In this document: one piece after another, positions 1-64,000 of the stretch
Numbering within the stretch: position 1 is the stretch's first letter
Layout: each line of letters opens with the position of its first letter
From: a bacterium ADurb.Bin157
GTDB lineage: Bacteria > Muiribacteriota > Ozemobacteria > Ozemobacterales > Ozemobacteraceae
Direction: 5' to 3'
Assembly (NCBI GenBank): GCA_002070375.1
Contig: MWDD01000008.1
Coordinates: 14,260-78,259, forward strand
DNA length: 64,000 nt
Made by a program: the position numbers and the translations under genes
The notes under the pieces: generated by a model
Databases searched by the model: none
What the model saw: only the letters and a program-made list of their open reading frames with translations
Told to the model about the DNA's origin: nothing

Positions 1-501
1 GCGAACTATTGCACCCAAGTTTCTTGCATCTTCAACTCCGTTCAATGCAACAATGATACCGTTCCCGGAATTAGCGTGTTCAATTATTTTCTCTAACGTA
101 CAATATTCAAATGAACCACAAACAGCAGCAAAACCTTGAGATTTGTCACCGAATCTTTTGCCGAACACATCGGCAGGCAAGTCTTTTACCGGAACACCAG
201 TTTTTGAAGCCAGTCCTCTTACAACAGAAGCTATAGGCCCTTTAACCCCCAGAGAGATATAAACTGTTTCTATCTTTTGCGCACTTTCAAGGGCCTGAAC
301 AACCTCGTGTCGCCCTTTTAAGACGATCTGTTCCGACTCTTCGCCCGTGGCCTCAACCTTATCGATCACTTGCTTTGCTGCAACACTTTTCTTTTCAAAT
401 GGTTTTTTATCAAACGTTGGCTTTTCGGTTGGTTTTTTTGCAAATGGCTTTTTGTCATACGCTTTTTTGGGTGCGCTCTTTTCAAATCTCGGTTTGTTCA
501 T
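1..501 (-). CDS. rlmB: 23S rRNA 2'-O-ribose methyltransferase, RlmB/TrmH (SpoU) family; 5' part only, gene runs off the left edge
   Basis: Absent from the ORF track because it has no stop in the window. My translation from ATG at 501 reads MNKPRFEKSAPKKAYDKKPFAKKPTEKPTFDKKPFEKK...IVLKGRHEVVQALES...GIIVALNGVEDARNLGAIVR (SpoU motif 1). There is an ATGA start/stop overlap with the upstream mini-RNase III gene. The cysS-mrnC-rlmB order matches Bacillus. The N-terminal extension is Lys-rich and repetitive. Confidence 0.75.
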   Translation of the reverse strand, partial: MNKPRFEKSAPKKAYDKKPFAKKPTEKPTFDKKPFEKKSVAAKQVIDKVEATGEESEQIVLKGRHEVVQALESAQKIETVYISLGVKGPIASVVRGLASKTGVPVKDLPADVFGKRFGDKSQGFAAVCGSFEYCTLEKIIEHANSGNGIIVALNGVEDARNLGAIVR

Positions 502-992
502 AAATCTTTACCTTTTTGGTTTCTTAATTTTAATGCCGTTTCAACAATAGACACCACGCGCTCATCTTGGCCGGTTATAAACAAAAACCCGACCCAAGCC
601 TCTAATGCAGTGGCTTTCGCATATTCACCTCTGGTTCCGGAACCGTATCTGGCAGGAATTTTAGAGTTTCGCCAGTTTTTGACCAACTCTTTTTCCTCTT
701 CGGGTAAATCCGCAAAAACAACTTCAAATACTTTCGCCTGAGCCGGAGAGCTGACTAAATCAACTAAGGAATCATGCAACCGCCCTGCATTATCGATTCC
801 TATTTCGACATGATTCAATCTCAAAGACAGCTCGTAAACCGCATCGCCTATATAGGCCAACGTTCTTGCAGGAAGGCGCAAGGCTTCTTCTTTGTTCCAC
901 TGCTTTTTAATTAAAAAAGCACTTGAACCGTCAAGCGAACATTTATCAACTTCCATGGTTGCCCCCAATAAGCTTATTGTCCTTTTTTCCAA
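498..992 (-). CDS. mrnC: Mini-ribonuclease 3 (23S rRNA maturation)
   Basis: ORF track. Carries the RNase III-like signature ...RTLAYIGDAVYELSLRL... and EAWVGFLF. Overlaps the cysS stop. An internal Met (MEVDKC, about 956) is an alternative start. Confidence 0.8.
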   Translation of the reverse strand: MEKRTISLLGATMEVDKCSLDGSSAFLIKKQWNKEEALRLPARTLAYIGDAVYELSLRLNHVEIGIDNAGRLHDSLVDLVSSPAQAKVFEVVFADLPEEEKELVKNWRNSKIPARYGSGTRGEYAKATALEAWVGFLFITGQDERVVSIVETALKLRNQKGKDL

Positions 993-2458
993 CGGACACC
1001 GCTTTTTGTGTCTTCAATAACTATGCCGGCTTCTTTTAATTTGTCTCTGATGGAATCCGCAACATCATAGCGCTTTTGTGATTTCATATTTGCTCTGAAA
1101 TCAATAACGAGGTCCATTAGTGGCTCTATGTTAAGATCTGACTTGTTGTTCTCTGAATCCGGCAAAATTCCCAAAATGTCTCCCGCCCAGTTTTTTAAAG
1201 TTTCAATTACTTTATTTGCCGTCGCTGAAGATATTTTATCCGCCGCAATAATCCTGTTAACGTCGCTTACCAATCCATAGATTTTTGCAATAGCCCCGGG
1301 TGTATCTAAATCGTCATTAAGTCGCTCGCAAATTTCTGATTCGGCTTTTTCGCATATTTTTAGAATCTGTTCATCTGCCATAGGGGACTTAGAAGCTTCG
1401 CCCGCGCTTGTTATTTCGTTCAAAGCCTGATACAGCTGGCTCAACCTCGACAAACCCACCGCAGCAGCTTCTATAGCTTCTTCTGTATAATTAGACGGCG
1501 AGCGATAGTGAGTGCTCAATAAAAAGACTCTTATCGCCTCAGGCGTGTGTTTAGAGAGTAAATCTTCACAGGTTTTAAAGTTTCCCAAAGATTTTCCCAT
1601 TTTAATGCCGTCAACAGTAACCATATTGTTGTGCATCCAATATCGGCAAAACGGCTTTTCATGAACACACTCAGACTGAGCTATTTCACACTCATGATGA
1701 GGAAATTTATTTTCTAAGCCGCCGCCATGAATGTCAAACGATACTCCCAAGTATTTATTTGCCATTACAGAGCATTCTATATGCCAACCGGGATAACCGA
1801 CGCCCCAAGGGGAATTCCATTTAAGAATATGGCTTTCTTCGGCCTTTTTCCATAACGCAAAGTCTTTTGGATTCCGCTTTTCGCCGCGCCCTTCAACTCT
1901 TACCGCTTCCTTTTGATCTTCAAGCTTGCGACCGGATAGTTTTCCGTATTCGGGAAAAGATTCAACGTCAAAATAGACATTTCCGTCAACCACATAAGCA
2001 TGATTTTTTTGAATCAATTCTTCTATTGTTTCAATCTGTTCCGGAATATGCTGACTTGCACGAACATAAAAATTAGGGTGAGCAAGTTTAAGCTTTTCCA
2101 TGTCGTTCATGTATTGTCTTGTCCATTTATCAACTATTTCCCAGGGATGCACCTTGTCTATTCGAGCTTGTTTTTGTATTTTATCTTCGCCCGAATCGGC
2201 ATCATCCGTTAAATGCCCCACATCTGTTATATTTTGAACATATCTGACTTTGTAACCGGACCTTCGTAAATGCTTTGCAAGAACATCGAAAGTAATATAG
2301 CTTTTGGCATGCCCCAAATGCGGAGGCCCATATACTGTTGGCCCGCACACATACATACCTACTTTTCCGGGTTCTCTGGGAATAAACTCTTCTTTTTGTC
2401 TGGTCATAGAATTATAAATAACAAACGCCATGGTTTCCTCCATGCTGTTGGAATGCAA
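974..2458 (-). CDS. cysS: Cysteine--tRNA ligase
   Basis: Class I aaRS motifs PPHLGHA (HIGH) and KMGKSLGN (KMSKS). Typical CysRS N-terminus with YVCGPTVY. Confidence 0.97.
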   Translation of the reverse strand: MHSNSMEETMAFVIYNSMTRQKEEFIPREPGKVGMYVCGPTVYGPPHLGHAKSYITFDVLAKHLRRSGYKVRYVQNITDVGHLTDDADSGEDKIQKQARIDKVHPWEIVDKWTRQYMNDMEKLKLAHPNFYVRASQHIPEQIETIEELIQKNHAYVVDGNVYFDVESFPEYGKLSGRKLEDQKEAVRVEGRGEKRNPKDFALWKKAEESHILKWNSPWGVGYPGWHIECSVMANKYLGVSFDIHGGGLENKFPHHECEIAQSECVHEKPFCRYWMHNNMVTVDGIKMGKSLGNFKTCEDLLSKHTPEAIRVFLLSTHYRSPSNYTEEAIEAAAVGLSRLSQLYQALNEITSAGEASKSPMADEQILKICEKAESEICERLNDDLDTPGAIAKIYGLVSDVNRIIAADKISSATANKVIETLKNWAGDILGILPDSENNKSDLNIEPLMDLVIDFRANMKSQKRYDVADSIRDKLKEAGIVIEDTKSGVRWKKGQ

Positions 2459-2554
2459 AAATTTACTGGGCTATGTTATCACAAAAGTTTATAATTATGA
2501 ACATTAGCCAAAATGTATTTCATTTTTTAACATATTTAGGTATATTCTTAAAGC

Positions 2555-5467
2555 ATGAGTTTCTCAAACATCAGGAAAAATTTAACATTGCGCAACGCAT
2601 TTTTGTTTTGTGCTTTAATATTGTTGCCTTTGTTAACCTTGTATTTTACTGCCGTAAACATTGTGCAAGAAGATTATTTGGCAGAAATACAAAAAGTCAA
2701 AGACGAGCTCGAACTACAAAACGCGAAAGTCGAGAAGTTCGCCCAAGTTAAATATCAAATCAATGACTTTTTAAAAAACATCGTTCTGAACAATCGCTTA
2801 ACTAAGCACTCTCCTTCTCAAATCACAAGCTTTTTGGAACGTCTTGACAACAAATATCCAAACGCTTTCAAATGGCTAATTTGGGATGAAAATGGAAATC
2901 TTCTGCCTATATTCGGAAAAACAATTTTACCGGGAAGAAAATCATGGACTCTATTAATCAAAACTTTTATTGAGAAGCTTAAAACCGTTTCAATTCCCAG
3001 CAACTTGTTGAGAAAACAGGTGTTTAACCCGGAATTTGAAAAGGCAATGGCAAACATTCAAAAAACAATGGGCGGCTTAATTAAGGCAGAACATCTAAAT
3101 TATGCCAGAGAAAACCCAATTGATTTTTATTGGTTTGGGAAGCCTTGCTATGCACTGTGGGTTGTCGAACCCAAGGAATATGAAAACGGATATCTTTCTA
3201 AAACCAATGGCGGCGCACTTATTTTAGTTTTTCCTGAATTACTGCCGGACAACATTTGGATAAAAAGAATTATACAGCGCAGAAAAACAGCGGCCGACAA
3301 ACTTTTACACCCAATTTTAACCATAAATATAAGCGGTTCTTATGTAGATTTATCAGATGAAGATTTGCCCAAAGACAGTTTTTTCACGAATGGCATAGTT
3401 GAAGCTTACAAAAACCGCAGTGAAAGTATTTTTGAATTTAATAATTATTTGGCCATATCTGCGCAATTGTCAACTGATGACGAAAACCGTATTATTTCTA
3501 TGGCAAATATAGAAAAAATAAATAATAACAAGAACATGAGATTATTTGGCTTAAGAATTTTTCTCTTAATTTTTATAATCGGAATATTCTTTTCATTGTT
3601 CACTGCCGATTGGAATATTATTTTTAATATTTCACTCAGAAAGCGTATAGCTTGGATATTTTTAACAGCCACCTTCATGCCGCTTTTGAGTCTTATCAGC
3701 ATAGGAAAAAGCTTCATAAATCATGAAGAAACCAGACTAAGCGAATCGGCTTTTGTGAAAATGCGTCAAGCCATGGAAGCTCTGAACTTAAGGTATCAGG
3801 ACACACCGAGAATTACGGAAAAAATACTGTTCGAAGAATTATTAAACCTAATCGGTAAACCTCCTATTTCAGAGCAATCTATAAAAAAATCGCTTGATCA
3901 GGCAATAGATCTGAAGCTTATAGAAAACTATGCCGTCACAAACGAAGTGGGAAAAATATCTTTAACCAGTTGGGAAAACTTAGACCCTGCAATAAAAAGA
4001 ATGTTTGAAATGACAACCCAAAGAGGGCAACAATTCGAAGATTACGTGCAAAAAGCTGATTCGGGCGTACAGCAGTTTATCGATGAAGAGCTATCTGAGA
4101 TAATGCTTGCCCTTAACTCAAAATTAGATTTTTCAAGGCCGAGTTTCCTAAGATATTACGCTGTTCAAGACCAACACATGTATTTCATGAATATACACGT
4201 TAATGTTGATTCGATTGTGCGAAGCCTTTTAGTACAAATACCGGAACATCACCTTGAAAAAAGTTTTGCAAAAAATGAATTTAAATCCAATAAACTTGCC
4301 ACTCAAGATATCAAAGAAGACAAATATGAGTTGGCTTTTTTCTCAGCAAGAGAAAACGAAACCTCTCTTCCCGAATTATCTCCTTTATGGACAGAACTGA
4401 AAGACGAATTTAGGAGAAGTAAAGAACTTAAAACAGAAGAATCGGGATTGGTAACAATAGAAAACGAAACATTCTTATATCTCATTAAGCCTCTAAGCGC
4501 GATGAGAAGCAACAGTCTCCTTCCCTGCTACATTTTTTCAACAAACCAGATAAACAGCAGAATAAAAGGAGTTACCGTATTACTCGTTTCTTTGTCTGCG
4601 GCAGCTGTATTAGGAACAATAATCTTAAGTCTTTTGTTGGCTTCCGGCCTATTGGGGCCAATAAAACAAATTGACGAAGCGGCCCAAAAAGTCGGGAAAG
4701 GGGATTTGAACGTATTGGTTCCCGAGATGGGTGAAGACGAAATGGGGCGCTTGAGCAAAACATTTAACGAAATGGTTAAAGGCTTAAGAGAACATAAAAA
4801 AATGCAAGCCTATGTCTCTGACTCTGTAAGAGAAGCGATCCAAGAAAATAACTCAAGCGCAGAATCAAATAACGAATCCATAAGAAGCGGAAAAAACATT
4901 GAAGCCACAATTTTGTTCTCTGACATCAGAAATTTCACCGGTATCACCGAACAAAATTCGCCGGAAAAAGTTTTTAATTTGCTCAACGAATTTTTAGGCG
5001 GGGTTGAGCCTATTATCAGAATGAACCACGGCAGAGTCGACAAATATATAGGTGATGCCGTTATGGCAGTTTTTCACCATACCTCACCGGAACACCACGC
5101 CTTGAGTGCCATAAAAACCTCTGTAATGATGATGAAATTTTTGAAAAAAATGAACAGCTTCAGAAAAAAACAGGGGTTATTCCCAATAAACATAGGTATA
5201 GGAATAAGCACAGGCACTGTTTTATTGGGTGATGTCGGTAGCGCAAAAAGAAAAGATCTGACAGTTATAGGCGACGAAGTTAACTTGGCATCAAGGCTAG
5301 AAAGTGCCTCAAAAAAGGGCAGGCACAGCAAAATAATTTTTTCTGTCTCAACCTATAATCTAATTAAAGATTACGTAAACGCCGAAAAGATGCCATTTAG
5401 CGAAATAAGAGGAAAAGAGCAAAGCATAGAGATTTACGAACTGGTTTCCTTAAAAAATATGAATTAA
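2555..5467 (+). CDS. Membrane sensor adenylate/guanylate cyclase (two large extracytoplasmic regions, HAMP, class III cyclase domain)
   Basis: Four predicted TM segments. HAMP-like PIKQIDEAAQKVGKGDLNV...GRLSKTFNEMV. Cyclase motifs ATILFSDIRNFTGITE, KYIGDAVMAVF and GDEVNLASRLES. Confidence 0.9.
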   Translation: MSFSNIRKNLTLRNAFLFCALILLPLLTLYFTAVNIVQEDYLAEIQKVKDELELQNAKVEKFAQVKYQINDFLKNIVLNNRLTKHSPSQITSFLERLDNKYPNAFKWLIWDENGNLLPIFGKTILPGRKSWTLLIKTFIEKLKTVSIPSNLLRKQVFNPEFEKAMANIQKTMGGLIKAEHLNYARENPIDFYWFGKPCYALWVVEPKEYENGYLSKTNGGALILVFPELLPDNIWIKRIIQRRKTAADKLLHPILTINISGSYVDLSDEDLPKDSFFTNGIVEAYKNRSESIFEFNNYLAISAQLSTDDENRIISMANIEKINNNKNMRLFGLRIFLLIFIIGIFFSLFTADWNIIFNISLRKRIAWIFLTATFMPLLSLISIGKSFINHEETRLSESAFVKMRQAMEALNLRYQDTPRITEKILFEELLNLIGKPPISEQSIKKSLDQAIDLKLIENYAVTNEVGKISLTSWENLDPAIKRMFEMTTQRGQQFEDYVQKADSGVQQFIDEELSEIMLALNSKLDFSRPSFLRYYAVQDQHMYFMNIHVNVDSIVRSLLVQIPEHHLEKSFAKNEFKSNKLATQDIKEDKYELAFFSARENETSLPELSPLWTELKDEFRRSKELKTEESGLVTIENETFLYLIKPLSAMRSNSLLPCYIFSTNQINSRIKGVTVLLVSLSAAAVLGTIILSLLLASGLLGPIKQIDEAAQKVGKGDLNVLVPEMGEDEMGRLSKTFNEMVKGLREHKKMQAYVSDSVREAIQENNSSAESNNESIRSGKNIEATILFSDIRNFTGITEQNSPEKVFNLLNEFLGGVEPIIRMNHGRVDKYIGDAVMAVFHHTSPEHHALSAIKTSVMMMKFLKKMNSFRKKQGLFPINIGIGISTGTVLLGDVGSAKRKDLTVIGDEVNLASRLESASKKGRHSKIIFSVSTYNLIKDYVNAEKMPFSEIRGKEQSIEIYELVSLKNMN

Positions 5468-6345
5468 TTAAGTTTTGTTTTTATTTTCGTTTTTTTAAAC
5501 ATAAAAAACAACACTGTCGCAAAGTACGTCAGCCCGGCAATAATTATCGTAACTGCCCCTGACGGAAGGTTGGGCTCATAGCTTGCCATTAAGCCAAAGA
5601 CATTAAAAGCTATGCCCAATATGATTGCAGATAACATTATTTTTGACACGCGGTTAAAAAATTTGCAACCAACAGCCACAGGTAAAGTAAGCATGGCGAT
5701 CACCATTATGATTCCCACAGCCGAGACCATTAACACAACCGTCAGAGCGGTCATACACAATACCAACAAATAATAAAATTCAACAGATAATCCGCGAGTT
5801 CTTGCAAATTCCTCGTCAAAGCACACAGCTACAATTTGTCTGTAAAATATAGCCGTTATTGTCACCAGAACTATATCCAAAATACCAATAAACCAAAGAT
5901 CTTGTGAAGAAACCATTAGAATATTGCCAAACAAATAGCTCATCAAATCTTCACCATAACCGGGGGTTTTAAAAATAAACAGAACACCGCTCGCCATTCC
6001 TATTGCCCACAAAGCACTTATAACCGTATCTTCCCGCTCTTTAGCCCTTAAACTTATTATACCGATAATTACAGCCGACAAAATTGCCGTCAGAATCGCC
6101 CCGTAAATAGGTCTGATCCACTCTAAACCATAAACAACAGAAAAATACCGTGCCGCTCCCAATCCGCCCAAAATACAGTGAGATATTGCCGCAGCTATAT
6201 AGGTTATACGTCTTAACACGACGAAAGTTCCGACAATACCGCCTGCTATGCTACACAAAATGCCTGCCAAAACAGCATTAAAAAGAAATGGCAACTCCAA
6301 TAAATCTGTTAGGAATGATGACATACATGCCCCTTTTCGCTGCAT
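5464..6345 (-). CDS. znuB: Metal (Zn/Mn) ABC transporter permease, ABC-3 family
   Basis: Polytopic membrane protein typical of ZnuB/TroC/MntB. Last gene of an SBP-ATPase-permease set. The start may be the internal Met at 6324. Confidence 0.85.
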   Translation of the reverse strand: MQRKGACMSSFLTDLLELPFLFNAVLAGILCSIAGGIVGTFVVLRRITYIAAAISHCILGGLGAARYFSVVYGLEWIRPIYGAILTAILSAVIIGIISLRAKEREDTVISALWAIGMASGVLFIFKTPGYGEDLMSYLFGNILMVSSQDLWFIGILDIVLVTITAIFYRQIVAVCFDEEFARTRGLSVEFYYLLVLCMTALTVVLMVSAVGIIMVIAMLTLPVAVGCKFFNRVSKIMLSAIILGIAFNVFGLMASYEPNLPSGAVTIIIAGLTYFATVLFFMFKKTKIKTKLN

Positions 6346-7085
6346 CTATGGTCATGGCGCACAATATTAACCTCGGGACCATACAATTTTTGAAGTGATT
6401 CGCCTGTTAGCTCCGAGACAGGGTGTATTTGCAATGTTTTTCTTACACAGACAACTGTTTTTACATGTGCGGAAACAAAGCCAATATCATGAGACACGAT
6501 AATAATAGTAAATTTTTTATTCATTTCGGCAAACATATTGTAAAGTTGCTCTGTCCCCTTAACATCAACGCTTGCCGTCGGTTCATCCAACAATAATAAT
6601 TCGGGTTCACCCATTATGGCTCTGGCAATCATTGCCCGTTGTCTTTGCCCGCCCGACAAGTCGGCAAAACCGCTATGCTCAAAGCCGCCGAGTCCGACAC
6701 TGTCCAATGCTGTTAATGCCATCGCACGCTGTTTTTTTGAATACCTTCCCCACCAAAAGTTTTTACTTAAACACCCCATAAGAACGACATCTAAAACACT
6801 TACCGGAAAACCCGAATCGAATTTTGAAAATTGGGGCACATACCCGACTTTTTCTCTTATTTCATCGGGCTTCTTGCCAAATACCTCAACAGAGCCATTC
6901 ACCGGCCTAATCAAACCCAAAATCAGCTTTAAAATTGTTGTTTTTCCGCCGCCGTTCGGTCCGACAATACAAGCAAAGTCGCCGCGAGGAATTTCAAAGT
7001 TTATATTCTCTAAAATAGTCCTGTCAGCTTCATATGCGAAGTTAACATTATTGAACTTCAAAACACTTTCTTCGTTCATAATCAT
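6309..7085 (-). CDS. znuC: Metal ABC transporter ATP-binding protein
   Basis: Walker A GPNGGGKTT, signature LSGGQRQR, Walker B LLLLDEP. Overlaps both the znuA stop and the znuB start. Confidence 0.9.
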   Translation of the reverse strand: MIMNEESVLKFNNVNFAYEADRTILENINFEIPRGDFACIVGPNGGGKTTILKLILGLIRPVNGSVEVFGKKPDEIREKVGYVPQFSKFDSGFPVSVLDVVLMGCLSKNFWWGRYSKKQRAMALTALDSVGLGGFEHSGFADLSGGQRQRAMIARAIMGEPELLLLDEPTASVDVKGTEQLYNMFAEMNKKFTIIIVSHDIGFVSAHVKTVVCVRKTLQIHPVSELTGESLQKLYGPEVNIVRHDHRCSEKGHVCHHS

Positions 7086-8017
7086 TTTTTAAGTTTCTTT
7101 AAAGAATATGCCATAAATCGAAGATTTTCGAAATAATCTTCGGCAAGGGGGTCAATTCCCATTACAATTCCATTTATAGAATCGGCAATTGTTTTAGCCG
7201 CTGCGACCGGAAATTGTTTTTGCACAAAAATCACATGAATATTTTCAGCACGACATTTCCTGATAAGCTCAGCAAGCTGTCTGGGCCCGGGTTCTTTCCC
7301 TTCGGTCTCTACCGACCGTTGAACCAAGCCGAATCTGTCCGCAAAATAACCGAATGCCGGATGAAAAACCAGCATTGTCTGCCCCTTTAAGGGTTCCAGT
7401 ATTTGCGTTAATTCTTCAACTATTTTATTGTTTTCTTGTTTAAACACTTCATAATTTACAGCGAGTTCTTTTTTAATTCCGGGTCTTAACTCCCCCAACG
7501 CCAAAGCAATTGTTTCTGCCTGTTTTATAGCCAAAACCGGGTCTAACCAAATATGAGGGTCAAGTGCACCTTTTTCGTGAGAATGCTCGCAATCAACGAG
7601 GTGACTGTGTTCACTGTGATCATCGTAATCACCGCAATCTCCCTCAAACTCCGACAAACTTCTTTTTTTGATACCTTCATCTGTAGCAACAATTTTGAGT
7701 TTTGGAAAAAGAGACGCAAATTTCTTCAAAAAACGTTTTTCATAAGAAACTCCCACCGAAAAAAACACTTCGGCACGAGCAATTTCTGACATTTGTTTAG
7801 GCAACGGTTCGTAATTGTGCGGCGATTGCCCGGGCCCGACCAAAACTTCAACCTCCGCAAAATCACCTGCTATTCGCTCAACAAAATATTTCTGCGGCAA
7901 AACGCTCACAAACACCTTAATTTTTGCTGTTTTTGAGGCTATCAGCGCACTATTAAAACAAACTAAAAACAATAAACCAAATAAAAAACATCGTTTAATC
8001 ATAGAGTTTTGCACCAT
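7082..8017 (-). CDS. znuA: Metal ABC transporter substrate-binding protein (cluster A-I), His/Asp-rich loop suggests zinc
   Basis: Signal peptide. ZnuA/TroA-like core (PHNYEP, DPHIWLDP). Acidic His-rich loop GDCGDYDDHSEHSHLVDCEHSHEKG. Confidence 0.85.
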   Translation of the reverse strand: MVQNSMIKRCFLFGLLFLVCFNSALIASKTAKIKVFVSVLPQKYFVERIAGDFAEVEVLVGPGQSPHNYEPLPKQMSEIARAEVFFSVGVSYEKRFLKKFASLFPKLKIVATDEGIKKRSLSEFEGDCGDYDDHSEHSHLVDCEHSHEKGALDPHIWLDPVLAIKQAETIALALGELRPGIKKELAVNYEVFKQENNKIVEELTQILEPLKGQTMLVFHPAFGYFADRFGLVQRSVETEGKEPGPRQLAELIRKCRAENIHVIFVQKQFPVAAAKTIADSINGIVMGIDPLAEDYFENLRFMAYSLKKLKK

Positions 8018-8029
8018 TTATATAATTTC

Positions 8030-9385
8030 TCAACCAAAGACCGCTTTAACAGCCTCTCTTATATTGCCAACCTTTATTATTCCGTCTTTGCCCGATACTT
8101 CAGCAGAGTCTGAGATTAAAAAACGCTTAAAACCGAATCGTTTTCCTTCTGTAATTCTGCGGGAAAGGTTTCCGACGGGTCTTATTTCGCCTGCCAGCGT
8201 TACTTCACCGATCACAAGCATATCAATCGGAATAGCACGATCATTCAAGCTGCCGGCTAACGCCATTGCCAACCCTAAATCGCCGCCCGGCTCAGAAAGT
8301 TTTAACCCGCCCGCAACATTTGAAAAAACATCTCGGTTGTAAAACTTCATGCCCGCGTGCTTCTCGAGCACCGCTATAACTAAATTTAACCTATTTGAAT
8401 CTATCCCTGAGACTATTCTGCGAGGCATAGTTAAAAACGACTGAGTAACCAAAACCTGCAGTTCTGTCAAGATACATCTTGTTCCCTGAAGTATTGGCAC
8501 CACAACGACTCCGGGCGATTCGCTTCTTTTTCTGCTTATAAAAAGGTCTGACGGATTCAAAACAGCCTCAAGCCCCTTGTCTGTCATTTGAAAAACCGCA
8601 ACTTCGCCCGTAGCTCCATATCTGTTTTTGAAAACTCGCAAAATTCTAAAGTTCGAACTCACGTCACCTTCAAAATACAAAACCGTATCCACAATATGTT
8701 CAAGTATTTTCGGGCCCGCGATGGCCCCGTCTTTTGTAACATGCCCTATTATGAAAATCGGCATCCCGCGGTCTTTTCCATACTTTGTAAGAATTGCTGC
8801 ACATTCGCGTATTTGCGAAACCGACCCCGGAGTTGCATCAAGCTGCGGCGTGTAAACAGTTTGTATCGAATCTACGACAACCATCCTCGGCAAAAACGAG
8901 GCCAGTCCGTTTAAAGCTGAATCCAAATTTTGCTCTGAAACCAAAATTATATCTTTTCCGTTACCTATTCTCATTCTTTCGGCACGCAACTTAATCTGTG
9001 TGGCCGATTCTTCACCGGAAACATACGCAACCGGCTTTATATTAACCCCCAGCCTTGAAACCAACTGAAGCATAAAAGTCGATTTACCGACTCCCGGCTC
9101 GCCCCCAATCAAAGTAATGCCTCCCGGCACCAATCCGCCCCCGACAAGCTCATCGAAAATATCGATACCGGTCGTCCAGCGCTGCGCCCGCTCCACATTA
9201 ACATCTTCTAATGTTTGAATCAAAGACATACTTGAAGCGTGCTGAGAAGGCACCCGCCTCAAATCAGATTGCACAATTTCCTGAACCAACGTGTTCCACT
9301 CTTCACACCCCGTGCATTGCCCCTGCCATTTCGGAAAAGCCTGTCCGCAGCTTTGGCAAACATACCTTGTCTTAGCTTTTGCCAT
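8030..9385 (-). CDS. radA: DNA repair protein RadA/Sms
   Basis: N-terminal zinc ribbon YVCQSCGQ...CTGCEEWNT, Walker A GGEPGVGKST, KNRYG motif and a Lon-like C-terminal domain. Confidence 0.95.
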   Translation of the reverse strand: MAKAKTRYVCQSCGQAFPKWQGQCTGCEEWNTLVQEIVQSDLRRVPSQHASSMSLIQTLEDVNVERAQRWTTGIDIFDELVGGGLVPGGITLIGGEPGVGKSTFMLQLVSRLGVNIKPVAYVSGEESATQIKLRAERMRIGNGKDIILVSEQNLDSALNGLASFLPRMVVVDSIQTVYTPQLDATPGSVSQIRECAAILTKYGKDRGMPIFIIGHVTKDGAIAGPKILEHIVDTVLYFEGDVSSNFRILRVFKNRYGATGEVAVFQMTDKGLEAVLNPSDLFISRKRSESPGVVVVPILQGTRCILTELQVLVTQSFLTMPRRIVSGIDSNRLNLVIAVLEKHAGMKFYNRDVFSNVAGGLKLSEPGGDLGLAMALAGSLNDRAIPIDMLVIGEVTLAGEIRPVGNLSRRITEGKRFGFKRFLISDSAEVSGKDGIIKVGNIREAVKAVFG

Positions 9386-10316
9386 TTTCTTGCTCCCCTG
9401 CGGCAGTTAATTTAATAAACATTTCTTCCAACGAAGCCTCAAGCGGAATCATTGCCCGTAATTCGACATTATTTTCAAACAGCCGCCTGCCCACAACTCC
9501 CGACTGCCCTGCAGGCACATAAAACTGCAAGCCTCTTGCCGCCAAAGCCACCCCTGAAACCCCATCACCACCCATTTTCTCAAGCACTTCGCGCGCCTTC
9601 GCAAAAGACTCATCGTTGACCCTAACCTCAAAATGCTCCATCCGATTATCCAGCAAATTAGCCACATACCCTTCGGCAACAGTCCGCCCATTATCGATTA
9701 TCACAACGTAATCGCACATTCGCTCAACCTCATCAAGCAAATGGCTCGACAAAAAAATCGATGTCTTTTCCACATCGTGAATCTGCATCAGAATTTCGCG
9801 CATCTGAACACGCCCCGCCGGGTCTAACCCGCTCGTTGGCTCGTCTAAAATCAATAGTTTCGGCTTATGCAAAATTCCGAAAGCTACCCCCAAACGCTGC
9901 TTCATCCCACTTGAGAAGGTGCCGAAACGCCTGTCTGCCGCATCTCTTAGACCTGTCATTTCTATCACTTCTTGAATTCGTTCTTGGGAAATAGCCTTAT
10001 AAAGCGAGCCGAACCATTTCAAGTTTTGTGCCGCCGTCATTGTCTCTATAAAATTAGGATTCTCAACTACCGCGCCGATGTTCTCAAGAGCTTTATCTCT
10101 GCATTTAGGCATTTGCTCGCCCATTAATGAAACGCTGCCCTTAAAAGAGGGTATCAGTCCCAATAAGATGCGCATAGTAGTCGTTTTCCCGGCTCCGTTA
10201 GGACCTAAAAACCCGACAATACTGTTTAACGGCGCTGAAAAGCTCAAACCTTCCAAAACCTTTTTTCTGCCAAAACTCTTATATAAATCACTGACACAAA
10301 TCGCAGATTTTATCAT
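9372..10316 (-). CDS. ABC transporter ATP-binding protein (ABC-2 type exporter ATPase), no cognate permease adjacent
   Basis: GPNGAGKTT, FSSGMKQRLGVA, LLILDEPTSGLD. The C-terminal extra domain is typical of ABC-2 ATPases. Confidence 0.9.
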   Translation of the reverse strand: MIKSAICVSDLYKSFGRKKVLEGLSFSAPLNSIVGFLGPNGAGKTTTMRILLGLIPSFKGSVSLMGEQMPKCRDKALENIGAVVENPNFIETMTAAQNLKWFGSLYKAISQERIQEVIEMTGLRDAADRRFGTFSSGMKQRLGVAFGILHKPKLLILDEPTSGLDPAGRVQMREILMQIHDVEKTSIFLSSHLLDEVERMCDYVVIIDNGRTVAEGYVANLLDNRMEHFEVRVNDESFAKAREVLEKMGGDGVSGVALAARGLQFYVPAGQSGVVGRRLFENNVELRAMIPLEASLEEMFIKLTAAGEQENGKS

Positions 10317-10319
10317 TGG

Positions 10320-11600
10320 TTATGACCTATCATAAAGTTCGTGGTAAAGCTCCGAACCTATTACTTTAATTATTACAGCCGCAGGAACAGCCAAAACTAA
10401 ACCGGAAATGCCCGCGACACTACCCGAAATTGCCAAAGCAAGCATCGTCACCAAAGGCGGGAGACCTACTCCGCTGCCTATAACATAGGGTTGCAAATAC
10501 CATGCATCTATGGTCTGAATAATCAGAATCACGATACTCACCTTGATAATTACCACAACAAATGCCCAAGTAAAACCAAACTGCGTTATGGCAACAAATA
10601 AAGACAAAAGTATGGTGAACAAACCGCCCAAATATGGAATAAAGTTGGCAATACCCGCCAAAAGCCCTAAAAACAACCAAAATTTTAAACCGCTAAAACT
10701 TAAACCTATAATCATCAGAAGGGCAAAAATCGAATTTGAGATGATCATGCCTCGAAGCAAAGCATTAAGCTGTTTATCAAGATTACCGAGTATTTCTAAG
10801 GTTCTGCCACGGTAATCGGGAGGAATAAGTTTTTTAAAACCAATAAAAATATCATCCATATCAAGCAGAATATAAAATACTAAAATCGGAATCAAAAACA
10901 TATTGACCATTCGCGACAAAGCATCCCCAAAAAAGCTCAGCATACTGTTAAAAGCATTTACCGCCCCATCTTTTACAAAACTAAACCCGGCAGCCAAATG
11001 ACTTGCCAGCTTTTCTCGGGGAACATAAGAATCAAGCCAATCTATATAACCTTTGAATTCCGGATACTGCTCAAGAATAGCATCTATATCAAAAATATAT
11101 ATCCTCGACGAAGAACTCCCGATGCCGGAAACCCCCGAAACATCAGAATGTAAGCTTTCCGGGGCCTCATGGTGCATTGTTTCGCTTAACGGACGACTTT
11201 TAATAGTCATCATCTTTTTAAAATCCACCTGTCGAAGCTTCAGCGCCAGGTCTACAGCATCAGAAGATACGCTCATTGTAAAAGGAACAATAAAAAGTAT
11301 AAAGCTTCCGAAGCAAATGCTAAAAACCACTAAAACTGCCCAAGCACGAGGAACTCCGCCTTCTTCATTTTTACACAACCAAGCCTTGGGAACCTTGCAT
11401 TTTTCTAAAAATTTCCAAAACCCGGGAATCTTGAATTTTTCTAGCCACCCAACAACCGGATTTAAAATATAAGCAATAACCAAAGAAATCAAAAACGGCG
11501 CTATCACAGAAGACAGGTAATAGGTTGCAACACCCAGCAAACCTAAAAACACAAAAATCAAACCATTTTTAACCGCCGGCGACAATTTTCTTAATGACAT
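10320..11600 (-). CDS. AI-2E family transporter (UPF0118/PerM-like) with a roughly 100-aa insert
   Basis: Multi-TM protein with the family-typical C-terminal half (...LIPILVFYILLD..., ...GIANFIPYLGG..., ...IQTIDAWYLQPYVIG...). Confidence 0.8.
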   Translation of the reverse strand: MSLRKLSPAVKNGLIFVFLGLLGVATYYLSSVIAPFLISLVIAYILNPVVGWLEKFKIPGFWKFLEKCKVPKAWLCKNEEGGVPRAWAVLVVFSICFGSFILFIVPFTMSVSSDAVDLALKLRQVDFKKMMTIKSRPLSETMHHEAPESLHSDVSGVSGIGSSSSRIYIFDIDAILEQYPEFKGYIDWLDSYVPREKLASHLAAGFSFVKDGAVNAFNSMLSFFGDALSRMVNMFLIPILVFYILLDMDDIFIGFKKLIPPDYRGRTLEILGNLDKQLNALLRGMIISNSIFALLMIIGLSFSGLKFWLFLGLLAGIANFIPYLGGLFTILLSLFVAITQFGFTWAFVVVIIKVSIVILIIQTIDAWYLQPYVIGSGVGLPPLVTMLALAISGSVAGISGLVLAVPAAVIIKVIGSELYHELYDRS

Positions 11601-11616
11601 TTATAGGTCTCCAAAT

Positions 11617-12465
11617 TTAAGCGACATTTTCACCGTATAGCGCCAAAATCAGCTCTACTTCACCGATTCCTATTTTCAAATTCTTAGCTATTTGAGGAAT
11701 AACAATACCGCTGTCATGCATTCTGAGTATGTCGAGAGCAGGATACGGCAAATTCTTATACTTATTCTTATCACACTTAGTGTCATCGTCACTTTTGTTC
11801 TTTAGTTTGTTTAATAACCCTGCAGGGATTCCGCTGCCGGTCTCGGGAACATTTTCTGTAACGGCTTCTTCTATTTCTGCTATTGAAGATTCCGGCCGGC
11901 CAAGCTCTAAGACACTTAAATACGCGTTCAACTCAGAATTTATAATATCTTTAACCTCAGAAACCGTCATATTCTTTTTGTTTGTTTCGTTTTCAATAAG
12001 TTTAACGAGCTTGCGATTTTGCTCTTCTAAAGCGCCTGTTCTTCCGTTTAATGCCAATATTTTGTCTTTAATCTCTTCAAAAGCTTCATCAAAGTCTTTT
12101 TTTAAACGCTTTTCACCGCTCTTGTATGATGCCCCGGGCATGTCCTTCTCTGAACTCATATTTCTTCTTTTGATCTCTTCTCTCAATTCTTCAAGCTCAG
12201 ACAATAAATCGTTCACCAGCAGACACTTTTTATCAGTAATCATTAGCAATTCTTTTAAATCTTCAGTTTGTTTTGTAAGATTTGAAATGTGGTATTCAGC
12301 AACCTCGTCAAATGTTTCCGATATCTTTTTAAATTTATATTCCGATTCATTTAGGCGCTTTTCAAGGTTAAAAATTTTACACTGCGCCACTTTCTTGCCT
12401 AGCCAAAATGCCGAGATTATGAGAAATATAAGGCAAATGCTAATATTAACGATGGTCAAAGACAT
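11617..12465 (-). CDS. Membrane-anchored coiled-coil protein with C-terminal HTH-like tail; unknown function
   Basis: The ORF track gives 11617..12549. I prefer Met at 12465 (MSLTIVNISICLIFLIISAFW = TM), preceded by GAGGAA. About 200 aa of Glu/Lys-rich coiled coil. The C-terminus DILRMHDSGIVIPQIAKNLKIGIGEVELILALYG looks like a small HTH. Confidence 0.5.
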   Translation of the reverse strand: MSLTIVNISICLIFLIISAFWLGKKVAQCKIFNLEKRLNESEYKFKKISETFDEVAEYHISNLTKQTEDLKELLMITDKKCLLVNDLLSELEELREEIKRRNMSSEKDMPGASYKSGEKRLKKDFDEAFEEIKDKILALNGRTGALEEQNRKLVKLIENETNKKNMTVSEVKDIINSELNAYLSVLELGRPESSIAEIEEAVTENVPETGSGIPAGLLNKLKNKSDDDTKCDKNKYKNLPYPALDILRMHDSGIVIPQIAKNLKIGIGEVELILALYGENVA

Positions 12466-12526
12466 TATAAACGGTTCCTCGTAAAACTCTAAATTGTTAT
12501 AGAAAATAAATCTTCTGCATGGTACC

Positions 12527-13534
12527 ATGCCTGCTATGTTAAAATCCAAGAAATTTTGGGGAATAATTACAAGTTTTTTATTTTTGTGGCTAACCCTGCA
12601 AAATTTGAACTTTGAAAAAGTGCCGTCAATTATCTCAGGTCTTAAATTTCAGTATATACCTTTGATGATTATAAGCCTTATACTAGAGCATCTAACCAGA
12701 GGAATAAGATGGAAAATTATTCTCTATAACCACCCAATGAGCCTTAAACATTCGTATTTTGCCACGGTTCTTGGGTATTTTTTTAACAACATTCTGCCTG
12801 CCCGCGCAGGCGAATTTATAAAAGCATACTACCTCAAGAAAAAAAATATAGCACCCGCCGGAGAAGCCTTCGGCACAGTAGTATTTGAGCGTTTTTTGGA
12901 CGGAGTAATTACTCTGGGACTAATGACTTTTTCTTTAAGACATTTCACAGACAACCCGATAATGAAAAAAGCGGCCCTTACCACTCTCATTTTTTACAGC
13001 CTAATACTTGTTGCCATTGCAATAATGCATTTTCGCAGAAAATCTTTTGAAAGAATAGCAAAGTATTTTTTCTCGCTTTTCCCCAAAAGAACTGCTGCTT
13101 TTTTAAATAAAACTGTTAAATCATTTATAAGCGGCATGATAATAGTAGCCAATAAACCGACAATTTTTATCAAGGCTGTTATCTGGTCTGTTATAGCCTG
13201 GTCATTCACCTTACTGACAACTTGGCTATGCTTAGAGATGTTTGGCTTTGGCATGAACTTTTCAAGCGTAACTTTTATACTCGTTGTCTTGGCTATTGGC
13301 TCAATGATACCGTCAAGCCCCGGAATGATAGGGGTTTATGAATGGTGTTGTGTTTTGGCTATTCATAAAATACTCGGACATTCGCACGAACTTGCCGCGA
13401 CTTTTGGCTTGGTTTCTCATACTGTTGGCTACGTCTGGGTTGCAATAGCAGGTTTTATTATATTAACAACAGAAAACCTGTCGCTGGCAGAATTACAACC
13501 AGAAAATCAGTCTAACCCGACCTCTTCGAACTGA
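12527..13534 (+). CDS. UPF0104 / lysylphosphatidylglycerol-synthase-TM-like (flippase-like) membrane protein
   Basis: About 8 TM segments and the family hallmark ...NNILPARAGEFIKAYYL.... Confidence 0.75.
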   Translation: MPAMLKSKKFWGIITSFLFLWLTLQNLNFEKVPSIISGLKFQYIPLMIISLILEHLTRGIRWKIILYNHPMSLKHSYFATVLGYFFNNILPARAGEFIKAYYLKKKNIAPAGEAFGTVVFERFLDGVITLGLMTFSLRHFTDNPIMKKAALTTLIFYSLILVAIAIMHFRRKSFERIAKYFFSLFPKRTAAFLNKTVKSFISGMIIVANKPTIFIKAVIWSVIAWSFTLLTTWLCLEMFGFGMNFSSVTFILVVLAIGSMIPSSPGMIGVYEWCCVLAIHKILGHSHELAATFGLVSHTVGYVWVAIAGFIILTTENLSLAELQPENQSNPTSSN

Positions 13535-13764
13535 CTCTTCATTTCTTCGCTTTTATTGATTATTGTATTTAAATCTTTGTTTATCTTGTCTCCGTCATAG
13601 CCGATCATCTTACTTACTGCCCCCGATGTTTTGGCCTTATCTCTTAAAATTTCGGCATCAGACTTTTTAATTGTATCAAGGCTCGGATCTTTCTTTGCCG
13701 GTTCACTTCCGCAACCGGTAAGAAGCAGCGAAACAAACAACATGCCAAGTAAACTTTTAATCAT
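13507..13764 (-). CDS. Small lipoprotein, unknown function
   Basis: Lipobox LLLTGC at residues 13-18 after a hydrophobic signal. Its 3' end overlaps the convergent UPF0104 gene by 28 nt. Confidence 0.5.
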   Translation of the reverse strand: MIKSLLGMLFVSLLLTGCGSEPAKKDPSLDTIKKSDAEILRDKAKTSGAVSKMIGYDGDKINKDLNTIINKSEEMKSQFEEVGLD

Positions 13765-13919
13765 AATTATTCCTTTTATATTTTTATTTGTAGATAATTC
13801 TACCCTAATATATCATTTGTTAAAAGCTCAGCCGTAAATTATTCTGTCTCTTTACCAATATAGACTTTGCAATACAATTCTGATATCATTTAGTTAGTTT
13901 AAAACCGGAGTAAAAAACC

Positions 13920-14420
13920 ATGATAAAATTTAAATTTATTTTTGTATTACTAATTTCTATCTTTGCAATCGGAATCACAATGCCCGGGTGCACAGCTTCA
14001 GCAGGCGATGAAGCACCCGAAATAAACGCAAAAAAATGGCTTAACACAGATACTTTTTCTTTGGCCGAAAACAATGACAAAGTTGTTATTGTTGAGTTTT
14101 GGGCAACTTGGTGCCCCCCATGCAGAGCAAGCATACCTCACCTTAAAGCCCTTCACGAAACCTACAAAGACAAAGGCATAATTCTGGTTTCTTTAACAAA
14201 TGAACCTGATTCACCAAAAATCACAAAATTCTGCTCTGATGCCGGCATGAACTGGATAGTCGGGCTCGGCAGCACCAGCGGCTCAAGCTATGGCGTAACC
14301 GGAATACCTCATGCTTTTATCGTTGTAAACGGGAAAATAGCCTGGAAGGGTCACCCCATGGCAGGATTAGACGAAGAAGTAAAAAAAATTGTAGATTCGC
14401 GCCCTGTTAAAGCAGAGTAA
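13920..14420 (+). CDS. TlpA/ResA-like periplasmic thiol-disulfide oxidoreductase
   Basis: Signal/lipoprotein N-terminus. Thioredoxin fold motif VVIVEFWATWCPPCRASIPHL and GIPHAFIV. Confidence 0.85.
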   Translation: MIKFKFIFVLLISIFAIGITMPGCTASAGDEAPEINAKKWLNTDTFSLAENNDKVVIVEFWATWCPPCRASIPHLKALHETYKDKGIILVSLTNEPDSPKITKFCSDAGMNWIVGLGSTSGSSYGVTGIPHAFIVVNGKIAWKGHPMAGLDEEVKKIVDSRPVKAE

Positions 14421-15415
14421 TGAAAAAACAAGAAATTGAATTTAAAGTTCTCAACATAATTGATCGCCTTGAAAAAGGGCAGCCAATTGAAGACAACGAG
14501 ATAGAACTTAAATCAGAATGGCCCAGAGACCATTTTAAAGCCGCGCGCCGAATCGCTGCTCATGCAAATTCGGCACGCGGCGAAACCATTATATGGATAA
14601 TAGGCATAGATGAAAAAAAGGGAGTCGTGGGCGCTAACTTCGAAGAGCTTTCTAACTGGTATGCAAAGGTAAGATCAAGATTTGACCAGATGTTAGCCCC
14701 TAATCTGGTAAGTCTTGCGATACCGTATAACGGCAAAACCGTTGTAGCATTAGTTTTCGAGACAGATCGCTCACCTTTTGTTATCAGAATACCAAATAGC
14801 AGCCCCGGTCCCGTAACCCACGAAGTTCCTTGGCGAGAAGCCAATTCTACCCGATCGGCAAGACGCTCGGACCTGATAAAGCTCTTGTATCCAATTAATA
14901 AAAGGCCAAGTCTTGAAATACTGGACGGCAAAATTGAATTGCAAAAATCCATATCTAATATAGGGCAAACCGGAAACTATCAGTGGAATCTGAGCATGAA
15001 AGTTTATTTTGTCACCTATTCAAACGAAACCGTTGTGTTTCCTTTTCACAGATGCAAAATACTTTTCAGAGCTCAGGGGCAACCCGACGAAAAGAAATTT
15101 TCAAACATTAGAATTGCACCGCCAACTTCTTATTCAAGCCGTGAATTCAAGGAAAAAACCCAGTCTCTGACCGTTAACAGCACAGAAAATGAAGTGCTTA
15201 TAAACACCGCCGGAATGGGTTATATCACGGCAGAATACTTTTCTTCAACTGACCCGGGGGCCAAATTATTCGAAGAAATTGAAGTCAAAACTCTTTTAAA
15301 AACTCATCATTCAGATGACCCTATACTGCTTGAAGCAGTGTTTACGCTTGTGCCGCACCGCGCTCAGCCGAGCGAAAGACTGTTAGGGGAATGGCGCGTA
15401 GAAAAAGAATCTTAA
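14420..15415 (+). CDS. Hypothetical protein; N-terminal region resembles an AlbA_2/Schlafen-type putative DNA-binding domain
   Basis: EIELKSEW...AARRIAAHANSARGETIIWIIGIDEKKGVVGA matches the E-x-K ... AfAN..GG.l.iGv.d.g.v.G pattern of AlbA_2. The C-terminal 200 aa are unrecognisable. The start shares 1 nt with the thioredoxin stop (TAATG). Confidence 0.55.
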   Translation: MKKQEIEFKVLNIIDRLEKGQPIEDNEIELKSEWPRDHFKAARRIAAHANSARGETIIWIIGIDEKKGVVGANFEELSNWYAKVRSRFDQMLAPNLVSLAIPYNGKTVVALVFETDRSPFVIRIPNSSPGPVTHEVPWREANSTRSARRSDLIKLLYPINKRPSLEILDGKIELQKSISNIGQTGNYQWNLSMKVYFVTYSNETVVFPFHRCKILFRAQGQPDEKKFSNIRIAPPTSYSSREFKEKTQSLTVNSTENEVLINTAGMGYITAEYFSSTDPGAKLFEEIEVKTLLKTHHSDDPILLEAVFTLVPHRAQPSERLLGEWRVEKES

Positions 15416-15427
15416 CACGGAGCGCTC

Positions 15428-16390
15428 ATGAAAAACATGCTTGAATCTGCAAAACGTATTTTGCGTTACGAAGCAGAAGCCATAGAAACGGCTTCCAAAA
15501 ACCTAGATGAAAATTTCTCGAAAGCAATTGATTTAATATTAAACAGCCAAGGCAGACTTGTAGTTTGCGGAATGGGTAAATCAGGCTTAATAGGGCATAA
15601 AATATCGGCAACTCTTTCAAGCACAGGCACGCCGTCATTCTTTTTACACCCGGGAGAAGCTCTTCACGGCGACCTGGGAATGATAAGAGACAACGATGTA
15701 ATGCTGCTTCTTTCAAATTCAGGTGAAACAGAAGAAATAGTAAAGCTGGTGCCTTTTTTAAGAAGAATAGGCACTGCAATTGTTGCGATGGTTGGGGAAA
15801 CAAACTCTTCGTTGGCAAGAATGGCTGACTTAGTCATCAATGCACATGTTCCCCGGGAAGCATGCCCCCTTAACCTTGCTCCGACAAGCTCAACAACTGT
15901 TGCGCTTGCACTCGGCGACGCGATTGCCGGAGCGCTTATAGAAGCCCGAAGTTTTTCTCAAAGAGATTTTGCAAGGTTTCATCCGTCGGGCAGCCTTGGA
16001 CGTAAATTCGTGTCTGTTAAAGATTTGATGCACTCAGGAACCGATATCCCAAAAGCATCGCCGGACATGATTTTAAAAGACGCGGTGGTTAAAATGTCGC
16101 AATTCGGATTCGGCGCACTCATTGTGTGCAACGAAGAAAACGATTTATTGGGCATATTCACTGACGGCGATCTGAGAAGATACTTTGAAAAGGCAGAAAA
16201 CGCCGAATTGTCTATTCCCTTAAACAAAATAATGACGGCAAACCCAAAACACACGACCCCTGACAGACTTGCCATGGAAGCACTTAAAACCATGGAAGAC
16301 AAATCTATAACGTCTCTGCCGGTTGCCGAATCGGGCAAAGTTATAGGCTTTTTACATCTGCACGACATCTTGCGTTCACGCCTTGTTTGA
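15428..16390 (+). CDS. kdsD: Arabinose-5-phosphate isomerase (KpsF/GutQ family; SIS + tandem CBS)
   Basis: SIS motif RLVVCGMGKSGLIGHKISATLSSTGTPSFFLHP, LLLSNSGET and a C-terminal CBS pair. Confidence 0.9.
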   Translation: MKNMLESAKRILRYEAEAIETASKNLDENFSKAIDLILNSQGRLVVCGMGKSGLIGHKISATLSSTGTPSFFLHPGEALHGDLGMIRDNDVMLLLSNSGETEEIVKLVPFLRRIGTAIVAMVGETNSSLARMADLVINAHVPREACPLNLAPTSSTTVALALGDAIAGALIEARSFSQRDFARFHPSGSLGRKFVSVKDLMHSGTDIPKASPDMILKDAVVKMSQFGFGALIVCNEENDLLGIFTDGDLRRYFEKAENAELSIPLNKIMTANPKHTTPDRLAMEALKTMEDKSITSLPVAESGKVIGFLHLHDILRSRLV

Positions 16391-16398
16391 TAATTTTG

Positions 16399-16427
16399 TT
16401 GCAGGTTTCTTTTAAAGAATATACAAT
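16399..16427 (+). promoter_or_regulatory. Candidate sigma70-type promoter for rubrerythrin (TTGCAG-N17-TACAAT)
   Basis: TTGCAG at 16399-16404, a 17-nt spacer, TACAAT at 16422-16427, about 40 nt upstream of the rbr ATG with AAGGAG RBS. Confidence 0.4.
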
Positions 16428-16466
16428 GACCCAAGTCAAACGATTCAACACACAAGGAGATAAATA

Positions 16467-17009
16467 ATGAAAAGTATTAAAGGTACAAAAACAGAAGCCA
16501 ATCTTAAAACAGCTTTTGCCGGTGAATCAGAAGCCAGAAATAAATACACCTATTATGCTTCAAAAGCTAAAAAAGACGGTTACGTGCAAATTGCAAATAT
16601 TTTTGAAGAAACCGCCAACAATGAAAAAGAACACGCTAAGCTATGGTTCAAGCTTCTTCACGAAGGCGATATACCCACTACTACCGTCAATCTCAAAGAT
16701 GCGGCAGACGGCGAAAACTATGAATGGACCGACATGTATTCAGGTTTTGCAAAAGTAGCCAAAGAAGAAGGCTTTAACGAAATAGCGGCTCTTTTTGAAG
16801 GCGTTGCAAAAGTTGAAAAAGAACACGAAGAAAGATATCGCAAGCTTTTAGCCAACATCGAAGGCGGCTTGGTGTTTTCACGTGACGGCGAAATGATTTG
16901 GCACTGCAACAACTGCGGACACATCGCTATCGGCAAAAAAGCTCCCGAAGTATGTCCGGTATGCAACCATCCACAGGCACATTTCCAGCTTAGATGCGAA
17001 AACTACTAA
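16467..17009 (+). CDS. rbr: Rubrerythrin
   Basis: Ferritin-like diiron motifs ([25 protein letters not shown]). C-terminal rubredoxin-like CNNCGH...CPVCNHP. Confidence 0.95.
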
Positions 17010-17015
17010 TACCGA

Positions 17016-18119
17016 TTATAAACTGAAATAATCGCTTATTATACTGTCGGCAAAGCCTAACACTTTTGCCGACAGTTTTATTTTAGAGCCTGATATATCT
17101 ATATAACCTTTTTCTGCATGCTTATTTATGGTTTCGTAAAACTCAGCATTTTGTATTCCGTAATTGCGCTCTAAATCAGCAATATCCAGTCCAACTTCCA
17201 ATAATCTCAAATGGAGCATAATATATTCATTTCTCAGGTCTGTTACAGACAACTTTTCATAAATGGGGTCTAATTTGTTGAGCCATTCTTGAAGATTGGC
17301 AACATTGCTTATTCGAAAAGAATTATCAAAAGAAACTGCTGACGGACCTAACCCTAAATAGCTGCCTGCCAACCAATAATTTAAATTATGCTTACATTCA
17401 AACCCCGGTTTTGCATAGTTTGATATTTCATAATGCGTAAAGCCAGCATCAGCCAATACTTTTTTAACCTCAAACATTTCAGCCGGGCCAATTTCATCGG
17501 GATCGGCAATTTTTTTGTTCAAAACGGCATCATGCAGCGGAGTATTTTCTTCGACCCCCAAAAAATAAGCAGAAACATGCATTAATGGGTATTTCGTTAA
17601 AAACGAGCTTAAGCTCGTTGCAATTGTGTTACAACCCGGCACTCCGAGAATAAAATCACAGCTTACATTTTTTATTTTATTAAAAACATTGTCAAGCGCG
17701 TTGTAAACAGAGTTCATAAGAGTGTTTCTGCCCAATATTTTCAGTTCATTATCTTGAAGGCGCTGAACCCCCATGCTAATTCTTATATTGTATACTTGAG
17801 CCAAGAAATCTATTATCTCAACGGAAAGCGTTTCGGGATTAGTTTCTATAGTAAACTCACTAACCCCGCTTAAATCAATATTCTCGCCAATGATTTCAAT
17901 TATCTGCTCTATACCGGCCAAACCTAAAGCAGAAGGATTCCCGCCGCCGATAAAAATAGTTTCATATGCTTTTGCTCCGGGTAAAATGCGCTCCTTAGCT
18001 TCTTTTCTTAATTGATTTAAATACAAAGCAATGTCATCTTTGCAGGGAACCCTAGAGTAAAATGCACAATAACCGCATTTAGAAAGACAAAAAGGCACAT
18101 GAATATAAAGTGCTGACAA
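17016..18119 (-). CDS. hemW: Radical SAM heme chaperone HemW (oxygen-independent coproporphyrinogen oxidase-like)
   Basis: YIHVPFCLSKCGYCAF (CxxxCxxC), GGGNPS and a HemN_C-like tail. The start codon in the track is TTG. Confidence 0.88.
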   Translation of the reverse strand: MSALYIHVPFCLSKCGYCAFYSRVPCKDDIALYLNQLRKEAKERILPGAKAYETIFIGGGNPSALGLAGIEQIIEIIGENIDLSGVSEFTIETNPETLSVEIIDFLAQVYNIRISMGVQRLQDNELKILGRNTLMNSVYNALDNVFNKIKNVSCDFILGVPGCNTIATSLSSFLTKYPLMHVSAYFLGVEENTPLHDAVLNKKIADPDEIGPAEMFEVKKVLADAGFTHYEISNYAKPGFECKHNLNYWLAGSYLGLGPSAVSFDNSFRISNVANLQEWLNKLDPIYEKLSVTDLRNEYIMLHLRLLEVGLDIADLERNYGIQNAEFYETINKHAEKGYIDISGSKIKLSAKVLGFADSIISDYFSL

Positions 18120-18131
18120 TTTTATGGCCGC

Positions 18132-19778
18132 CTATAAATAATGATACCAGTCATGGCAATCAACGCAAGGTTTCGGCATAGAATTATTGTTTCTGAGACT
18201 TCGGGCAGAATCCAAGTTCCATATTTCTTTTAAACTATTTTCTTTAACGTTGCCAAGCGCATACTGCCCCTCAAAATCATAAGGACAAAAAGTTACCGCT
18301 CCGTTACTAAGCACGTACAAAGACAAAGCGGAATTTCTGCAGACCCGTCTTTTAACAGGTTCAAAATCTACTGTGCAAGTTTTTTTCAAAATATTATTAT
18401 AAGAAGACTCTCCCAATACTTGATACCAGCTAACTTCACTTCTTATGTGTTCGAATGGCCACACAAAATAGTAATCGTTAAAAACCGGCTTTACAGCTTG
18501 TTTATAATAGCCGATAAAGTTTTGTATATTTTTTTCGGTCTTTTCATGACGCACCAAAGTAACCCCTATATCGGGGAATTCCAGGTTGCTTTCTCGTCTT
18601 TTTTTTACAAACATCAAGAATTCTTTGATATTTTTCCACACACAACCCGACCGGTTCTTTTCAAATTCTTCAGGAGTGCAGCTGTCAACGCTTATTCTTA
18701 TTTGATTAAGAGATCTGAATGGAAAATCTTCAGGAAAATTAGTTTGCATAGAAGTTATTAAAACAGAATTGTATTTGGCGGATTCTTTTGCCATAGATGA
18801 TATAAAAGGATTCAAAAGCGGTTCGCCCATTCCTGAAAAGATCCATTTACAATCGTCTCCGAGCATAAAAGAAGAAGCTATCTTTGAAAAAACCTCTTGG
18901 CTCATATGCTCTCTATTTCGAGTCATTTTTGGATGCGGACATCCCAAACAAGAAGCTCTGCAATAATTTGACGGCTCAATAACAATATTTTTAGGACCGT
19001 ATTCTGTATATTTTTCTTCCCAGTTTGAATTTTTTAGCCAATTTTCATAAGAAAATTCAGGACCGGAGAACTCATCGATATCTTTTACGGTATTTGAAAA
19101 CGTGTAAACCGAGCGTTCTGAATTTATTCTTAAATCAACGTTTAAAGAAGGCTTTATTCTGGGACAATGACAGCTTCCCTTTTTAAATGGGTAGAGAGGC
19201 TTAAACAGCATCCATGAAAGCGCACCTCTGACCCTCATAAGATCGGGGTGACTTTTTTCTAATCCCAAGAGAAGATTCCCGTCAAAAACGTGCCATGCCG
19301 CTCCGGGCACACGGTCACATATTTCGGTAAAATCAAATGCCTCGCGTTTATGCAACCTGATGCTCTCAATTACAGCCTCAGATTCGACCAAAATATTACA
19401 AAGCGGAACAACTATCAATGTATCAAAACCAAATTCTTCAACAAGCGCCGCAAAAGGTTGTCCCAATAGAGTATCACAGCCGGAATCATTTTCTGTGTCC
19501 CAATGTTGCTGTTGCAAAAACATTGGCTTTTCAACCATTTTAGAAAGATCAAAAGTTCTAATTTTAATTCCGAGATTGGCCGCACTTTCGCTTATATCTT
19601 GTGTAACAAACGTATCGGGCAGAATAAGCACAAAATCGCTTACGCTGTTAATATGGCTTAACCTGCCATGCAAAATTTGTAGCAGAGCCCGGTCTTTAAA
19701 AACAAGTTCACACAAATTCACCTTATTTCTGTATAAGTTGTTTATTCCGTCAACGTAGTAAGCAATTCCTGTAGTCAT
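18132..19778 (-). CDS. Fusion protein: about 260-aa nucleotidyltransferase-like N-domain + radical SAM core + SPASM C-terminal domain
   Basis: SNYCRASCLGC (CxxxCxxC), FSGMGEPLLNP, and the C-terminal Cys cluster CRNS...FCPYDF...GNVKENSLKEIW...CVDCHDW. The N-domain pattern resembles SpsF/CMP-sugar cytidylyltransferase folds. The ATG shares one nt with the stop of the upstream 65-aa ORF. Confidence 0.85.
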   Translation of the reverse strand: MTTGIAYYVDGINNLYRNKVNLCELVFKDRALLQILHGRLSHINSVSDFVLILPDTFVTQDISESAANLGIKIRTFDLSKMVEKPMFLQQQHWDTENDSGCDTLLGQPFAALVEEFGFDTLIVVPLCNILVESEAVIESIRLHKREAFDFTEICDRVPGAAWHVFDGNLLLGLEKSHPDLMRVRGALSWMLFKPLYPFKKGSCHCPRIKPSLNVDLRINSERSVYTFSNTVKDIDEFSGPEFSYENWLKNSNWEEKYTEYGPKNIVIEPSNYCRASCLGCPHPKMTRNREHMSQEVFSKIASSFMLGDDCKWIFSGMGEPLLNPFISSMAKESAKYNSVLITSMQTNFPEDFPFRSLNQIRISVDSCTPEEFEKNRSGCVWKNIKEFLMFVKKRRESNLEFPDIGVTLVRHEKTEKNIQNFIGYYKQAVKPVFNDYYFVWPFEHIRSEVSWYQVLGESSYNNILKKTCTVDFEPVKRRVCRNSALSLYVLSNGAVTFCPYDFEGQYALGNVKENSLKEIWNLDSARSLRNNNSMPKPCVDCHDWYHYL

Positions 19779-19975
19779 CAGACATACATATCGACAACCA
19801 TGCCGATCCCGGTCATTTCAGCAACCACCGAATTTTGGGCGGCTGCAACTTTCAACATTTTTTCAGCCAATTCTGTAGATGCTTTTTGAGTATTTTCAAC
19901 AATTTGCATCATCTGAGCATTATTCGAGCTTATTGAAGAAATTGCCCTATTGTTCGTTGCATTACTGACATTCAT
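19778..19975 (-). CDS. 65-aa peptide resembling the YjfB putative motility protein family
   Basis: Good RBS (AAAGGAG, 6 nt, ATG). Has no Cys, Trp or His. The ...STELAEKMLKVAAAQNSVVAEMTGIGMVVDMYV tail resembles the YjfB pattern (helical Q/A-rich segment, then G..iD..v). Sits in the flagellar operon. Confidence 0.5.
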   Translation of the reverse strand: MNVSNATNNRAISSISSNNAQMMQIVENTQKASTELAEKMLKVAAAQNSVVAEMTGIGMVVDMYV

Positions 19976-20011
19976 AAACGACTCCTTTTGATCGCGCAGT
20001 AACTAACTGCT

Positions 20012-20578
20012 CTACACTGCCAGATTCAATCTTGGGCGTTGCTGAGCGGTTTTATTATTGCCTTGGTTTTGTTGCATCGCTTGTTCCCAGGTGTTTCTCA
20101 AGTCTAATACCAGTGGTTTAATTTGCAACATGGGCTTTGGATCTTTTTTAACATTGGCTTCACTTAGTTGTCGCATGAAGAAAAGGTATAATCTTTCAAG
20201 ATTTGCTGCTATTTCTCCGCCTTTTTCTTTATCAAGCGATGATAATAGTTCACTGAAAATCGCCTGCACTCTTACAAGCAAATTACTTATTCTCTCTATA
20301 TTTTTTTCTTCAAATGCTTCTTCCGCCTGTCCCATGAATCTAAGTGCTCCGTCGTAAAGCATCAAGATTAAATTTTCGGGCGTGGCAGTTTCAATTTGTG
20401 TCTTTTTATATGTATCGTTCTGGGTCTTATTATACCCGGCGACATTTGTCCCGACACCGGGGGATTGTGATGGATTGGCTGATTCGCCCGAAGGTCGGTA
20501 TGCTGAAGCAGCAAATCGCCGGCCGGCAGGAACGGGCGGATAACCACCTCCACTCGGAGGATTTCCCGGTTGATTCAT
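20012..20578 (-). CDS. fliS: Flagellar export chaperone FliS with Pro/Gly-rich N-terminal extension
   Basis: Core ...ATPENLILMLYDGALRFM... plus a four-helix region. The ATG directly follows the maf stop (TAAATG), with AGGAG 7 nt upstream. No alternative in-frame start closer to the core. Confidence 0.9.
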   Translation of the reverse strand: MNQPGNPPSGGGYPPVPAGRRFAASAYRPSGESANPSQSPGVGTNVAGYNKTQNDTYKKTQIETATPENLILMLYDGALRFMGQAEEAFEEKNIERISNLLVRVQAIFSELLSSLDKEKGGEIAANLERLYLFFMRQLSEANVKKDPKPMLQIKPLVLDLRNTWEQAMQQNQGNNKTAQQRPRLNLAV

Positions 20579-22483
20579 TTAATTACTCCTTTTGGCTGTC
20601 TGCATAGAGCTTACAGCTCTATTTATCAGGGGAGTTTGATACTCTATAAATCTATCAAAAGCAACGAAAAATTCAAGCACTGTTTTTAGCCAATGTCCAA
20701 CAGTTACATTTTTTTCTGTTTTTAGTCTGGTCACTTCCATTGAATGCTTAGTAATAAACTTAGCTTGATGAGTAGACATCCAAGAATATAAAATAGCATC
20801 TCTGCATATTATATCATGCAGAGCCATAATGTCATCACATTCTGCTTTTGCCTTACCTGCAACATCTCTGTATAAAGTGTTTTCATGAGTCTTAAGTATT
20901 CTGGCAATTACCGATAAATTTCTTCTTGTTTTGCTTTGATATTTTAAAATTGACGATTTAATTACTTCAAAAGCTCTTATCAGCTTTTCTTTTTCGGCTT
21001 TAACCGGCGCATTAAAAGCCTGATTAAGTATTTCACTCACATTCACGGCTTTTTCTATATATTTCTCTATGGTTTCAGAAAAAGTCATTCTTTTTACATA
21101 TTTATGAACAATGCCGCCTTCTGTAGCGTTAATAATCTCGGCATCGGTCTGCCTAAACTGGTCTTCAAACCAGTCTTTGTATATATTCATAGACTTGTCT
21201 GTATAAACTTTTGTTCCGTCTGATAGGTTATAGACTATTTTTCCTCTGGTATTTATGTATTCGGCGGTTTCGTGTTCTATTGATGAATACTGATTAACTC
21301 TTTCATAAAGCATATCGTCAGAATAAGAGCCTCTGGCATGCAATCTGCCGTCAGCAAAAGAAAGATCCAGGCCTAAGAATATAATTGGATCTGCACCTAT
21401 TTTTCTGACCAAATCAAAAACAGTAGTTGCTATAGAACCCCAGCAAACAAGCATACCGACCGGTTCTCTGAATTCTGAGTAAACAGGGAATAAGCCGCCC
21501 CCAAAGGTCATTAACATTTTTTGTCCATTAAAAACATTAAATATATCGGGGTGAGTCATTGGCTCAACAGCCAAAATCACATCTTTTTCATTCTCGACCC
21601 CAACAAAATCAAGTGAGTTTTCGTATGAAGAGTCAGCAGCACAAACTATGTCAGGCTTGATTCCATTTGTCACAAGTTGCCTTAATGCAGTATCTACAGC
21701 TATAATAGGAAACTTTCCTTTAATTTTATGCAATAAATGCATATTTTTATCTAAAGATGGTCCTGCAGCAACTAAAACGGCAGGTACACCGACAAATTTA
21801 TCAAAAAGTCTTTGAACTCCCGGTAATTCAAAGGCTTGTGCCAAGTTTTCAAAATTATGGGAATGATATTCAAACCCGCTGTACATTAATGTAATAAGAT
21901 TGCCTTTTGACTTATTACATAGATATCTTATTTTTTCAAGCAGTCTTTCAACGTATTCTCTGAACCTAACCAAAGTCGGAGGGTGATCCACGACACAAAA
22001 TTCACCTATAGTGGTCCAGTCAATTAAAGTAGCCCACACATCGCCAATTTCATCGGGTGTCATGGCAACAAAAAGCGAAACGCGCTTATCATTCAAAAGT
22101 TTTGATAAATCCCTTGTTTTTAGTGCTATATAAAATATATTTTTGTCAGGCTCAACAATATCTATCCTTGTTATGTCGGTATTTTCGGCTAAGTTCTGTG
22201 CAGTGTAACCAAGACCGAAGCCCATCAGCATCACATGATTTTGTCCCGAATACACACCTTTAACCTGTTTTTCGGCTTCTTTAACAGGATCATACTTACT
22301 GTGATAGGCTAATATTTTGTTTTCTGACTCTGAATATGTGATAAAAGGCTCATTTGTTTTTGCAGTTTCGACACAATATGAAGAGAGGTCAACATTTTGT
22401 TTTGCCATACTGTTAATGACAAAAAATGCTGATCCGTGTTGTTTCAAAGCAACCATATTTTTTTCGAATATATGCTTGTCCAT
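20579..22483 (-). CDS. maf: Motility-associated factor (Maf) glycosyltransferase family protein (MptE-like/DUF115 domain)
   Basis: Size and central ...VLVAAGPSLDKN...IIAVDTALRQL...PDIVCAADS... are typical of Maf flagellin glycosyltransferases. Flagellar context. Confidence 0.8.
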   Translation of the reverse strand: MDKHIFEKNMVALKQHGSAFFVINSMAKQNVDLSSYCVETAKTNEPFITYSESENKILAYHSKYDPVKEAEKQVKGVYSGQNHVMLMGFGLGYTAQNLAENTDITRIDIVEPDKNIFYIALKTRDLSKLLNDKRVSLFVAMTPDEIGDVWATLIDWTTIGEFCVVDHPPTLVRFREYVERLLEKIRYLCNKSKGNLITLMYSGFEYHSHNFENLAQAFELPGVQRLFDKFVGVPAVLVAAGPSLDKNMHLLHKIKGKFPIIAVDTALRQLVTNGIKPDIVCAADSSYENSLDFVGVENEKDVILAVEPMTHPDIFNVFNGQKMLMTFGGGLFPVYSEFREPVGMLVCWGSIATTVFDLVRKIGADPIIFLGLDLSFADGRLHARGSYSDDMLYERVNQYSSIEHETAEYINTRGKIVYNLSDGTKVYTDKSMNIYKDWFEDQFRQTDAEIINATEGGIVHKYVKRMTFSETIEKYIEKAVNVSEILNQAFNAPVKAEKEKLIRAFEVIKSSILKYQSKTRRNLSVIARILKTHENTLYRDVAGKAKAECDDIMALHDIICRDAILYSWMSTHQAKFITKHSMEVTRLKTEKNVTVGHWLKTVLEFFVAFDRFIEYQTPLINRAVSSMQTAKRSN

Positions 22484-22493
22484 TTTTAATTTA

Positions 22494-23156
22494 TCAAGCT
22501 CTCAGAAGCTTCTCCACAAAGACTTTAACGTCGGTAAATATTTCGGAAAATTCATATTCCAAAATATCCGCTACCTCGATCCAGTTTTCTTGAACCTGAG
22601 CAATCTCAATGGCCGCCATTTGCTCTGCTAAGCGTTTCATTATGGCTTCTCTTTCTATTTCCAGTGAAGATTCCGCCATATTAGCAGCAAAAGCTCTGTC
22701 TGCATTTTTAAACATCGCTACCAACCACTCGATGGCATCAACAAACTTAACATATTCGGCCATAGCTTCTTTAACACGACCTAACCGCAAGTCTGAAGAT
22801 ATTTCGGCCGCTATGTTTTCAAGATAAGTAAGCCCTTCGGCAGCGTCTTTAAACCCCTCAAGAACCATTTCTTTAGCGGTAGCCGCCCCCAATTCTATCT
22901 TCTTGTAAGAGGTTATCTTTAAATCACCCAACGTTCCCGGATTATCTGGAGAATACCAGGTTCCGTCGAGAATGATATCTACAACTGTTCTGCCGCTGCC
23001 CTTCAAAGCTTTTTCAACTGTATCCACCAGCTCTAAGACAGAAGCACCATCATTAATTCCTTCAACATCAAGCGCATTCCCATTTAGTAAAATTTCCAAA
23101 TTTTCACCTGCACATTTTATATTATTTAGATTGTCCCTGAGAAAGCATACTTGCAA
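22494..23156 (-). CDS. Hypothetical flagellar-operon protein (about 200-220 aa), helical C-terminal half
   Basis: The track ORF starts at a TTG overlapping the fliD end by 35 nt. An in-frame TTG at 23099, preceded by AGGTGA, would start after the fliD stop. I recognise no family. Confidence 0.55.
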   Translation of the reverse strand: MQVCFLRDNLNNIKCAGENLEILLNGNALDVEGINDGASVLELVDTVEKALKGSGRTVVDIILDGTWYSPDNPGTLGDLKITSYKKIELGAATAKEMVLEGFKDAAEGLTYLENIAAEISSDLRLGRVKEAMAEYVKFVDAIEWLVAMFKNADRAFAANMAESSLEIEREAIMKRLAEQMAAIEIAQVQENWIEVADILEYEFSEIFTDVKVFVEKLLRA

Positions 23157-26109
23157 AAGAACTGGACTGAGACTGATATTCGCTCATCGCGGATTCTAAG
23201 GCAGAGAATTGCTTTAACAAGGCTTCTTCACGCATTACAAGTCTTGATTGCTGAGAAGCAATCTGCTGATTCAAAGACTTTATCTGGGTGTCCATCTGAC
23301 TTGTTACAGATGAATCCGAACGTCCGACGCGCTTAGTCAGTATACCGGTCGATGATGTAAACGCGTTAAGAACATCTTTTAAATTCTTAGCAATACCGAC
23401 ACCTTCTTTGCTTTCGTTAAAAAGCGCGGCAACTTCATTAGGATTATTTGCCAAAGCATTTTTAAGAGCGTCTTCATTTGTTATGCTGATTTTACCCAAC
23501 ATGGTTTCAGTGTATGAAGAACCTATAGTACCGGTGGTAATTCCAATGTCTGACAAACTGTTAAAAGAAGAATCAACACCTTTAACAACAGCTGACATTG
23601 CAGCACGCATTTGAGAACGTATAGTTCTCAGTGTTGAGTCACCGCGCAGCAAACCGACTTTATAGGCATCTATGTAAGTATTCAAAGTTTCGTCATCCAA
23701 TGAATCTATTTCTTCATCGGAAAGGGCGGTAAGTTCTTTGTTAGGCTCTGAGGTTAAGTGTTTATAAATAAGTTCCGTAACTTCATTATAGCTTTCCACA
23801 AAGCCCTTAACAGCTTCCAGGGCAGCATCTGTGTCTACAGAGACATTAATTGTTTCACCCGCGCCTGTGGTAACATTTTTAAGCTCAAATATTACGCCTT
23901 CGACCGCGTCTCCGATAACATTTGTCTGACTTACCTGTTCAGCGCCGCCGTATAGGCCATCTACACTAAATATGGCATTCTGTCCGATGTTTTGCACTGC
24001 ATTTGTAAGCCCCATAGCCGAAAGAAAATTACTTGTATCGGTAGGCGCCCCTATCGCTATAGATTGGTTTCCGGTTTCTTTTGAAGTTAATATAAATTGT
24101 CCGCTTGTTGGGTCATATTGAGCCGTTGCACCAACTTTATCATTGCTGTTTATCATTTGAATAATTGAATCAACAGTCGTATTTGAAGTGTTTTTGATTT
24201 CAAACTCAACACCATTAATACTAAATTTTCCCGTGGAAACCGGAGTAACAAAACCTGCTTCATCTAAGGAAGAAGAAGAAGAGTTTATGCCTGAAATGGA
24301 TCTTGAACCGGTCAAAGTCGAACCAAAATCTTTGCCTTCTGCTGTTCCGTTTAACCCCATTCCAGAAATCAGAGTCCCGGCCCCTGAATCCGCAACAGTT
24401 ATTCTTGAACTGCTTCCTTTATCTGAGCCTTGAACAACAAAACGACCTTTTTCAACATCATAATAAGCTTGTTCCACACCGTTAACCGATGCCATTTTTT
24501 TCAAAACATCTTGATAAGAGTCTGTTTCGCTGTAATTTATCTCGGTGGTTTCACCGTTCACAGTTATTTTAAACGCCCCTGAAGCGCCGATAGCATTTTT
24601 GGTATCGGCATAACCTGAAACCAAAGACTGAGAAGAGCCGGTCAGAACCGCCGCAGAACTTTGAGAGCCGGAAATCATCCCTGTTGCCCTCAAGAAATTA
24701 CTTGAATCAGTTGCTGAGCCGACACCAATGGCAGCAGAACTGCCATCTTTACGGGTAAAGCTTATGGTATCGGTGTTTGAATCATAAGATGCTCTGACGT
24801 TTGTCAAAGAAGTTATTCTCGACAAAACATCACTGAGCTTATCGGTATCTGCATTTATATCTATCTGAACCCCGTCTACGGTAATTTTACCGGACGATAT
24901 TTTTGAAGCAAACGTTTCTTCTGAAAGTGTTTTCGCGTCATCTGCCGAAACGCCTGTAGTCGCTGAAGAAGAACCAAAAAGAGTTGAAGCGAAATTCCCG
25001 TAACTTAGAGCATCATCAGTAACGCTTATAGAGCGCGTATCTGTTGAATCTGTGTTTATAAGTTCAAGCTTGCCCGTCACGTCATTGTATCTGAATTCTG
25101 AAGCATAATTCGCAGGATTTGAGGTGGCAACACCGCTCTTACTGAAAGCGCCGCCGGCTTGGCCAAGCTGACGATTCATTTCGGAGATTATGTCTTCCAT
25201 GGTTGCGTCTTCAGGAAAACTGTCAAGATCATCTAAATTTATAGTTACAGAAGTTGCGCCTTTAGTAAGACTAAAACTTCCCTTCAACCCCAAATCACTT
25301 TTAAGGGTTTCTAACCCCGAACGAATCTCTTTATTTGAGTTTGCGGCAGGAGTTGCGCTATTTAAACTCACAACGGCACTGCCAAAAAGGTTGGCATTCA
25401 AACCATCGTCTGAAGCATCGGTAAATGTTACATTTTGGACAGAGTTATCAAGAAGATTGAACCTAATTTGGTTATTCTTTTCATCGTAACTTGCCCGAAC
25501 CTTATCTTTAAAGTTTGCGTCAGATGCAATTTGAGCATTAATTTTTTGAATTGCGGAACCAACCGTATCGTCTTCGCTGATATTGGACAGCGATAAACTG
25601 TGAGTTGAACCGTTTGAAGCAGTTAAATCAATATTAAGGCCGGCAAATGTTTCACCTGAATCATTTGAAACCCCCAAAACACTCAACTTAGTTGCGGTTC
25701 CGCCAATTTTATCGCTCCCGGTTAAAAGTTCGCCATTTTGCAAAGCACCCGCAAGTTTTGAGCTTGAAGCAACAGAGGAGGCCGTAGCAATCTGTTTAAT
25801 TTTAACTGTATAACTGCCAACGGCCGCGCCTGTTGTTGCTTTTGCAGTAACGAGCTTTTCGTCGGAAGACGAAACCTTTTTACTGGTAAATGTTTTACTT
25901 AAACTTAAGTCTGAGGCTTTTGTTTGGAGGTTATAGAGAGCTAAGTTAACTTCTCTTAGCATCTCTTGCTTATAGGTCAGAGTATTGCGTTTCCTCTCAA
26001 GACTGAATTTACTGAAGCTTTCTGCTTTGATTGTTTGTTCGATCAAAGCTTCAGTATCTAAGCCCGATGATAAACCGCTGATATAATTTCTTGATATACT
26101 ACTGACCAT
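23122..26109 (-). CDS. fliD: Flagellar filament capping protein FliD (HAP2), unusually long (995 aa) with five internal flagellin-IN-like modules
   Basis: N-terminus ISGLSSGLDTEALIEQTIKAES...KQEMLREVNLALYNLQ (FliD_N). C-terminus ...LRGDSTLRTIRSQMR...IKSLNQQIASQQSRLVMREEALLKQFSALESAMSEYQSQ (FliD_C). Confidence 0.95.
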   Translation of the reverse strand: MVSSISRNYISGLSSGLDTEALIEQTIKAESFSKFSLERKRNTLTYKQEMLREVNLALYNLQTKASDLSLSKTFTSKKVSSSDEKLVTAKATTGAAVGSYTVKIKQIATASSVASSSKLAGALQNGELLTGSDKIGGTATKLSVLGVSNDSGETFAGLNIDLTASNGSTHSLSLSNISEDDTVGSAIQKINAQIASDANFKDKVRASYDEKNNQIRFNLLDNSVQNVTFTDASDDGLNANLFGSAVVSLNSATPAANSNKEIRSGLETLKSDLGLKGSFSLTKGATSVTINLDDLDSFPEDATMEDIISEMNRQLGQAGGAFSKSGVATSNPANYASEFRYNDVTGKLELINTDSTDTRSISVTDDALSYGNFASTLFGSSSATTGVSADDAKTLSEETFASKISSGKITVDGVQIDINADTDKLSDVLSRITSLTNVRASYDSNTDTISFTRKDGSSAAIGVGSATDSSNFLRATGMISGSQSSAAVLTGSSQSLVSGYADTKNAIGASGAFKITVNGETTEINYSETDSYQDVLKKMASVNGVEQAYYDVEKGRFVVQGSDKGSSSRITVADSGAGTLISGMGLNGTAEGKDFGSTLTGSRSISGINSSSSSLDEAGFVTPVSTGKFSINGVEFEIKNTSNTTVDSIIQMINSNDKVGATAQYDPTSGQFILTSKETGNQSIAIGAPTDTSNFLSAMGLTNAVQNIGQNAIFSVDGLYGGAEQVSQTNVIGDAVEGVIFELKNVTTGAGETINVSVDTDAALEAVKGFVESYNEVTELIYKHLTSEPNKELTALSDEEIDSLDDETLNTYIDAYKVGLLRGDSTLRTIRSQMRAAMSAVVKGVDSSFNSLSDIGITTGTIGSSYTETMLGKISITNEDALKNALANNPNEVAALFNESKEGVGIAKNLKDVLNAFTSSTGILTKRVGRSDSSVTSQMDTQIKSLNQQIASQQSRLVMREEALLKQFSALESAMSEYQSQSSSFASMLSQGQSK

Positions 26110-26141
26110 ATTTTTGCCTCCAAACTCTTACATAAAACACA

Positions 26142-26507
26142 TTACGCTTTTTTATCGAATATTATCCCAAGGTAGTTTTCCATCTTTGCGACCATATCAA
26201 GTACCTCTTCACTCGGATATTGTCGAATTACCTTGTCGTTTGAAGTGTCAACTACAGAAACCATAGTACGATGAGTTTCATCGTGAACTTTAAACTGCAA
26301 AGACCGTTCAAACACTTTTGCTGTCCTATTTAACTTATCGACTGCCTCGCTAAGATTCTTTTCATTATTTTGCAAAGATTCTTTAGGCGAATCGACAGAG
26401 ACAGGAGTCTCAACCGGTTTTTTTTCTGCGTTAGCCACACCGGAATGGCTTACCGGCGATGAACCACTTACGACACTTTTTACTGATCCTACGCTGTTAA
26501 CATCCAT
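26142..26507 (-). CDS. flaG: Flagellar protein FlaG
   Basis: C-terminal ...LQFKVHDETHRTMVSVVDTSNDKVIRQYPSEEVLDMVAKM... is the FlaG signature. I prefer Met at 26507 (AAGGAG 8 nt upstream) over the track start at 26555. Confidence 0.85.
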   Translation of the reverse strand: MDVNSVGSVKSVVSGSSPVSHSGVANAEKKPVETPVSVDSPKESLQNNEKNLSEAVDKLNRTAKVFERSLQFKVHDETHRTMVSVVDTSNDKVIRQYPSEEVLDMVAKMENYLGIIFDKKA

Positions 26508-26555
26508 GTTAGTTTCTCCTTTACAAACTTTAAAAATGCAAAAACCACAAAACAA

Positions 26556-26744
26556 TCAGGCATTTATTCCCACATTTGGGACAATTCCCGATCGGTTTGT
26601 GTGATTGCCCGAAACTCTTTCAAATCTTATATCAATCGCAAACGGATTTTCTGTTCCGTACAAAAAACCCTCGGCAAATGAATTTTTACTCAACATTTCG
26701 TGCTTTGAATAACTATTTAGTTTTGTCAGTATAAGCTCCAACAT
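26556..26744 (-). CDS. 62-aa ORF of unknown function, first ORF of the flaG-fliD transcript
   Basis: Strong SD (CAAGGAGGAATCAAACAATG). No recognisable family and not flagellin-like. Confidence 0.35.
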   Translation of the reverse strand: MLELILTKLNSYSKHEMLSKNSFAEGFLYGTENPFAIDIRFERVSGNHTNRSGIVPNVGINA

Positions 26745-26774
26745 TGTTTGATTCCTCCTTGAATCGCTATTTTA

Positions 26775-26794
26775 GAGCAGCATCCTTGCTGCCC
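26775..26794 (-). promoter_or_regulatory. 5'-leader hairpin presenting AGGA in its loop (candidate CsrA-type binding site)
   Basis: The minus-strand RNA reads GGGCAGCA-AGGA-UGCUGCUC, giving 6 Watson-Crick pairs plus G-U and G-C. It lies 30 nt upstream of an SD that also contains GGA (CAAGGAGG). Confidence 0.35.
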
Positions 26795-26834
26795 GGTTAT
26801 ATCGAGAAGACACAATTCAGGCCTTCTATATAAT

Positions 26835-26858
26835 ATATCGGCACTACTTACATATTTA
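26835..26858 (-). promoter_or_regulatory. Candidate sigma28/sigmaD-type promoter (TAAA-N12-GCCGATAT) for the flaG-fliD operon
   Basis: The minus strand reads TAAATATGTAAGTAGTGCCGATAT. The -10 is an exact match to the B. subtilis sigmaD consensus GCCGATAT. The spacer is 12 nt, whereas 14-16 is usual, so the -35 assignment is weak. Confidence 0.35.
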
Positions 26859-26998
26859 TCACGTATGAAATCAATAAGCATTCACAGAAAAACAGATATT
26901 AAACCCAATTTTTGCTATTTTTCACACACAAACAACTCATTTGCTCGAAATTGCTCTATATTTTAGTGTTTTTACAAAAAAGCATTGGCCGGTACATA

Positions 26999-27027
26999 TT
27001 GCCAAATTATTGCTTTTGCTGTATTAT
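26999..27027 (+). promoter_or_regulatory. Candidate sigma70-type promoter (TTGCCA-N17-TATTAT) for the 27073 gene
   Basis: Hexamers at 26999-27004 and 27022-27027, about 45 nt upstream of the ATG. Confidence 0.3.
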
Positions 27028-27072
27028 TTAAGGAGAAAGTAGGACTTTCATTGAAAGGTACTCTATAAAATC

Positions 27073-28812
27073 ATGAAAAACACAATAAAAAACAAAAGCG
27101 GTATTGCTCTTTTCTTTGTTATTGCTACAATTGCCGTAATAAGTATAATTATAACCGGAATGATAGTTTTCATGCGCGGCGAGGTACATCACAGCGAAAA
27201 CTATGTAGACTCAACAGTTGCTTTACTGCTTGCGGAAGCCGGCGTGGAAGAAACCCTTTTCACGATTAAAAGCCAGATGAATGATGCGGGGAACCCATTT
27301 TATAATCTTATCACCAAAGAAGACGAGGGGTCACTTGACGTTGACCTCACAAGACTTTCTAAAGGCGCAGAAAACGTAGCACCCTTGGTTGAAGGTGGCA
27401 ACATCAAGGCTAAGCTTAGCTGGCAGCTCGACAAAAAAGCGGTTGAAGAGCTCGTAGGAAAAGGCGTACCTCGCGACATAGCCCGACAAGGTACAATAAC
27501 CATTAACTCGATGGGTATTTTTCATAACACGAAAAAACAAGTTGAAGTAAAAAAGACGCTTAAGGCTCTTTTGTTAAAAGGGCCGATATCAGCAAATGCA
27601 CTTGGCATGATTGCCCCCGATCACGGCTTATACTTCAAACTTGCAAACAGAGATTCCTTTAAAATTGAAGATTTCGACTTCTGGGATCCCTGGGGCTTTA
27701 TCATAAAAGGCGGAAAAACTTTTATGAAAGAAGGATTGGCTGCAGATTTGCCGAAGTGGCTGATGCTAACTAAAATGAAGGATGAGCTCGAACACCCTTG
27801 GCTTGATATGGGCATGGGCTGGACAGGGTGGAACGGCGGAGCCGACCTGTCACAAACCGAATTAGAATATGCAAATAACCCCATCACAAGGGGCTACTAC
27901 AAGTGGCAAGGCCTTTTAAGCTGGCCTTGGTGGAGAAAAACATCAAGCGAACTTTACAGCTCTAACACCAGAAAAATCGAAGAATACGAAGATAAGGCTG
28001 TCAATGTTTATCCGGCACAGGTTTATAAGGCTCTGGCAAACAGGGTAATAGATCCCACAGAAAAAAGAAGTGACTCTAAGTATTTCACAAGCATTAACTT
28101 CCAAGAAGCATTCGGGAGAAATGAAGTGAACTATAAAGACGTGCTTCCTATGTATGGTTGGGGCGATTGGAGAACCGTTAAAAATAATTTTTCCAAGTAT
28201 TTCGGCAATCCCACAAAAGCTCACGACACAAGCCGAGCAGTTGAAATAAACGGCCTTACTTATGTTAAGGGCGATGTATTCTTAGAAGGCTGGGTCAAAG
28301 GGCAGGGACTTTTGGTTGTAGAGGGAAACGTTTACATAGGCGGGGACGTGCTTATGCTGGATGATGACGCCGGAAACCAGTCTTGCCTTGGCATTATAGC
28401 ACTTAAATCACCTGAAGACAGCAGCAACGAGAACCCGAACACCGGCAAAGTCATATACGAACCACATCATGACAATGACTGGTCAAGATTCGGAATTACT
28501 CATCCCTTCAGAAACCTGAGTCCTATGCTCGAAGGCAGCATTTACGCCCAGGGAGGAATGCAGCTAAAAACAGACTCTCAAATGAAAAAGTTGTGCAACA
28601 TGGACATAGTCGGAAACTTAGCTGTTGATTATTTCGACAGAAGAGAGATGCCCAACGACATCAGAATAACTTATTACAATTGGCAAAGCGTTCTTGAGCG
28701 TAACTCTGATTACGATTACACCGTAGACAAAAAACAAGACTACACAAACCTATATGAACTTGCCATTTTAAAAGAACTCGTCAGCTGGAGAGAAGTGGAA
28801 GCTGTTTTATAA
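27073..28812 (+). CDS. Large exported/anchored protein with PilX_N-like N-terminus and beta-helix-like C-terminal region
   Basis: N-terminus KSGIALFFVIATIAVISIIITGMIVFMRGEVHHSENYVDSTVALLLAEAGVEE matches the PilX N-terminal pattern. GDVFLEGWVKGQGLLVVEGNVYIGGDV is bactofilin/beta-helix-like. Confidence 0.65.
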   Translation: MKNTIKNKSGIALFFVIATIAVISIIITGMIVFMRGEVHHSENYVDSTVALLLAEAGVEETLFTIKSQMNDAGNPFYNLITKEDEGSLDVDLTRLSKGAENVAPLVEGGNIKAKLSWQLDKKAVEELVGKGVPRDIARQGTITINSMGIFHNTKKQVEVKKTLKALLLKGPISANALGMIAPDHGLYFKLANRDSFKIEDFDFWDPWGFIIKGGKTFMKEGLAADLPKWLMLTKMKDELEHPWLDMGMGWTGWNGGADLSQTELEYANNPITRGYYKWQGLLSWPWWRKTSSELYSSNTRKIEEYEDKAVNVYPAQVYKALANRVIDPTEKRSDSKYFTSINFQEAFGRNEVNYKDVLPMYGWGDWRTVKNNFSKYFGNPTKAHDTSRAVEINGLTYVKGDVFLEGWVKGQGLLVVEGNVYIGGDVLMLDDDAGNQSCLGIIALKSPEDSSNENPNTGKVIYEPHHDNDWSRFGITHPFRNLSPMLEGSIYAQGGMQLKTDSQMKKLCNMDIVGNLAVDYFDRREMPNDIRITYYNWQSVLERNSDYDYTVDKKQDYTNLYELAILKELVSWREVEAVL

Positions 28813-28847
28813 CACTATTAAGTTAGATAATTTTACTTTCATGCCTT

Positions 28848-30419
28848 TTGAGGTCAGCTATCAAAAAACGTTTTTGGGTTATATTGTCAGTTTTGGTTCT
28901 CGTGCAACTCACTTTGCTCGAGTATTTTTCACAAAAATCTACGTTTGAATTTTCAAAATTTAGCTCAAACGTTTTTGCATTGGGACTTGAAGGGAATAAC
29001 GAAAACAATAACGCCGAAGCTGATGAAATCAGAGTGACTTCAATAAACCCGGCTAAGTGGTTTCCCTTAAAAAAAATTGAACATCCCGAAATTACCGGCG
29101 TGAGCATAGTTTCACAAGGGGCTTTCGATGTATTGGAATTCGAAATATCTGACCGCGTTAATGTAGTCAGAAAAAATCAAAGCAATCATTTTTTACAAAT
29201 CAGAATAAGCCCGCCGCTGAAGCCTATTAATTATAAAACATGGCTGAATTTAAAAAACAAATTTACAAGGTTTGGCATAAAACAAAGACCCGACCACACA
29301 GAAATAACATTAGCCACACAAAGCAAACTTAGCGCACCTTATACCGACACCGATTCAGAAGGTAAATTCAAGATTTATATACCCTATTTGGTAAGAGAAA
29401 CCACACAAAAATTTGAAAAAACTCAACGAATTTATGAGGGCATAGATTATTCAAAAGACAGAGTTTGCGTGGGTAATGATAAATTCACAGACATTCATAT
29501 ACTTAAAATTGAACCGCAAGCATTTAAAAATTCTGTTTATCCGGCTCTTGCAAATGAAGGCATAGCACAACGAGAAACATTATCTTCAATGGCAAAAAGG
29601 TACAACGCAATAGTCGGAATAAATGCCGGATATTTTACATCTCGCGGAGACCCCCTCGGGACTCTGATAATAGGAAGAAAACTTGTAAGTTCGCCTCTAT
29701 ATGGCAGATCCGTTTTTGGAATAACCGAAAATGATGCAGTGGTATTTGGAAACCCCGAATTTTCGGGGACATTAAAGGCCTCATCTTTTTCAGTGCCGAT
29801 AACAGCAATAAACCAACCCCGACGAGGAAGCAGCATTACGGTTTACACATCTGAATATGCCGACAGCACCCAAACCGAAGAAATAGGCAAAGAAATAATT
29901 CTTATAAAAGGAAAAATCGTCGGAATTCAAGAAATGAATGCTTCTATTCCTCCGGACGGCGTTGTAGTGTCGGCTGGCGGCAATTACACAAAGCTTTTTG
30001 AACAATTAAAACTTGGAGAGACTATCGACATCAACTATTCTGTGGCGCCACCATGGAACACTATAAGACAGGCTGTTTGCGGCGGACCGAGACTAATAGA
30101 AAACGGGAACATTTCAATAAATCATGCCGAGGAAAAATTTAACCCTGCTCTCGTTTCGGCAAGACACCCAAGAACAGCAATAGGGCTCTCTTTTGACGGA
30201 GATTTGATTATGATCGTTGTAGACGGCAGATCAAAACATAGCGCGGGGATGACGTTAAAAGAACTTGCTCTTTATTTGCAAAAAATGCGGATAAGACACG
30301 CCATAAATCTTGACGGCGGCGGTTCTTCGACTATGGTAGTAAAAGGGCGCATTGTTAATGCGCCCTCTGACGGTTCTGAAAGAAAAATCTCAAACGGGTT
30401 ATTAATTCTTAAGCCTTAA
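28848..30419 (+). CDS. Phosphodiester glycosidase family protein (NAGPA/DUF2233 domain)
   Basis: The C-terminal domain carries ...AVCGGPRLIENG..., ...PRTAIGLSFDGDLIMIVVDGR... and ...AINLDGGGSSTMVV.... Confidence 0.8.
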   Translation: MRSAIKKRFWVILSVLVLVQLTLLEYFSQKSTFEFSKFSSNVFALGLEGNNENNNAEADEIRVTSINPAKWFPLKKIEHPEITGVSIVSQGAFDVLEFEISDRVNVVRKNQSNHFLQIRISPPLKPINYKTWLNLKNKFTRFGIKQRPDHTEITLATQSKLSAPYTDTDSEGKFKIYIPYLVRETTQKFEKTQRIYEGIDYSKDRVCVGNDKFTDIHILKIEPQAFKNSVYPALANEGIAQRETLSSMAKRYNAIVGINAGYFTSRGDPLGTLIIGRKLVSSPLYGRSVFGITENDAVVFGNPEFSGTLKASSFSVPITAINQPRRGSSITVYTSEYADSTQTEEIGKEIILIKGKIVGIQEMNASIPPDGVVVSAGGNYTKLFEQLKLGETIDINYSVAPPWNTIRQAVCGGPRLIENGNISINHAEEKFNPALVSARHPRTAIGLSFDGDLIMIVVDGRSKHSAGMTLKELALYLQKMRIRHAINLDGGGSSTMVVKGRIVNAPSDGSERKISNGLLILKP

Positions 30420-32028
30420 TTTTCTTGGCTTCTTCTCGCAATTCCCGGCGCAAAATTTTACCGACGGCGCTCTTTGGAAGCGAATCTCTAAACTCAACTT
30501 CTCTTGGCAACTTATAGTTAGCCAAGTTTTTGCGGCAATAAGTTACCAATTCGGTTTTATCGAGAGTCTCGCCTTCATTCAATACCACAAAAGCCTTTAC
30601 GGCTTCACCCCTAATTTGATCTTTTATACCTATTACAACGGCTTCTTTTATCTTAGGGTGCGCAAAAAGCACTTCTTCTACCTCACGAGGGTAAATATTG
30701 TAACCTCCGCTTATAATCAAATCTTTTTTTCGATCAGTTATATAGAAAAACCCATCTTTATCGTAACAAGCAATGTCTCCGGTGTAAAGCCAACCGTCGC
30801 GCAACACCATTTCGGTTTGCCCCGGCTGCTTGTAGTAACCTTTCATCACTTGAGGACCACGAACACACAACTCTCCGTGCTCGCCAACCCCAAGTTCTTT
30901 GACACCGTATTCAACATCGACAATCTTGGTTTCTGTTGAGGGAATAGGAACTCCGATTGAACCGGGTCTTCTTACTTTTCCGAGGGCAGGCGAAAAATGT
31001 GTAACCGGTGATGTCTCGCTTAAACCGTATCCCTCAGAAATTCGGGCGCCGGTTTTTTTCTCGAAGGTCTCCATTTGCGAAACCGGCAAGGGCGCAGAAC
31101 CGGAAATAATGAGTTTTAAACTCGACAAATCATAAGAATCTATATCCTTTTGGCTCAAACATGCCCCAAATATAGAGGGCGCAGAAGCCATTGTTGTAAT
31201 TTTCTCGGCTTGAATTGCGCTCAACAAGCCTCTGGGTGTAAACCTGAGAACGGGTATTATTTCTGATGCCAAAAGCACCGGCAAAATAACCGACATTTGA
31301 AGGCCATAAATATGAAAAAATGGTAAAACTCCCACAAATTTTTCTTTGCCGGTTTTCAAAACAACCCCAAAAATCTGTTTGCACTGTTCTGCATTTGCAC
31401 TCAAATTCTTGTGGGTCAGCATACAACCTTTAGAGATTCCGGTGGTCCCGCCGGTGTATTGCAATAATGCCAAATCGTTTTCGGAATCAATATGTTTTGC
31501 CGTATACCCCCTGTTTTGCATTAACAGTTCTTCCCAGGGTAAGACGCGCTCATCGCTGAAATCTATTTCTGTATTGTTTTCGGTTTTGACGACAAAAACT
31601 TTCTCAAGTTTTGTTTTATCAATGATGCCCATAACTTTTCCGATAAGTAAATCATTGGTTATTAGCATTTTTGAGTCAGAATCAATAATTTGCGTCAAAA
31701 GCTCTTTTTCTGAATAGAGAGGGTTAGTCATAACACCGACGGTAGCACCTCTCACCACACTCCAAAAAGCCAAAACAGTCTCGTTGCAATTAGGCAAGAA
31801 CAAACAAATTTTTTCTTGTCTGTGCAAACCGAATAAACGCAGATTGCCTGCAATAACGGAGGTTATTCGGTTGAATTCCTTATAATTTATTACGCCGTTT
31901 TCACCCTTTAAAGCCGGCAGATCCGGATAATTTTTCGCAGTATTCTCAATTAAATCTGCCAATGACGGCACTTCTTTTATTATTCGCTCGACACCAACGT
32001 CATATTCATTAAGCCAAATTTTTTCCAT
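30409..32028 (-). CDS. fadD: Long-chain-fatty-acid--CoA ligase (AMP-binding enzyme)
   Basis: YTGGTTGISKGCMLTH, GYGLSETSP, YTGDI and the conserved GKILRREL. I prefer ATG at 32028 (GAGGAAG RBS) over the track start at 32070. Confidence 0.9.
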   Translation of the reverse strand: MEKIWLNEYDVGVERIIKEVPSLADLIENTAKNYPDLPALKGENGVINYKEFNRITSVIAGNLRLFGLHRQEKICLFLPNCNETVLAFWSVVRGATVGVMTNPLYSEKELLTQIIDSDSKMLITNDLLIGKVMGIIDKTKLEKVFVVKTENNTEIDFSDERVLPWEELLMQNRGYTAKHIDSENDLALLQYTGGTTGISKGCMLTHKNLSANAEQCKQIFGVVLKTGKEKFVGVLPFFHIYGLQMSVILPVLLASEIIPVLRFTPRGLLSAIQAEKITTMASAPSIFGACLSQKDIDSYDLSSLKLIISGSAPLPVSQMETFEKKTGARISEGYGLSETSPVTHFSPALGKVRRPGSIGVPIPSTETKIVDVEYGVKELGVGEHGELCVRGPQVMKGYYKQPGQTEMVLRDGWLYTGDIACYDKDGFFYITDRKKDLIISGGYNIYPREVEEVLFAHPKIKEAVVIGIKDQIRGEAVKAFVVLNEGETLDKTELVTYCRKNLANYKLPREVEFRDSLPKSAVGKILRRELREEAKKIKA

Positions 32029-32104
32029 AAAGACTTCCTCAATAAATTTTTGCGACGAATTGTACCACACACTCAGTCAAAAAACAAATTCGCCGCCAAA
32101 CAGT

Positions 32105-33181
32105 TTATTTGGGAAGCATGTAATCGGTTCTGTCTTCTTTGCTCAAAGGTTGCTGCCAAGTACCTTCTTTGAGCATTTTGCGGAACTTCTTGCCAAAAAT
32201 TGCTCCGTATCGGTTTATGTAATCTTCTTGTTTGTCTTTACCTTCCAAAAATAGGGAGCCAAGGCTTTCAATTTCGGCAACCGATCTGCTTACAATGCCT
32301 GATCTTACAATTGCATACATTCCGATGCCAAAAAAATGATACCAAGCACCGTAGTTATCCCCCATTTCTATTGAGTCATGGCGAATGTAGGCAAGTTTTT
32401 TTTGAATCGGATCGTTTTCTCTGTCAACACGATACGGGTCTCCGGCCAAAACATTCTCTGCCGTAAGCATTGTTAGGTAAACGTTTCCGCGATTTAAAAC
32501 ATAGCTTTCCATGAACATATGGTGTATTTGCATTTTTCTATCGGGATAAAGCATAATTCGCTTTTTTAAAGCTTCTTCTTTTCCGGTGATGGCGTATCTT
32601 GAAGTCCAACCGCATGCAAGCAACAAAAAGATTTTTGATCTAAAAAACAAAGGGCTCGGAAACTCTTTTTGTTTTCTGAAGATATGCCGCCCAAAACGAT
32701 GCCAAAACCCGTAAGCAAGATAACGCTTAGCTTCAGGCGACCATTCGTGCTCTTTTCCGAGTTCGGGGACTATATTGGGATAATATGCAAGCATAATTTG
32801 CCGGCATTTATTCAGCAGGCGGTCTACATCTATGGGCACAGTTTTACCGATTTCAAAGCCCAACTCATCTTTTTTTGCTTCTTCGAGAGCCTTTAACTCT
32901 TTTTCTTTTTGGATTTCGGCTTGAGGGTAAGAGCTCTTAACCAAAGACTGAAGTATTTTCATCGGTATTTGATCAAGCTTTCGTATCAAAAAAGCATCAC
33001 CCTTAGGATCAACCATTTTAGGCTCGGTTTGCTGATAATGGACAGCTTCGTAATTAGCTTTTATCCATTTTTTAAATTCTTTTTTGTTTTCTTTTTTATT
33101 GTCTTCAAACTCGCCATAAATTGGAGCCGCTGACATTATTACAGCTAACAAAAAAAACAACACCCTAAAACGCTTTGCCAT
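32105..33181 (-). CDS. Hypothetical secreted protein
   Basis: Signal peptide MAKRFRVLFFLLAVIMSAAPIYG. AAGAGG RBS 6 nt before ATG at 33181 (track start 33208). No recognised domain. Confidence 0.6.
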   Translation of the reverse strand: MAKRFRVLFFLLAVIMSAAPIYGEFEDNKKENKKEFKKWIKANYEAVHYQQTEPKMVDPKGDAFLIRKLDQIPMKILQSLVKSSYPQAEIQKEKELKALEEAKKDELGFEIGKTVPIDVDRLLNKCRQIMLAYYPNIVPELGKEHEWSPEAKRYLAYGFWHRFGRHIFRKQKEFPSPLFFRSKIFLLLACGWTSRYAITGKEEALKKRIMLYPDRKMQIHHMFMESYVLNRGNVYLTMLTAENVLAGDPYRVDRENDPIQKKLAYIRHDSIEMGDNYGAWYHFFGIGMYAIVRSGIVSRSVAEIESLGSLFLEGKDKQEDYINRYGAIFGKKFRKMLKEGTWQQPLSKEDRTDYMLPK

Positions 33182-33271
33182 TTTGAACCTCTTAATATAC
33201 GTGTACATTTAAGTATACTCAGAACAAAGCATTGCGTAAAGGTATTAGGCCGGTTTTATGTAAAATACTTT

Positions 33272-34210
33272 TTACCCTGCTGCAGGTTTATTAGTGTCCA
33301 GTTTTAATCTTTTTAATAATACGCCTTTTCTGCCTTCGGGATCTTTTTGCAATAAGACTAAACTTCCGTCAGGTGCTAATCTGCAATATCTCATTATGCC
33401 ATCGGCCGGAGAATCTGTAATCACTCTTTGAGCAACAATCTCTTGATCTTTGACTGCATAAACTGTTACTTCTTGGTTTAATTCGCCCGCGGCAGTAATC
33501 ACCTTAAAGATATCTCTGCGATTTTTATCTTGTCCCAGAAACTCGACACTTAAGATAACCTTTGGCTCAGCAGGCTTGGGGGCCTGCCAAAGCAGCGAAT
33601 CGGCTTTTCCATTAATAAATGCCTTGTCATTGTAAACAACACCGTTTTCGGTGTATTCGGGCGGAGCAATTTGCACAGAATCGCTGTTTCGAGGTTCAAT
33701 TTCAGTATATTGAGGCATCAAAGAGGCTGCTCCGTTGCGTAAAACCTGTAAAACCCTTTCTTCGGAATCTTTCAGATACCAAGAGTTTTTACCCGCAGAA
33801 ATCATCAAGGGCTTAACTTTTGAGCCTTCAAACTGAAGTTTAATGCGCTTAAAGGCATTAGGATTCTTTAAATTTAACGAAAATACTTCAGAAAAAGAAT
33901 AACCGCAAAATAGCAAATTACTCGAATCAACTGCCATATCGCACAAAGAGGCTTCTTCATTAGGTTTAGCGGTTAACTTTGGTAAGCGAATTGTTTTTTG
34001 CGCACCTTTTGATGTTATTTGAACAAGCTTGTGATCTTTTGTCAGCAAATAAACTGTATTATTTTGCGCAACTGCCATGCTTACAAAATTGCCGGGAACA
34101 AAAATTCCGCCCTCAGAAGACTCTCGCTGAGCCTTTACAGCTGATGATGCAAACATAATTGCCGGGGTTATAACTATTAGCCCTATAATGATTAGCATTA
34201 TTTTTTTCAC
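33272..34210 (-). CDS. Hypothetical secreted protein
   Basis: Signal peptide MKKIMLIIIGLIVITPAIMFASSA. Beta-rich composition. No recognised domain. Confidence 0.6.
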   Translation of the reverse strand: MKKIMLIIIGLIVITPAIMFASSAVKAQRESSEGGIFVPGNFVSMAVAQNNTVYLLTKDHKLVQITSKGAQKTIRLPKLTAKPNEEASLCDMAVDSSNLLFCGYSFSEVFSLNLKNPNAFKRIKLQFEGSKVKPLMISAGKNSWYLKDSEERVLQVLRNGAASLMPQYTEIEPRNSDSVQIAPPEYTENGVVYNDKAFINGKADSLLWQAPKPAEPKVILSVEFLGQDKNRRDIFKVITAAGELNQEVTVYAVKDQEIVAQRVITDSPADGIMRYCRLAPDGSLVLLQKDPEGRKGVLLKRLKLDTNKPAAG

Positions 34211-34241
34211 TTATTTTTCTCCACTTAACTGAGAATTTCTA

Positions 34242-35252
34242 TTAATCAATTGTTAGACAAGGATGAGTTCCTGCGCCTCTCCACCAAGCCGAAAATTCGG
34301 AAAAAGACATGGATCTTTCTACAGTAGTTGGCCACGGATCATTAAAATAAATTCTGCCTGAATCGTCTATTCCTGTTATTACCACATAATGGCCCTTAAC
34401 ATGCGCCACCAAAGGCTTGCCTGCTTTAATTTTTTCGCGCACCCATGATTCTGAGACGCACCAATTCATTTTTGCATTTGGGAAACCGTAATGCGCTGCT
34501 CCTCGAATTAAGCCTGCATGACCTGTGCCATCGCTTGCAGTGCTGCCGCAAATATTCCAAAGATTTGAGGCTAATTCGCTTACGTCTTTGCCGGTGTAAT
34601 AACTCAACACCATGGCCAAAGAAGTCGGGCCGCAAGCAGAGTTTGGTGCCGGGCAATTAACTTGTCTTTGACATTTTTTTGGTACATTGATAACCACTTT
34701 GCCGTTACTGCCTGTACTAACACGACCGGCAGTATTGGTTTCGCGCTGCTCATTAACAACTACAGGCTTGGGAGTTTTGCCTTCTGCTCCGTCTTTTGAA
34801 GCCGCAACACCCTCTTTTAAAGCAAGAGCACCGCCGTTTTTTGTATCGCCGGGGTAATAAGGTTCCACACCGGAGGCCGCTTTATCTGCTGTTGAAACAT
34901 AGTTTTTATGCATATAGCCTTGTTGGCCATTAATTTCAACTAAGTAAAATTCGCCCGACTCGCCCAAAACATTAAGAGGAGTGCCTGTAGTATAAGAAGC
35001 CTTTACATCACCCCAGGGCCAAGAACGTAAACGCAAAGTAGAATCACCTACGTTTACTATTCCCGTTTTTGGAAAACCTTCCTTTTCTGTAATACCCGAA
35101 GCCAATGCCACATCAACATCAACTATATTAGCGGGCATAGAAGCCACAGAACGAGCTGTAACGCTAACGGGGTTGCCTTCAAAGGGAGTTGCAAAAGAAA
35201 TGCTTGCAAACAACGATAAAATTAAAGCAAAAAACATATAATATCGTTTCAT
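34242..35252 (-). CDS. Secreted SH3b-domain protein with C39-like cysteine peptidase domain
   Basis: Signal peptide. SH3b LRLRSWPWGDVKASYTTGTPLNVLGESGEFYLVEINGQQGYMHKNYV. C39_2-like CGPTSLAMVLSYY ... GHYVVITGID. Confidence 0.75.
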   Translation of the reverse strand: MKRYYMFFALILSLFASISFATPFEGNPVSVTARSVASMPANIVDVDVALASGITEKEGFPKTGIVNVGDSTLRLRSWPWGDVKASYTTGTPLNVLGESGEFYLVEINGQQGYMHKNYVSTADKAASGVEPYYPGDTKNGGALALKEGVAASKDGAEGKTPKPVVVNEQRETNTAGRVSTGSNGKVVINVPKKCQRQVNCPAPNSACGPTSLAMVLSYYTGKDVSELASNLWNICGSTASDGTGHAGLIRGAAHYGFPNAKMNWCVSESWVREKIKAGKPLVAHVKGHYVVITGIDDSGRIYFNDPWPTTVERSMSFSEFSAWWRGAGTHPCLTID

Positions 35253-35311
35253 TATGGTTCTCCTTACGGTTTATATATACTTTACCATAAAAAACGAATT
35301 AAGTTTATTTA

Positions 35312-36700
35312 TTATTTGTACACAATCTGCTCAGCTTTGCCATTCTTCGCTTTTTTAAAAAGTTCAAAAGCTATTTGCCCGGCCACAGAGGGTGCTTTAA
35401 CAGCACTATGATCCGACTGTCCTACTAGCGTTGTAATGGTAAGCATTTTACCCGTAATTTTTGTAAAACCACCAAACCAAGTAAATAAATAGTTTGGATA
35501 AGCCCCCGTCAAAGTTCCGGTTTTACCACCGCAAAGGTTTGCCAAATTAGGGCATGTTTTATATCCGCCAAAGCCCTTTTTGGCAGTTCCAACCGCTGTT
35601 GTGGCATACATCATTTTATGCATAAGCGTTGCTGTTTCGGGTTTAATTGGCTTTCCAAGGATAAAAGGCTTTCGCTTAAACACAACCTTATCATTTCGCA
35701 TAACGTAGTCAACCAAATAAGGCTTAAGCGTTCTGCCATTATTAATAACCGTAGAAACCATATTAGATACGTGAATAGGACTAATCAAAAAACTTTTATT
35801 AAGCCCCGCAGCCGCTTCTTCGAATTGAGTCTGTTTTAGCGGGAAATCTGCAATAGACTTTGTAACAGGCAAATCAAAAAAGAAAGAACGGTTGAAACCA
35901 AATAATCGGGTATATTTTTCTAACGTCTCTCTACCTATTTGTCGAGCCATTCTGCCGAAAACACCGTTGTGTGAAGCGGCAAAAGCCTTCCATACTTTCA
36001 TATAACGTTTCTGTTCAGAAATAAAATTGCTGTTGGGCGTTAATTTACCGCTATCGATTCCGGCAGCCGAAGTTATTATTTTAAATATAGAGGCAGCGGG
36101 AAAAGCAGCTTGAAGTGCCCAGTTATCGGATTTATAGTCATCTTCGAGTATGCCGGTAACCAAATTTTTATTGCTTGAGGACATGGCGAGTATTTCGCCT
36201 GTATAAGGATCTTGAATTATTCCAACCGCCATTCTTGAATCATATTTTGCCAAAACAGATTCGATCATTTCTTGCAGTTCCGGGCGAATTGTTAAAACAA
36301 TATAACTGTCGGCGTCATACCTTACTATGTATCTGTCTATTATGTGTGCGTATTCCCACTTTTTCTCTTTAATGGCTTTAATATAATCTAAAGCAGAAGG
36401 CCCGTTGTCTTCTTTGACAACGGTTTTTACCTTTTTTACGGGTTTTACATTTTCAACCGAAATTTCCGGCTTTTGCGAACCCCCGCTCTCAATTAACACT
36501 TCACCTTCAGTATGCGTTGGTGTATCTAACGACTTTAATCGAGGGGATATTTCAAATTTTTTCGAAGCAGTATTAGGTGAGCCTTTTCCGACAGAAGGCA
36601 ATGACAAAGCATCAACAACTTTTAAATCTAAAGTCAATACCAAAAATGTCACATAGGTGACAAAAAATAGTATGCTTTTAAATTTAGAGCTGTTAAACAT
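35312..36700 (-). CDS. Penicillin-binding protein, transpeptidase domain (class B-like, short N-terminal region)
   Basis: SxxK = ASIFK, SxN = SHN, KTG = GGKTGT. N-terminal membrane anchor. Confidence 0.85.
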   Translation of the reverse strand: MFNSSKFKSILFFVTYVTFLVLTLDLKVVDALSLPSVGKGSPNTASKKFEISPRLKSLDTPTHTEGEVLIESGGSQKPEISVENVKPVKKVKTVVKEDNGPSALDYIKAIKEKKWEYAHIIDRYIVRYDADSYIVLTIRPELQEMIESVLAKYDSRMAVGIIQDPYTGEILAMSSSNKNLVTGILEDDYKSDNWALQAAFPAASIFKIITSAAGIDSGKLTPNSNFISEQKRYMKVWKAFAASHNGVFGRMARQIGRETLEKYTRLFGFNRSFFFDLPVTKSIADFPLKQTQFEEAAAGLNKSFLISPIHVSNMVSTVINNGRTLKPYLVDYVMRNDKVVFKRKPFILGKPIKPETATLMHKMMYATTAVGTAKKGFGGYKTCPNLANLCGGKTGTLTGAYPNYLFTWFGGFTKITGKMLTITTLVGQSDHSAVKAPSVAGQIAFELFKKAKNGKAEQIVYK

Positions 36701-36713
36701 TTATTTGGTTCCG

Positions 36714-37256
36714 TCAGTTATTCACTTTTATACTGCTGAGCAAGCCGGCACGAGGTGCTTTGATCATTGCACCCTGTTGCAGAGTTTTGTCGTCTGTTAT
36801 TCTGTTAAGTCTGATAAGTGATTGAAGTAATTGGCTATTACCGTATAATTTTTTGGAAATCTTTTCTAAAGTGTCGCCGGATTTTATTCTGTATTCTACA
36901 AATCTGTCGCCGCTCAGCTGCACACAAATTCCGTCTTCTTCATTTTGAGCCAAATCGGTATCAATTTTAGCGTCGGGAATATTATTACGGGCATAATCTT
37001 TACTGGCCGGAGCAAAAGCACCCTCAGGCGCCACTTTTAAAGCGGTGCGAATATTAGCTTCACTTATAAGACTGTCAATACGGCCAACAAGGATAGGCGA
37101 AGCCGGACGTTCAATACCCGGAACAAGGTCGCTTTGCGGACCGATATCACCGTGAATAGTAAATGCAAAAGCAATTTGCAGCAAAAACAATCCCGTCAAA
37201 AAAAATAAAAATAAACTATGTTGAGTCTTTGGTTTGTTTTCAATATGTGATTTCAT
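36714..37256 (-). CDS. LysM domain protein (membrane anchored)
   Basis: TM anchor plus C-terminal LysM YRIKSGDTLEKISKKLYGNSQLLQSLIRLNRITDDKTLQQGAMIKAP. AGGAGG RBS. Confidence 0.8.
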   Translation of the reverse strand: MKSHIENKPKTQHSLFLFFLTGLFLLQIAFAFTIHGDIGPQSDLVPGIERPASPILVGRIDSLISEANIRTALKVAPEGAFAPASKDYARNNIPDAKIDTDLAQNEEDGICVQLSGDRFVEYRIKSGDTLEKISKKLYGNSQLLQSLIRLNRITDDKTLQQGAMIKAPRAGLLSSIKVNN

Positions 37257-37284
37257 ACCGGCCTCCTGATATTCTTCAATGTAA

Positions 37285-37312
37285 CTATCGGCATAACGGA
37301 ATTATTTGTTTA
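37285..37312 (-). promoter_or_regulatory. Candidate sigma28/sigmaD-type promoter (TAAA-N16-GCCGATAG) upstream of the LysM-PBP-SH3b/C39 genes
   Basis: The minus strand reads TAAACAAATAATTCCGTTATGCCGATAG. The -10 ends 29 nt upstream of the LysM ATG at 37256. Confidence 0.45.
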
Positions 37313-37331
37313 TTAAATCTGACATAACAAG

Positions 37332-37360
37332 TTGCTAAATTTTTATAAAAGCACTAAAAT
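37332..37360 (+). promoter_or_regulatory. Candidate sigma70-type promoter (TTGCTA-N17-TAAAAT) for the CDF transporter
   Basis: Hexamers at 37332-37337 and 37355-37360, 45 nt upstream of the ATG at 37405. Confidence 0.35.
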
Positions 37361-37404
37361 CAGGCATTCGTTATTGATCAAAATAAGAGAGCAAACGGAA
37401 ACAT

Positions 37405-38307
37405 ATGAAAAATAATAATAGCGATGAGAAACTAATTCAAAACAGCCAAATTACCAAAAGAGTTACCTTAACCGGCATGATTTTGAACCTTATATTGACC
37501 GTTTCTAAAGTTATAGCCGGCTTTATAGGCAACAGCAGCTCCGTAATAGCTGATGGGGTGCATAGTTTATCTGATTTATCCACCGACATTGCCGTATTGA
37601 TAGGGGTAAAATACTGGAACGAACCACCCGACGCAGAACATCCCTACGGTCATCGCCGGATTGAAGCTATGATTTCAGTTTTAATCGCCATAGCTCTTAG
37701 CATTGCAGGCCTTATGTTAGGCTACGGTGCAATTATAAAATTTCGTTCTGCCGATTATCAAACCCCGAAATTATTTACTTTAATTATTGCAATAATTTCT
37801 ATAGTATCAAAAGAAAGCCTCTACCAATGGACATATAAATGGGGCAAACACATCTCTTCCCCTGCCATGATTGCCAATGCTTGGCATCATAGAAGCGACA
37901 GTTTATCTTCGATACCGGTTGCTCTGGCAATCGGACTGGCGGTTTACAATCCCGCTTGGGCTTTTATGGACCCCGTGGCTACCCTCGCAGTCTCGGCTTT
38001 TATAATTCAAACTGCGTATAAAATTTCATTACCCTCTCTAAAAGAGCTTTCAGATGCAGGGGCAGATCAAAATTGCCTCGAAACGATTGAAAAACTTGTG
38101 TTGCAAGTCGAAGGAGTTAAATCTGTTCACGCAGTAAGATCAAGATTTCACGGCTCAGAACTTTACGTAGACTTACATATTCAAGTTGACGGAAAGCTTA
38201 CGGTTGAAGAAGGGCATGTTATCTCAGGGATAGCAAAGAGGCATTTAATAGAAAAAGGGCCCGATATCACCGATGTTTTGGTACATATAGAGCCCTTTGA
38301 AAACTAA
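37405..38307 (+). CDS. Cation diffusion facilitator family transporter
   Basis: Six TM segments. Metal-site motifs HSLSDLSTD and HHRSDSLSS. C-terminal cytoplasmic domain ...VHAVRSRFHGSELYVDLHIQVD.... Confidence 0.9.
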   Translation: MKNNNSDEKLIQNSQITKRVTLTGMILNLILTVSKVIAGFIGNSSSVIADGVHSLSDLSTDIAVLIGVKYWNEPPDAEHPYGHRRIEAMISVLIAIALSIAGLMLGYGAIIKFRSADYQTPKLFTLIIAIISIVSKESLYQWTYKWGKHISSPAMIANAWHHRSDSLSSIPVALAIGLAVYNPAWAFMDPVATLAVSAFIIQTAYKISLPSLKELSDAGADQNCLETIEKLVLQVEGVKSVHAVRSRFHGSELYVDLHIQVDGKLTVEEGHVISGIAKRHLIEKGPDITDVLVHIEPFEN

Positions 38308-38310
38308 TCA

Positions 38311-38577
38311 TCAGAAAAAAGAACTTAATACTTCTCTTATTAAACCAAAGGTCAGCCACATAAAAAAAAGACTCAAAATTAAATCCCAGATTATGAAAAA
38401 ATAAAACCTGACAGGTTCAGTTTCTCGATGAGCAAATATTCTAGGGCCGGTATAATGCCTCATTCCACGATATAAACGAACAGATGAAACGCCACTTTTA
38501 AGAGAATTTTTGAAGTTCAGGCCCCACAAGATGGATGCTGCTGAAGACATTAGAAGATAGATTAAAGTTCTTATCAT
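38311..38577 (-). CDS. Small membrane protein (88 aa), last gene of the DUF134-ABC operon
   Basis: Two hydrophobic segments. Its start abuts the stop of the His-rich protein (1-nt overlap). Confidence 0.45.
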   Translation of the reverse strand: MIRTLIYLLMSSAASILWGLNFKNSLKSGVSSVRLYRGMRHYTGPRIFAHRETEPVRFYFFIIWDLILSLFFMWLTFGLIREVLSSFF

Positions 38578-39500
38578 TAAAACTTTTCTCCTGATTTAAT
38601 ACGTTCTATCATCTTAATATCAAGGTCTCTTTGCACTTCATTTCTGTTCTCACCGGCTGCTGATTTTTCTAGGATATTAACGGCTTCGTCACGGCGTTCT
38701 AATGCCGCTAATGCAACTGCATAAAGACGAATTGCATATTCGGGCGGTTCAGAAAATCTTAACATCATTCCAAAGGCATCAAGAGCTCTGGGAAGGTTTC
38801 TCTTCTCACCGTGTCTGCCTCCTTGATTAAGGCAAAGAACACCGATTTGTTGCCATATCTCAATTCTGTTAGCAACATGTTTAACAGCTTTTTCTAATAC
38901 ATCCAGAGCTCTATCATGCTCTTTTCTGTAGGTATCGAGAAAAAATGATTTTAACAAATACGCCTCAATAAATGTCGGATCAAGAGCCGGAATCAAATCT
39001 AACGCAAAATCAACACGATGCCACATTTCTCTGTGTGAATCTGCGTCCATTTGGACCCACAAAAGGTTAGCGGCTAATTCGGCAAAACCAAGCTGTCTAA
39101 GAATTAATGCAAAACCCGGCGACACCGAAACATCAGGAGGTTGTTCAGTGGCATCATGCGCGTGTTCATGGTGGTGGTGGTGTTCATGGTGGTGGTGTTC
39201 GTGGTGGTGGTGAGTTTGCGTTGTCGGCTCAAGCATACCACCGGCATCAGGGAGGCTCATACAGCCACAGGGGCCGTCTTTATGATTATGTTCTTCTTTG
39301 TTTTCGCCGTGAACTTCGTATTCGCCCGCTGCATCACTCATTGTAAAATAGGCTTCAGAGTTAGCTTGAAGCATTTCAAATGTCTCTTTTTCAGACATTG
39401 AATTTAATTCGGTTTTGTATGCTTTGGCATGAAAATGACCAAACAGAGCTGAAAAGCACAATGAAAACAACAACAAAATAAAATGTTTATCTCTCAGCAT
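38577..39500 (-). CDS. Secreted histidine-rich protein with TPR-like helical C-terminal domain
   Basis: Signal peptide. Tract TQTHHHHEHHHHEHHHHHEHAHD plus CGC. The C-terminal 190 aa form helical repeats. Confidence 0.7.
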   Translation of the reverse strand: MLRDKHFILLLFSLCFSALFGHFHAKAYKTELNSMSEKETFEMLQANSEAYFTMSDAAGEYEVHGENKEEHNHKDGPCGCMSLPDAGGMLEPTTQTHHHHEHHHHEHHHHHEHAHDATEQPPDVSVSPGFALILRQLGFAELAANLLWVQMDADSHREMWHRVDFALDLIPALDPTFIEAYLLKSFFLDTYRKEHDRALDVLEKAVKHVANRIEIWQQIGVLCLNQGGRHGEKRNLPRALDAFGMMLRFSEPPEYAIRLYAVALAALERRDEAVNILEKSAAGENRNEVQRDLDIKMIERIKSGEKF

Positions 39501-39501
39501 T

Positions 39502-40275
39502 TCATAGATCCTTTTGTTTCAGCACATAAGAACCAAGGGCAAGTAAAAACAACAAATAGAATATAGCATAACCTAAAGCGGAAAAAGCAAATGAATAGCT
39601 TATGGTCAGGTCTTTTAATATTTTATATTTAATATTAAAATTTCCTAAATTTGGAATAAACCAATACAAAATGTCTGTTATATAGCCTAATAAAGGAATA
39701 CCGGTCTCTAACACCAAATGTTTTACATGTTCAGCCATAGAAGCTAAGAGAACAAATAAAAACGACAAAGAAAAACAAGTAATCAAAGAGTTCGCTAAGG
39801 AAAAAAGCAAAACCATACTTGTCATAACAGAAAATTCCAGTAGCATAAAAAGAGCTATCCATTGGAAACCGCTCCAAATAACGCCAAATTTATAATAAAG
39901 CATTCCCATAAGCACAATAAGCATAAGCAAGACATTAACAACGGTAGCAAGCAATGTTCCGGCAAATTTACCGGTATATAGCTCCCAGCGTCCCATCGGC
40001 AAAGTTAAGACAGAATATATGGTTTTGTGCTGTATCTCATCGCGAAGCGTTGTAGAGCCAATAAAAAGCGCAATCAGAAACCCAAACAATGATATAACAG
40101 AAAGTCCAACATCTTGTATCATTCTGTATTCGAGAGACGGAGTAGTTGCAAAGTGTCCAAATAGGTTAATAAGCCCCATTGCTATGCCCAAAAAAACAAA
40201 TTGGATAACAAGCATCTTGTGACGCGCAACATCCAAAAAGGTATTCCAACCAATTATTCTTATTCTGGAAAACAT
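39502..40275 (-). CDS. ABC-2 type transporter permease
   Basis: Six TM segments with NosY/ABC-2-like topology, immediately downstream of the ATPase. Confidence 0.75.
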   Translation of the reverse strand: MFSRIRIIGWNTFLDVARHKMLVIQFVFLGIAMGLINLFGHFATTPSLEYRMIQDVGLSVISLFGFLIALFIGSTTLRDEIQHKTIYSVLTLPMGRWELYTGKFAGTLLATVVNVLLMLIVLMGMLYYKFGVIWSGFQWIALFMLLEFSVMTSMVLLFSLANSLITCFSLSFLFVLLASMAEHVKHLVLETGIPLLGYITDILYWFIPNLGNFNIKYKILKDLTISYSFAFSALGYAIFYLLFLLALGSYVLKQKDL

Positions 40276-40276
40276 A

Positions 40277-41194
40277 TTAAGATTCTCCTCTCTTTAAAAC
40301 ATTTACAAAGAGCTGATCAAGAGTAAGCACGACCGGAGTAGCTTTCTCAAGTTTTCCCCCCATGACGGCCGAGGCCTGCAACAAATCATCAATAACATTT
40401 TTGTCTGTGAGTGTAACCTCAACTTTTGCACCCTTGCACTCCAAATTTTGAGCTTTAAATTTTTCTGAAAACTCAATTGCTTTAGAAGTATCTTTAAAAT
40501 TGATGCTCATAAAATACTTTGTCGTATTAAGCAGCTTTGGTAAAGAGTCATTTACAAGAATTTTACCTTTATTCATTATAAAAACTCTCTCGCATATGTC
40601 TTCTAAAATACCGACGGCATGGGAATTTACCAACACACTTATATTTTGCTTTTTAAGAGAATTTATCACTTCTTTAAGCATCACTTGCCCACAGGGGTCT
40701 AAACCGCTAAAAGGTTCATCTAAAAACACTATTTTTGCATTACTCAACAAGACTCTTGCAATATCAACTCTTTGCCGCATTCCTTTTGAGCAATCTTTTA
40801 ACAATTTATTCTTGCAATCAAGCATTTCAACTCGCTCGAGGCAGGAATCTATATCAGAAGACGATGCTTTGCCTCCGCATAGATTAGCGTGATATTTGAT
40901 GTACTCTAAAACCGATAAATAATCAGGATGCTGAATGGCCTCGGGCAAAAATCCGACTCCCTCTCTGGAAGCAATTGAAGGAACTTTTTTACCAAAAATA
41001 AATGCTTCTCCGGAAGTAATGCTTGTGAGGCCTAACAGCATTTTCATAGTCGTTGTCTTGCCCGCTCCGTTTGGACCAAGCAAGCCCAACACTTCCCCCG
41101 GTTCCATTGAAAATGAAACCTTATCGACTATAGACTCTTTTTTTATAGTTCCGACAACTTTTGTAATTTCAATAGCCTCAAGTATTTTTGCCAT
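40277..41194 (-). CDS. ABC transporter ATP-binding protein
   Basis: GPNGAGKTT, CSKGMRQRVDIA, IVFLDEPFSGLD. Confidence 0.9.
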   Translation of the reverse strand: MAKILEAIEITKVVGTIKKESIVDKVSFSMEPGEVLGLLGPNGAGKTTTMKMLLGLTSITSGEAFIFGKKVPSIASREGVGFLPEAIQHPDYLSVLEYIKYHANLCGGKASSSDIDSCLERVEMLDCKNKLLKDCSKGMRQRVDIARVLLSNAKIVFLDEPFSGLDPCGQVMLKEVINSLKKQNISVLVNSHAVGILEDICERVFIMNKGKILVNDSLPKLLNTTKYFMSINFKDTSKAIEFSEKFKAQNLECKGAKVEVTLTDKNVIDDLLQASAVMGGKLEKATPVVLTLDQLFVNVLKRGES

Positions 41195-41220
41195 TTATCT
41201 CTCCATGCAATATGATTATT

Positions 41221-41625
41221 TTATGTGTTTTTCGATTTCTCCGGCATCTCCTCGCCCTTCTCATTACATAAAGGACAATTGCTGTCAGATTCATCAAAGC
41301 TTCTTTTGCAGTTTGCACAGTAATATATCTTGTTCATGTATTCTACTGTACCGCCTTCTATTTTGATTGCCATGCCCCTTACCAATGCTTTGGCGATTTT
41401 TTTATGAGCAGCTTTAACTATGTTTCCGAGGGTCTGTCGGGAAACATTCATTTTAGTCGCTGCATCTGTCTGGTAAAGTTCCTCTAAATCAGTCAGTCTA
41501 ACCGCTTCAAGCTCGTCAAAAGTTAAGCTCACCGACTCTAACTCGTGCATTGGAATGCCCGAGGGCTTAAAAAAGACAACATTATATTTACCGCTTACAC
41601 GTCGATTTAATCTAGGTCTTGCCAT
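41221..41625 (-). CDS. DUF134 (UPF0251) predicted DNA-binding protein with C-terminal CxxC...CxxC zinc ribbon
   Basis: MARPRLNRRVS...FKPSGIPM...LTFDELEAVRLTDLEELYQTDAATKMNVSRQTLGNIV is the DUF134 signature. C-terminal CANCKRS...CPLCNEKG. GGAG RBS before ATG at 41625 (track start 41685). Confidence 0.8.
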   Translation of the reverse strand: MARPRLNRRVSGKYNVVFFKPSGIPMHELESVSLTFDELEAVRLTDLEELYQTDAATKMNVSRQTLGNIVKAAHKKIAKALVRGMAIKIEGGTVEYMNKIYYCANCKRSFDESDSNCPLCNEKGEEMPEKSKNT

Positions 41626-41718
41626 TTTCGCTCCATTTTTAGCATTAGCCAAAAAAAATATAATATTTTTTAAAGGCGTTGTCAAGGCTAAGCATTTATC
41701 TTATATTTAAATGCAAAG

Positions 41719-41744
41719 CAGCACTGTGCATACGCACAGTGCTG
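41719..41744 (-). terminator. Perfect 11-bp hairpin downstream of the C25 peptidase gene (possible terminator)
   Basis: CAGCACTGTGC-ATAC-GCACAGTGCTG. On the minus strand it is followed by CUUUGCAUUUAAAUAU. It lies 26 nt after the peptidase stop. Confidence 0.45.
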
Positions 41745-41769
41745 GCTGAGATGTCTTAAAAAAGATTAC

Positions 41770-43587
41770 TTACTTATTAACGCCGATATAAGTTTTGAGA
41801 GAAGGATCACCCATGAGATGGTAGACTTCCCAGTAGTATTGCTTACGGCTTGAAGTTGAAGCTTCAACAGCCAAGTTTCCTGCAACCATAAAGCCGGCAT
41901 TAGTTACGCCTTTGCCTTCAAACATTGCTTCAAAAGCACCCGGGCCTGTTTTTTCTTTAAGAGGGAACACACCTTCATTGTTAGGTTTAACAATTGAATG
42001 CAAACCGACTCCCCAGTAGAAGTCTTCATCCCAATAGGTGCTGTTGGTTCCGCCCACATAACCGATGGCGCCGGCATCTTTTGCTCTTAGCCAAGCTTCG
42101 GCAAAGCATTCGGAAACTTCAAACTTACTTGTCAAACAACAGTTGCCTATAACTAAAGGATACTGTCCTTTGTTACCAAGTTTGTATATATCTGAAATCA
42201 AGAATCTAGGATCTGCCCAAGAGGTAGAAGAGCCATGTGCGGTATAATTCACGTAAACAGCGCCTTCGGCAACCTTTTCGATAATTGTAGACGAATTCTG
42301 CTGAGAACCGGCTGATAATGTTTTATAAACATTTTTAAACCCGTGTTCATTATTTATATAATAGTTTTCTGCATAATTAATGTGCGCCCAACCATGGCTT
42401 CGAGCCCAATAAGAATCATAGCCGGCAACCAAAACTGCTCTGTTAAGGAATTCAGAATCGGCAAATTTTTTCTGACCGTATTCAATGGTTTTTTCGATTT
42501 GCGGCATAAGCTGTTCTAAATTCTGAGCTGAGAAACGACCGGTAAGCATATCAGGCAAGAAATCACCGGGAGTTACGGCAACATAATACAATTCTGTGAT
42601 ATGAGAGCCGGTTTGTCCCCTGAAAGCAGGAACCTGAGCATGATCACCTACGAAAAGCACATAGCTTGGCGCAGGCATTTCAGCAGTGGGATTGTTATAG
42701 AGGTCATGCAAATATCTTTTAAGAGGTTCTGTAATTGCACTGCCGGTTCCAAATTCATCAGTATAAACAGTTTTTACAATATACCCCTGAGATTTTTTCC
42801 AATCTTCAAAAGGAGTCAAAGCCTTTTTAAACATTGGATCAGAAACTATTACATAACTTTCCTTTGTTTTACTTCTTCCAAATTTAAGAGCTTCGGGAAC
42901 GATAACCATCGATTCGGCAAAAGCGAAGGCGTCAGAGGCATAAGCACTGTGTCTTGCTCTTGTTTTGCTCATATTAGACCCGGTCATAACAACTTCGAAA
43001 TCAATATTATTATAAACATTGATTTTATTGTCGATTGCACTGTAAGTAATAGGAGAAACCGTAAGCTGTACAAGACGCATATGTCTCATAACCCCGATAT
43101 CTTCTATTGAAGCAAGAGGTTGTCCATTAAAACCTTTGTGAACATAAGCTGATTTTTCATACACAAAAGGAACTTCGGAGCCATCTTTTGGTGCAGAAGG
43201 CTGTCTGGGATATATTTTGTTTGCAACACCGAAATCAGCAAGGTTATACACTTTTGTGTCGTAACTTTTTACTACGACTTTACATTCGGCACCAAAAGGC
43301 ACTTGTATAATCTTGGTTATTACCGGCAACTGAGGAGCACCGTAAGCTCCGCCAAAATAGAATTCAGGCGAATATAACACACTGAAAGGCCCCATAGGTG
43401 TATCAGCATCATAAAAATCAAGTTTACGCAAACCGCAGTTCATTTTTAATGACAAATTGCTGCCGTCAAATTTTTCGGACACAACAGAAAGACCGTTGTT
43501 AACGTCTTCAGACAATCTGATTTCATCAGCAAAAGCAACACTGCCGCACAACAAAACCATCACAAACAACATCAAATACTTCTTCAC
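41770..43587 (-). CDS. Gingipain-like cysteine peptidase (family C25), secreted
   Basis: Catalytic His/Cys context YVNYTAHGSSTSW ... LVIGNCCLTSKF, paralleling RgpB NYTGHGSETAW ... DVACVNGDF. I prefer the GTG start at 43587 (AGGAG RBS, then signal peptide KKYLMLFVMVLLCGSVAFA) over the track start at 43674. Confidence 0.8.
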   Translation of the reverse strand: MKKYLMLFVMVLLCGSVAFADEIRLSEDVNNGLSVVSEKFDGSNLSLKMNCGLRKLDFYDADTPMGPFSVLYSPEFYFGGAYGAPQLPVITKIIQVPFGAECKVVVKSYDTKVYNLADFGVANKIYPRQPSAPKDGSEVPFVYEKSAYVHKGFNGQPLASIEDIGVMRHMRLVQLTVSPITYSAIDNKINVYNNIDFEVVMTGSNMSKTRARHSAYASDAFAFAESMVIVPEALKFGRSKTKESYVIVSDPMFKKALTPFEDWKKSQGYIVKTVYTDEFGTGSAITEPLKRYLHDLYNNPTAEMPAPSYVLFVGDHAQVPAFRGQTGSHITELYYVAVTPGDFLPDMLTGRFSAQNLEQLMPQIEKTIEYGQKKFADSEFLNRAVLVAGYDSYWARSHGWAHINYAENYYINNEHGFKNVYKTLSAGSQQNSSTIIEKVAEGAVYVNYTAHGSSTSWADPRFLISDIYKLGNKGQYPLVIGNCCLTSKFEVSECFAEAWLRAKDAGAIGYVGGTNSTYWDEDFYWGVGLHSIVKPNNEGVFPLKEKTGPGAFEAMFEGKGVTNAGFMVAGNLAVEASTSSRKQYYWEVYHLMGDPSLKTYIGVNK

Positions 43588-43722
43588 GCTTGTACTCCTT
43601 ATAAAAATACCGTTTCGACACCTAAAGCATCGACAAAAAAGGTCAGAACAGCCACAGTAAAAAACCAACAACACCGCAGCATTTAAGTATAATCCCTATA
43701 TTTAAAATATGTCAATCAAATA

Positions 43723-43753
43723 AAACTACTTTTACATTTCTGTAAAATGTAAA
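43723..43753. repeat. ACTTTTACATTTC motif (M1) directly followed by its inverted relative TGTAAAATGTAAA (M2)
   Basis: AAACTACTTTTACATTTC (43723-43740) is identical over 18 nt to 45434-45451. TGTAAAATGTAAA (43741-43753) is identical to 46631-46643. Confidence 0.75.
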
Positions 43754-43780
43754 GTTTGTTTCACGCTTTGTATAATAAAA

Positions 43781-43802
43781 CGTGAAACAAGTCTTACACA
43801 AA
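43781..43802 (+). repeat. Extra IS30-end copy abutting IRL head-to-head (IR-IR junction, 0-bp spacer)
   Basis: CGTGAAACAAGTCTTACACAAA lies directly next to TTTGTGAAAGAGTTGTTTCACG. Together they form a 44-bp near-palindrome with 20/22 arm identity. A further partial copy, TTGTTTCACG, sits at 43756-43765. Confidence 0.7.
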
Positions 43803-45192
43803 TTTGTGAAAGAGTTGTTTCACGTTATCTTCTAATTTAATCTAAATTTAGGAGATAAAAGATGCCCGGAGTGCATTTAACGCTAGAAGAACGTAAGAGT
43901 ATTCAGTTTGGTCTTGATTCATGCAAATCAAAAACAGAAATAGCCGTTGGGATATCTAAAAGTGCCTCTACTGTGAGCAAGGAGATCAAAAGGTATAAAA
44001 TCGCAAAACCTTCTAATCTCTATGGACGTGGACCATGCGGTTTTTGTATTCATGTCAGAAGCTGTAAAGATAAGCGCAAAGGTCGATGCTTACGCTTTGA
44101 GGAGTTTTGTGAACGTCTGAAACACAAAGGTGTCTGTAATGGTTGTGGTAAACGCAATATTTGCCGACAGAGCAAATACTATTACAATGCCGCTTCCGCA
44201 CATAAATCCTATCGATTCAAACTATCAGACACTCGGCAGGGGGTAAATCTAACAGAGCAGGACAAGAACTTTATCGCACAAATCTTGTCTCCATTGTTAA
44301 AGCAAGGACAATCTTTATACCAAATACATACTAACCATCCGGAAATTAAATTGTCTATAAAAACCCTCTATACCTATATTGAATCTGGGATATTTAAAGA
44401 ATCTGGAATAAACAATTTTTCTCTTCGCCGGCAGGTTTCTATGAAAGCCAGAAAGAAAACAAAACCCAGAAAAACTCCTGCCAACTATAAGCAGCACACA
44501 TATGACGACTACATAAAGTTTAAAGAAGATAATCCTGATATACCAACAACAGAAATGGATACCCTCTACAACGAGCCAAGCGGACCTTATATCCAGACCT
44601 TTATGTTTCAAAATTGCAACTTAATGCTTGGCTTTCTGCATTCAGAAAAGACGTCTGCTTCTATGGCTTCTGTTTTAGATCGATTAGAAGAAAAATTAGG
44701 CAAAAAGGACTATAGTAAACTTTTTTCGCTTTTGCTCACAGATCGCGGAACCGAATTCGCAACACACAACTTATTCGAATACAACAAAAAAGCAAATAAG
44801 CTTCGCTCAAATATTTTCTATTGCAACCCTCAAAAACCGTCGGAAAAGCCTCATGTAGAGACCAACCACAATTATGTCAGGGATATATTTCCAAATGCTA
44901 TATCATTTAAGGGAATTACACAAGAAGACGTGGATATCGCTATGGCACATATCAATTCAACTCCCAGAAAAAGCCTAAATGGCCGAACTCCATATGAAAT
45001 GTTTAAGTATTTATTCGGTGCAAAAATACTGGATAAGCTTGCTGTTAAAAAAATTGAAAAAGACAAAGTCATATTGACTCCACACCTACTGCCATTATTA
45101 GAAAAAAGATGCAGACTGTCTGAAAAAGCATTAATAGCGCGTTACAAATAGAATTGAAAAGGAAAAAAGACGTGAAACAACTTTTTCACAAA
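43803..45192 (+). mobile_element. IS30-family insertion sequence (about 1390 bp) with 22-bp terminal inverted repeats
   Basis: IRL is TTTGTGAAAGAGTTGTTTCACG (43803-43824). IRR at 45171-45192 has reverse complement TTTGTGAAAAAGTTGTTTCACG, a 21/22 match. Both ends are flanked by AAA, so the exact boundary and any target duplication are ambiguous. Confidence 0.6.
43862..45151 (+). CDS. IS30 family transposase
   Basis: N-terminal HTH (LTLEERKSIQFGL...TEIAVGISKSASTVSKEIKR). DDE region TTEMDT..., LLTDRGTEFA and PHVETNHNYVRD...INSTPRKSLNGRTPYEMF. Confidence 0.88.
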   Translation: MPGVHLTLEERKSIQFGLDSCKSKTEIAVGISKSASTVSKEIKRYKIAKPSNLYGRGPCGFCIHVRSCKDKRKGRCLRFEEFCERLKHKGVCNGCGKRNICRQSKYYYNAASAHKSYRFKLSDTRQGVNLTEQDKNFIAQILSPLLKQGQSLYQIHTNHPEIKLSIKTLYTYIESGIFKESGINNFSLRRQVSMKARKKTKPRKTPANYKQHTYDDYIKFKEDNPDIPTTEMDTLYNEPSGPYIQTFMFQNCNLMLGFLHSEKTSASMASVLDRLEEKLGKKDYSKLFSLLLTDRGTEFATHNLFEYNKKANKLRSNIFYCNPQKPSEKPHVETNHNYVRDIFPNAISFKGITQEDVDIAMAHINSTPRKSLNGRTPYEMFKYLFGAKILDKLAVKKIEKDKVILTPHLLPLLEKRCRLSEKALIARYK

Positions 45193-45262
45193 AAATGAAA
45201 GGAGAAAACTCCAAAAACCCCATTACAAAAAGGAATGATTGAAATATTACTAAAACAGAATA

Positions 45263-45284
45263 CGTGAAACAAGTCTTTCACAAA
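45263..45284 (+). repeat. Solo IS30-end-like repeat copy
   Basis: CGTGAAACAAGTCTTTCACAAA, in the same orientation as IRR and 71 nt downstream of it. Confidence 0.7.
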
Positions 45285-45366
45285 CTAAAACTCTCACGGA
45301 TTCTGTTAGTTTCTTCTACTAATTTTATTATTGAATTCGCCAAAATACTACTGTTTTTGAGCCAAA

Positions 45367-45398
45367 ATAGCGAAAAAAACGAGCATTTTTTTCGCTAT
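45367..45398. repeat. Perfect 13-bp inverted repeat ATAGCGAAAAAAA-CGAGCA-TTTTTTTCGCTAT
   Basis: Read directly. It lies between two solo IS-end copies in non-coding DNA. Confidence 0.6.
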
Positions 45399-45410
45399 TA
45401 GACATATTTT

Positions 45411-45431
45411 CGTGAAACAACTCTTACACAA
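45411..45431 (+). repeat. Solo IS30-end-like repeat copy
   Basis: CGTGAAACAACTCTTACACAA, in the same orientation as IRR. Confidence 0.7.
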
Positions 45432-45438
45432 TGAAACT

Positions 45439-45470
45439 ACTTTTACATTTCACCACTTTTACATTTCACC
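45439..45470. repeat. Perfect tandem duplication of the 16-nt unit ACTTTTACATTTCACC (two M1 copies)
   Basis: Read directly: 45439-45454 and 45455-45470 are identical. The duplication lies between the IS remnants and the 3' end of the Rpn-like gene. Confidence 0.8.
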
Positions 45471-45540
45471 CGAGACTCAAGGTTAAATGCAAAGTTGCGC
45501 CTTGGCGGTAAGGGGTATAGTTATGAAATTGATCTGCGGC

Positions 45541-46533
45541 TTATTTTCGCTTTTTTCGCGGCTTTTCGGATTTATATTTGGCTGTAGTTTCGCAGACTCT
45601 GTTCTCGTTTGCCAGCAATTCAATCTGAGCAAGCGCCAGACCGGTGTATTTTTCGACTATCTCCGGCGACAATCCATCATTAAGCATTTTAAGTGCAACC
45701 TTTTTTGCTCTCAGAATATCGCCTTCTTCGCGACCTTCTTCGCGACCTTCTGCCCGACCTTTTAACATACCTTCTTCTATGCCTTCTTCGCGACCTTCTC
45801 TTCTTGCGGCGTCTAGGTCTGTTGCAAGATCGCTTAAAAACATATCTCTGGCGAAAAGTTCGTGTCGGGTTAATTCATCTGTGTTTGCGTTGCTCATGTT
45901 GCTTATCACCTCGCATATACCTTCTTCGCTTCTAAGTGCCTCCGGTAGATCATCTATACTTCGATAATAATTGCCAAACTTTAAAATATGCAGCCATTTT
46001 TCAAACTTGCTTCGCAGTTTTGTCGGTTTGTCGCCATCAAATTTCGACAGCTCAACAAAATGATATTCAAGCAAATCTGTCAGTACTCTGTTGGTTTTGT
46101 CATGTTTGATCAAGTATTTGTTATATATATCCGGGTCGGGAAGCACCGTTTCGCACATTATCCATAAGCAAAGAGTTTTATTCAGGTCTGTATATTTTTC
46201 ACCGCGTAACATTTCTCCGGAGTAGCTGACTGCCGAATAATAAAGCACTCTCTTTAATATTTCCGCGTGTGCTTTTACCTGAACTTCGACGCAGAAGACT
46301 TCGCCCCGTTTGTTCTTTGCTTTAACGTCTATCACCGATTGCTTACCGCCCTGAAAATCGGGCAGGTTAATCGGGTTCAGTATCTCCAGTTCTTTAATTT
46401 CCTGCTCGCCTCTGTATTTTAACAGGGCATTAAGCAACAAGGCCAAAAGCTTTTCGTTGCCTTTGCGCCCGAACACTATCTTAAACAACAAATCATTTGT
46501 CAGACCAAAATATTTATCGTATGCACTGTTCAT
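45541..46533 (-). CDS. Rpn family recombination-promoting nuclease / PD-(D/E)XK putative transposase (PDDEXK_2, T_den_put_tspse-like)
   Basis: N-terminus LTNDLLFKIVFG...LLALLLNALL, nuclease core SVIDVKAKNKRGEVFCVEVQV, and the characteristic C-terminal EGREEGIEEGMLKGRAEGREEGREEG repeats. Confidence 0.8.
   Translation of the reverse strand: MNSAYDKYFGLTNDLLFKIVFGRKGNEKLLALLLNALLKYRGEQEIKELEILNPINLPDFQGGKQSVIDVKAKNKRGEVFCVEVQVKAHAEILKRVLYYSAVSYSGEMLRGEKYTDLNKTLCLWIMCETVLPDPDIYNKYLIKHDKTNRVLTDLLEYHFVELSKFDGDKPTKLRSKFEKWLHILKFGNYYRSIDDLPEALRSEEGICEVISNMSNANTDELTRHELFARDMFLSDLATDLDAARREGREEGIEEGMLKGRAEGREEGREEGDILRAKKVALKMLNDGLSPEIVEKYTGLALAQIELLANENRVCETTAKYKSEKPRKKRK
45722..45757 (-). repeat. 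12-nt tandem repeat CCTTCTTCGCGA x3 (third copy degenerate), coding for the EGREEG repeats of the Rpn-like protein
   Basis: Read directly. A fourth copy is at 45782-45793. Confidence 0.7.
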
Positions 46534-46630
46534 TTTTCTTTACCAATCAATAGCAGATAGGATCCTCTTCGCTTTAATTCTAACATTTATTAGCGATGAT
46601 ATCAAAGCTATAAGAATCTTTTTCCGGCAA

Positions 46631-46665
46631 TGTAAAATGTAAATGAACTTACTTTTACATTTCAC
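46631..46665. repeat. M2 (TGTAAAATGTAAA), 7-nt spacer, then M1 (ACTTTTACATTTCAC)
   Basis: Located upstream of the Rpn-like gene start. The last base overlaps the TAG stop of the SYLF-domain gene. Confidence 0.75.
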
Positions 46666-47219
46666 TACTTAGACTTTGCTGCTTTATAGGTAAATTTTTG
46701 TCCGCTGACAGTGGCTTCGTACATAAGCCCACCCTTTGGAACTATCAAAACGATTGTTCCGTCTTTAAAGCCCACCGAACCGGCTACTCCGGCATTAGCA
46801 ATTACCGCAGACGCGTTAGCTCCCAATTCAGTTTTTCCCTGTTTAAATTTTTCTAAGACGCTGTCGTTTTGAAAAAAGATTATTTCACTGTAAACCTGCC
46901 CACCAAATTGAAATCCAACTGCAATTTGGCTCAAAGTAGAAGTGCCGATAAACTTTCCTTTTCTGTATACTCTGCCGTTTCCTGCGGCTCCGCCCAAGCC
47001 AAAACCTGCCTTACCCACAGAAGGAAAAACAGCCCATGCCACGGCTTCATCAAAAAGTTTATTATATTCCGCCGACATATCTTTTACCTTTTTAATTACC
47101 AGCTGAGCGTTTTCTTCGCCGCTTCTGCGATGATTAAGCTTTAGCCAGCCGGCCTCAGCACTCTGTTGAAAAAAGCAAAGCAAGAGAAAAAGAAAAAACA
47201 GTTTTCTTTTTATAATCAT
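46665..47219 (-). CDS. SYLF (Ysc84/DUF500) lipid-binding domain protein, secreted
   Basis: Signal peptide. ...AWAVFPSVGKAGFGLGGAAGNGRVY...GFQFGGQVYSEIIFFQN...GANASAVIANAG.... Confidence 0.8.
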   Translation of the reverse strand: MIIKRKLFFLFLLLCFFQQSAEAGWLKLNHRRSGEENAQLVIKKVKDMSAEYNKLFDEAVAWAVFPSVGKAGFGLGGAAGNGRVYRKGKFIGTSTLSQIAVGFQFGGQVYSEIIFFQNDSVLEKFKQGKTELGANASAVIANAGVAGSVGFKDGTIVLIVPKGGLMYEATVSGQKFTYKAAKSK

Positions 47220-47248
47220 AACAGCTCCTTAAAAAGAAGATAAAAAAA

Positions 47249-47322
47249 CGCACCCAAGAGGATTCGAACCTCTGGCCTTCTGCTCCGGAGGCAAACGCTC
47301 TATCCAGCTGAGCTATGGGTGC
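47249..47322 (-). tRNA. tRNA-Arg (anticodon CCG), CCA not encoded
   Basis: Folded by hand as GCACCCA-TA-GCTC-AGCTGGATA-GAGC-G-TTTGC-CTCCGGA-GCAGA-AGGCC-AGAGG-TTCGAAT-CCTCT-TGGGTGC-G. All four arms pair, the T-loop is TTCGAAT, and the anticodon loop is C-U-CCG-G-A. Confidence 0.93.
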
Positions 47323-47356
47323 TTTAGTGAGTGAAAGTTTAAAACTATTTGCTTGA

Positions 47357-48661
47357 TTAGTCAAGAAGCCTTGTCTGTATTTTTTCAGCCGCTATTTTCA
47401 GGGCTTCTGAAGCTTGTTTTTGGCCGCTCAAAATCGCTTCTATTTCAGGATTAACCATGTCTTCCATTAAACCGAAGTCTTTTACCACAGGGTTTGCACC
47501 GGCCAATTTCATTTGTTCCATAAAAATGCCCAAGTTTTTATCTTCAAACTTAACCAAATCATAAGCCCCCATATTAATGGGAATCTGATTCAGCTTTTGA
47601 CACCATTCTACCTGGTTTTGAGCGTTAGTAAAGAAAGTTAAAAAGCTGTATGAAAACTTAATTCTTTCGGTAAGTTTTTCAGGCTCATCACGATCTTTGA
47701 ATATTACAACGTCTGTTCCACCAACATTTGTCGAAGAACCATTCGGCCCCGCAGGAATCAGCCCTACTCCGAAGTCTAATTGAGCCCCCAGACCTGAAAA
47801 TCTGGCCAAGTTCCAGGGCCCCATGAATATCATCGCGTATTTGTTATTTACAAAACCTTGTTCCGGAGTAATTGCACCGGCGCGCCAAGCTCCGGCTTCA
47901 ATGCCTTCTTTATGCAGTTCGGCCATCATTTCAACGGCTTTTATTGCTTCTTCAGAGCCCAACTCGCATTTTTTGCCGTCTTCGGAAATTATACGTGCAC
48001 CGAAAGTGTTAAAAAATGGCAAGTTCCACCACAGCGTATTTGTCATGGCAAAAGCATACTGACCTTTTTCTTTATTAGTAAGCTTTGGCCCTATTTTTTT
48101 AAGGTCTTCCCAAGTTTTTGGTAAAACTTTAAGATATTCTTGAGGATCAGGCGCGGCATTTTTATCTATCAAACCGGCCTCTTTAAAGAGCGTGCGGTTG
48201 TAAAAAAAGGCCACACAGTTACTTTGATCAGGTAAACCATGATATTTACCGTCAACATAACAAGACTTAAGAGGGGCTTTTAAATATTGATCAGCAATTT
48301 TGTCGAAGCCCAATAACCCTAAATCTATAGCGGCATTTTTTCTTGCCAATTCGCAAACAAACGACCAGTCTACACGCGCCATATCAGGCCCTTGCCCAAC
48401 GGTCAGAGCAGTGCGGATTTTTTCTTTGTGTCCTTCGAATGGAATTCTGACAGGGCGTACTGTATATTTCGCGTTTTCAGGCAACGCTTCCCATTTTTTA
48501 ATTATACTGCGAAGAACCTGTTCTTCTTGGTCATTATATGTGTGCCAAAAAGTTAAGAACAGTCGGCCATCGGGAGACACTTTTACCGAGCTGTCCCAAC
48601 TTACGTAAACTAATGCGAGATAACCTATTAAAGCTATTATTAACCAGTGTTTTTCTTTCAT
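47357..48661 (-). CDS. Sugar ABC transporter substrate-binding protein (family 1 SBP)
   Basis: N-terminal anchor, size and composition are typical of MalE/UgpB-type SBPs. Adjacent to two MalFG-type permeases. Confidence 0.8.
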   Translation of the reverse strand: MKEKHWLIIALIGYLALVYVSWDSSVKVSPDGRLFLTFWHTYNDQEEQVLRSIIKKWEALPENAKYTVRPVRIPFEGHKEKIRTALTVGQGPDMARVDWSFVCELARKNAAIDLGLLGFDKIADQYLKAPLKSCYVDGKYHGLPDQSNCVAFFYNRTLFKEAGLIDKNAAPDPQEYLKVLPKTWEDLKKIGPKLTNKEKGQYAFAMTNTLWWNLPFFNTFGARIISEDGKKCELGSEEAIKAVEMMAELHKEGIEAGAWRAGAITPEQGFVNNKYAMIFMGPWNLARFSGLGAQLDFGVGLIPAGPNGSSTNVGGTDVVIFKDRDEPEKLTERIKFSYSFLTFFTNAQNQVEWCQKLNQIPINMGAYDLVKFEDKNLGIFMEQMKLAGANPVVKDFGLMEDMVNPEIEAILSGQKQASEALKIAAEKIQTRLLD

Positions 48662-48671
48662 TTTTATCCTC

Positions 48672-49829
48672 TTATTCTTTTACCGCACCCTGAGTCATGC
48701 CTTCTATAAAGTAACGCTGAGCAAAAAGGAACAACACGGCTACAGGAACGATTGAAAAACATGAAGCCGACATTATTAAACCGAGTTCAGAAACATATTG
48801 CCCTCTGAATAAGGCTAATCCTACCGGCAGGGTTATACTTAACGGATTTTCGAAATCTGTAACAATCAGCTGCCACAAGAAGTTCGACCAATTCGAAAGG
48901 AAAGTCAGCAAAAACAATGTAAGTATGATGGGTATAGATAAAGGTATAATTACAACCCTAAACACTTGCCATTCGCTCGCTCCATCGATTTGAGCCGCCT
49001 CAAGCAAAGAATCGGGTATGGTATCCATAAACTGCTTTAACATAAAAACGCCAAAAACCGAAGCCAAATGAGGTAAGAACATGGCCCATTTGGTTCCGAA
49101 CATACCCATTTTACAAATCATAAAGAATTGCGGTACCATGAACATCATTCCGGGAATCATCATTGTGGCCAAAAGGAAAACAAATATATTCTTTTTGTAA
49201 GGCAAAGGTTTTTTGGAAAAAACATAAGCCGCCATGGACGAGAAAAGTGTCACCAAAAACGCCGCTGTGGTAGAAACAAGAAGGCTGTTCAAGAAATAGG
49301 TTCCAAAGTTTTTCTTGTTTTCTACAGGATCAATTACACCCATTGCCTTTGATTCAGAGTCAATTTTTAATACTCTTCTGAAGTTATCGAGTGTGGGAGA
49401 ATTCGGAATTATATCAAACGGGTTTCCCTCGGCTAAGACAAGCTCTTGCCCCGAAGGTTTGAAGGCTGTGCAAAGCATCCAGAAGAAGGGAAAGAGAACC
49501 AATATTACGCCGGCCATAAGAACTTCGTATAAAAACATTCGGCGTAAAAAATCCCATCTCACTCTTTCGATTGAGCAGATATATTTTTTTACGATAAAGA
49601 ATGAAACCAATGCCGTTATTATTACAGATAAAGAGGCTATAAGGTTATCGGCCTTTGACATTATAGATGCAGCATTTTCGCTTCCGGCAAAACCTTCACC
49701 TGAAGAGAGAGCAGCAAAAACCATAATTCCATATTTTATTATCTGGCCACTTATGCCAAAAACCATAAATATCATTATTGCCATGAGGACCAAGAAAAGC
49801 AAGGTTCGACCTATAGTTTTGGGAGTCAT
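48672..49829 (-). CDS. Carbohydrate ABC transporter permease (MalG-like) with about 100-aa N-terminal membrane extension
   Basis: EAA-loop region LLEAAQIDGASEWQVFRVVIIPL. Confidence 0.85.
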   Translation of the reverse strand: MTPKTIGRTLLFLVLMAIMIFMVFGISGQIIKYGIMVFAALSSGEGFAGSENAASIMSKADNLIASLSVIITALVSFFIVKKYICSIERVRWDFLRRMFLYEVLMAGVILVLFPFFWMLCTAFKPSGQELVLAEGNPFDIIPNSPTLDNFRRVLKIDSESKAMGVIDPVENKKNFGTYFLNSLLVSTTAAFLVTLFSSMAAYVFSKKPLPYKKNIFVFLLATMMIPGMMFMVPQFFMICKMGMFGTKWAMFLPHLASVFGVFMLKQFMDTIPDSLLEAAQIDGASEWQVFRVVIIPLSIPIILTLFLLTFLSNWSNFLWQLIVTDFENPLSITLPVGLALFRGQYVSELGLIMSASCFSIVPVAVLFLFAQRYFIEGMTQGAVKE

Positions 49830-50794
49830 TTTCTTTTTCCTCCGTCATTATTCTTTTTTCCTGCAATTTTTTGCTGAACTCCTGTTATTACGAGAGTTAT
49901 AATGAGCAGCATGTAAGAAATTGCTGCCGCATAGCCGTAATTACCCGCATTAAACTGCTTAAATAAATAGTATCCGGCCACCGACGTTGAGCCGACTGTC
50001 TCACCGCCAACAACGAGCTGAGGGCCTCCTGCAGTCATGGCATATATTTCGGTAAAGGCATTTAAAGAGCCAATTAGTCCGGTAATAACCATAAAGCCAA
50101 GTATCGGGCGTAACAGAGGGATTGTTATAAGCCAAAACTTTTGCCACTCATTAGCTCCGTCAATATCTGCAGCCTCATAAACATCGCCGGGTATATTTTG
50201 AAGGGCGGCAAGCAAAAGAACCATTCCAAAGCCCGCGCCTTTCAAGGTCATTGCGATTATAACCGCAAGCAGGGCTGTGCTTGGATCGCCCAGAATTCCC
50301 GGTACATTGAAAAAGTGCTCTCCACCACCTGTTGCCCAAGTCCAGAGACGTGCGACAATACCAAATTTTGGAGCATAAATTAAGGTCCAGATAACCCCAA
50401 CAACTAACATATCGAGAACATTCGGCAAAAAGAATGCACTGCGAAAGAAACTTTTTCCGAATAACTTGTTATCCAGCAAAAGGGCAAGTGCCATTGAAAC
50501 GGTTATTCCAAGGGGAATGCTGATAGCAGCATACATAAACGTAACAAATAAAGACCACCAAAATTGAATATCTTTAAGAATTGTTCTGTAATTATCTAGG
50601 CCGACAAAATTTAAATTTGCCAAGCTGTAATCACTTGTTGTTCCAAAAAAACTTAGATAAAATGAATAGAAAATCGGAAAAATCAGAAAAACACCAAAAA
50701 ATAACATAAACGGCGATAAAAAGCCAAGTGCGACCGAGGTGTCTTTAGTTGTTTTAATGGCCAAGAGTCTGTCCTCCTCTACTAATCTGGACAA
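49826..50794 (-). CDS. Carbohydrate ABC transporter permease (MalF-like)
   Basis: EAA-loop VYEAADIDGANEWQKFWLITIPLLRP. Four-nt overlap with the downstream permease. Confidence 0.88.
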   Translation of the reverse strand: MSRLVEEDRLLAIKTTKDTSVALGFLSPFMLFFGVFLIFPIFYSFYLSFFGTTSDYSLANLNFVGLDNYRTILKDIQFWWSLFVTFMYAAISIPLGITVSMALALLLDNKLFGKSFFRSAFFLPNVLDMLVVGVIWTLIYAPKFGIVARLWTWATGGGEHFFNVPGILGDPSTALLAVIIAMTLKGAGFGMVLLLAALQNIPGDVYEAADIDGANEWQKFWLITIPLLRPILGFMVITGLIGSLNAFTEIYAMTAGGPQLVVGGETVGSTSVAGYYLFKQFNAGNYGYAAAISYMLLIITLVITGVQQKIAGKKNNDGGKRK

Positions 50795-50859
50795 TCGCTA
50801 AACTGAAATAATTCTATCACAGATTTCAATTATGTAAATATTAAAAAGTAAAGTTTGGT

Positions 50860-51390
50860 TCAGTATTCCACAACAAAACTCGGCAAACCCAATTCATTAA
50901 GCTTTTCTGACCTATAGTCTGCATCTGCTTCCGAATCGAAAGGGCCAACAAGAACACGATAAATTTCAAACTGCTCGTCCGGTGATTTAAGAACCGGCGA
51001 AAAGCTATTTTCAGTCAAAAAGCTCATTACTTGAAGCGCCGAAGCTTCATCTTCAAAAGCACCTAATTGAACATAATATTTGGCCTTATTCTTATAAACA
51101 ATTTCTAAAGAGGGAGTTTTTGGAACAAATACCTCTTCGGGATGCTGTATAGTTATTGGCAAAGCTTCTTCATGACTATTGTTGTAAGAGGTTTCTGAGG
51201 TAGGAGAATCTTTTTTAGTTACAATGCGGGAAGAAACAACTTTTTTATCAGCGACCAAACGAGCATCTAATAATAGCCATATTCCAAACCCGAGTATCAA
51301 AACTATTAAAAAGTAAACAACAAAATCTTTAAAAGCATCACCGCTCTTTTGAGGGGGGCCCCAGTCAAATTTTCTGTTATCATCTTTCAT
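50860..51390 (-). CDS. SPOR domain protein (septal peptidoglycan binding)
   Basis: TM anchor plus C-terminal YYVQLGAFEDEASALQVMSFL...YRVLVGPFDSEADADYRSEKL. Confidence 0.8.
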   Translation of the reverse strand: MKDDNRKFDWGPPQKSGDAFKDFVVYFLIVLILGFGIWLLLDARLVADKKVVSSRIVTKKDSPTSETSYNNSHEEALPITIQHPEEVFVPKTPSLEIVYKNKAKYYVQLGAFEDEASALQVMSFLTENSFSPVLKSPDEQFEIYRVLVGPFDSEADADYRSEKLNELGLPSFVVEY

Positions 51391-51410
51391 ACGGCATCCA
51401 ATTATTACAA

Positions 51411-51441
51411 AATCGCCTGCTATCTAGGATAGCAGGCGATT
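51411..51441 (-). terminator. Rho-independent terminator candidate after the HEAT-CheR gene
   Basis: Perfect 14-bp stem AATCGCCTGCTATC-TAG-GATAGCAGGCGATT. On the minus strand it is followed by UUGUAAUAAUU. It starts 11 nt after the stop codon. Confidence 0.6.
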
Positions 51442-51451
51442 AAAAGTATTA

Positions 51452-54400
51452 TTACATTTTTTTGTAAGCGACAACCTTGTCAAAAGACTGTAGCCTAAAA
51501 GCTTTTGTGACGTTATAAAGAGATTCTTTTCCGCTTATCAGCATAACCCCGCCGGGAACGAGAATATTATAAATATTATCGGCCATGCGTTCTTTTCCTT
51601 TTTGAGAGAAATCAGAGAAAAGATTGCGGCAAATTACTACATCATAACTTCCGAGCTGTTCCATTGCTTCGCTATTAACCGTGTTGGCAAATTTAAACTC
51701 TACGAGATTTTTTACGATGTCTTTAACTCTCAGATCACCGCGATCGTCTTCGAAATAGAGATCAAGATATTTTCGATCTATATTTCTAAACATTTCACGT
51801 TTGTAAATGCCACGTTTAGCTGTATTTAAGCAAATATGAGAAATATCGATACCGGTAAGAGTAACTTTTACTTTATCGGGATGCAGATCTTCAAGAACGC
51901 TCATTGCTATAGAATAAGCTTCAGGGCCAAACGAGCTGCCGCAACAAAGAACTTTAATTTCTTCAGCCCCTTCTTTTACCCTATTTTCGATAATCTCAGG
52001 CAAAACAGAATTTATAAGGACTCTTGTCTGCTGAAGTTCACCGAAAAATTCCGTAGCCGGGTTGGTTACCGAGTCATATAGACTGATTAACAAATCCGAG
52101 CCTTCTTCTGATCCATATCTCAGGCTGTGATAGTATTCTATCCATGTTGTGATAAAGAATCTGGCAAGATTTTTTCTGAGCTTAGTTTTAAGTATGTTTT
52201 TGTCAGAAATCTCAAGTCCGCATTTTTCGGCAATAATATTGCACAACAAAAGTGCTTCTTCGGTATTCAAGTCGCCCTCAGCCGGTTCTTCTTTAAGCTT
52301 GTCAATCAACCTGGCTTGTCTTGGTGATACAACAGACTTAAGAATCCCTTCTAAGAACTCCGACTTGTTCTGTGCAAAAGTTTTGATAAAATGGTTTCTG
52401 ATATTGGGACATGACAAGAAAATTTCTTTTATCTTCTTTTCGACGCCTTCAACATCGCGACTTCCGTTTTTGAAGTATTTAATCGCAGCTATAACGAGAT
52501 TTTCATCTTCGCTTTCAAAAGCTCTAAAAACTACCGAAGGAGCCAAATCTGATTCTATTGAAGCCATTGCTTCTATCGCACAGAATCTGACGGCATTATT
52601 CGGGTCTTTTTCAGCAATTTTAATTAAAGCCTCAACGCTATTTTGAGCTTTGAAATTACCTAGCGCCTTCACAATCTGATATCTGACTTCCCATTTGGGG
52701 TGATTTATGTGTTTTTCGAGATCAGAACCCAGTTGCTTGTCCCCAATTTCACTCAACGCAACAACAGCAAGCTTTGCAACCTGCGGGTTTTCATCTGCAA
52801 GAAGGGGTATAAAGAACTGTTTCAACTCTTTGCTGTTAAAAGCTCTTAAAGCTGATAATGCAGCTATTCTTATCTGCCAATCAGAATTTTTCAATAATTC
52901 TTTCAATGGGAAAATAGATTTTAAATCTTTTATGTTTTCGAGAGAATTGCACGAATTGACAATCACGCGCCACTCTTTATCATTAAGCTTTGAAATCAAA
53001 CTTTCAACCGCTCTTATTGAGCCGCATTGCCAAATCGTTTTAGATATGGTTTCACGAATTCTTGAATTATCGCTGTCAAGCATTTCAAGAAGTTTTCCGG
53101 TTATTTCCGGTTCTTTTCGCAAAGCTAAAACAGAGGCTGCCGCTTCTCTTACGTCTCCGTATGGTTCGGTGTTTACAACGTTAAACAGGGGCTCTATCAA
53201 CTGTTCTGACGAAGAGTTTTTCATAGCCAAACAAGCTTCTCGTCTAACGTGACCGTTAATATCTTTAAATTTGCGAATCAAAGCTGTTAATGCTCCGTCA
53301 AAAGAAAGCATTTTTGCCACCCCGGCAACTGCACTTCTTCTGATGTTTTCATCAGCATCATCAAGCAAATCTTTCAAAGCTCCGAAAGAGATCTCATTGG
53401 GATTGGCGCTCAAAGCCTTTGCCAAGGCAAGCCTAATACCATCATTTGTGCTTTTTGCAAATTTCACAATATTTTGCGGTATATCAGCGCCCGGGAACTT
53501 TTCGAAAAGATTCAAAATTCTTACAACCACATCGGCTTCAACTTTGTCAATAGTATCAAGAGCAACGGGTATAATCGGCTCTCCGATAGATTCTAAACCG
53601 CGCATAGCCACGCTGACTATTTCGTTGTCCGAGCATTGAATAGCATCAAAGAAGATATTTATGTAAGCAGCATCTTTTAATGAAGCGGCCACTTCAACAA
53701 CATATCGATATTCTGCGGAATCTTTGCTTTCGGCCAGTTCTGTTAAAACGGGGCGCAACGCACAAGCATCGAATCTGCTTATTGTTCCCGGGTTTGCGCC
53801 TTCAATTTGGGCAATAGATTTGATAATAAGTTTTCTTGTTCCCGAATCTTCTTCTTTAAGCAAACGTTCATATAAAGGGCTCATCGCCTCAGGCAGTTCA
53901 GTTGCCCCAAGAGCCCCTATAGACGTAAAATACTCAATGATATCACCGGAATCAAGTGCGCCCATAAGTATTTGCATTACATCGGGAACCCCAATATTGC
54001 CAAGAGCTTCAACAATAGAATATTTTAAAATTTCCGAGGTCTGATAAAGTTCTCCCAAAACAGGCACTGCTCTTGGATCTTGAAGTTTTCCGATTGACTC
54101 GACAGCAGTCGTCTTAACGTTATCATCAGGATGAGAAGTGTATTCAACAAGTGTATCTACGCACAAAGGAGATTTAATATCTCCGAGAATTACAAGAATT
54201 TGAATAATTTCATCAACGTCTTGAGAGGCTTTAATTGCATTTCTCAAACAATCAATAGCAGATACGCCGATTGCTCTTAAAACAGTCATGCCGGCGTTCC
54301 TGATATTTAAATCAGAACTTTTTATAACTTCAATTAAGTTAATTATTACGTTTTCGTGTATCATCCTCGAAAGAACATCGAGTGCAGTATTCTGGACACC

Positions 54401-54544
54401 CTTGTTCGCGTCTCCGAGTGCTTCACACAAAGATCTAACTATTTCTGTATTTCCGGGAAAGCTTTGCATTTCCCGAACGGCTTTTCTTCGTTCTGAAGGG
54501 CTGTCATTTTTTATGCGTTCAAGTAAAACTGCCGGGGTTGTCAT
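51452..54544 (-). CDS. HEAT-repeat array (about 750 aa) fused to a C-terminal CheR-type SAM-dependent protein methyltransferase
   Basis: More than 12 HEAT/PBS-lyase-like units (D..VR..A...L, e.g. DENIRRSAVAGVAKM, DWQIRIAALSALRAF, KWEVRYQIVKALGNF). C-terminal CheR motifs are TEFFGELQQ, KVLCCGSSFGPEAYSIAMSV, LTGIDIS...AKRGIY and YDVVICRNLFSDF...LVPGGVMLISGKESL. I prefer ATG at 54544 (track start 54571). Confidence 0.85.
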   Translation of the reverse strand: MTTPAVLLERIKNDSPSERRKAVREMQSFPGNTEIVRSLCEALGDANKGVQNTALDVLSRMIHENVIINLIEVIKSSDLNIRNAGMTVLRAIGVSAIDCLRNAIKASQDVDEIIQILVILGDIKSPLCVDTLVEYTSHPDDNVKTTAVESIGKLQDPRAVPVLGELYQTSEILKYSIVEALGNIGVPDVMQILMGALDSGDIIEYFTSIGALGATELPEAMSPLYERLLKEEDSGTRKLIIKSIAQIEGANPGTISRFDACALRPVLTELAESKDSAEYRYVVEVAASLKDAAYINIFFDAIQCSDNEIVSVAMRGLESIGEPIIPVALDTIDKVEADVVVRILNLFEKFPGADIPQNIVKFAKSTNDGIRLALAKALSANPNEISFGALKDLLDDADENIRRSAVAGVAKMLSFDGALTALIRKFKDINGHVRREACLAMKNSSSEQLIEPLFNVVNTEPYGDVREAAASVLALRKEPEITGKLLEMLDSDNSRIRETISKTIWQCGSIRAVESLISKLNDKEWRVIVNSCNSLENIKDLKSIFPLKELLKNSDWQIRIAALSALRAFNSKELKQFFIPLLADENPQVAKLAVVALSEIGDKQLGSDLEKHINHPKWEVRYQIVKALGNFKAQNSVEALIKIAEKDPNNAVRFCAIEAMASIESDLAPSVVFRAFESEDENLVIAAIKYFKNGSRDVEGVEKKIKEIFLSCPNIRNHFIKTFAQNKSEFLEGILKSVVSPRQARLIDKLKEEPAEGDLNTEEALLLCNIIAEKCGLEISDKNILKTKLRKNLARFFITTWIEYYHSLRYGSEEGSDLLISLYDSVTNPATEFFGELQQTRVLINSVLPEIIENRVKEGAEEIKVLCCGSSFGPEAYSIAMSVLEDLHPDKVKVTLTGIDISHICLNTAKRGIYKREMFRNIDRKYLDLYFEDDRGDLRVKDIVKNLVEFKFANTVNSEAMEQLGSYDVVICRNLFSDFSQKGKERMADNIYNILVPGGVMLISGKESLYNVTKAFRLQSFDKVVAYKKM

Positions 54545-54545
54545 A

Positions 54546-54929
54546 TCATGCCCCCTTAGATGCTTTATCAAGCAATCTTTGAACTTCTTGAAGCATCAGA
54601 TCCGGTTTAATTGGTTTCTGCAAAAATGAGTTTGCACCCAAAGTCAAACCTTTCATAACCATCTCTTTTTTTCCTTCTGTGGTCAAAATGATAATTGGTA
54701 TATGCTTAAAGTTTTCGTTCGCTTTAACTTGTGCGATTAATTCAAAACCGTCCATGCCGGGCATGTTAAGGTCTGTAACAATCATATCAACTTCATTCTT
54801 CGACATCGCTTCGATAGCCTCAATGCCATTATTAGCCTCAAGGATCTTATATCCGGCCTTTTCAAGCGGGAAACAAGCTACTTTTCGCAACATCAAGGAG
54901 TCTTCAGCCACTAAAATTGTCTTGGCCAT
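54546..54929 (-). CDS. CheY-like single-domain response regulator
   Basis: ILVAEDS, MIVTDLNMPGMDG, IIILTTE and FLQKPI provide the full set of receiver active-site residues. The stop lies 1 nt before the HEAT-CheR ATG. Confidence 0.9.
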   Translation of the reverse strand: MAKTILVAEDSLMLRKVACFPLEKAGYKILEANNGIEAIEAMSKNEVDMIVTDLNMPGMDGFELIAQVKANENFKHIPIIILTTEGKKEMVMKGLTLGANSFLQKPIKPDLMLQEVQRLLDKASKGA

Positions 54930-55037
54930 TATTTAAAAGCCCTCCGCGTAAATTAATTCTCAGCTTACGATTATAATTAGAAACAAACAAAAATTGCAAA
55001 CTTTTTTTATTATTAAAGCCGAGAATAGAAAAAAGGC

Positions 55038-57125
55038 TTAAGAATTAAGTATATTATAAACTGAGTTTAATCGATTTTCAGTGTATTTATCGCTTTTATT
55101 CTTTAAGCCGTTTGCAACGGCTTCTCTTGCTAATTCCATGTTTCCTCTCTCGTAGTGATACAGAGAAATATATAGATTTGCACGCGCATTATTAGGGTCT
55201 TTTTCTAATACTTTTGTCAGAAGACTCAAACCGTGAGAATTTAAAGTTGCCGCATTCACAGGTTCGTCAGCAGCGCTCATAACCGATGCAACTGCCAAGA
55301 ATGTTCTGCCTATTTCCGACAAATCATTAATTTTCTCAAAGCACTTTGCGGCAGAAAAAAATGAACCTTGCCTCAAATAGTCTTCGCCGAGGATTCTGTA
55401 TGTTTCCGGAGTTCCCTTTGAGGAACCCGGCAAGGCCAACAATGAAGAGAAATTTGCGTCAGCATTTTTTTCTCCGTCCAAAATTATCCTCTCGCAGACG
55501 GCTTTAAGCATGGGATCTGTTAGCGAGGGCAGCAAAGCCTTTATTCGAGAAATTCCGTCGATCACGTTGCCTTGTGAATAATCAAGTAAACCCAAAACTA
55601 TTCCGCATCTTGAATCAGTCGGGTCAACTTTATAGGCGTATTGAGCATAATCACGCACTAAATTCGGTTTATAATCGACGGTAAGATAAAATCTGGCAAG
55701 ATTGAAGTAAGCTTCCGAGTTATTCGGATACGCTCTTGCGATTTGAGAAAGAGTTATTTCTGCACCTTTATAATCTCTGCTTTGCATTTGTGCGTCAGAA
55801 AGCAAACGCCCAATAATCGGGTCATCGGGGTATCTTATAAAAGCCGGTTTCAGCAAATTTGCCGCAACGGCAAAATGAGTTGCCCCTATTGCAACACCGG
55901 CCGCCATTCTTGCTTTTTCCACTTCATCTTTCACTTCAATTCCTTGATTATAAATGTCTAAAAAAGGTTGGTATGATTCAGGCGTCATAGAAGATTTTAG
56001 AGACATCAAATGATGCCCGAAGCCATTAAAATCAAGATTATAAACATATAAAAGACTTCTGAATATTCCGGTTTCTAAAACACCCCTTGAGTTACGTTTT
56101 TCGGTTGCTATTTTTTCGGCAACGGCCAAGCATTTCTCAGCTTCTTTCAAATTAGCTGATTCTACGTAGTATTTCGCCAATTCTAAGTTAAATACAAAAG
56201 AGTCTTTTTGCCCTTCGGCCAGACTTTCGAAGCTAACACTTGCAATATTTTGAGGTTCGGCTTTTTTTGGGTAATTATTTTTCTCATGATTATAAGCCGC
56301 AGCAATTGCATCTTGGGGGTGAATTTGTTTTTTTATCGAAGACGCGGGATAGTTTTTAAAAAAATCCTCTTCGTCTTCGGCCTGATATTCAACCGGCAAA
56401 ATAGAAGCCGGTATGGCGGGAATATGAATAAAGCCTTCAGGAGTCGGTGTAATTCTACGAGGCTCATCAGGTTCTTTCTTTACGGGAATTTCAGATTTTT
56501 TTTCAACTGTGGATGCCATTTTTTTTAAAGACGGAGTTTGTTGACTTTTCAAAGACTGTGTCTCTTGAGTTTTCACAAACGATTTCTCTTGGCTTTTCAC
56601 AGGAGATGTCTTCTGATTTTTTACAACAGGCAACGGCTTAATATTGACGGGTAAACTTTCAGGCTCATATTCCGACTCTTCAGTTTCTTCAGGTTCGGGT
56701 ATTGCAGTTAATTTTGCATGAATAAATCGGGCTCTTTCGTGCTCGGGTTGAACCTTCAATATCCAATCAATATGAGGACGCGCTTCATCTGTCATGCCCA
56801 TATTAATAAGCGATTCCGCATAAAACACTCGCGCGGTAATATTTCCGGGCGAGTTTTGCAGTATCATTTGAAATTGAGCTTGGCTCTCGGCAAAACGCTG
56901 TGTAAGAAAAAGAGATTGCCCGTATCTGAATCTTGATCGCAAATCAGACGGAGCAAGTTTCAAAGCTTGTGCAAACAAATCTGCGGCTTGTTCATATTTT
57001 TTTTCGCCAAAAGCTTGTTCGCCACTTTTAAACAAGCTTTCAAAGCCTGCTCCGGCATTACACACGATCGAGAGACACAAAAAAACGCCCAACAAGAACA
57101 GAACTTTTTTAATTTTGCAAAACAT
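55038..57125 (-). CDS. Secreted TPR-repeat protein with a central Lys/Ser/Gln/Pro low-complexity linker
   Basis: Signal peptide. TPR units at both ends (e.g. YEQAADLFAQALKLAPSD, AEITLSQIARAYPNNSEAYFNLARFY). Linker TSPVKSQEKSFVKTQETQSLKSQQTPSLKK. Confidence 0.75.
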   Translation of the reverse strand: MFCKIKKVLFLLGVFLCLSIVCNAGAGFESLFKSGEQAFGEKKYEQAADLFAQALKLAPSDLRSRFRYGQSLFLTQRFAESQAQFQMILQNSPGNITARVFYAESLINMGMTDEARPHIDWILKVQPEHERARFIHAKLTAIPEPEETEESEYEPESLPVNIKPLPVVKNQKTSPVKSQEKSFVKTQETQSLKSQQTPSLKKMASTVEKKSEIPVKKEPDEPRRITPTPEGFIHIPAIPASILPVEYQAEDEEDFFKNYPASSIKKQIHPQDAIAAAYNHEKNNYPKKAEPQNIASVSFESLAEGQKDSFVFNLELAKYYVESANLKEAEKCLAVAEKIATEKRNSRGVLETGIFRSLLYVYNLDFNGFGHHLMSLKSSMTPESYQPFLDIYNQGIEVKDEVEKARMAAGVAIGATHFAVAANLLKPAFIRYPDDPIIGRLLSDAQMQSRDYKGAEITLSQIARAYPNNSEAYFNLARFYLTVDYKPNLVRDYAQYAYKVDPTDSRCGIVLGLLDYSQGNVIDGISRIKALLPSLTDPMLKAVCERIILDGEKNADANFSSLLALPGSSKGTPETYRILGEDYLRQGSFFSAAKCFEKINDLSEIGRTFLAVASVMSAADEPVNAATLNSHGLSLLTKVLEKDPNNARANLYISLYHYERGNMELAREAVANGLKNKSDKYTENRLNSVYNILNS

Positions 57126-57181
57126 TGCCGCCTCCGAAAAATTTATTCTTTAGAAATAAATCGGCAGAAGCGGGAACAAAA

Positions 57182-58531
57182 TTAACGTGCTATCAACTCA
57201 ACATTATCAAACCAAACTGATCCTTTGGCTCCGGGGCCGGCTTGAAAAAATATTCTCAAGTATGCGTAATGATTTTTTAATAATATTTTTTTATTACTGT
57301 TTTTCAGTTGTATTTCGTAAGATTTCCATTCAGAAGACACAAGATTAAATTCTTTAACCCACAAGCGGTCTCTTAATTTATGATCTTTATCGTAAAACTC
57401 AATGCCTATTGCCGCCTTCTGCTTGCCATCCGAAGATTTACACCAAGCCTTAAACATCAAATCAGACTTTTCATTTACCGCAATGTATTCAGAATAAATC
57501 TTTGGTATTGTAAACCTGTCTAACGGGTAGTTTTCTAACGATTGTTTGCCTGATTTAGCCTGCGTCTGAGACAGTCTGAAATTACCTTTTTCGATACTCC
57601 AACCGGCAATCTTACCCTTACCTGGAACTGCATCTTCGAAATCCGGGTTTTTAATTAAATTCGCGGCAGCCTTTTTAGCGGCTTTTTGAGCTTCTGCCTT
57701 TTCTGCCTTTTCTACAAGCACTTGCGGTTTTGTATTGGTAAAGGTTTCAGAATAAGGCGTATTCATTTTGGTTAAATTAGTTTTGGCATTCTGAATTCTT
57801 TGAGCTGATGGCGGGTGCGAACTTAAATACTGCGCTATTCCTTTAGTGTCGCCGTATTTCTTTAAAAACTTTTCCCATAATGTCACTTGCGCTGACGGGT
57901 TATAGCCCGCTGCCAGCATTTTAGTCTGCCCAATATCGTCGGCTTCGTCTTCTTGGGTTCTCGAAAACTTCATCAAAGTCAAATAGCTCAAGACCGTTCC
58001 CCAAGATTCCCGGTCTTTAGGATTTTTCACCGCTCTTTTCAAAATTTCGACCATCGCCGTTGATAATCTGAAATTTTTAAGGGAATGGCGCATCTGTGCG
58101 TGTGCCAATTCGTGTGATATTACTGCTGCAAGCTCGTCGTCAGAAGTCACCATATCAAGCATGCCCGTATAAATGTATACGTGACCGCCCGGAATAACAA
58201 AAGCATTAGCTGTGTTATCTCTTAAAACCTGTATGGTAAATTTCATTCCGTGGTTTTTAAAATTTGGTGTTATTTTGTCGAATATGCCTTTAACATAAGC
58301 GTTTATCGCTTTATCTTTTTCGGGTTTGCTCGTCAGACCTTGCCAAAACTGCAATTCTTTCCCCAGACGTTTTTCGGCATTTACGTCACCGGTTAGCCAA
58401 AGAAGCATGTTAACTTCTTGATAAGTTTGGTAAGCATTTAAAAGTTGCGAAAAGAAGTTTTTACTGCTCGCACTTGCCGAAGCCGTTACAAAAGCCAAAA
58501 TCAGCAACACCAACAATATTTTTTTAAGCAT
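57182..58531 (-). CDS. M48 family Zn-metallopeptidase fused to a CBM4/9-like C-terminal domain
   Basis: HELAHAQMRH and the distal E in QEDEADDIG. The C-terminal NPDFEDAV...GWSIEKGNF...VWFDNVELI resembles carbohydrate-binding module 4_9. Confidence 0.8.
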   Translation of the reverse strand: MLKKILLVLLILAFVTASASASSKNFFSQLLNAYQTYQEVNMLLWLTGDVNAEKRLGKELQFWQGLTSKPEKDKAINAYVKGIFDKITPNFKNHGMKFTIQVLRDNTANAFVIPGGHVYIYTGMLDMVTSDDELAAVISHELAHAQMRHSLKNFRLSTAMVEILKRAVKNPKDRESWGTVLSYLTLMKFSRTQEDEADDIGQTKMLAAGYNPSAQVTLWEKFLKKYGDTKGIAQYLSSHPPSAQRIQNAKTNLTKMNTPYSETFTNTKPQVLVEKAEKAEAQKAAKKAAANLIKNPDFEDAVPGKGKIAGWSIEKGNFRLSQTQAKSGKQSLENYPLDRFTIPKIYSEYIAVNEKSDLMFKAWCKSSDGKQKAAIGIEFYDKDHKLRDRLWVKEFNLVSSEWKSYEIQLKNSNKKILLKNHYAYLRIFFQAGPGAKGSVWFDNVELIAR

Positions 58532-58533
58532 AA

Positions 58534-59070
58534 TTAGCCTGCTGTGCCTCCGCTCACTTTTATTATTTTACCTTCATCAAGCTCAAACGCATCTATTTTA
58601 GGTTTTGCCAATTCTTCTTCATCAGTGTGTCTTATAAAAATTCTTGTTTTATTCAGATATTTTTTAATAACTGCCTGACCGCCAGAAAAACCGCTTTCCT
58701 CCCATATTTGTTCGTATATTCCGTCGCTGTGACGCAACAAAGCAAATTCTTTGTAATCACCCGAGCCGCCTAGCGCCATTTGCACCAAAAGCTCAGGCAT
58801 TCCGTCTCCGTCGAGGTCTTGCTCATACACTTTTTCGATGTAACGGCCTTCTGAGTCAAACAAAACCAAGTCTTTTCCTGCACGGCTTCTGATTATTTTA
58901 TCAAAACTTGCCATTAAACCCTCAATTTTAGTTCGCTCTATATAAAAGCGCCCCAAACGACTTACGGAAATATCTTCGACAGTTACGTTTTTATCGCCTT
59001 CTTTAGCAAATAATGTATCGCCGACAAAAAGTAGCAACAGCAAAAAAACTGCTATAATTTTTCTGTTCAT
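58534..59070 (-). CDS. Hypothetical secreted protein with an FG-GAP-like DLDGDGMPELLV motif
   Basis: I prefer Met at 59070 (MNRKIIAVFLLLLLFVGDTLFA signal peptide). The track start at 59172 would overlap the upstream gene by 95 nt. Confidence 0.55.
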   Translation of the reverse strand: MNRKIIAVFLLLLLFVGDTLFAKEGDKNVTVEDISVSRLGRFYIERTKIEGLMASFDKIIRSRAGKDLVLFDSEGRYIEKVYEQDLDGDGMPELLVQMALGGSGDYKEFALLRHSDGIYEQIWEESGFSGGQAVIKKYLNKTRIFIRHTDEEELAKPKIDAFELDEGKIIKVSGGTAG

Positions 59071-59077
59071 AATATGT

Positions 59078-60319
59078 TTATCTGCCCAAACCCTTTCTGT
59101 TTGCATAACAACTCTGCGCATAAGCGTCAACATCTCTTTGTCCCATTCTGTTGGCAACATAAGTCCTCTCATCGGAAGTCAGCTCAAGCCCGAGGCACAT
59201 TTTAAGCTTAATGCCATAACCTTGAACCGAAGAGCCGCTTGCCTTGAACTCGCCCCAATTCCCTGCCAATTTTGAAGAATAGGGCCCCATGTTGTAAGCA
59301 CAAGCGCCCATAACAATTTTATCAATTCCCGTTTTGTTTTTAAAGTTTTTACTGTTAAAAATTTCTTTGAAAAACTTTACCCCGCCCAAAACATTTTGCT
59401 GCGGATTTGTCGCATCCACACCCAAACCTGAAGCTGTTTTTGGCATAAGCTGCATGAATCCCTGGGCCCCACAACTGCTTGTAGTAATTTTTCCGCCGGA
59501 GTTTTGATGAATACCGCTGCTTTCAATAAAAATTATAGACATTATATAATCTCGTGGGGTAACACGTTCACCGTATTTATTTATTAAATCTTGCGGGAAA
59601 CCCCAGTCGGAAGAATACCGGTTCAAGGCATCCGAAACCCAAGATTCGAAAGCGGGCGAATTTGTGGTTACGGAAGAACCACCGTAAGAAGGCTGAGATT
59701 TTGGAGCCGGCGCGTTTCCCACAAAGCTTGAAGCGCCTGAAATACCGGCATCGGCATAAGATGATTGTGGTGACGAAGCAGGAAAAGAAGAATCAGAAGA
59801 TGAAACTACCGTAGTCTCCCCGGCGGCAAAATCGGAATAAGCGATTCCTTCCTTTTGCGGAAGATAGCCGCCTGAAGCGGTGTTTCCGGGGTAGTAGGGA
59901 GCTACGCCGGTAGCCGGAGACTTAGGCGTATTAATATAATTCCTGTGCATGTAGCCCTCAACTCCGTTTATTATTACTGTATAAAACTCACCGGATTCAC
60001 CGGTAACAGTGAGCTTTGTTCCTGAGGGGTAGCTTCCCCCCACCATGCCCCATGGCCAGGATCTTAATCTTAGTGATGAACAGCCGACTATTGTTCCGTT
60101 TACGGGGTACCCATCTTTTTTTATTTTTTCTTCTTCAATTTGTTCTTCAATCAGCTCAACCGTTTCGGCATCAACAATTGTTGTTTTTGAAACATCCGCA
60201 CTTGATTCCGTAACCAATACCGTACTAACAGAAAAAGGAGTAGTTTCGGCACTCAATGAGGTTGTCAAGAATGTTCCCAATAATATGGTCAACACACAAA
60301 ATAAAGCCCCCTTATTCAT
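59078..60319 (-). CDS. Secreted SH3b-domain lytic transglycosylase (SLT domain)
   Basis: SH3b LRLRSWPWGMVGGSYPSGTKLTVTGESGEFYTVIINGVEGYMHRNYI. SLT motifs IFIESSG...GAQGFMQLMPKTA...AYNMGP. AGGAG RBS before ATG at 60319 (track start 60346). Confidence 0.8.
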   Translation of the reverse strand: MNKGALFCVLTILLGTFLTTSLSAETTPFSVSTVLVTESSADVSKTTIVDAETVELIEEQIEEEKIKKDGYPVNGTIVGCSSLRLRSWPWGMVGGSYPSGTKLTVTGESGEFYTVIINGVEGYMHRNYINTPKSPATGVAPYYPGNTASGGYLPQKEGIAYSDFAAGETTVVSSSDSSFPASSPQSSYADAGISGASSFVGNAPAPKSQPSYGGSSVTTNSPAFESWVSDALNRYSSDWGFPQDLINKYGERVTPRDYIMSIIFIESSGIHQNSGGKITTSSCGAQGFMQLMPKTASGLGVDATNPQQNVLGGVKFFKEIFNSKNFKNKTGIDKIVMGACAYNMGPYSSKLAGNWGEFKASGSSVQGYGIKLKMCLGLELTSDERTYVANRMGQRDVDAYAQSCYANRKGLGR

Positions 60320-60492
60320 CACGACACTCCTTTTTATAGGCCTCAAGTCTTCATCTTTTATAATTCTATCATATATTTACCAAATCGTCTAAGTACCGCT
60401 TATCTCGATGGCAAATATTTTTGTTTGATTATGCTTGATAATTGCCGATAAAACCTTGTATTATAAGTATATAAATAGCGGAGGCAATGTAT

Positions 60493-60924
60493 ATGAAGAT
60501 TTACGCCGGTTCGGACCATGCGGGTTTAGCATTGAAACAGTCACTTATAAAGTATTTAACCCAAAAAGGTCATGAAGTCACAGACTTAGGTACACATGTC
60601 ACCGACTCTTGCGATTACCCGGACTACGCACATGCTGTTGCCGCCAAAGTCTTGTCTGACCCTGATTCTAAAGGCATTTTAACTTGCGGGTCCGGCATAG
60701 GTATTTCGATTGCAGCAAATCGACATCCCGGAATTCGCGCTGCTTTATGTCACAACTCACTTGAAGCGACCCTTTCAAGAAAACATAACAATGCAAACAT
60801 TTTGGTATTAGGCGGTCGCATAATAGGCGAAGTATTAGCAGAGGATATTGCCGACAAATTCTTCTCAACAGATTTTGAAGGCGGCAGGCATCAGAATCGC
60901 ATAGAAAAAATCGAAATAAAATAA
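60493..60924 (+). CDS. rpiB: Ribose-5-phosphate isomerase B
   Basis: MKIYAGSDHAGLALK, CGSGIGISIAANR and NANILVLGGR. GGAGG lies 8 nt before ATG at 60493 (track start 60487). Confidence 0.92.
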   Translation: MKIYAGSDHAGLALKQSLIKYLTQKGHEVTDLGTHVTDSCDYPDYAHAVAAKVLSDPDSKGILTCGSGIGISIAANRHPGIRAALCHNSLEATLSRKHNNANILVLGGRIIGEVLAEDIADKFFSTDFEGGRHQNRIEKIEIK

Positions 60925-60940
60925 AAGGGCTTAATTATAG

Positions 60941-61438
60941 ATGACAAAAGCAAAAAAAGAAGTGGAAGTTCTTGAGAGTCCGTTTAACCGCCCCGACTGG
61001 GACACATATTTTTTAAGGATAGCAAAACTTGTTGCCCAAAGGTCCACCTGCATGAGAAGACATGTCGGAGCCGTTATTATCAGAGAAAACCGAATATTGG
61101 CCACAGGCTATAACGGTGCCCCTAATGGTATCACGCACTGTTTTCAGCGTAAAGACGGCTGTTTAAGAGAATCCCTAAAGATTCCTTCCGGTCAGCGCCA
61201 AGAATTATGCCGCGGTTTACATGCCGAACAAAACGCAATTTTGCAGGCTTCCGCGTTTGGCGTTTCATTAAAGAATTCAGAGATATATGTAACTCACCAG
61301 CCCTGCGTGACCTGCGCTAAAATGATAATTAACGCAGGAATAAAACGGGTTGTGTTTTTAGGCGAATATCCCGATGAATTGTCAATAGAAATGCTTAATG
61401 AATGCGGAATTTCATATGAAAGAATTGAGATAGATTAA
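60941..61438 (+). CDS. dCMP deaminase (ComEB/cytidine-deoxycytidylate deaminase family)
   Basis: Zinc motifs HAEQNAI and PCVTCAKMI. Confidence 0.9.
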
Positions 61439-61442
61439 CGTC

Positions 61443-62696
61443 ATGGACAAAATCATCATTGAAGGCGGTCATCCCCTTAGCGGCTCTATTAAGGTTAATG
61501 GCGCAAAAAATGCGGCTTTGCCTATTATGGCAGGCGTCATACTAAGCTCCGACCCCGTAAAGTTAACCAATGTTCCTGCTCTTGACGACGTTGTTACGAT
61601 GGCGAATGTATTAAAGGCTATCGGCGTTGAATCTGAGTTTGACGGCAACCACACCTACAAATTCAACCCATCGGGAACAATAACCGAAGAAGCTCCTTAC
61701 GAGTTGGTAAAAACAATGCGTGCCAGTTTTTTTGTTATGGGTCCTTTGCTTGCCCGTCTAAAAAAAGCGCGAGTTCCGCTACCCGGCGGCTGCGCTATTG
61801 GCGTAAGGCCTGTTAATATCCACTTAAAGGGGTTTGAAGCTCTCGGAGCCAAGGTTTCCATTGACGGCGGTTGCGCCGTAGCAACGGCAGACAAGCTCGT
61901 TGGCAGCAGCATTATACTTGATTTTCCCTCGGTCGGGGCAACAGAAAACCTCATGATGGCAGCCTCTTTGGCGGAAGGCAAAACCGTCATGGAAAACTGC
62001 GCCCAAGAACCCGAAATCGTCGATTTAGCTAAGTTTCTTAACAGAATGGGCGCAAAAATTGAAGGTGCCGGCAGCCCCACAATAACCATAAACGGAGTAG
62101 AAAAACTTGGCGGCGGAACCTACGCTATAATGCCCGACAGAGTTGAAGCAGGAACATTTGCCATACTGGGAGCCATGACAAAAGGCAGCATAAGCATCGA
62201 AAACTGTGAACCGAATCATATTATGGCGCTAATAAACAAATTGCGCGAAATGGGCGCCGAAGTATCTATATTTGAGAATTCTTTAACGGTCAAAGCCACA
62301 AAAGCCCTAAAGGCAATAGAGGCAAAAACCCTGCCTTATCCCGGTTTTGCAACCGACATGCAAGCTCAACTGATGGCTGCCCTTTGCTTGGCCGAAGGCA
62401 GTTCAACAATTACTGAAACTATTTTTGAAAACAGATTTATGCATGTTTCAGAACTTGCAAGAATGGGTGCTAATATTACGATACACGACCGAAGCGCCGT
62501 TATACACGGCGTCAAATCGCTAAAAGGAGCTCCGGTTTCGGCAACAGACCTGAGAGCAGGCGCCGCAATGGTTCTTGCAGGTCTTGTTGCTCAAGGCACA
62601 ACAGAAATAAATCAAGTGTTTCACATTGACAGAGGTTATGAAGATTTAGTCGGGCGCATCAGAGAACTTGGCGCAAACATACGTCGCGAGGAGTAA
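61443..62696 (+). CDS. murA: UDP-N-acetylglucosamine 1-carboxyvinyltransferase
   Basis: MDKIIIEGGHPLSGSIKVNGAKNAALPI, active-site loop LPGGCAIGVRPVNIHL, and the C-terminal HIDRGYEDL. Confidence 0.96.
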   Translation: MDKIIIEGGHPLSGSIKVNGAKNAALPIMAGVILSSDPVKLTNVPALDDVVTMANVLKAIGVESEFDGNHTYKFNPSGTITEEAPYELVKTMRASFFVMGPLLARLKKARVPLPGGCAIGVRPVNIHLKGFEALGAKVSIDGGCAVATADKLVGSSIILDFPSVGATENLMMAASLAEGKTVMENCAQEPEIVDLAKFLNRMGAKIEGAGSPTITINGVEKLGGGTYAIMPDRVEAGTFAILGAMTKGSISIENCEPNHIMALINKLREMGAEVSIFENSLTVKATKALKAIEAKTLPYPGFATDMQAQLMAALCLAEGSSTITETIFENRFMHVSELARMGANITIHDRSAVIHGVKSLKGAPVSATDLRAGAAMVLAGLVAQGTTEINQVFHIDRGYEDLVGRIRELGANIRREE

Positions 62697-62702
62697 TGAT
62701 AG

Positions 62703-64000
62703 ATGGACAACCAAAAGAACTACATACAGGATTTGATAAACGGGCTTAAAAGCAACAATAAAGAACAAAAATTGCTTTCTGTTTCTGCCCTAGGTATCCT
62801 GCGAGAAAAAGAGCACGCGAAAGCGCTCACAGATCTACTTGCATCGACCGACAACGAAATAGTCGAACAGGTAATCACTGTTTTGGGGCATATTGGTAGC
62901 CCCGCTTCGGTAAAGCATTTAGTTGACTTTCTTAACAACACAAACGGCAAACTCTCTACCGCAGGCCTCAAAGCACTTCAAAGCTTCGACCTCACCGATG
63001 CCCTTGACGCAGTCATACGCTCTTGCACCTCAGATCTTCCTTCAGCCGTTCGAAAAAATTATCTTGATATTCTTCTGAATTACAATGACATCAGAGTTGC
63101 GTCTTTAATGAACGAAGTTATGGGTCAAACAGCCGATCCCGAGCTGCTAGTTGCAACCATCGACTATTTCATACGCTACCCTTCAACCGAAAAACACACT
63201 TCTCTCAAAATGCTTTCATCAAGCACGAACTGGAACGTTTCTTTGGCCGCGAACCTGGCTCTTTCAAGATTAAAAGACGAACACGCATACGCGCAGGTTA
63301 GAAGACTCGCTAAATCTTCTAACACCGAAGTCAGGGGCATTATTGTAAAAGCCCTTTCGAAACGCCCTCAAATCGAAGATCGCGAAATGTTCTCAATGTT
63401 TTTCGAAGACAATAGTGCAGAAATAAGGGAAATGGCAATCGAAGGTTTATCTTTATTCGCAACCGATGAAAGAATATCGATTCTCAGAACCTGGCTCGCA
63501 AAAGAATCAGACTCTAATTTTAAGATTGCTCTGGTTAAAAAAGCAGCAGCCGAAAAATCTGTTTTGCTTTATGACGAAATTTACAAACTTTTACAATCAT
63601 CAGACGAGTTAATGCAAATTGCAGCCTCAGAAGCGATTACCGCGATGGGCGAAAAAATTGCCGACAGAATTTTGATCGACTTTGACAGAATGCCTTTGGT
63701 TGTAAAAGAACAAATGATTCTTATTCTCGGAAAAATTGGCGGTTCAAAAGTTATCACAACCATAAAAGAATGCCTGTTTGCTCGCGAAAGATGGCTGAGA
63801 ATAAATGCTATCGAAGCGGCTTCAACCATAAACAGTCCTGAACTGAACAATGAGCTCATTAAAATGGTTCAGAATCAAGATACAGACATTTGGGTTATGG
63901 CAACAGCTGTATCGGCGCTTGGAAAAACACTTAACCAAGAATATACGGAAATTATTTCAAAACAACTTGCACACGAAGATGCAAGAGTCAGAGCAAACGC
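62703..64000 (+). CDS. HEAT-repeat protein, 5' part (runs off the right edge)
   Basis: Absent from the track because it has no stop. ATG at 62703 follows TAATGATAG and a GAGGAG RBS. My reading gives MDNQKNYIQDLINGLKSNNKEQKLLSVSALGILREKEHAKALTDLLASTDNEIVEQVITVLGHIGSPASVKHL... and the frame is still open at 64000 (...KQLAHEDARVRAN). Confidence 0.75.
   Translation, partial: MDNQKNYIQDLINGLKSNNKEQKLLSVSALGILREKEHAKALTDLLASTDNEIVEQVITVLGHIGSPASVKHLVDFLNNTNGKLSTAGLKALQSFDLTDALDAVIRSCTSDLPSAVRKNYLDILLNYNDIRVASLMNEVMGQTADPELLVATIDYFIRYPSTEKHTSLKMLSSSTNWNVSLAANLALSRLKDEHAYAQVRRLAKSSNTEVRGIIVKALSKRPQIEDREMFSMFFEDNSAEIREMAIEGLSLFATDERISILRTWLAKESDSNFKIALVKKAAAEKSVLLYDEIYKLLQSSDELMQIAASEAITAMGEKIADRILIDFDRMPLVVKEQMILILGKIGGSKVITTIKECLFARERWLRINAIEAASTINSPELNNELIKMVQNQDTDIWVMATAVSALGKTLNQEYTEIISKQLAHEDARVRAN

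Follow-up and report, generated by a model that had tools for sequence, protein, structure and literature searches.

The late flagellar gene cluster of an uncultured Candidatus Riflebacteria ends in two genes that raise the question of whether a radical-SAM enzyme acts on the small protein encoded directly before it or on the sugar attached to flagellin. The cluster lies in a 64-kb stretch of DNA (the window, i.e. the whole stretch analyzed), where an operon of flaG-fliD-p220-maf-fliS is closed on the same strand by the genes of a 65-aa protein (pep65; minus strand, 19778-19975) and a 548-aa enzyme (minus strand, 18132-19778). Two alternatives had been put forward in the original prediction, which placed the pair at the tail of a late flagellar operon and beside Maf. 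Either a YjfB-like peptide is the substrate or partner of the enzyme, or the enzyme tailors a nucleotide sugar for Maf. The setting was borne out, with FliS, Maf/PseD-like, p220, FliD, and FlaG genes upstream (Table 1), and the enzyme most likely tailors a flagellin sugar rather than modifying pep65.

Table 1. Coordinates, within the window, of pep65, the enzyme domains and the neighboring genes.
Feature	Position	Strand	Basis
HemW-like radical-SAM heme chaperone, 12 nt 3' of enzyme	17016..18119	-	TIGR00539 E 7.4e-65, over cut-off
C-terminal Twitch-type (abridged SPASM) domain of enzyme	18135..18368	-	Pfam SPASM E 2.5e-13; four invariant Cys; BtrN alignment
Radical-SAM core of enzyme, aa ~262-470	18369..18995	-	Invariant motifs (18 homologues); Pfam Radical_SAM E 8.4e-5; PDB profile matches
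CxxxCxxC of radical-SAM core, aa 273-280	18939-18962	-	Invariant in 18 homologues
N-domain of enzyme, aa 1 to ~260, predicted degenerate cytidylyltransferase-like (GT-A/NTP-transferase) fold	18999..19778	-	AlphaFold, Foldseek; Pfam blank
TGATG stop/start overlap of pep65 and enzyme	19776..19780	-	Sequence reading
pep65, small helical protein, putatively divergent YjfB-like	19778..19975	-	ORF; last gene of fliS-ending late flagellar block
Shine-Dalgarno AAGGAG of pep65, 6 nt 5' of ATG	19982..19987	-	Sequence reading
FliS flagellin export chaperone	20012..20578	-	Pfam FliS E 4e-39; TIGR00208 E 8e-29
Maf/PseD-like flagellin nonulosonic-acid glycosyltransferase	20579..22483	-	MptE-like E 3.7e-38; Maf_flag10_N E 4e-9
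p220, between fliD and maf, TP0873_N / DUF8042 family	22494..23156	-	Kept in all loci; precomputed Pfam of homologues PF27299, PF26154
FliD filament cap protein	23122..26109	-	FliD_N and FliD_C on homologues; synteny
FlaG	26142..26555	-	Pfam FlaG E 3.6e-26

A gene-neighborhood census, suggested as a check when the locus was first described, found the peptide gene immediately before the enzyme in 45 of 48 distinct Riflebacteria lineages, each retaining the order flaG-fliD-p220-maf-fliS-pep-enzyme; given this recurrence, the two open reading frames are not a chance pair. The peptide gene lies 3' of fliS at every locus that holds fliS, while in lineages L012, L030, and L031 the enzyme gene is found apart from both the fli genes and the peptide. 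The FliS of the window lineage carries an N-terminal extension of ~50 aa. The window Maf gave a full-length match to the PseD model NF050051 (E 5.7e-30) that falls under the cut-off, and no TPR domain was detected in it by Pfam. Nonulosonic-acid pathway genes were not found within the 64-kb window, and a RiPP-type protease or exporter was found neither in nor beside the operon. The only gene of this kind in the window, which encodes a C39-like peptidase (34242-35252), is located 15 kb away and is not accompanied by an exporter.

From its letters, the enzyme had been described as a fusion of an N-terminal domain, a radical-SAM core with the motif CRASCLGC, and a SPASM-type tail. This three-part layout stands, except that the tail corresponds to a four-Cys Twitch domain. 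Searches of 12 N-domains (~260 aa each) against Pfam and NCBIfam yielded no match at E ≤ 10. In the AlphaFold model of the enzyme (pLDDT 87.7), values for the N-domain are mostly 86-97 in its core (aa 31-190) and 76-94 elsewhere, and Foldseek matched this domain to the cytidylyltransferase 6oew (E 9.5e-9, probability 1.0, TM 0.74-0.76, rmsd 3.8-4.0), with further matches to CMP-NeuAc, CMP-Kdo, and CMP-Kdn synthetases, IspD, TarI, and GlmU. An HMM comparison of the N-domain with 6oew was weak yet colinear (E 0.66). As modeled, the N-domain is a degenerate cytidylyltransferase/GT-A-like nucleotidyltransferase fold, in agreement with what had been proposed from its sequence layout. The N-terminal Arg/Lys phosphate-binding loop of cytidylyltransferases was not recognizable in the domain, and R17 is the sole invariant residue of its V-D-G-x-x-N-L-Y-R loop. 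Since the P-loop residues of cytidylyltransferases are not recognizably retained, nucleotide binding is itself a property that we infer. CMP-nonulosonate/CMP-Kdo synthetases and SpsF-like cytidylyltransferases (e.g. 6OEW, 6IFD, 1H7E), which share this fold, activate the sugars that Maf transfers; in contrast to these enzymes, the window N-domain is missed by the cytidylyltransferase family HMMs and is fused to a radical-SAM enzyme.

The radical-SAM core contains the cluster motif C273-x3-C277-x2-C280 and a GMGEP SAM-binding motif at aa 316-320, of which C273, C277, C280, G316, G318, E319, and P320 are invariant in 18 homologues. Among the profile searches that had been recommended, SPASM matched (aa 480-542, 50.6 bits against a cut-off of 21.5) while Radical_SAM (PF04055, aa 267-393) remained below threshold at 23.2 bits against a gathering score of 29.5, and the YjfB, cytidylyltransferase, and PqqD-RRE models gave no match to the window proteins. 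Beyond the core, just four Cys are invariant in the 18 homologues, arranged as C480-x12-G493-x4-C498 ... C538-x2-C541 and followed by 7 residues before the protein ends. The full seven-Cys SPASM motif (CX9-15GX4C-gap-CX2CX5CX3C-gap-C) is absent from the enzyme, and the NF033640 'twitch' model matches aa 479-543. BtrN was the first match in a PDB profile search (E 4.6e-15), followed by anSME (E 8.9e-7), DesII, BlsE, YydG, and SpeY, and was the second Foldseek match to the enzyme (TM 0.70), with DesII, SuiB, and anSME also matching the fold. Furthermore, C498 and C538-x2-C541 align with the PC and LCKNC of BtrN, which contain ligands of its cluster. Judged by its Cys pattern, the tail is a BtrN-type Twitch for a single auxiliary cluster and not a full SPASM domain. 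BtrN (2-deoxy-scyllo-inosamine dehydrogenase of the butirosin pathway, 4M7T) likewise combines a radical-SAM core with a short Twitch, shows the same C-x17-C ... C-x2-C pattern, and stops soon past the CxxC. However, pairwise identity is low (14-17%), and BtrN is a 250-aa protein that has no N-terminal domain and whose antibiotic-pathway substrate is a free aminocyclitol, whereas the window enzyme has an additional 260-aa cytidylyltransferase-like domain and a flagellar operon setting.

The position of anSME as second-best solved relative by profile, together with the location of the enzyme gene between fliS and glycosylation genes, would fit an enzyme that modifies another flagellar protein, e.g. 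flagellin held by FliS or Maf, through anSME-style oxidation of a side chain. Against this, the N-domain resembles a fold that binds small molecules (nucleotide sugars), and the Cys pattern is of the BtrN type rather than the two-cluster pattern of anSME, making this the least probable of the alternatives weighed here.

The best NCBIfam match of every enzyme-family member tested was TIGR04321 (spiro-SPASM), an uncharacterized spirochete family, with 78.3 bits for the window enzyme and 42-99 bits for ten other members against a trusted cut-off of 250. The alignments begin at model position ~120-190 and run colinearly to 506 of 510, and at least the first 120 positions never align. The overall length is similar, which makes a common three-part layout plausible. 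Spiro-SPASM belongs to a different phylum, and the window enzyme scores below membership. Literature searches on spiro-SPASM, TIGR04321, TP0873, and radical SAM with flagellin glycosylation returned nothing relevant. Two candidates for the same architecture outside Riflebacteria were rejected. The 606-aa radical-SAM proteins of an Azospirillum megaplasmid, seemingly of this architecture and with no peptide, are covered by BLASTP over aa 211-541 only, with an hhalign probability of 0.1 for the N-domain; the Brachyspira plasmid radical-SAM/SPASM genes encode 304 aa and no N-domain. The Brachyspira genes contain related cores and are found within sugar clusters.

The genes downstream of the enzyme (PCD, NadA, HemW, or FkbH) differ by lineage, the HemW-like gene occupying this position in L033 and L034 only. 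The commonest downstream partner is a pterin-4a-carbinolamine dehydratase (Pterin_4a) gene at ~40 loci, which starts 8-16 nt after the enzyme gene and does so also in L012, where there is no fli operon. This arrangement would fit a radical-SAM enzyme with a housekeeping task in cofactor or pterin metabolism that partners Pterin_4a, its flagellar position being inherited synteny and its function not flagellar. In many lineages the enzyme gene is cut off from the flagellar genes by terminator-like hairpins, metalloenzyme or tungsten-cofactor maturases rank second and third among the NCBIfam matches of the enzyme, MoaA matches the L031 enzyme (E 7.6e-9), and the cofactor nucleotidyltransferases MobA and MocA have the same general fold as the N-domain. 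Nevertheless, adjacency to fliS-pep survives between lineages whose enzymes are just 33-55% identical while the downstream genes change, translation appears coupled to the flagellar operon in two clades, and the N-domain groups with CMP-sugar synthetases, MobA and MoaA being absent from its best 50 Foldseek matches. Furthermore, the nearest family is from spirochetes, and Treponema pallidum is not known to synthesize pterin or molybdenum cofactor. Even so, a SPASM protein is listed for T. pallidum (PMC4403809). A pterin-related function is unlikely, though it keeps an appreciable share of the probability.

In the small protein, Cys and Trp are absent, and the Riflebacteria family (58-65 aa) has only K39, G58, and D62 as invariant residues, with a conserved G-x-G-x-x-x-D motif near the C-terminus and a penultimate Tyr for which several lineages have T, M, or L. 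AlphaFold modeled the peptide as a single long helix with low confidence (pLDDT 58.6), a result that has no power to separate the hypotheses. A profile search of the peptide among 1.84 billion representatives recovered 147 proteins of ~55-61 aa at E ≤ 1e-3, of which ~120 fall beyond the Riflebacteria clusters; the spirochete Salinispira is among the sources of relatives. The YjfB family (PF14070) was the sole recurrent Pfam family among the relatives (8 of 94, best 24.4 bits for P0186) and matched 2 of 24 Riflebacteria peptides (E ~0.02, 15.6 bits), in colinear alignments to the relatives spanning model positions 3-57 of 57; the gathering score of 27 bits was reached by no peptide or relative tested. 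The window peptide itself had no PF14070 match even at E ≤ 10, and its YbaB and DUF327 matches were rejected as chance-level and not recurrent in the family. YjfB has been described in a sigma-28 sub-module (PMC11607428). PF14070 members and pep65 share a length of ~55-65 aa, absence of Cys, a helical character, a C-terminus of the form G-x-x-[ILV]-D-x-x-A, and a location among flagellar genes, while the pep65 family is under the gathering score throughout. These features weakly suggest that pep65 is a divergent, remote family-level relative of YjfB, so that the likeness noted at the outset survives at family level and not as a PF14070 match of the window peptide. As we know of no function for YjfB, membership explains little.

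The junction of the two genes bears on whether they form a precursor and its maturase. pep65 has the good ribosome-binding site of its own that had been ascribed to it, and no separate Shine-Dalgarno sequence was seen 5' of the enzyme start. The pep65 TGA (19780-19778) and the enzyme ATG (19778-19776) share the A at 19778, a 1-nt overlap that is identical in L033, L034, and L040, and the rumen clade has a different overlap of 8 nt, ATGTCTGA. The TGATG from which translational coupling was predicted is therefore present in the window, but stop/start overlaps are confined to two clades and are no family-wide property. In 31 lineages a spacer of 13-330 nt separates peptide and enzyme, terminator-like hairpins (dG -8 to -24 kcal/mol) occur in this spacer in most of these lineages and were detected at 15 or more loci, and the enzyme start codon in spacer lineages is usually ATC, ATA, or ATT. 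The gap from fliS to the peptide gene is 7-48 nt, most commonly 12-13 nt. In three lineages (L016, L026, and L032) DNA has been inserted between peptide and enzyme, consisting of opposite-strand genes in L016 and L032.

Near-universal adjacency with a hairpin between the genes would be equally expected of a precursor-maturase pair. Were pep65 the substrate or obligate partner of the enzyme, one would expect a modified small protein associated with the flagellum and bearing, for instance, an epimerized, C-methylated, or cross-linked non-Cys residue near G-x-G-x-x-x-D. The peptide gene is directly upstream of and co-oriented with the enzyme gene in the 45 lineages, the overlaps of the two clades evolved independently, and many RiPP operons likewise place a hairpin and a weakly translated enzyme after an abundant small gene. 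The structural or sequence matches of the enzyme include SuiB, SkfB, PqqE, and YydG, and RiPP radical-SAM/SPASM maturases (SuiB, PqqE, SkfB, AlbA, MftC) resemble the window system in the small upstream gene, the core fold, and the SPASM-type tail. They differ from it in several respects. As anticipated in the original prediction, no RRE or PqqD winged helix was found in the enzyme (Pfam, NCBIfam, model) or as a partner gene in the operon, the place of such a domain being taken by the nucleotidyltransferase fold, and a conserved modifiable core of Cys, Trp, or Tyr was not found in the peptide family, where the three invariant residues and the variable penultimate Tyr offer no such target. The enzyme would hold one auxiliary cluster where SPASM peptide maturases typically have two, the operon has neither protease nor exporter, and pep65 appears to come from a family of flagellar small proteins whose distribution goes well beyond that known for the enzyme family. 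Where the pair is split by inserts the peptide stays with fliS and not with the enzyme, the enzyme occurs with no peptide nearby in three lineages, and the two are often kept apart by a hairpin or inserted genes. The peptide is thus tied to fliS, and its role as a substrate or partner, the first of the two initial alternatives, is disfavored and appears distinctly unlikely.

The preferred reading is one of two side-by-side functions, with pep65 as a flagellar protein partner and the enzyme tailoring the nucleotide sugar of Maf; we hold it tentatively, at a little under an even chance. The second initial alternative is favored because the closest solved relatives (BtrN, DesII, BlsE, SpeY) act on sugars or nucleoside sugars, and because flagellin-glycan tailoring genes surround the enzyme in several lineages. 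In L016 and L018 it is adjoined by FkbH, ACP, MaoC, N-acetyltransferase, and C-methyltransferase genes. Its neighbors in L022 include a second Maf, HisF/HisH-like proteins, and an amidotransferase, and those in L067 a second Maf and a PseB-like dehydratase. The catalytically degenerate cytidylyltransferase-fold domain would hold a CMP- or nucleotide-linked sugar, presumably a nonulosonic-acid donor, or its precursor, which the adjacent Maf puts on flagellin. The radical-SAM core would generate a 5'-deoxyadenosyl radical and, by analogy with BtrN, anSME, and SpeY, abstract hydrogen from a sugar carbon, with the BtrN-like Twitch domain carrying one auxiliary [4Fe-4S] cluster. The attacked position may then be oxidized or tailored by dehydrogenation, possibly followed by epimerization or elimination. 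In the window lineage the enzyme would be translated through coupling to pep65, while in most other lineages its expression may be low, behind a terminator-like hairpin and usually from a weak ATH start. The sugar reading leaves the Pterin_4a partner at ~40 loci unexplained, and the lack of nonulosonic-acid pathway genes in the window and the unrecognizable P-loop of the N-domain also count against it.

Under the same reading pep65 would be produced together with FliS and assist, as a partner protein, in assembling the flagellum or handling flagellin; it would not be a precursor for cross-linking. [quoted passage not shown] Like GlfM, pep65 is a small, soluble, helical protein encoded near maf, it occurs with a Maf that has no detected TPR domain, and its invariant D62 near the C-terminus recalls the essential Asp. 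Unlike GlfM, pep65 and its family are 58-65 aa, and pep65 is modeled as one low-confidence helix. As a candidate for a GlfM-like adaptor, p220 is equally good.

Both proteins have spirochete relatives (in Salinispira and in spiro-SPASM, respectively), a point that also counts toward pep65 being a substrate, and co-occurrence across phyla is therefore possible. That a YjfB-like protein and the enzyme form a functional pair common to Riflebacteria and spirochetes, in which the enzyme, as the sister of a spiro-SPASM protein universal in spirochetes, puts a radical-SAM modification on the peptide or needs it as a partner, is given only a slim chance.

To our knowledge no radical-SAM enzyme has an assigned role in Maf-dependent flagellin glycosylation, and full-text literature searches turned up none. 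If pep65 is a substrate, it would represent a new class of flagellum-tied modified protein, and a true Riflebacteria-spirochete pair would provide the first flagellum-associated radical-SAM-modified protein and a first function for both YjfB and spiro-SPASM. If the favored sugar-tailoring function is true, it would mean new tailoring chemistry for bacterial sialic-acid-like sugars, performed by a dehydrogenase-like radical-SAM enzyme with its own CMP-sugar-type domain, located phylum-wide beside maf and fliS. The locus would also give the spirochete spiro-SPASM family, and the YjfB-like small proteins that are widespread in flagellar loci, a first hint from gene context.

Two minus-strand open reading frames, a 65-aa ORF (pep65, hereafter the peptide) and a 548-aa ORF encoding a cytidylyltransferase-fold/radical-SAM/Twitch protein (hereafter the enzyme), follow a run of flagellar genes, and both were confirmed at the positions of the original prediction, together with the ribosome-binding site of pep65 (AAGGAG, 6 bases upstream of the ATG) and the TGATG overlap between the two genes. 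The enzyme start in the window, as read from the sequence, has no ribosome-binding site of its own. FliS of the window lineage is 188 aa and carries a Pro/Gly/Ser-rich N-terminal extension of approximately 50 aa; FliS in other Riflebacteria lineages is 142-148 aa.

Positions of the peptide-enzyme pair, the flagellar genes and other genes in the window
Feature	Position	Strand	Remark
FlaG	26142-26555	-	upstream of pair
FliD	23122-26109	-	upstream of pair
p220 (220 aa)	22494-23156	-	conserved, upstream of pair
Maf/PseD-like glycosyltransferase	20579-22483	-	upstream of pair
FliS	20012-20578	-	upstream of pair
pep65	19778-19975	-	65-aa ORF
TGATG stop/start overlap, pep65/enzyme	19776-19780	-	one base common to TGA and ATG
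Enzyme	18132-19778	-	548-aa ORF
HemW-type radical-SAM gene	17016-18119		12 nt downstream of enzyme
C39-like peptidase	34242-35252		only RiPP-type protease gene in window; 15 kb off, without exporter
Schlafen/AlbA_2-domain protein	14420-15415	+	unrelated to the pair
PD-(D/E)XK family transposase	45541-46533	-	unrelated to the pair

Homologous loci were sampled from scans of genome and metagenome collections (66 loci) and from peptide look-ups (6 further loci). The loci were surveyed with phmmer and a peptide HMM, and the survey covered 48 distinct lineages whose upstream sequence was informative. The peptide recurs upstream of the enzyme, with fliS-peptide-enzyme on the same strand in 45 of the 48 Riflebacteria lineages and flaG-fliD-p220-maf almost always ahead. 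Among these 45, peptide and enzyme share a stop/start overlap in 11, are separated by a spacer of less than 400 nt in 31, and are parted by an insert of 0.9-2.4 kb in three (L016, L026 and L032). The enzyme was found away from every fli gene or peptide in the other three lineages (L012, L030 and L031). Such recurrence shows the peptide-enzyme pair to be genuine and strongly conserved. The fliS-to-peptide gap is 7-48 nt, most commonly 12-13 nt, and linkage of the peptide to fliS is as tight as its linkage to the enzyme. The enzyme shares 99% identity with a protein from a Candidatus Riflebacteria genome, and its word-indexed homologue clusters (20/20) all came from Riflebacteria/Ozemobacteraceae. 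Two loci, L025 (8145-9814) and L040 (8001-9619), have the enzyme ORF broken in two, reflecting either a sequencing-error frameshift or pseudogenisation.

The translational coupling proposed from TGATG holds in the window's clade but is not a family trait. Overlaps are confined to that clade and to a rumen clade in another register (ATGTCTGA), representing two independent solutions. In most other lineages the spacer is 13-330 nt, and in at least 15 loci it contains a stable, GC-rich hairpin with a T tract behind it (hairpin dG -8 to -24 kcal/mol, in most cases no higher than -14). This intrinsic-terminator-like site lies directly after the peptide gene in, for example, L008, L009, L010, L042, L046 and L064. 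Expression of the enzyme in most lineages would probably depend on read-through or its own promoter. The codon aligned to the window ATG (19776-19778) is ATC, ATA or ATT in most spacer-bearing lineages and in approximately 24 of the distinct Riflebacteria junctions examined (L001-L064), and this apparent start sits 4-9 nt past a strong GGGGG, GGGAG or GGAGG Shine-Dalgarno (e.g. L042, L060), sometimes with an in-frame stop 2-6 codons upstream. No canonical start was found in these junctions ahead of the invariant N-terminal strand of the enzyme, and the start in those lineages seems to be conserved, weak and non-canonical. Gene callers lengthen or shorten enzyme ORFs with such starts. Peptide and enzyme are parted by an opposite-strand gene in L016 and L032. 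The general layout is therefore a peptide gene that closes the flagellar operon, followed by a weakly expressed enzyme gene; since this suits a RiPP operon as well as a stoichiometric protein with a catalytic enzyme behind it, the layout does not discriminate between them.

In an alignment of 18 enzyme homologues, C273, C277, C280 and the GMGEP motif were invariant, and past the core the only invariant Cys were C480, C498, C538 and C541, with C379 nearly invariant. Judged by its Cys spacing, the tail (C480-x12-G-x4-C498 ... C538-x2-C541, then 7 residues to the end) fits the BtrN Twitch domain, not the seven-Cys SPASM motif. Pfam matched SPASM at aa 480-542 (E 2.5e-13) and Radical_SAM below threshold, with no match in the first 260 residues, the N-domain being undetected by sequence models. 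A profile of core and tail searched against solved structures ranked BtrN first (E 4.6e-15; its LCKNC aligns with the CxxC of the enzyme), followed by anSME (8.9e-7), DesII (5e-4), BlsE (1.5e-3), YydG (2.5e-3) and SpeY (5.9e-3). Sugars, aminocyclitols or nucleoside sugars are the substrates of most of these enzymes, among which are several radical-SAM dehydrogenases. The AlphaFold model of the enzyme was confident (pLDDT 87.7, pTM 0.88), and Foldseek related its C-terminal part to SuiB, BtrN (TM 0.70), DesII, SkfB, anSME and PqqE, and its N-terminal part to cytidylyltransferases, including Leptospira 6OEW (TM 0.74-0.76, rmsd approximately 3.9; by sequence a weak colinear match, E 0.66), CMP-Neu5Ac, CMP-Kdn and CMP-Kdo synthetases, IspD, TarI and GlmU. 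The phosphate-binding loop of active cytidylyltransferases is unrecognisable in the N-domain, so that "degenerate" is apt. The predicted fusion of a degenerate nucleotidyltransferase fold with a radical-SAM core was largely right, the corrections being a tail that is Twitch and not SPASM and, for the peptide, a kinship to YjfB that is only remote. For every member tested the closest curated family was spiro-SPASM (TIGR04321), a spirochete family with which the enzyme family is colinear to the model end; at 42-99 bits, where the cut-off is 250, it is a sister family and not a member.

Members of the peptide family are 56-66 aa and lack Cys and Trp. They are Ser/Gly-rich at the start, conserve a central segment (..LMKILE..Q....DLAKKLIKV..) and end in G-x-G-x-x-x-D-x-Y/T/M/L-A/V; invariance is limited to K39, G58 and D62. 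When 1.84 billion representative proteins were searched with the family profile, 147 matched at E<=1e-3; almost all of these were 55-61 aa long and aligned from end to end, and one was from the spirochete Salinispira pacifica. Among 94 relatives of lower rank than the strongest, Riflebacteria-like matches, YjfB_motility (PF14070) was the only Pfam family matched more than once (8/94), at 24.4 bits at best against a gathering score of 27; the best score within the Riflebacteria family was 15.6 bits, and pep65 itself had no PF14070 match in Pfam. "YjfB-like" is thus fair for a remote relationship, not for membership. YjfB is itself known only as a small, uncharacterised protein within flagellar sigma-28 modules (PMC11607428).

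The AlphaFold model of pep65 is a single long helix (pLDDT 58.6), which suggests that the peptide may fold on a partner. GlfM, as outlined in a preprint, is an 89-aa helical adaptor required for flagellin binding, encoded beside TPR-less Maf-2 enzymes (bioRxiv 10.1101/2023.12.03.569772); no TPR domain was detected in the window Maf. By this description of GlfM only, pep65 is a possible analogue; p220 would serve equally well as a candidate adaptor. Homologues of p220 (201-220 aa) carry PF26154 (DUF8042) and PF27299 (TP0873_N, named after a Treponema pallidum protein) in precomputed annotations; a direct Pfam search of p220 returned no matches. With p220 the operon has a third connection between Riflebacteria and spirochetes, the other two being the spiro-SPASM similarity of the enzyme and the Salinispira relative of the peptide.

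The near-universal adjacency of peptide and enzyme, the overlap that arose twice, and the relatives of both in spirochetes would suit a RiPP-like role of the peptide as substrate or partner of the enzyme. Such a role is nevertheless quite unlikely, as the enzyme carries only one auxiliary cluster and, as originally predicted, no RRE, the peptide offers no invariant radical-target residue, and neither a RiPP-type protease nor an exporter was found in or beside the flagellar operon. Furthermore, where the genes split, the peptide remains with fliS, and its family ranges more widely than that of the enzyme. That the enzyme modifies a different flagellar protein is very unlikely.

Flagellin-glycan tailoring genes adjoin the enzyme in several lineages: FkbH, ACP, MaoC dehydratase, N-acetyltransferase, sugar C-methyltransferase and DUF4910 genes in L016 and L018, a second Maf with HisF/HisH-like and amidotransferase genes (a kind used for acetamidino sugars) in L022, and a second Maf with a PseB-like dehydratase in L067. 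No nonulosonic-acid pathway genes were found within the 64-kb window. The most constant downstream gene, 8-16 nt past the enzyme in approximately 40 loci, encodes a pterin-4a-carbinolamine dehydratase homologue (Pfam Pterin_4a, with a GHHP motif; e.g. L032 9678-10004, L067 7872-8207), which follows the enzyme even in L012, where no flagellar operon is adjacent; it is absent from the window, whose lineage has the HemW gene in that position. This link was unexpected and is explained well by none of the hypotheses. It is unlikely that the enzyme is a cofactor- or pterin-related one that acts with the dehydratase and has only inherited its synteny to flagellar genes. In L031 (6474-7877), an outlier Riflebacteria lineage, the radical-SAM gene has GH1 beta-glucosidase genes at its flanks, and such genes also lie by a distantly related TPR-radical-SAM/SPASM gene on an Azospirillum plasmid (L073, NZ_CP032323.1; 10017-12863); this recurrence in L031 and Azospirillum megaplasmids may be coincidence.

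Our tentative reading, with a little under an even chance, is that pep65 would be a small flagellar protein, akin to YjfB, that belongs to the fliS block, and that the enzyme would tailor a nucleotide-linked sugar for Maf. The cytidylyltransferase-fold domain would hold a CMP- or nucleotide-linked sugar, which the BtrN-like radical-SAM/Twitch part would oxidise or otherwise tailor for Maf-dependent flagellin glycosylation. The analysis itself shows the folds, motifs and synteny; the substrate and chemistry of the enzyme we infer. Twitch radical-SAM enzymes and flagellin glycosylation islands are known kinds of component; the fusion is unusual and its flagellar context phylum-wide, and no description of the fusion enzyme in such a context was found in the literature. 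A putative radical-SAM step in flagellin sugar tailoring is a testable lead, one that would also bear on the spiro-SPASM and YjfB families.
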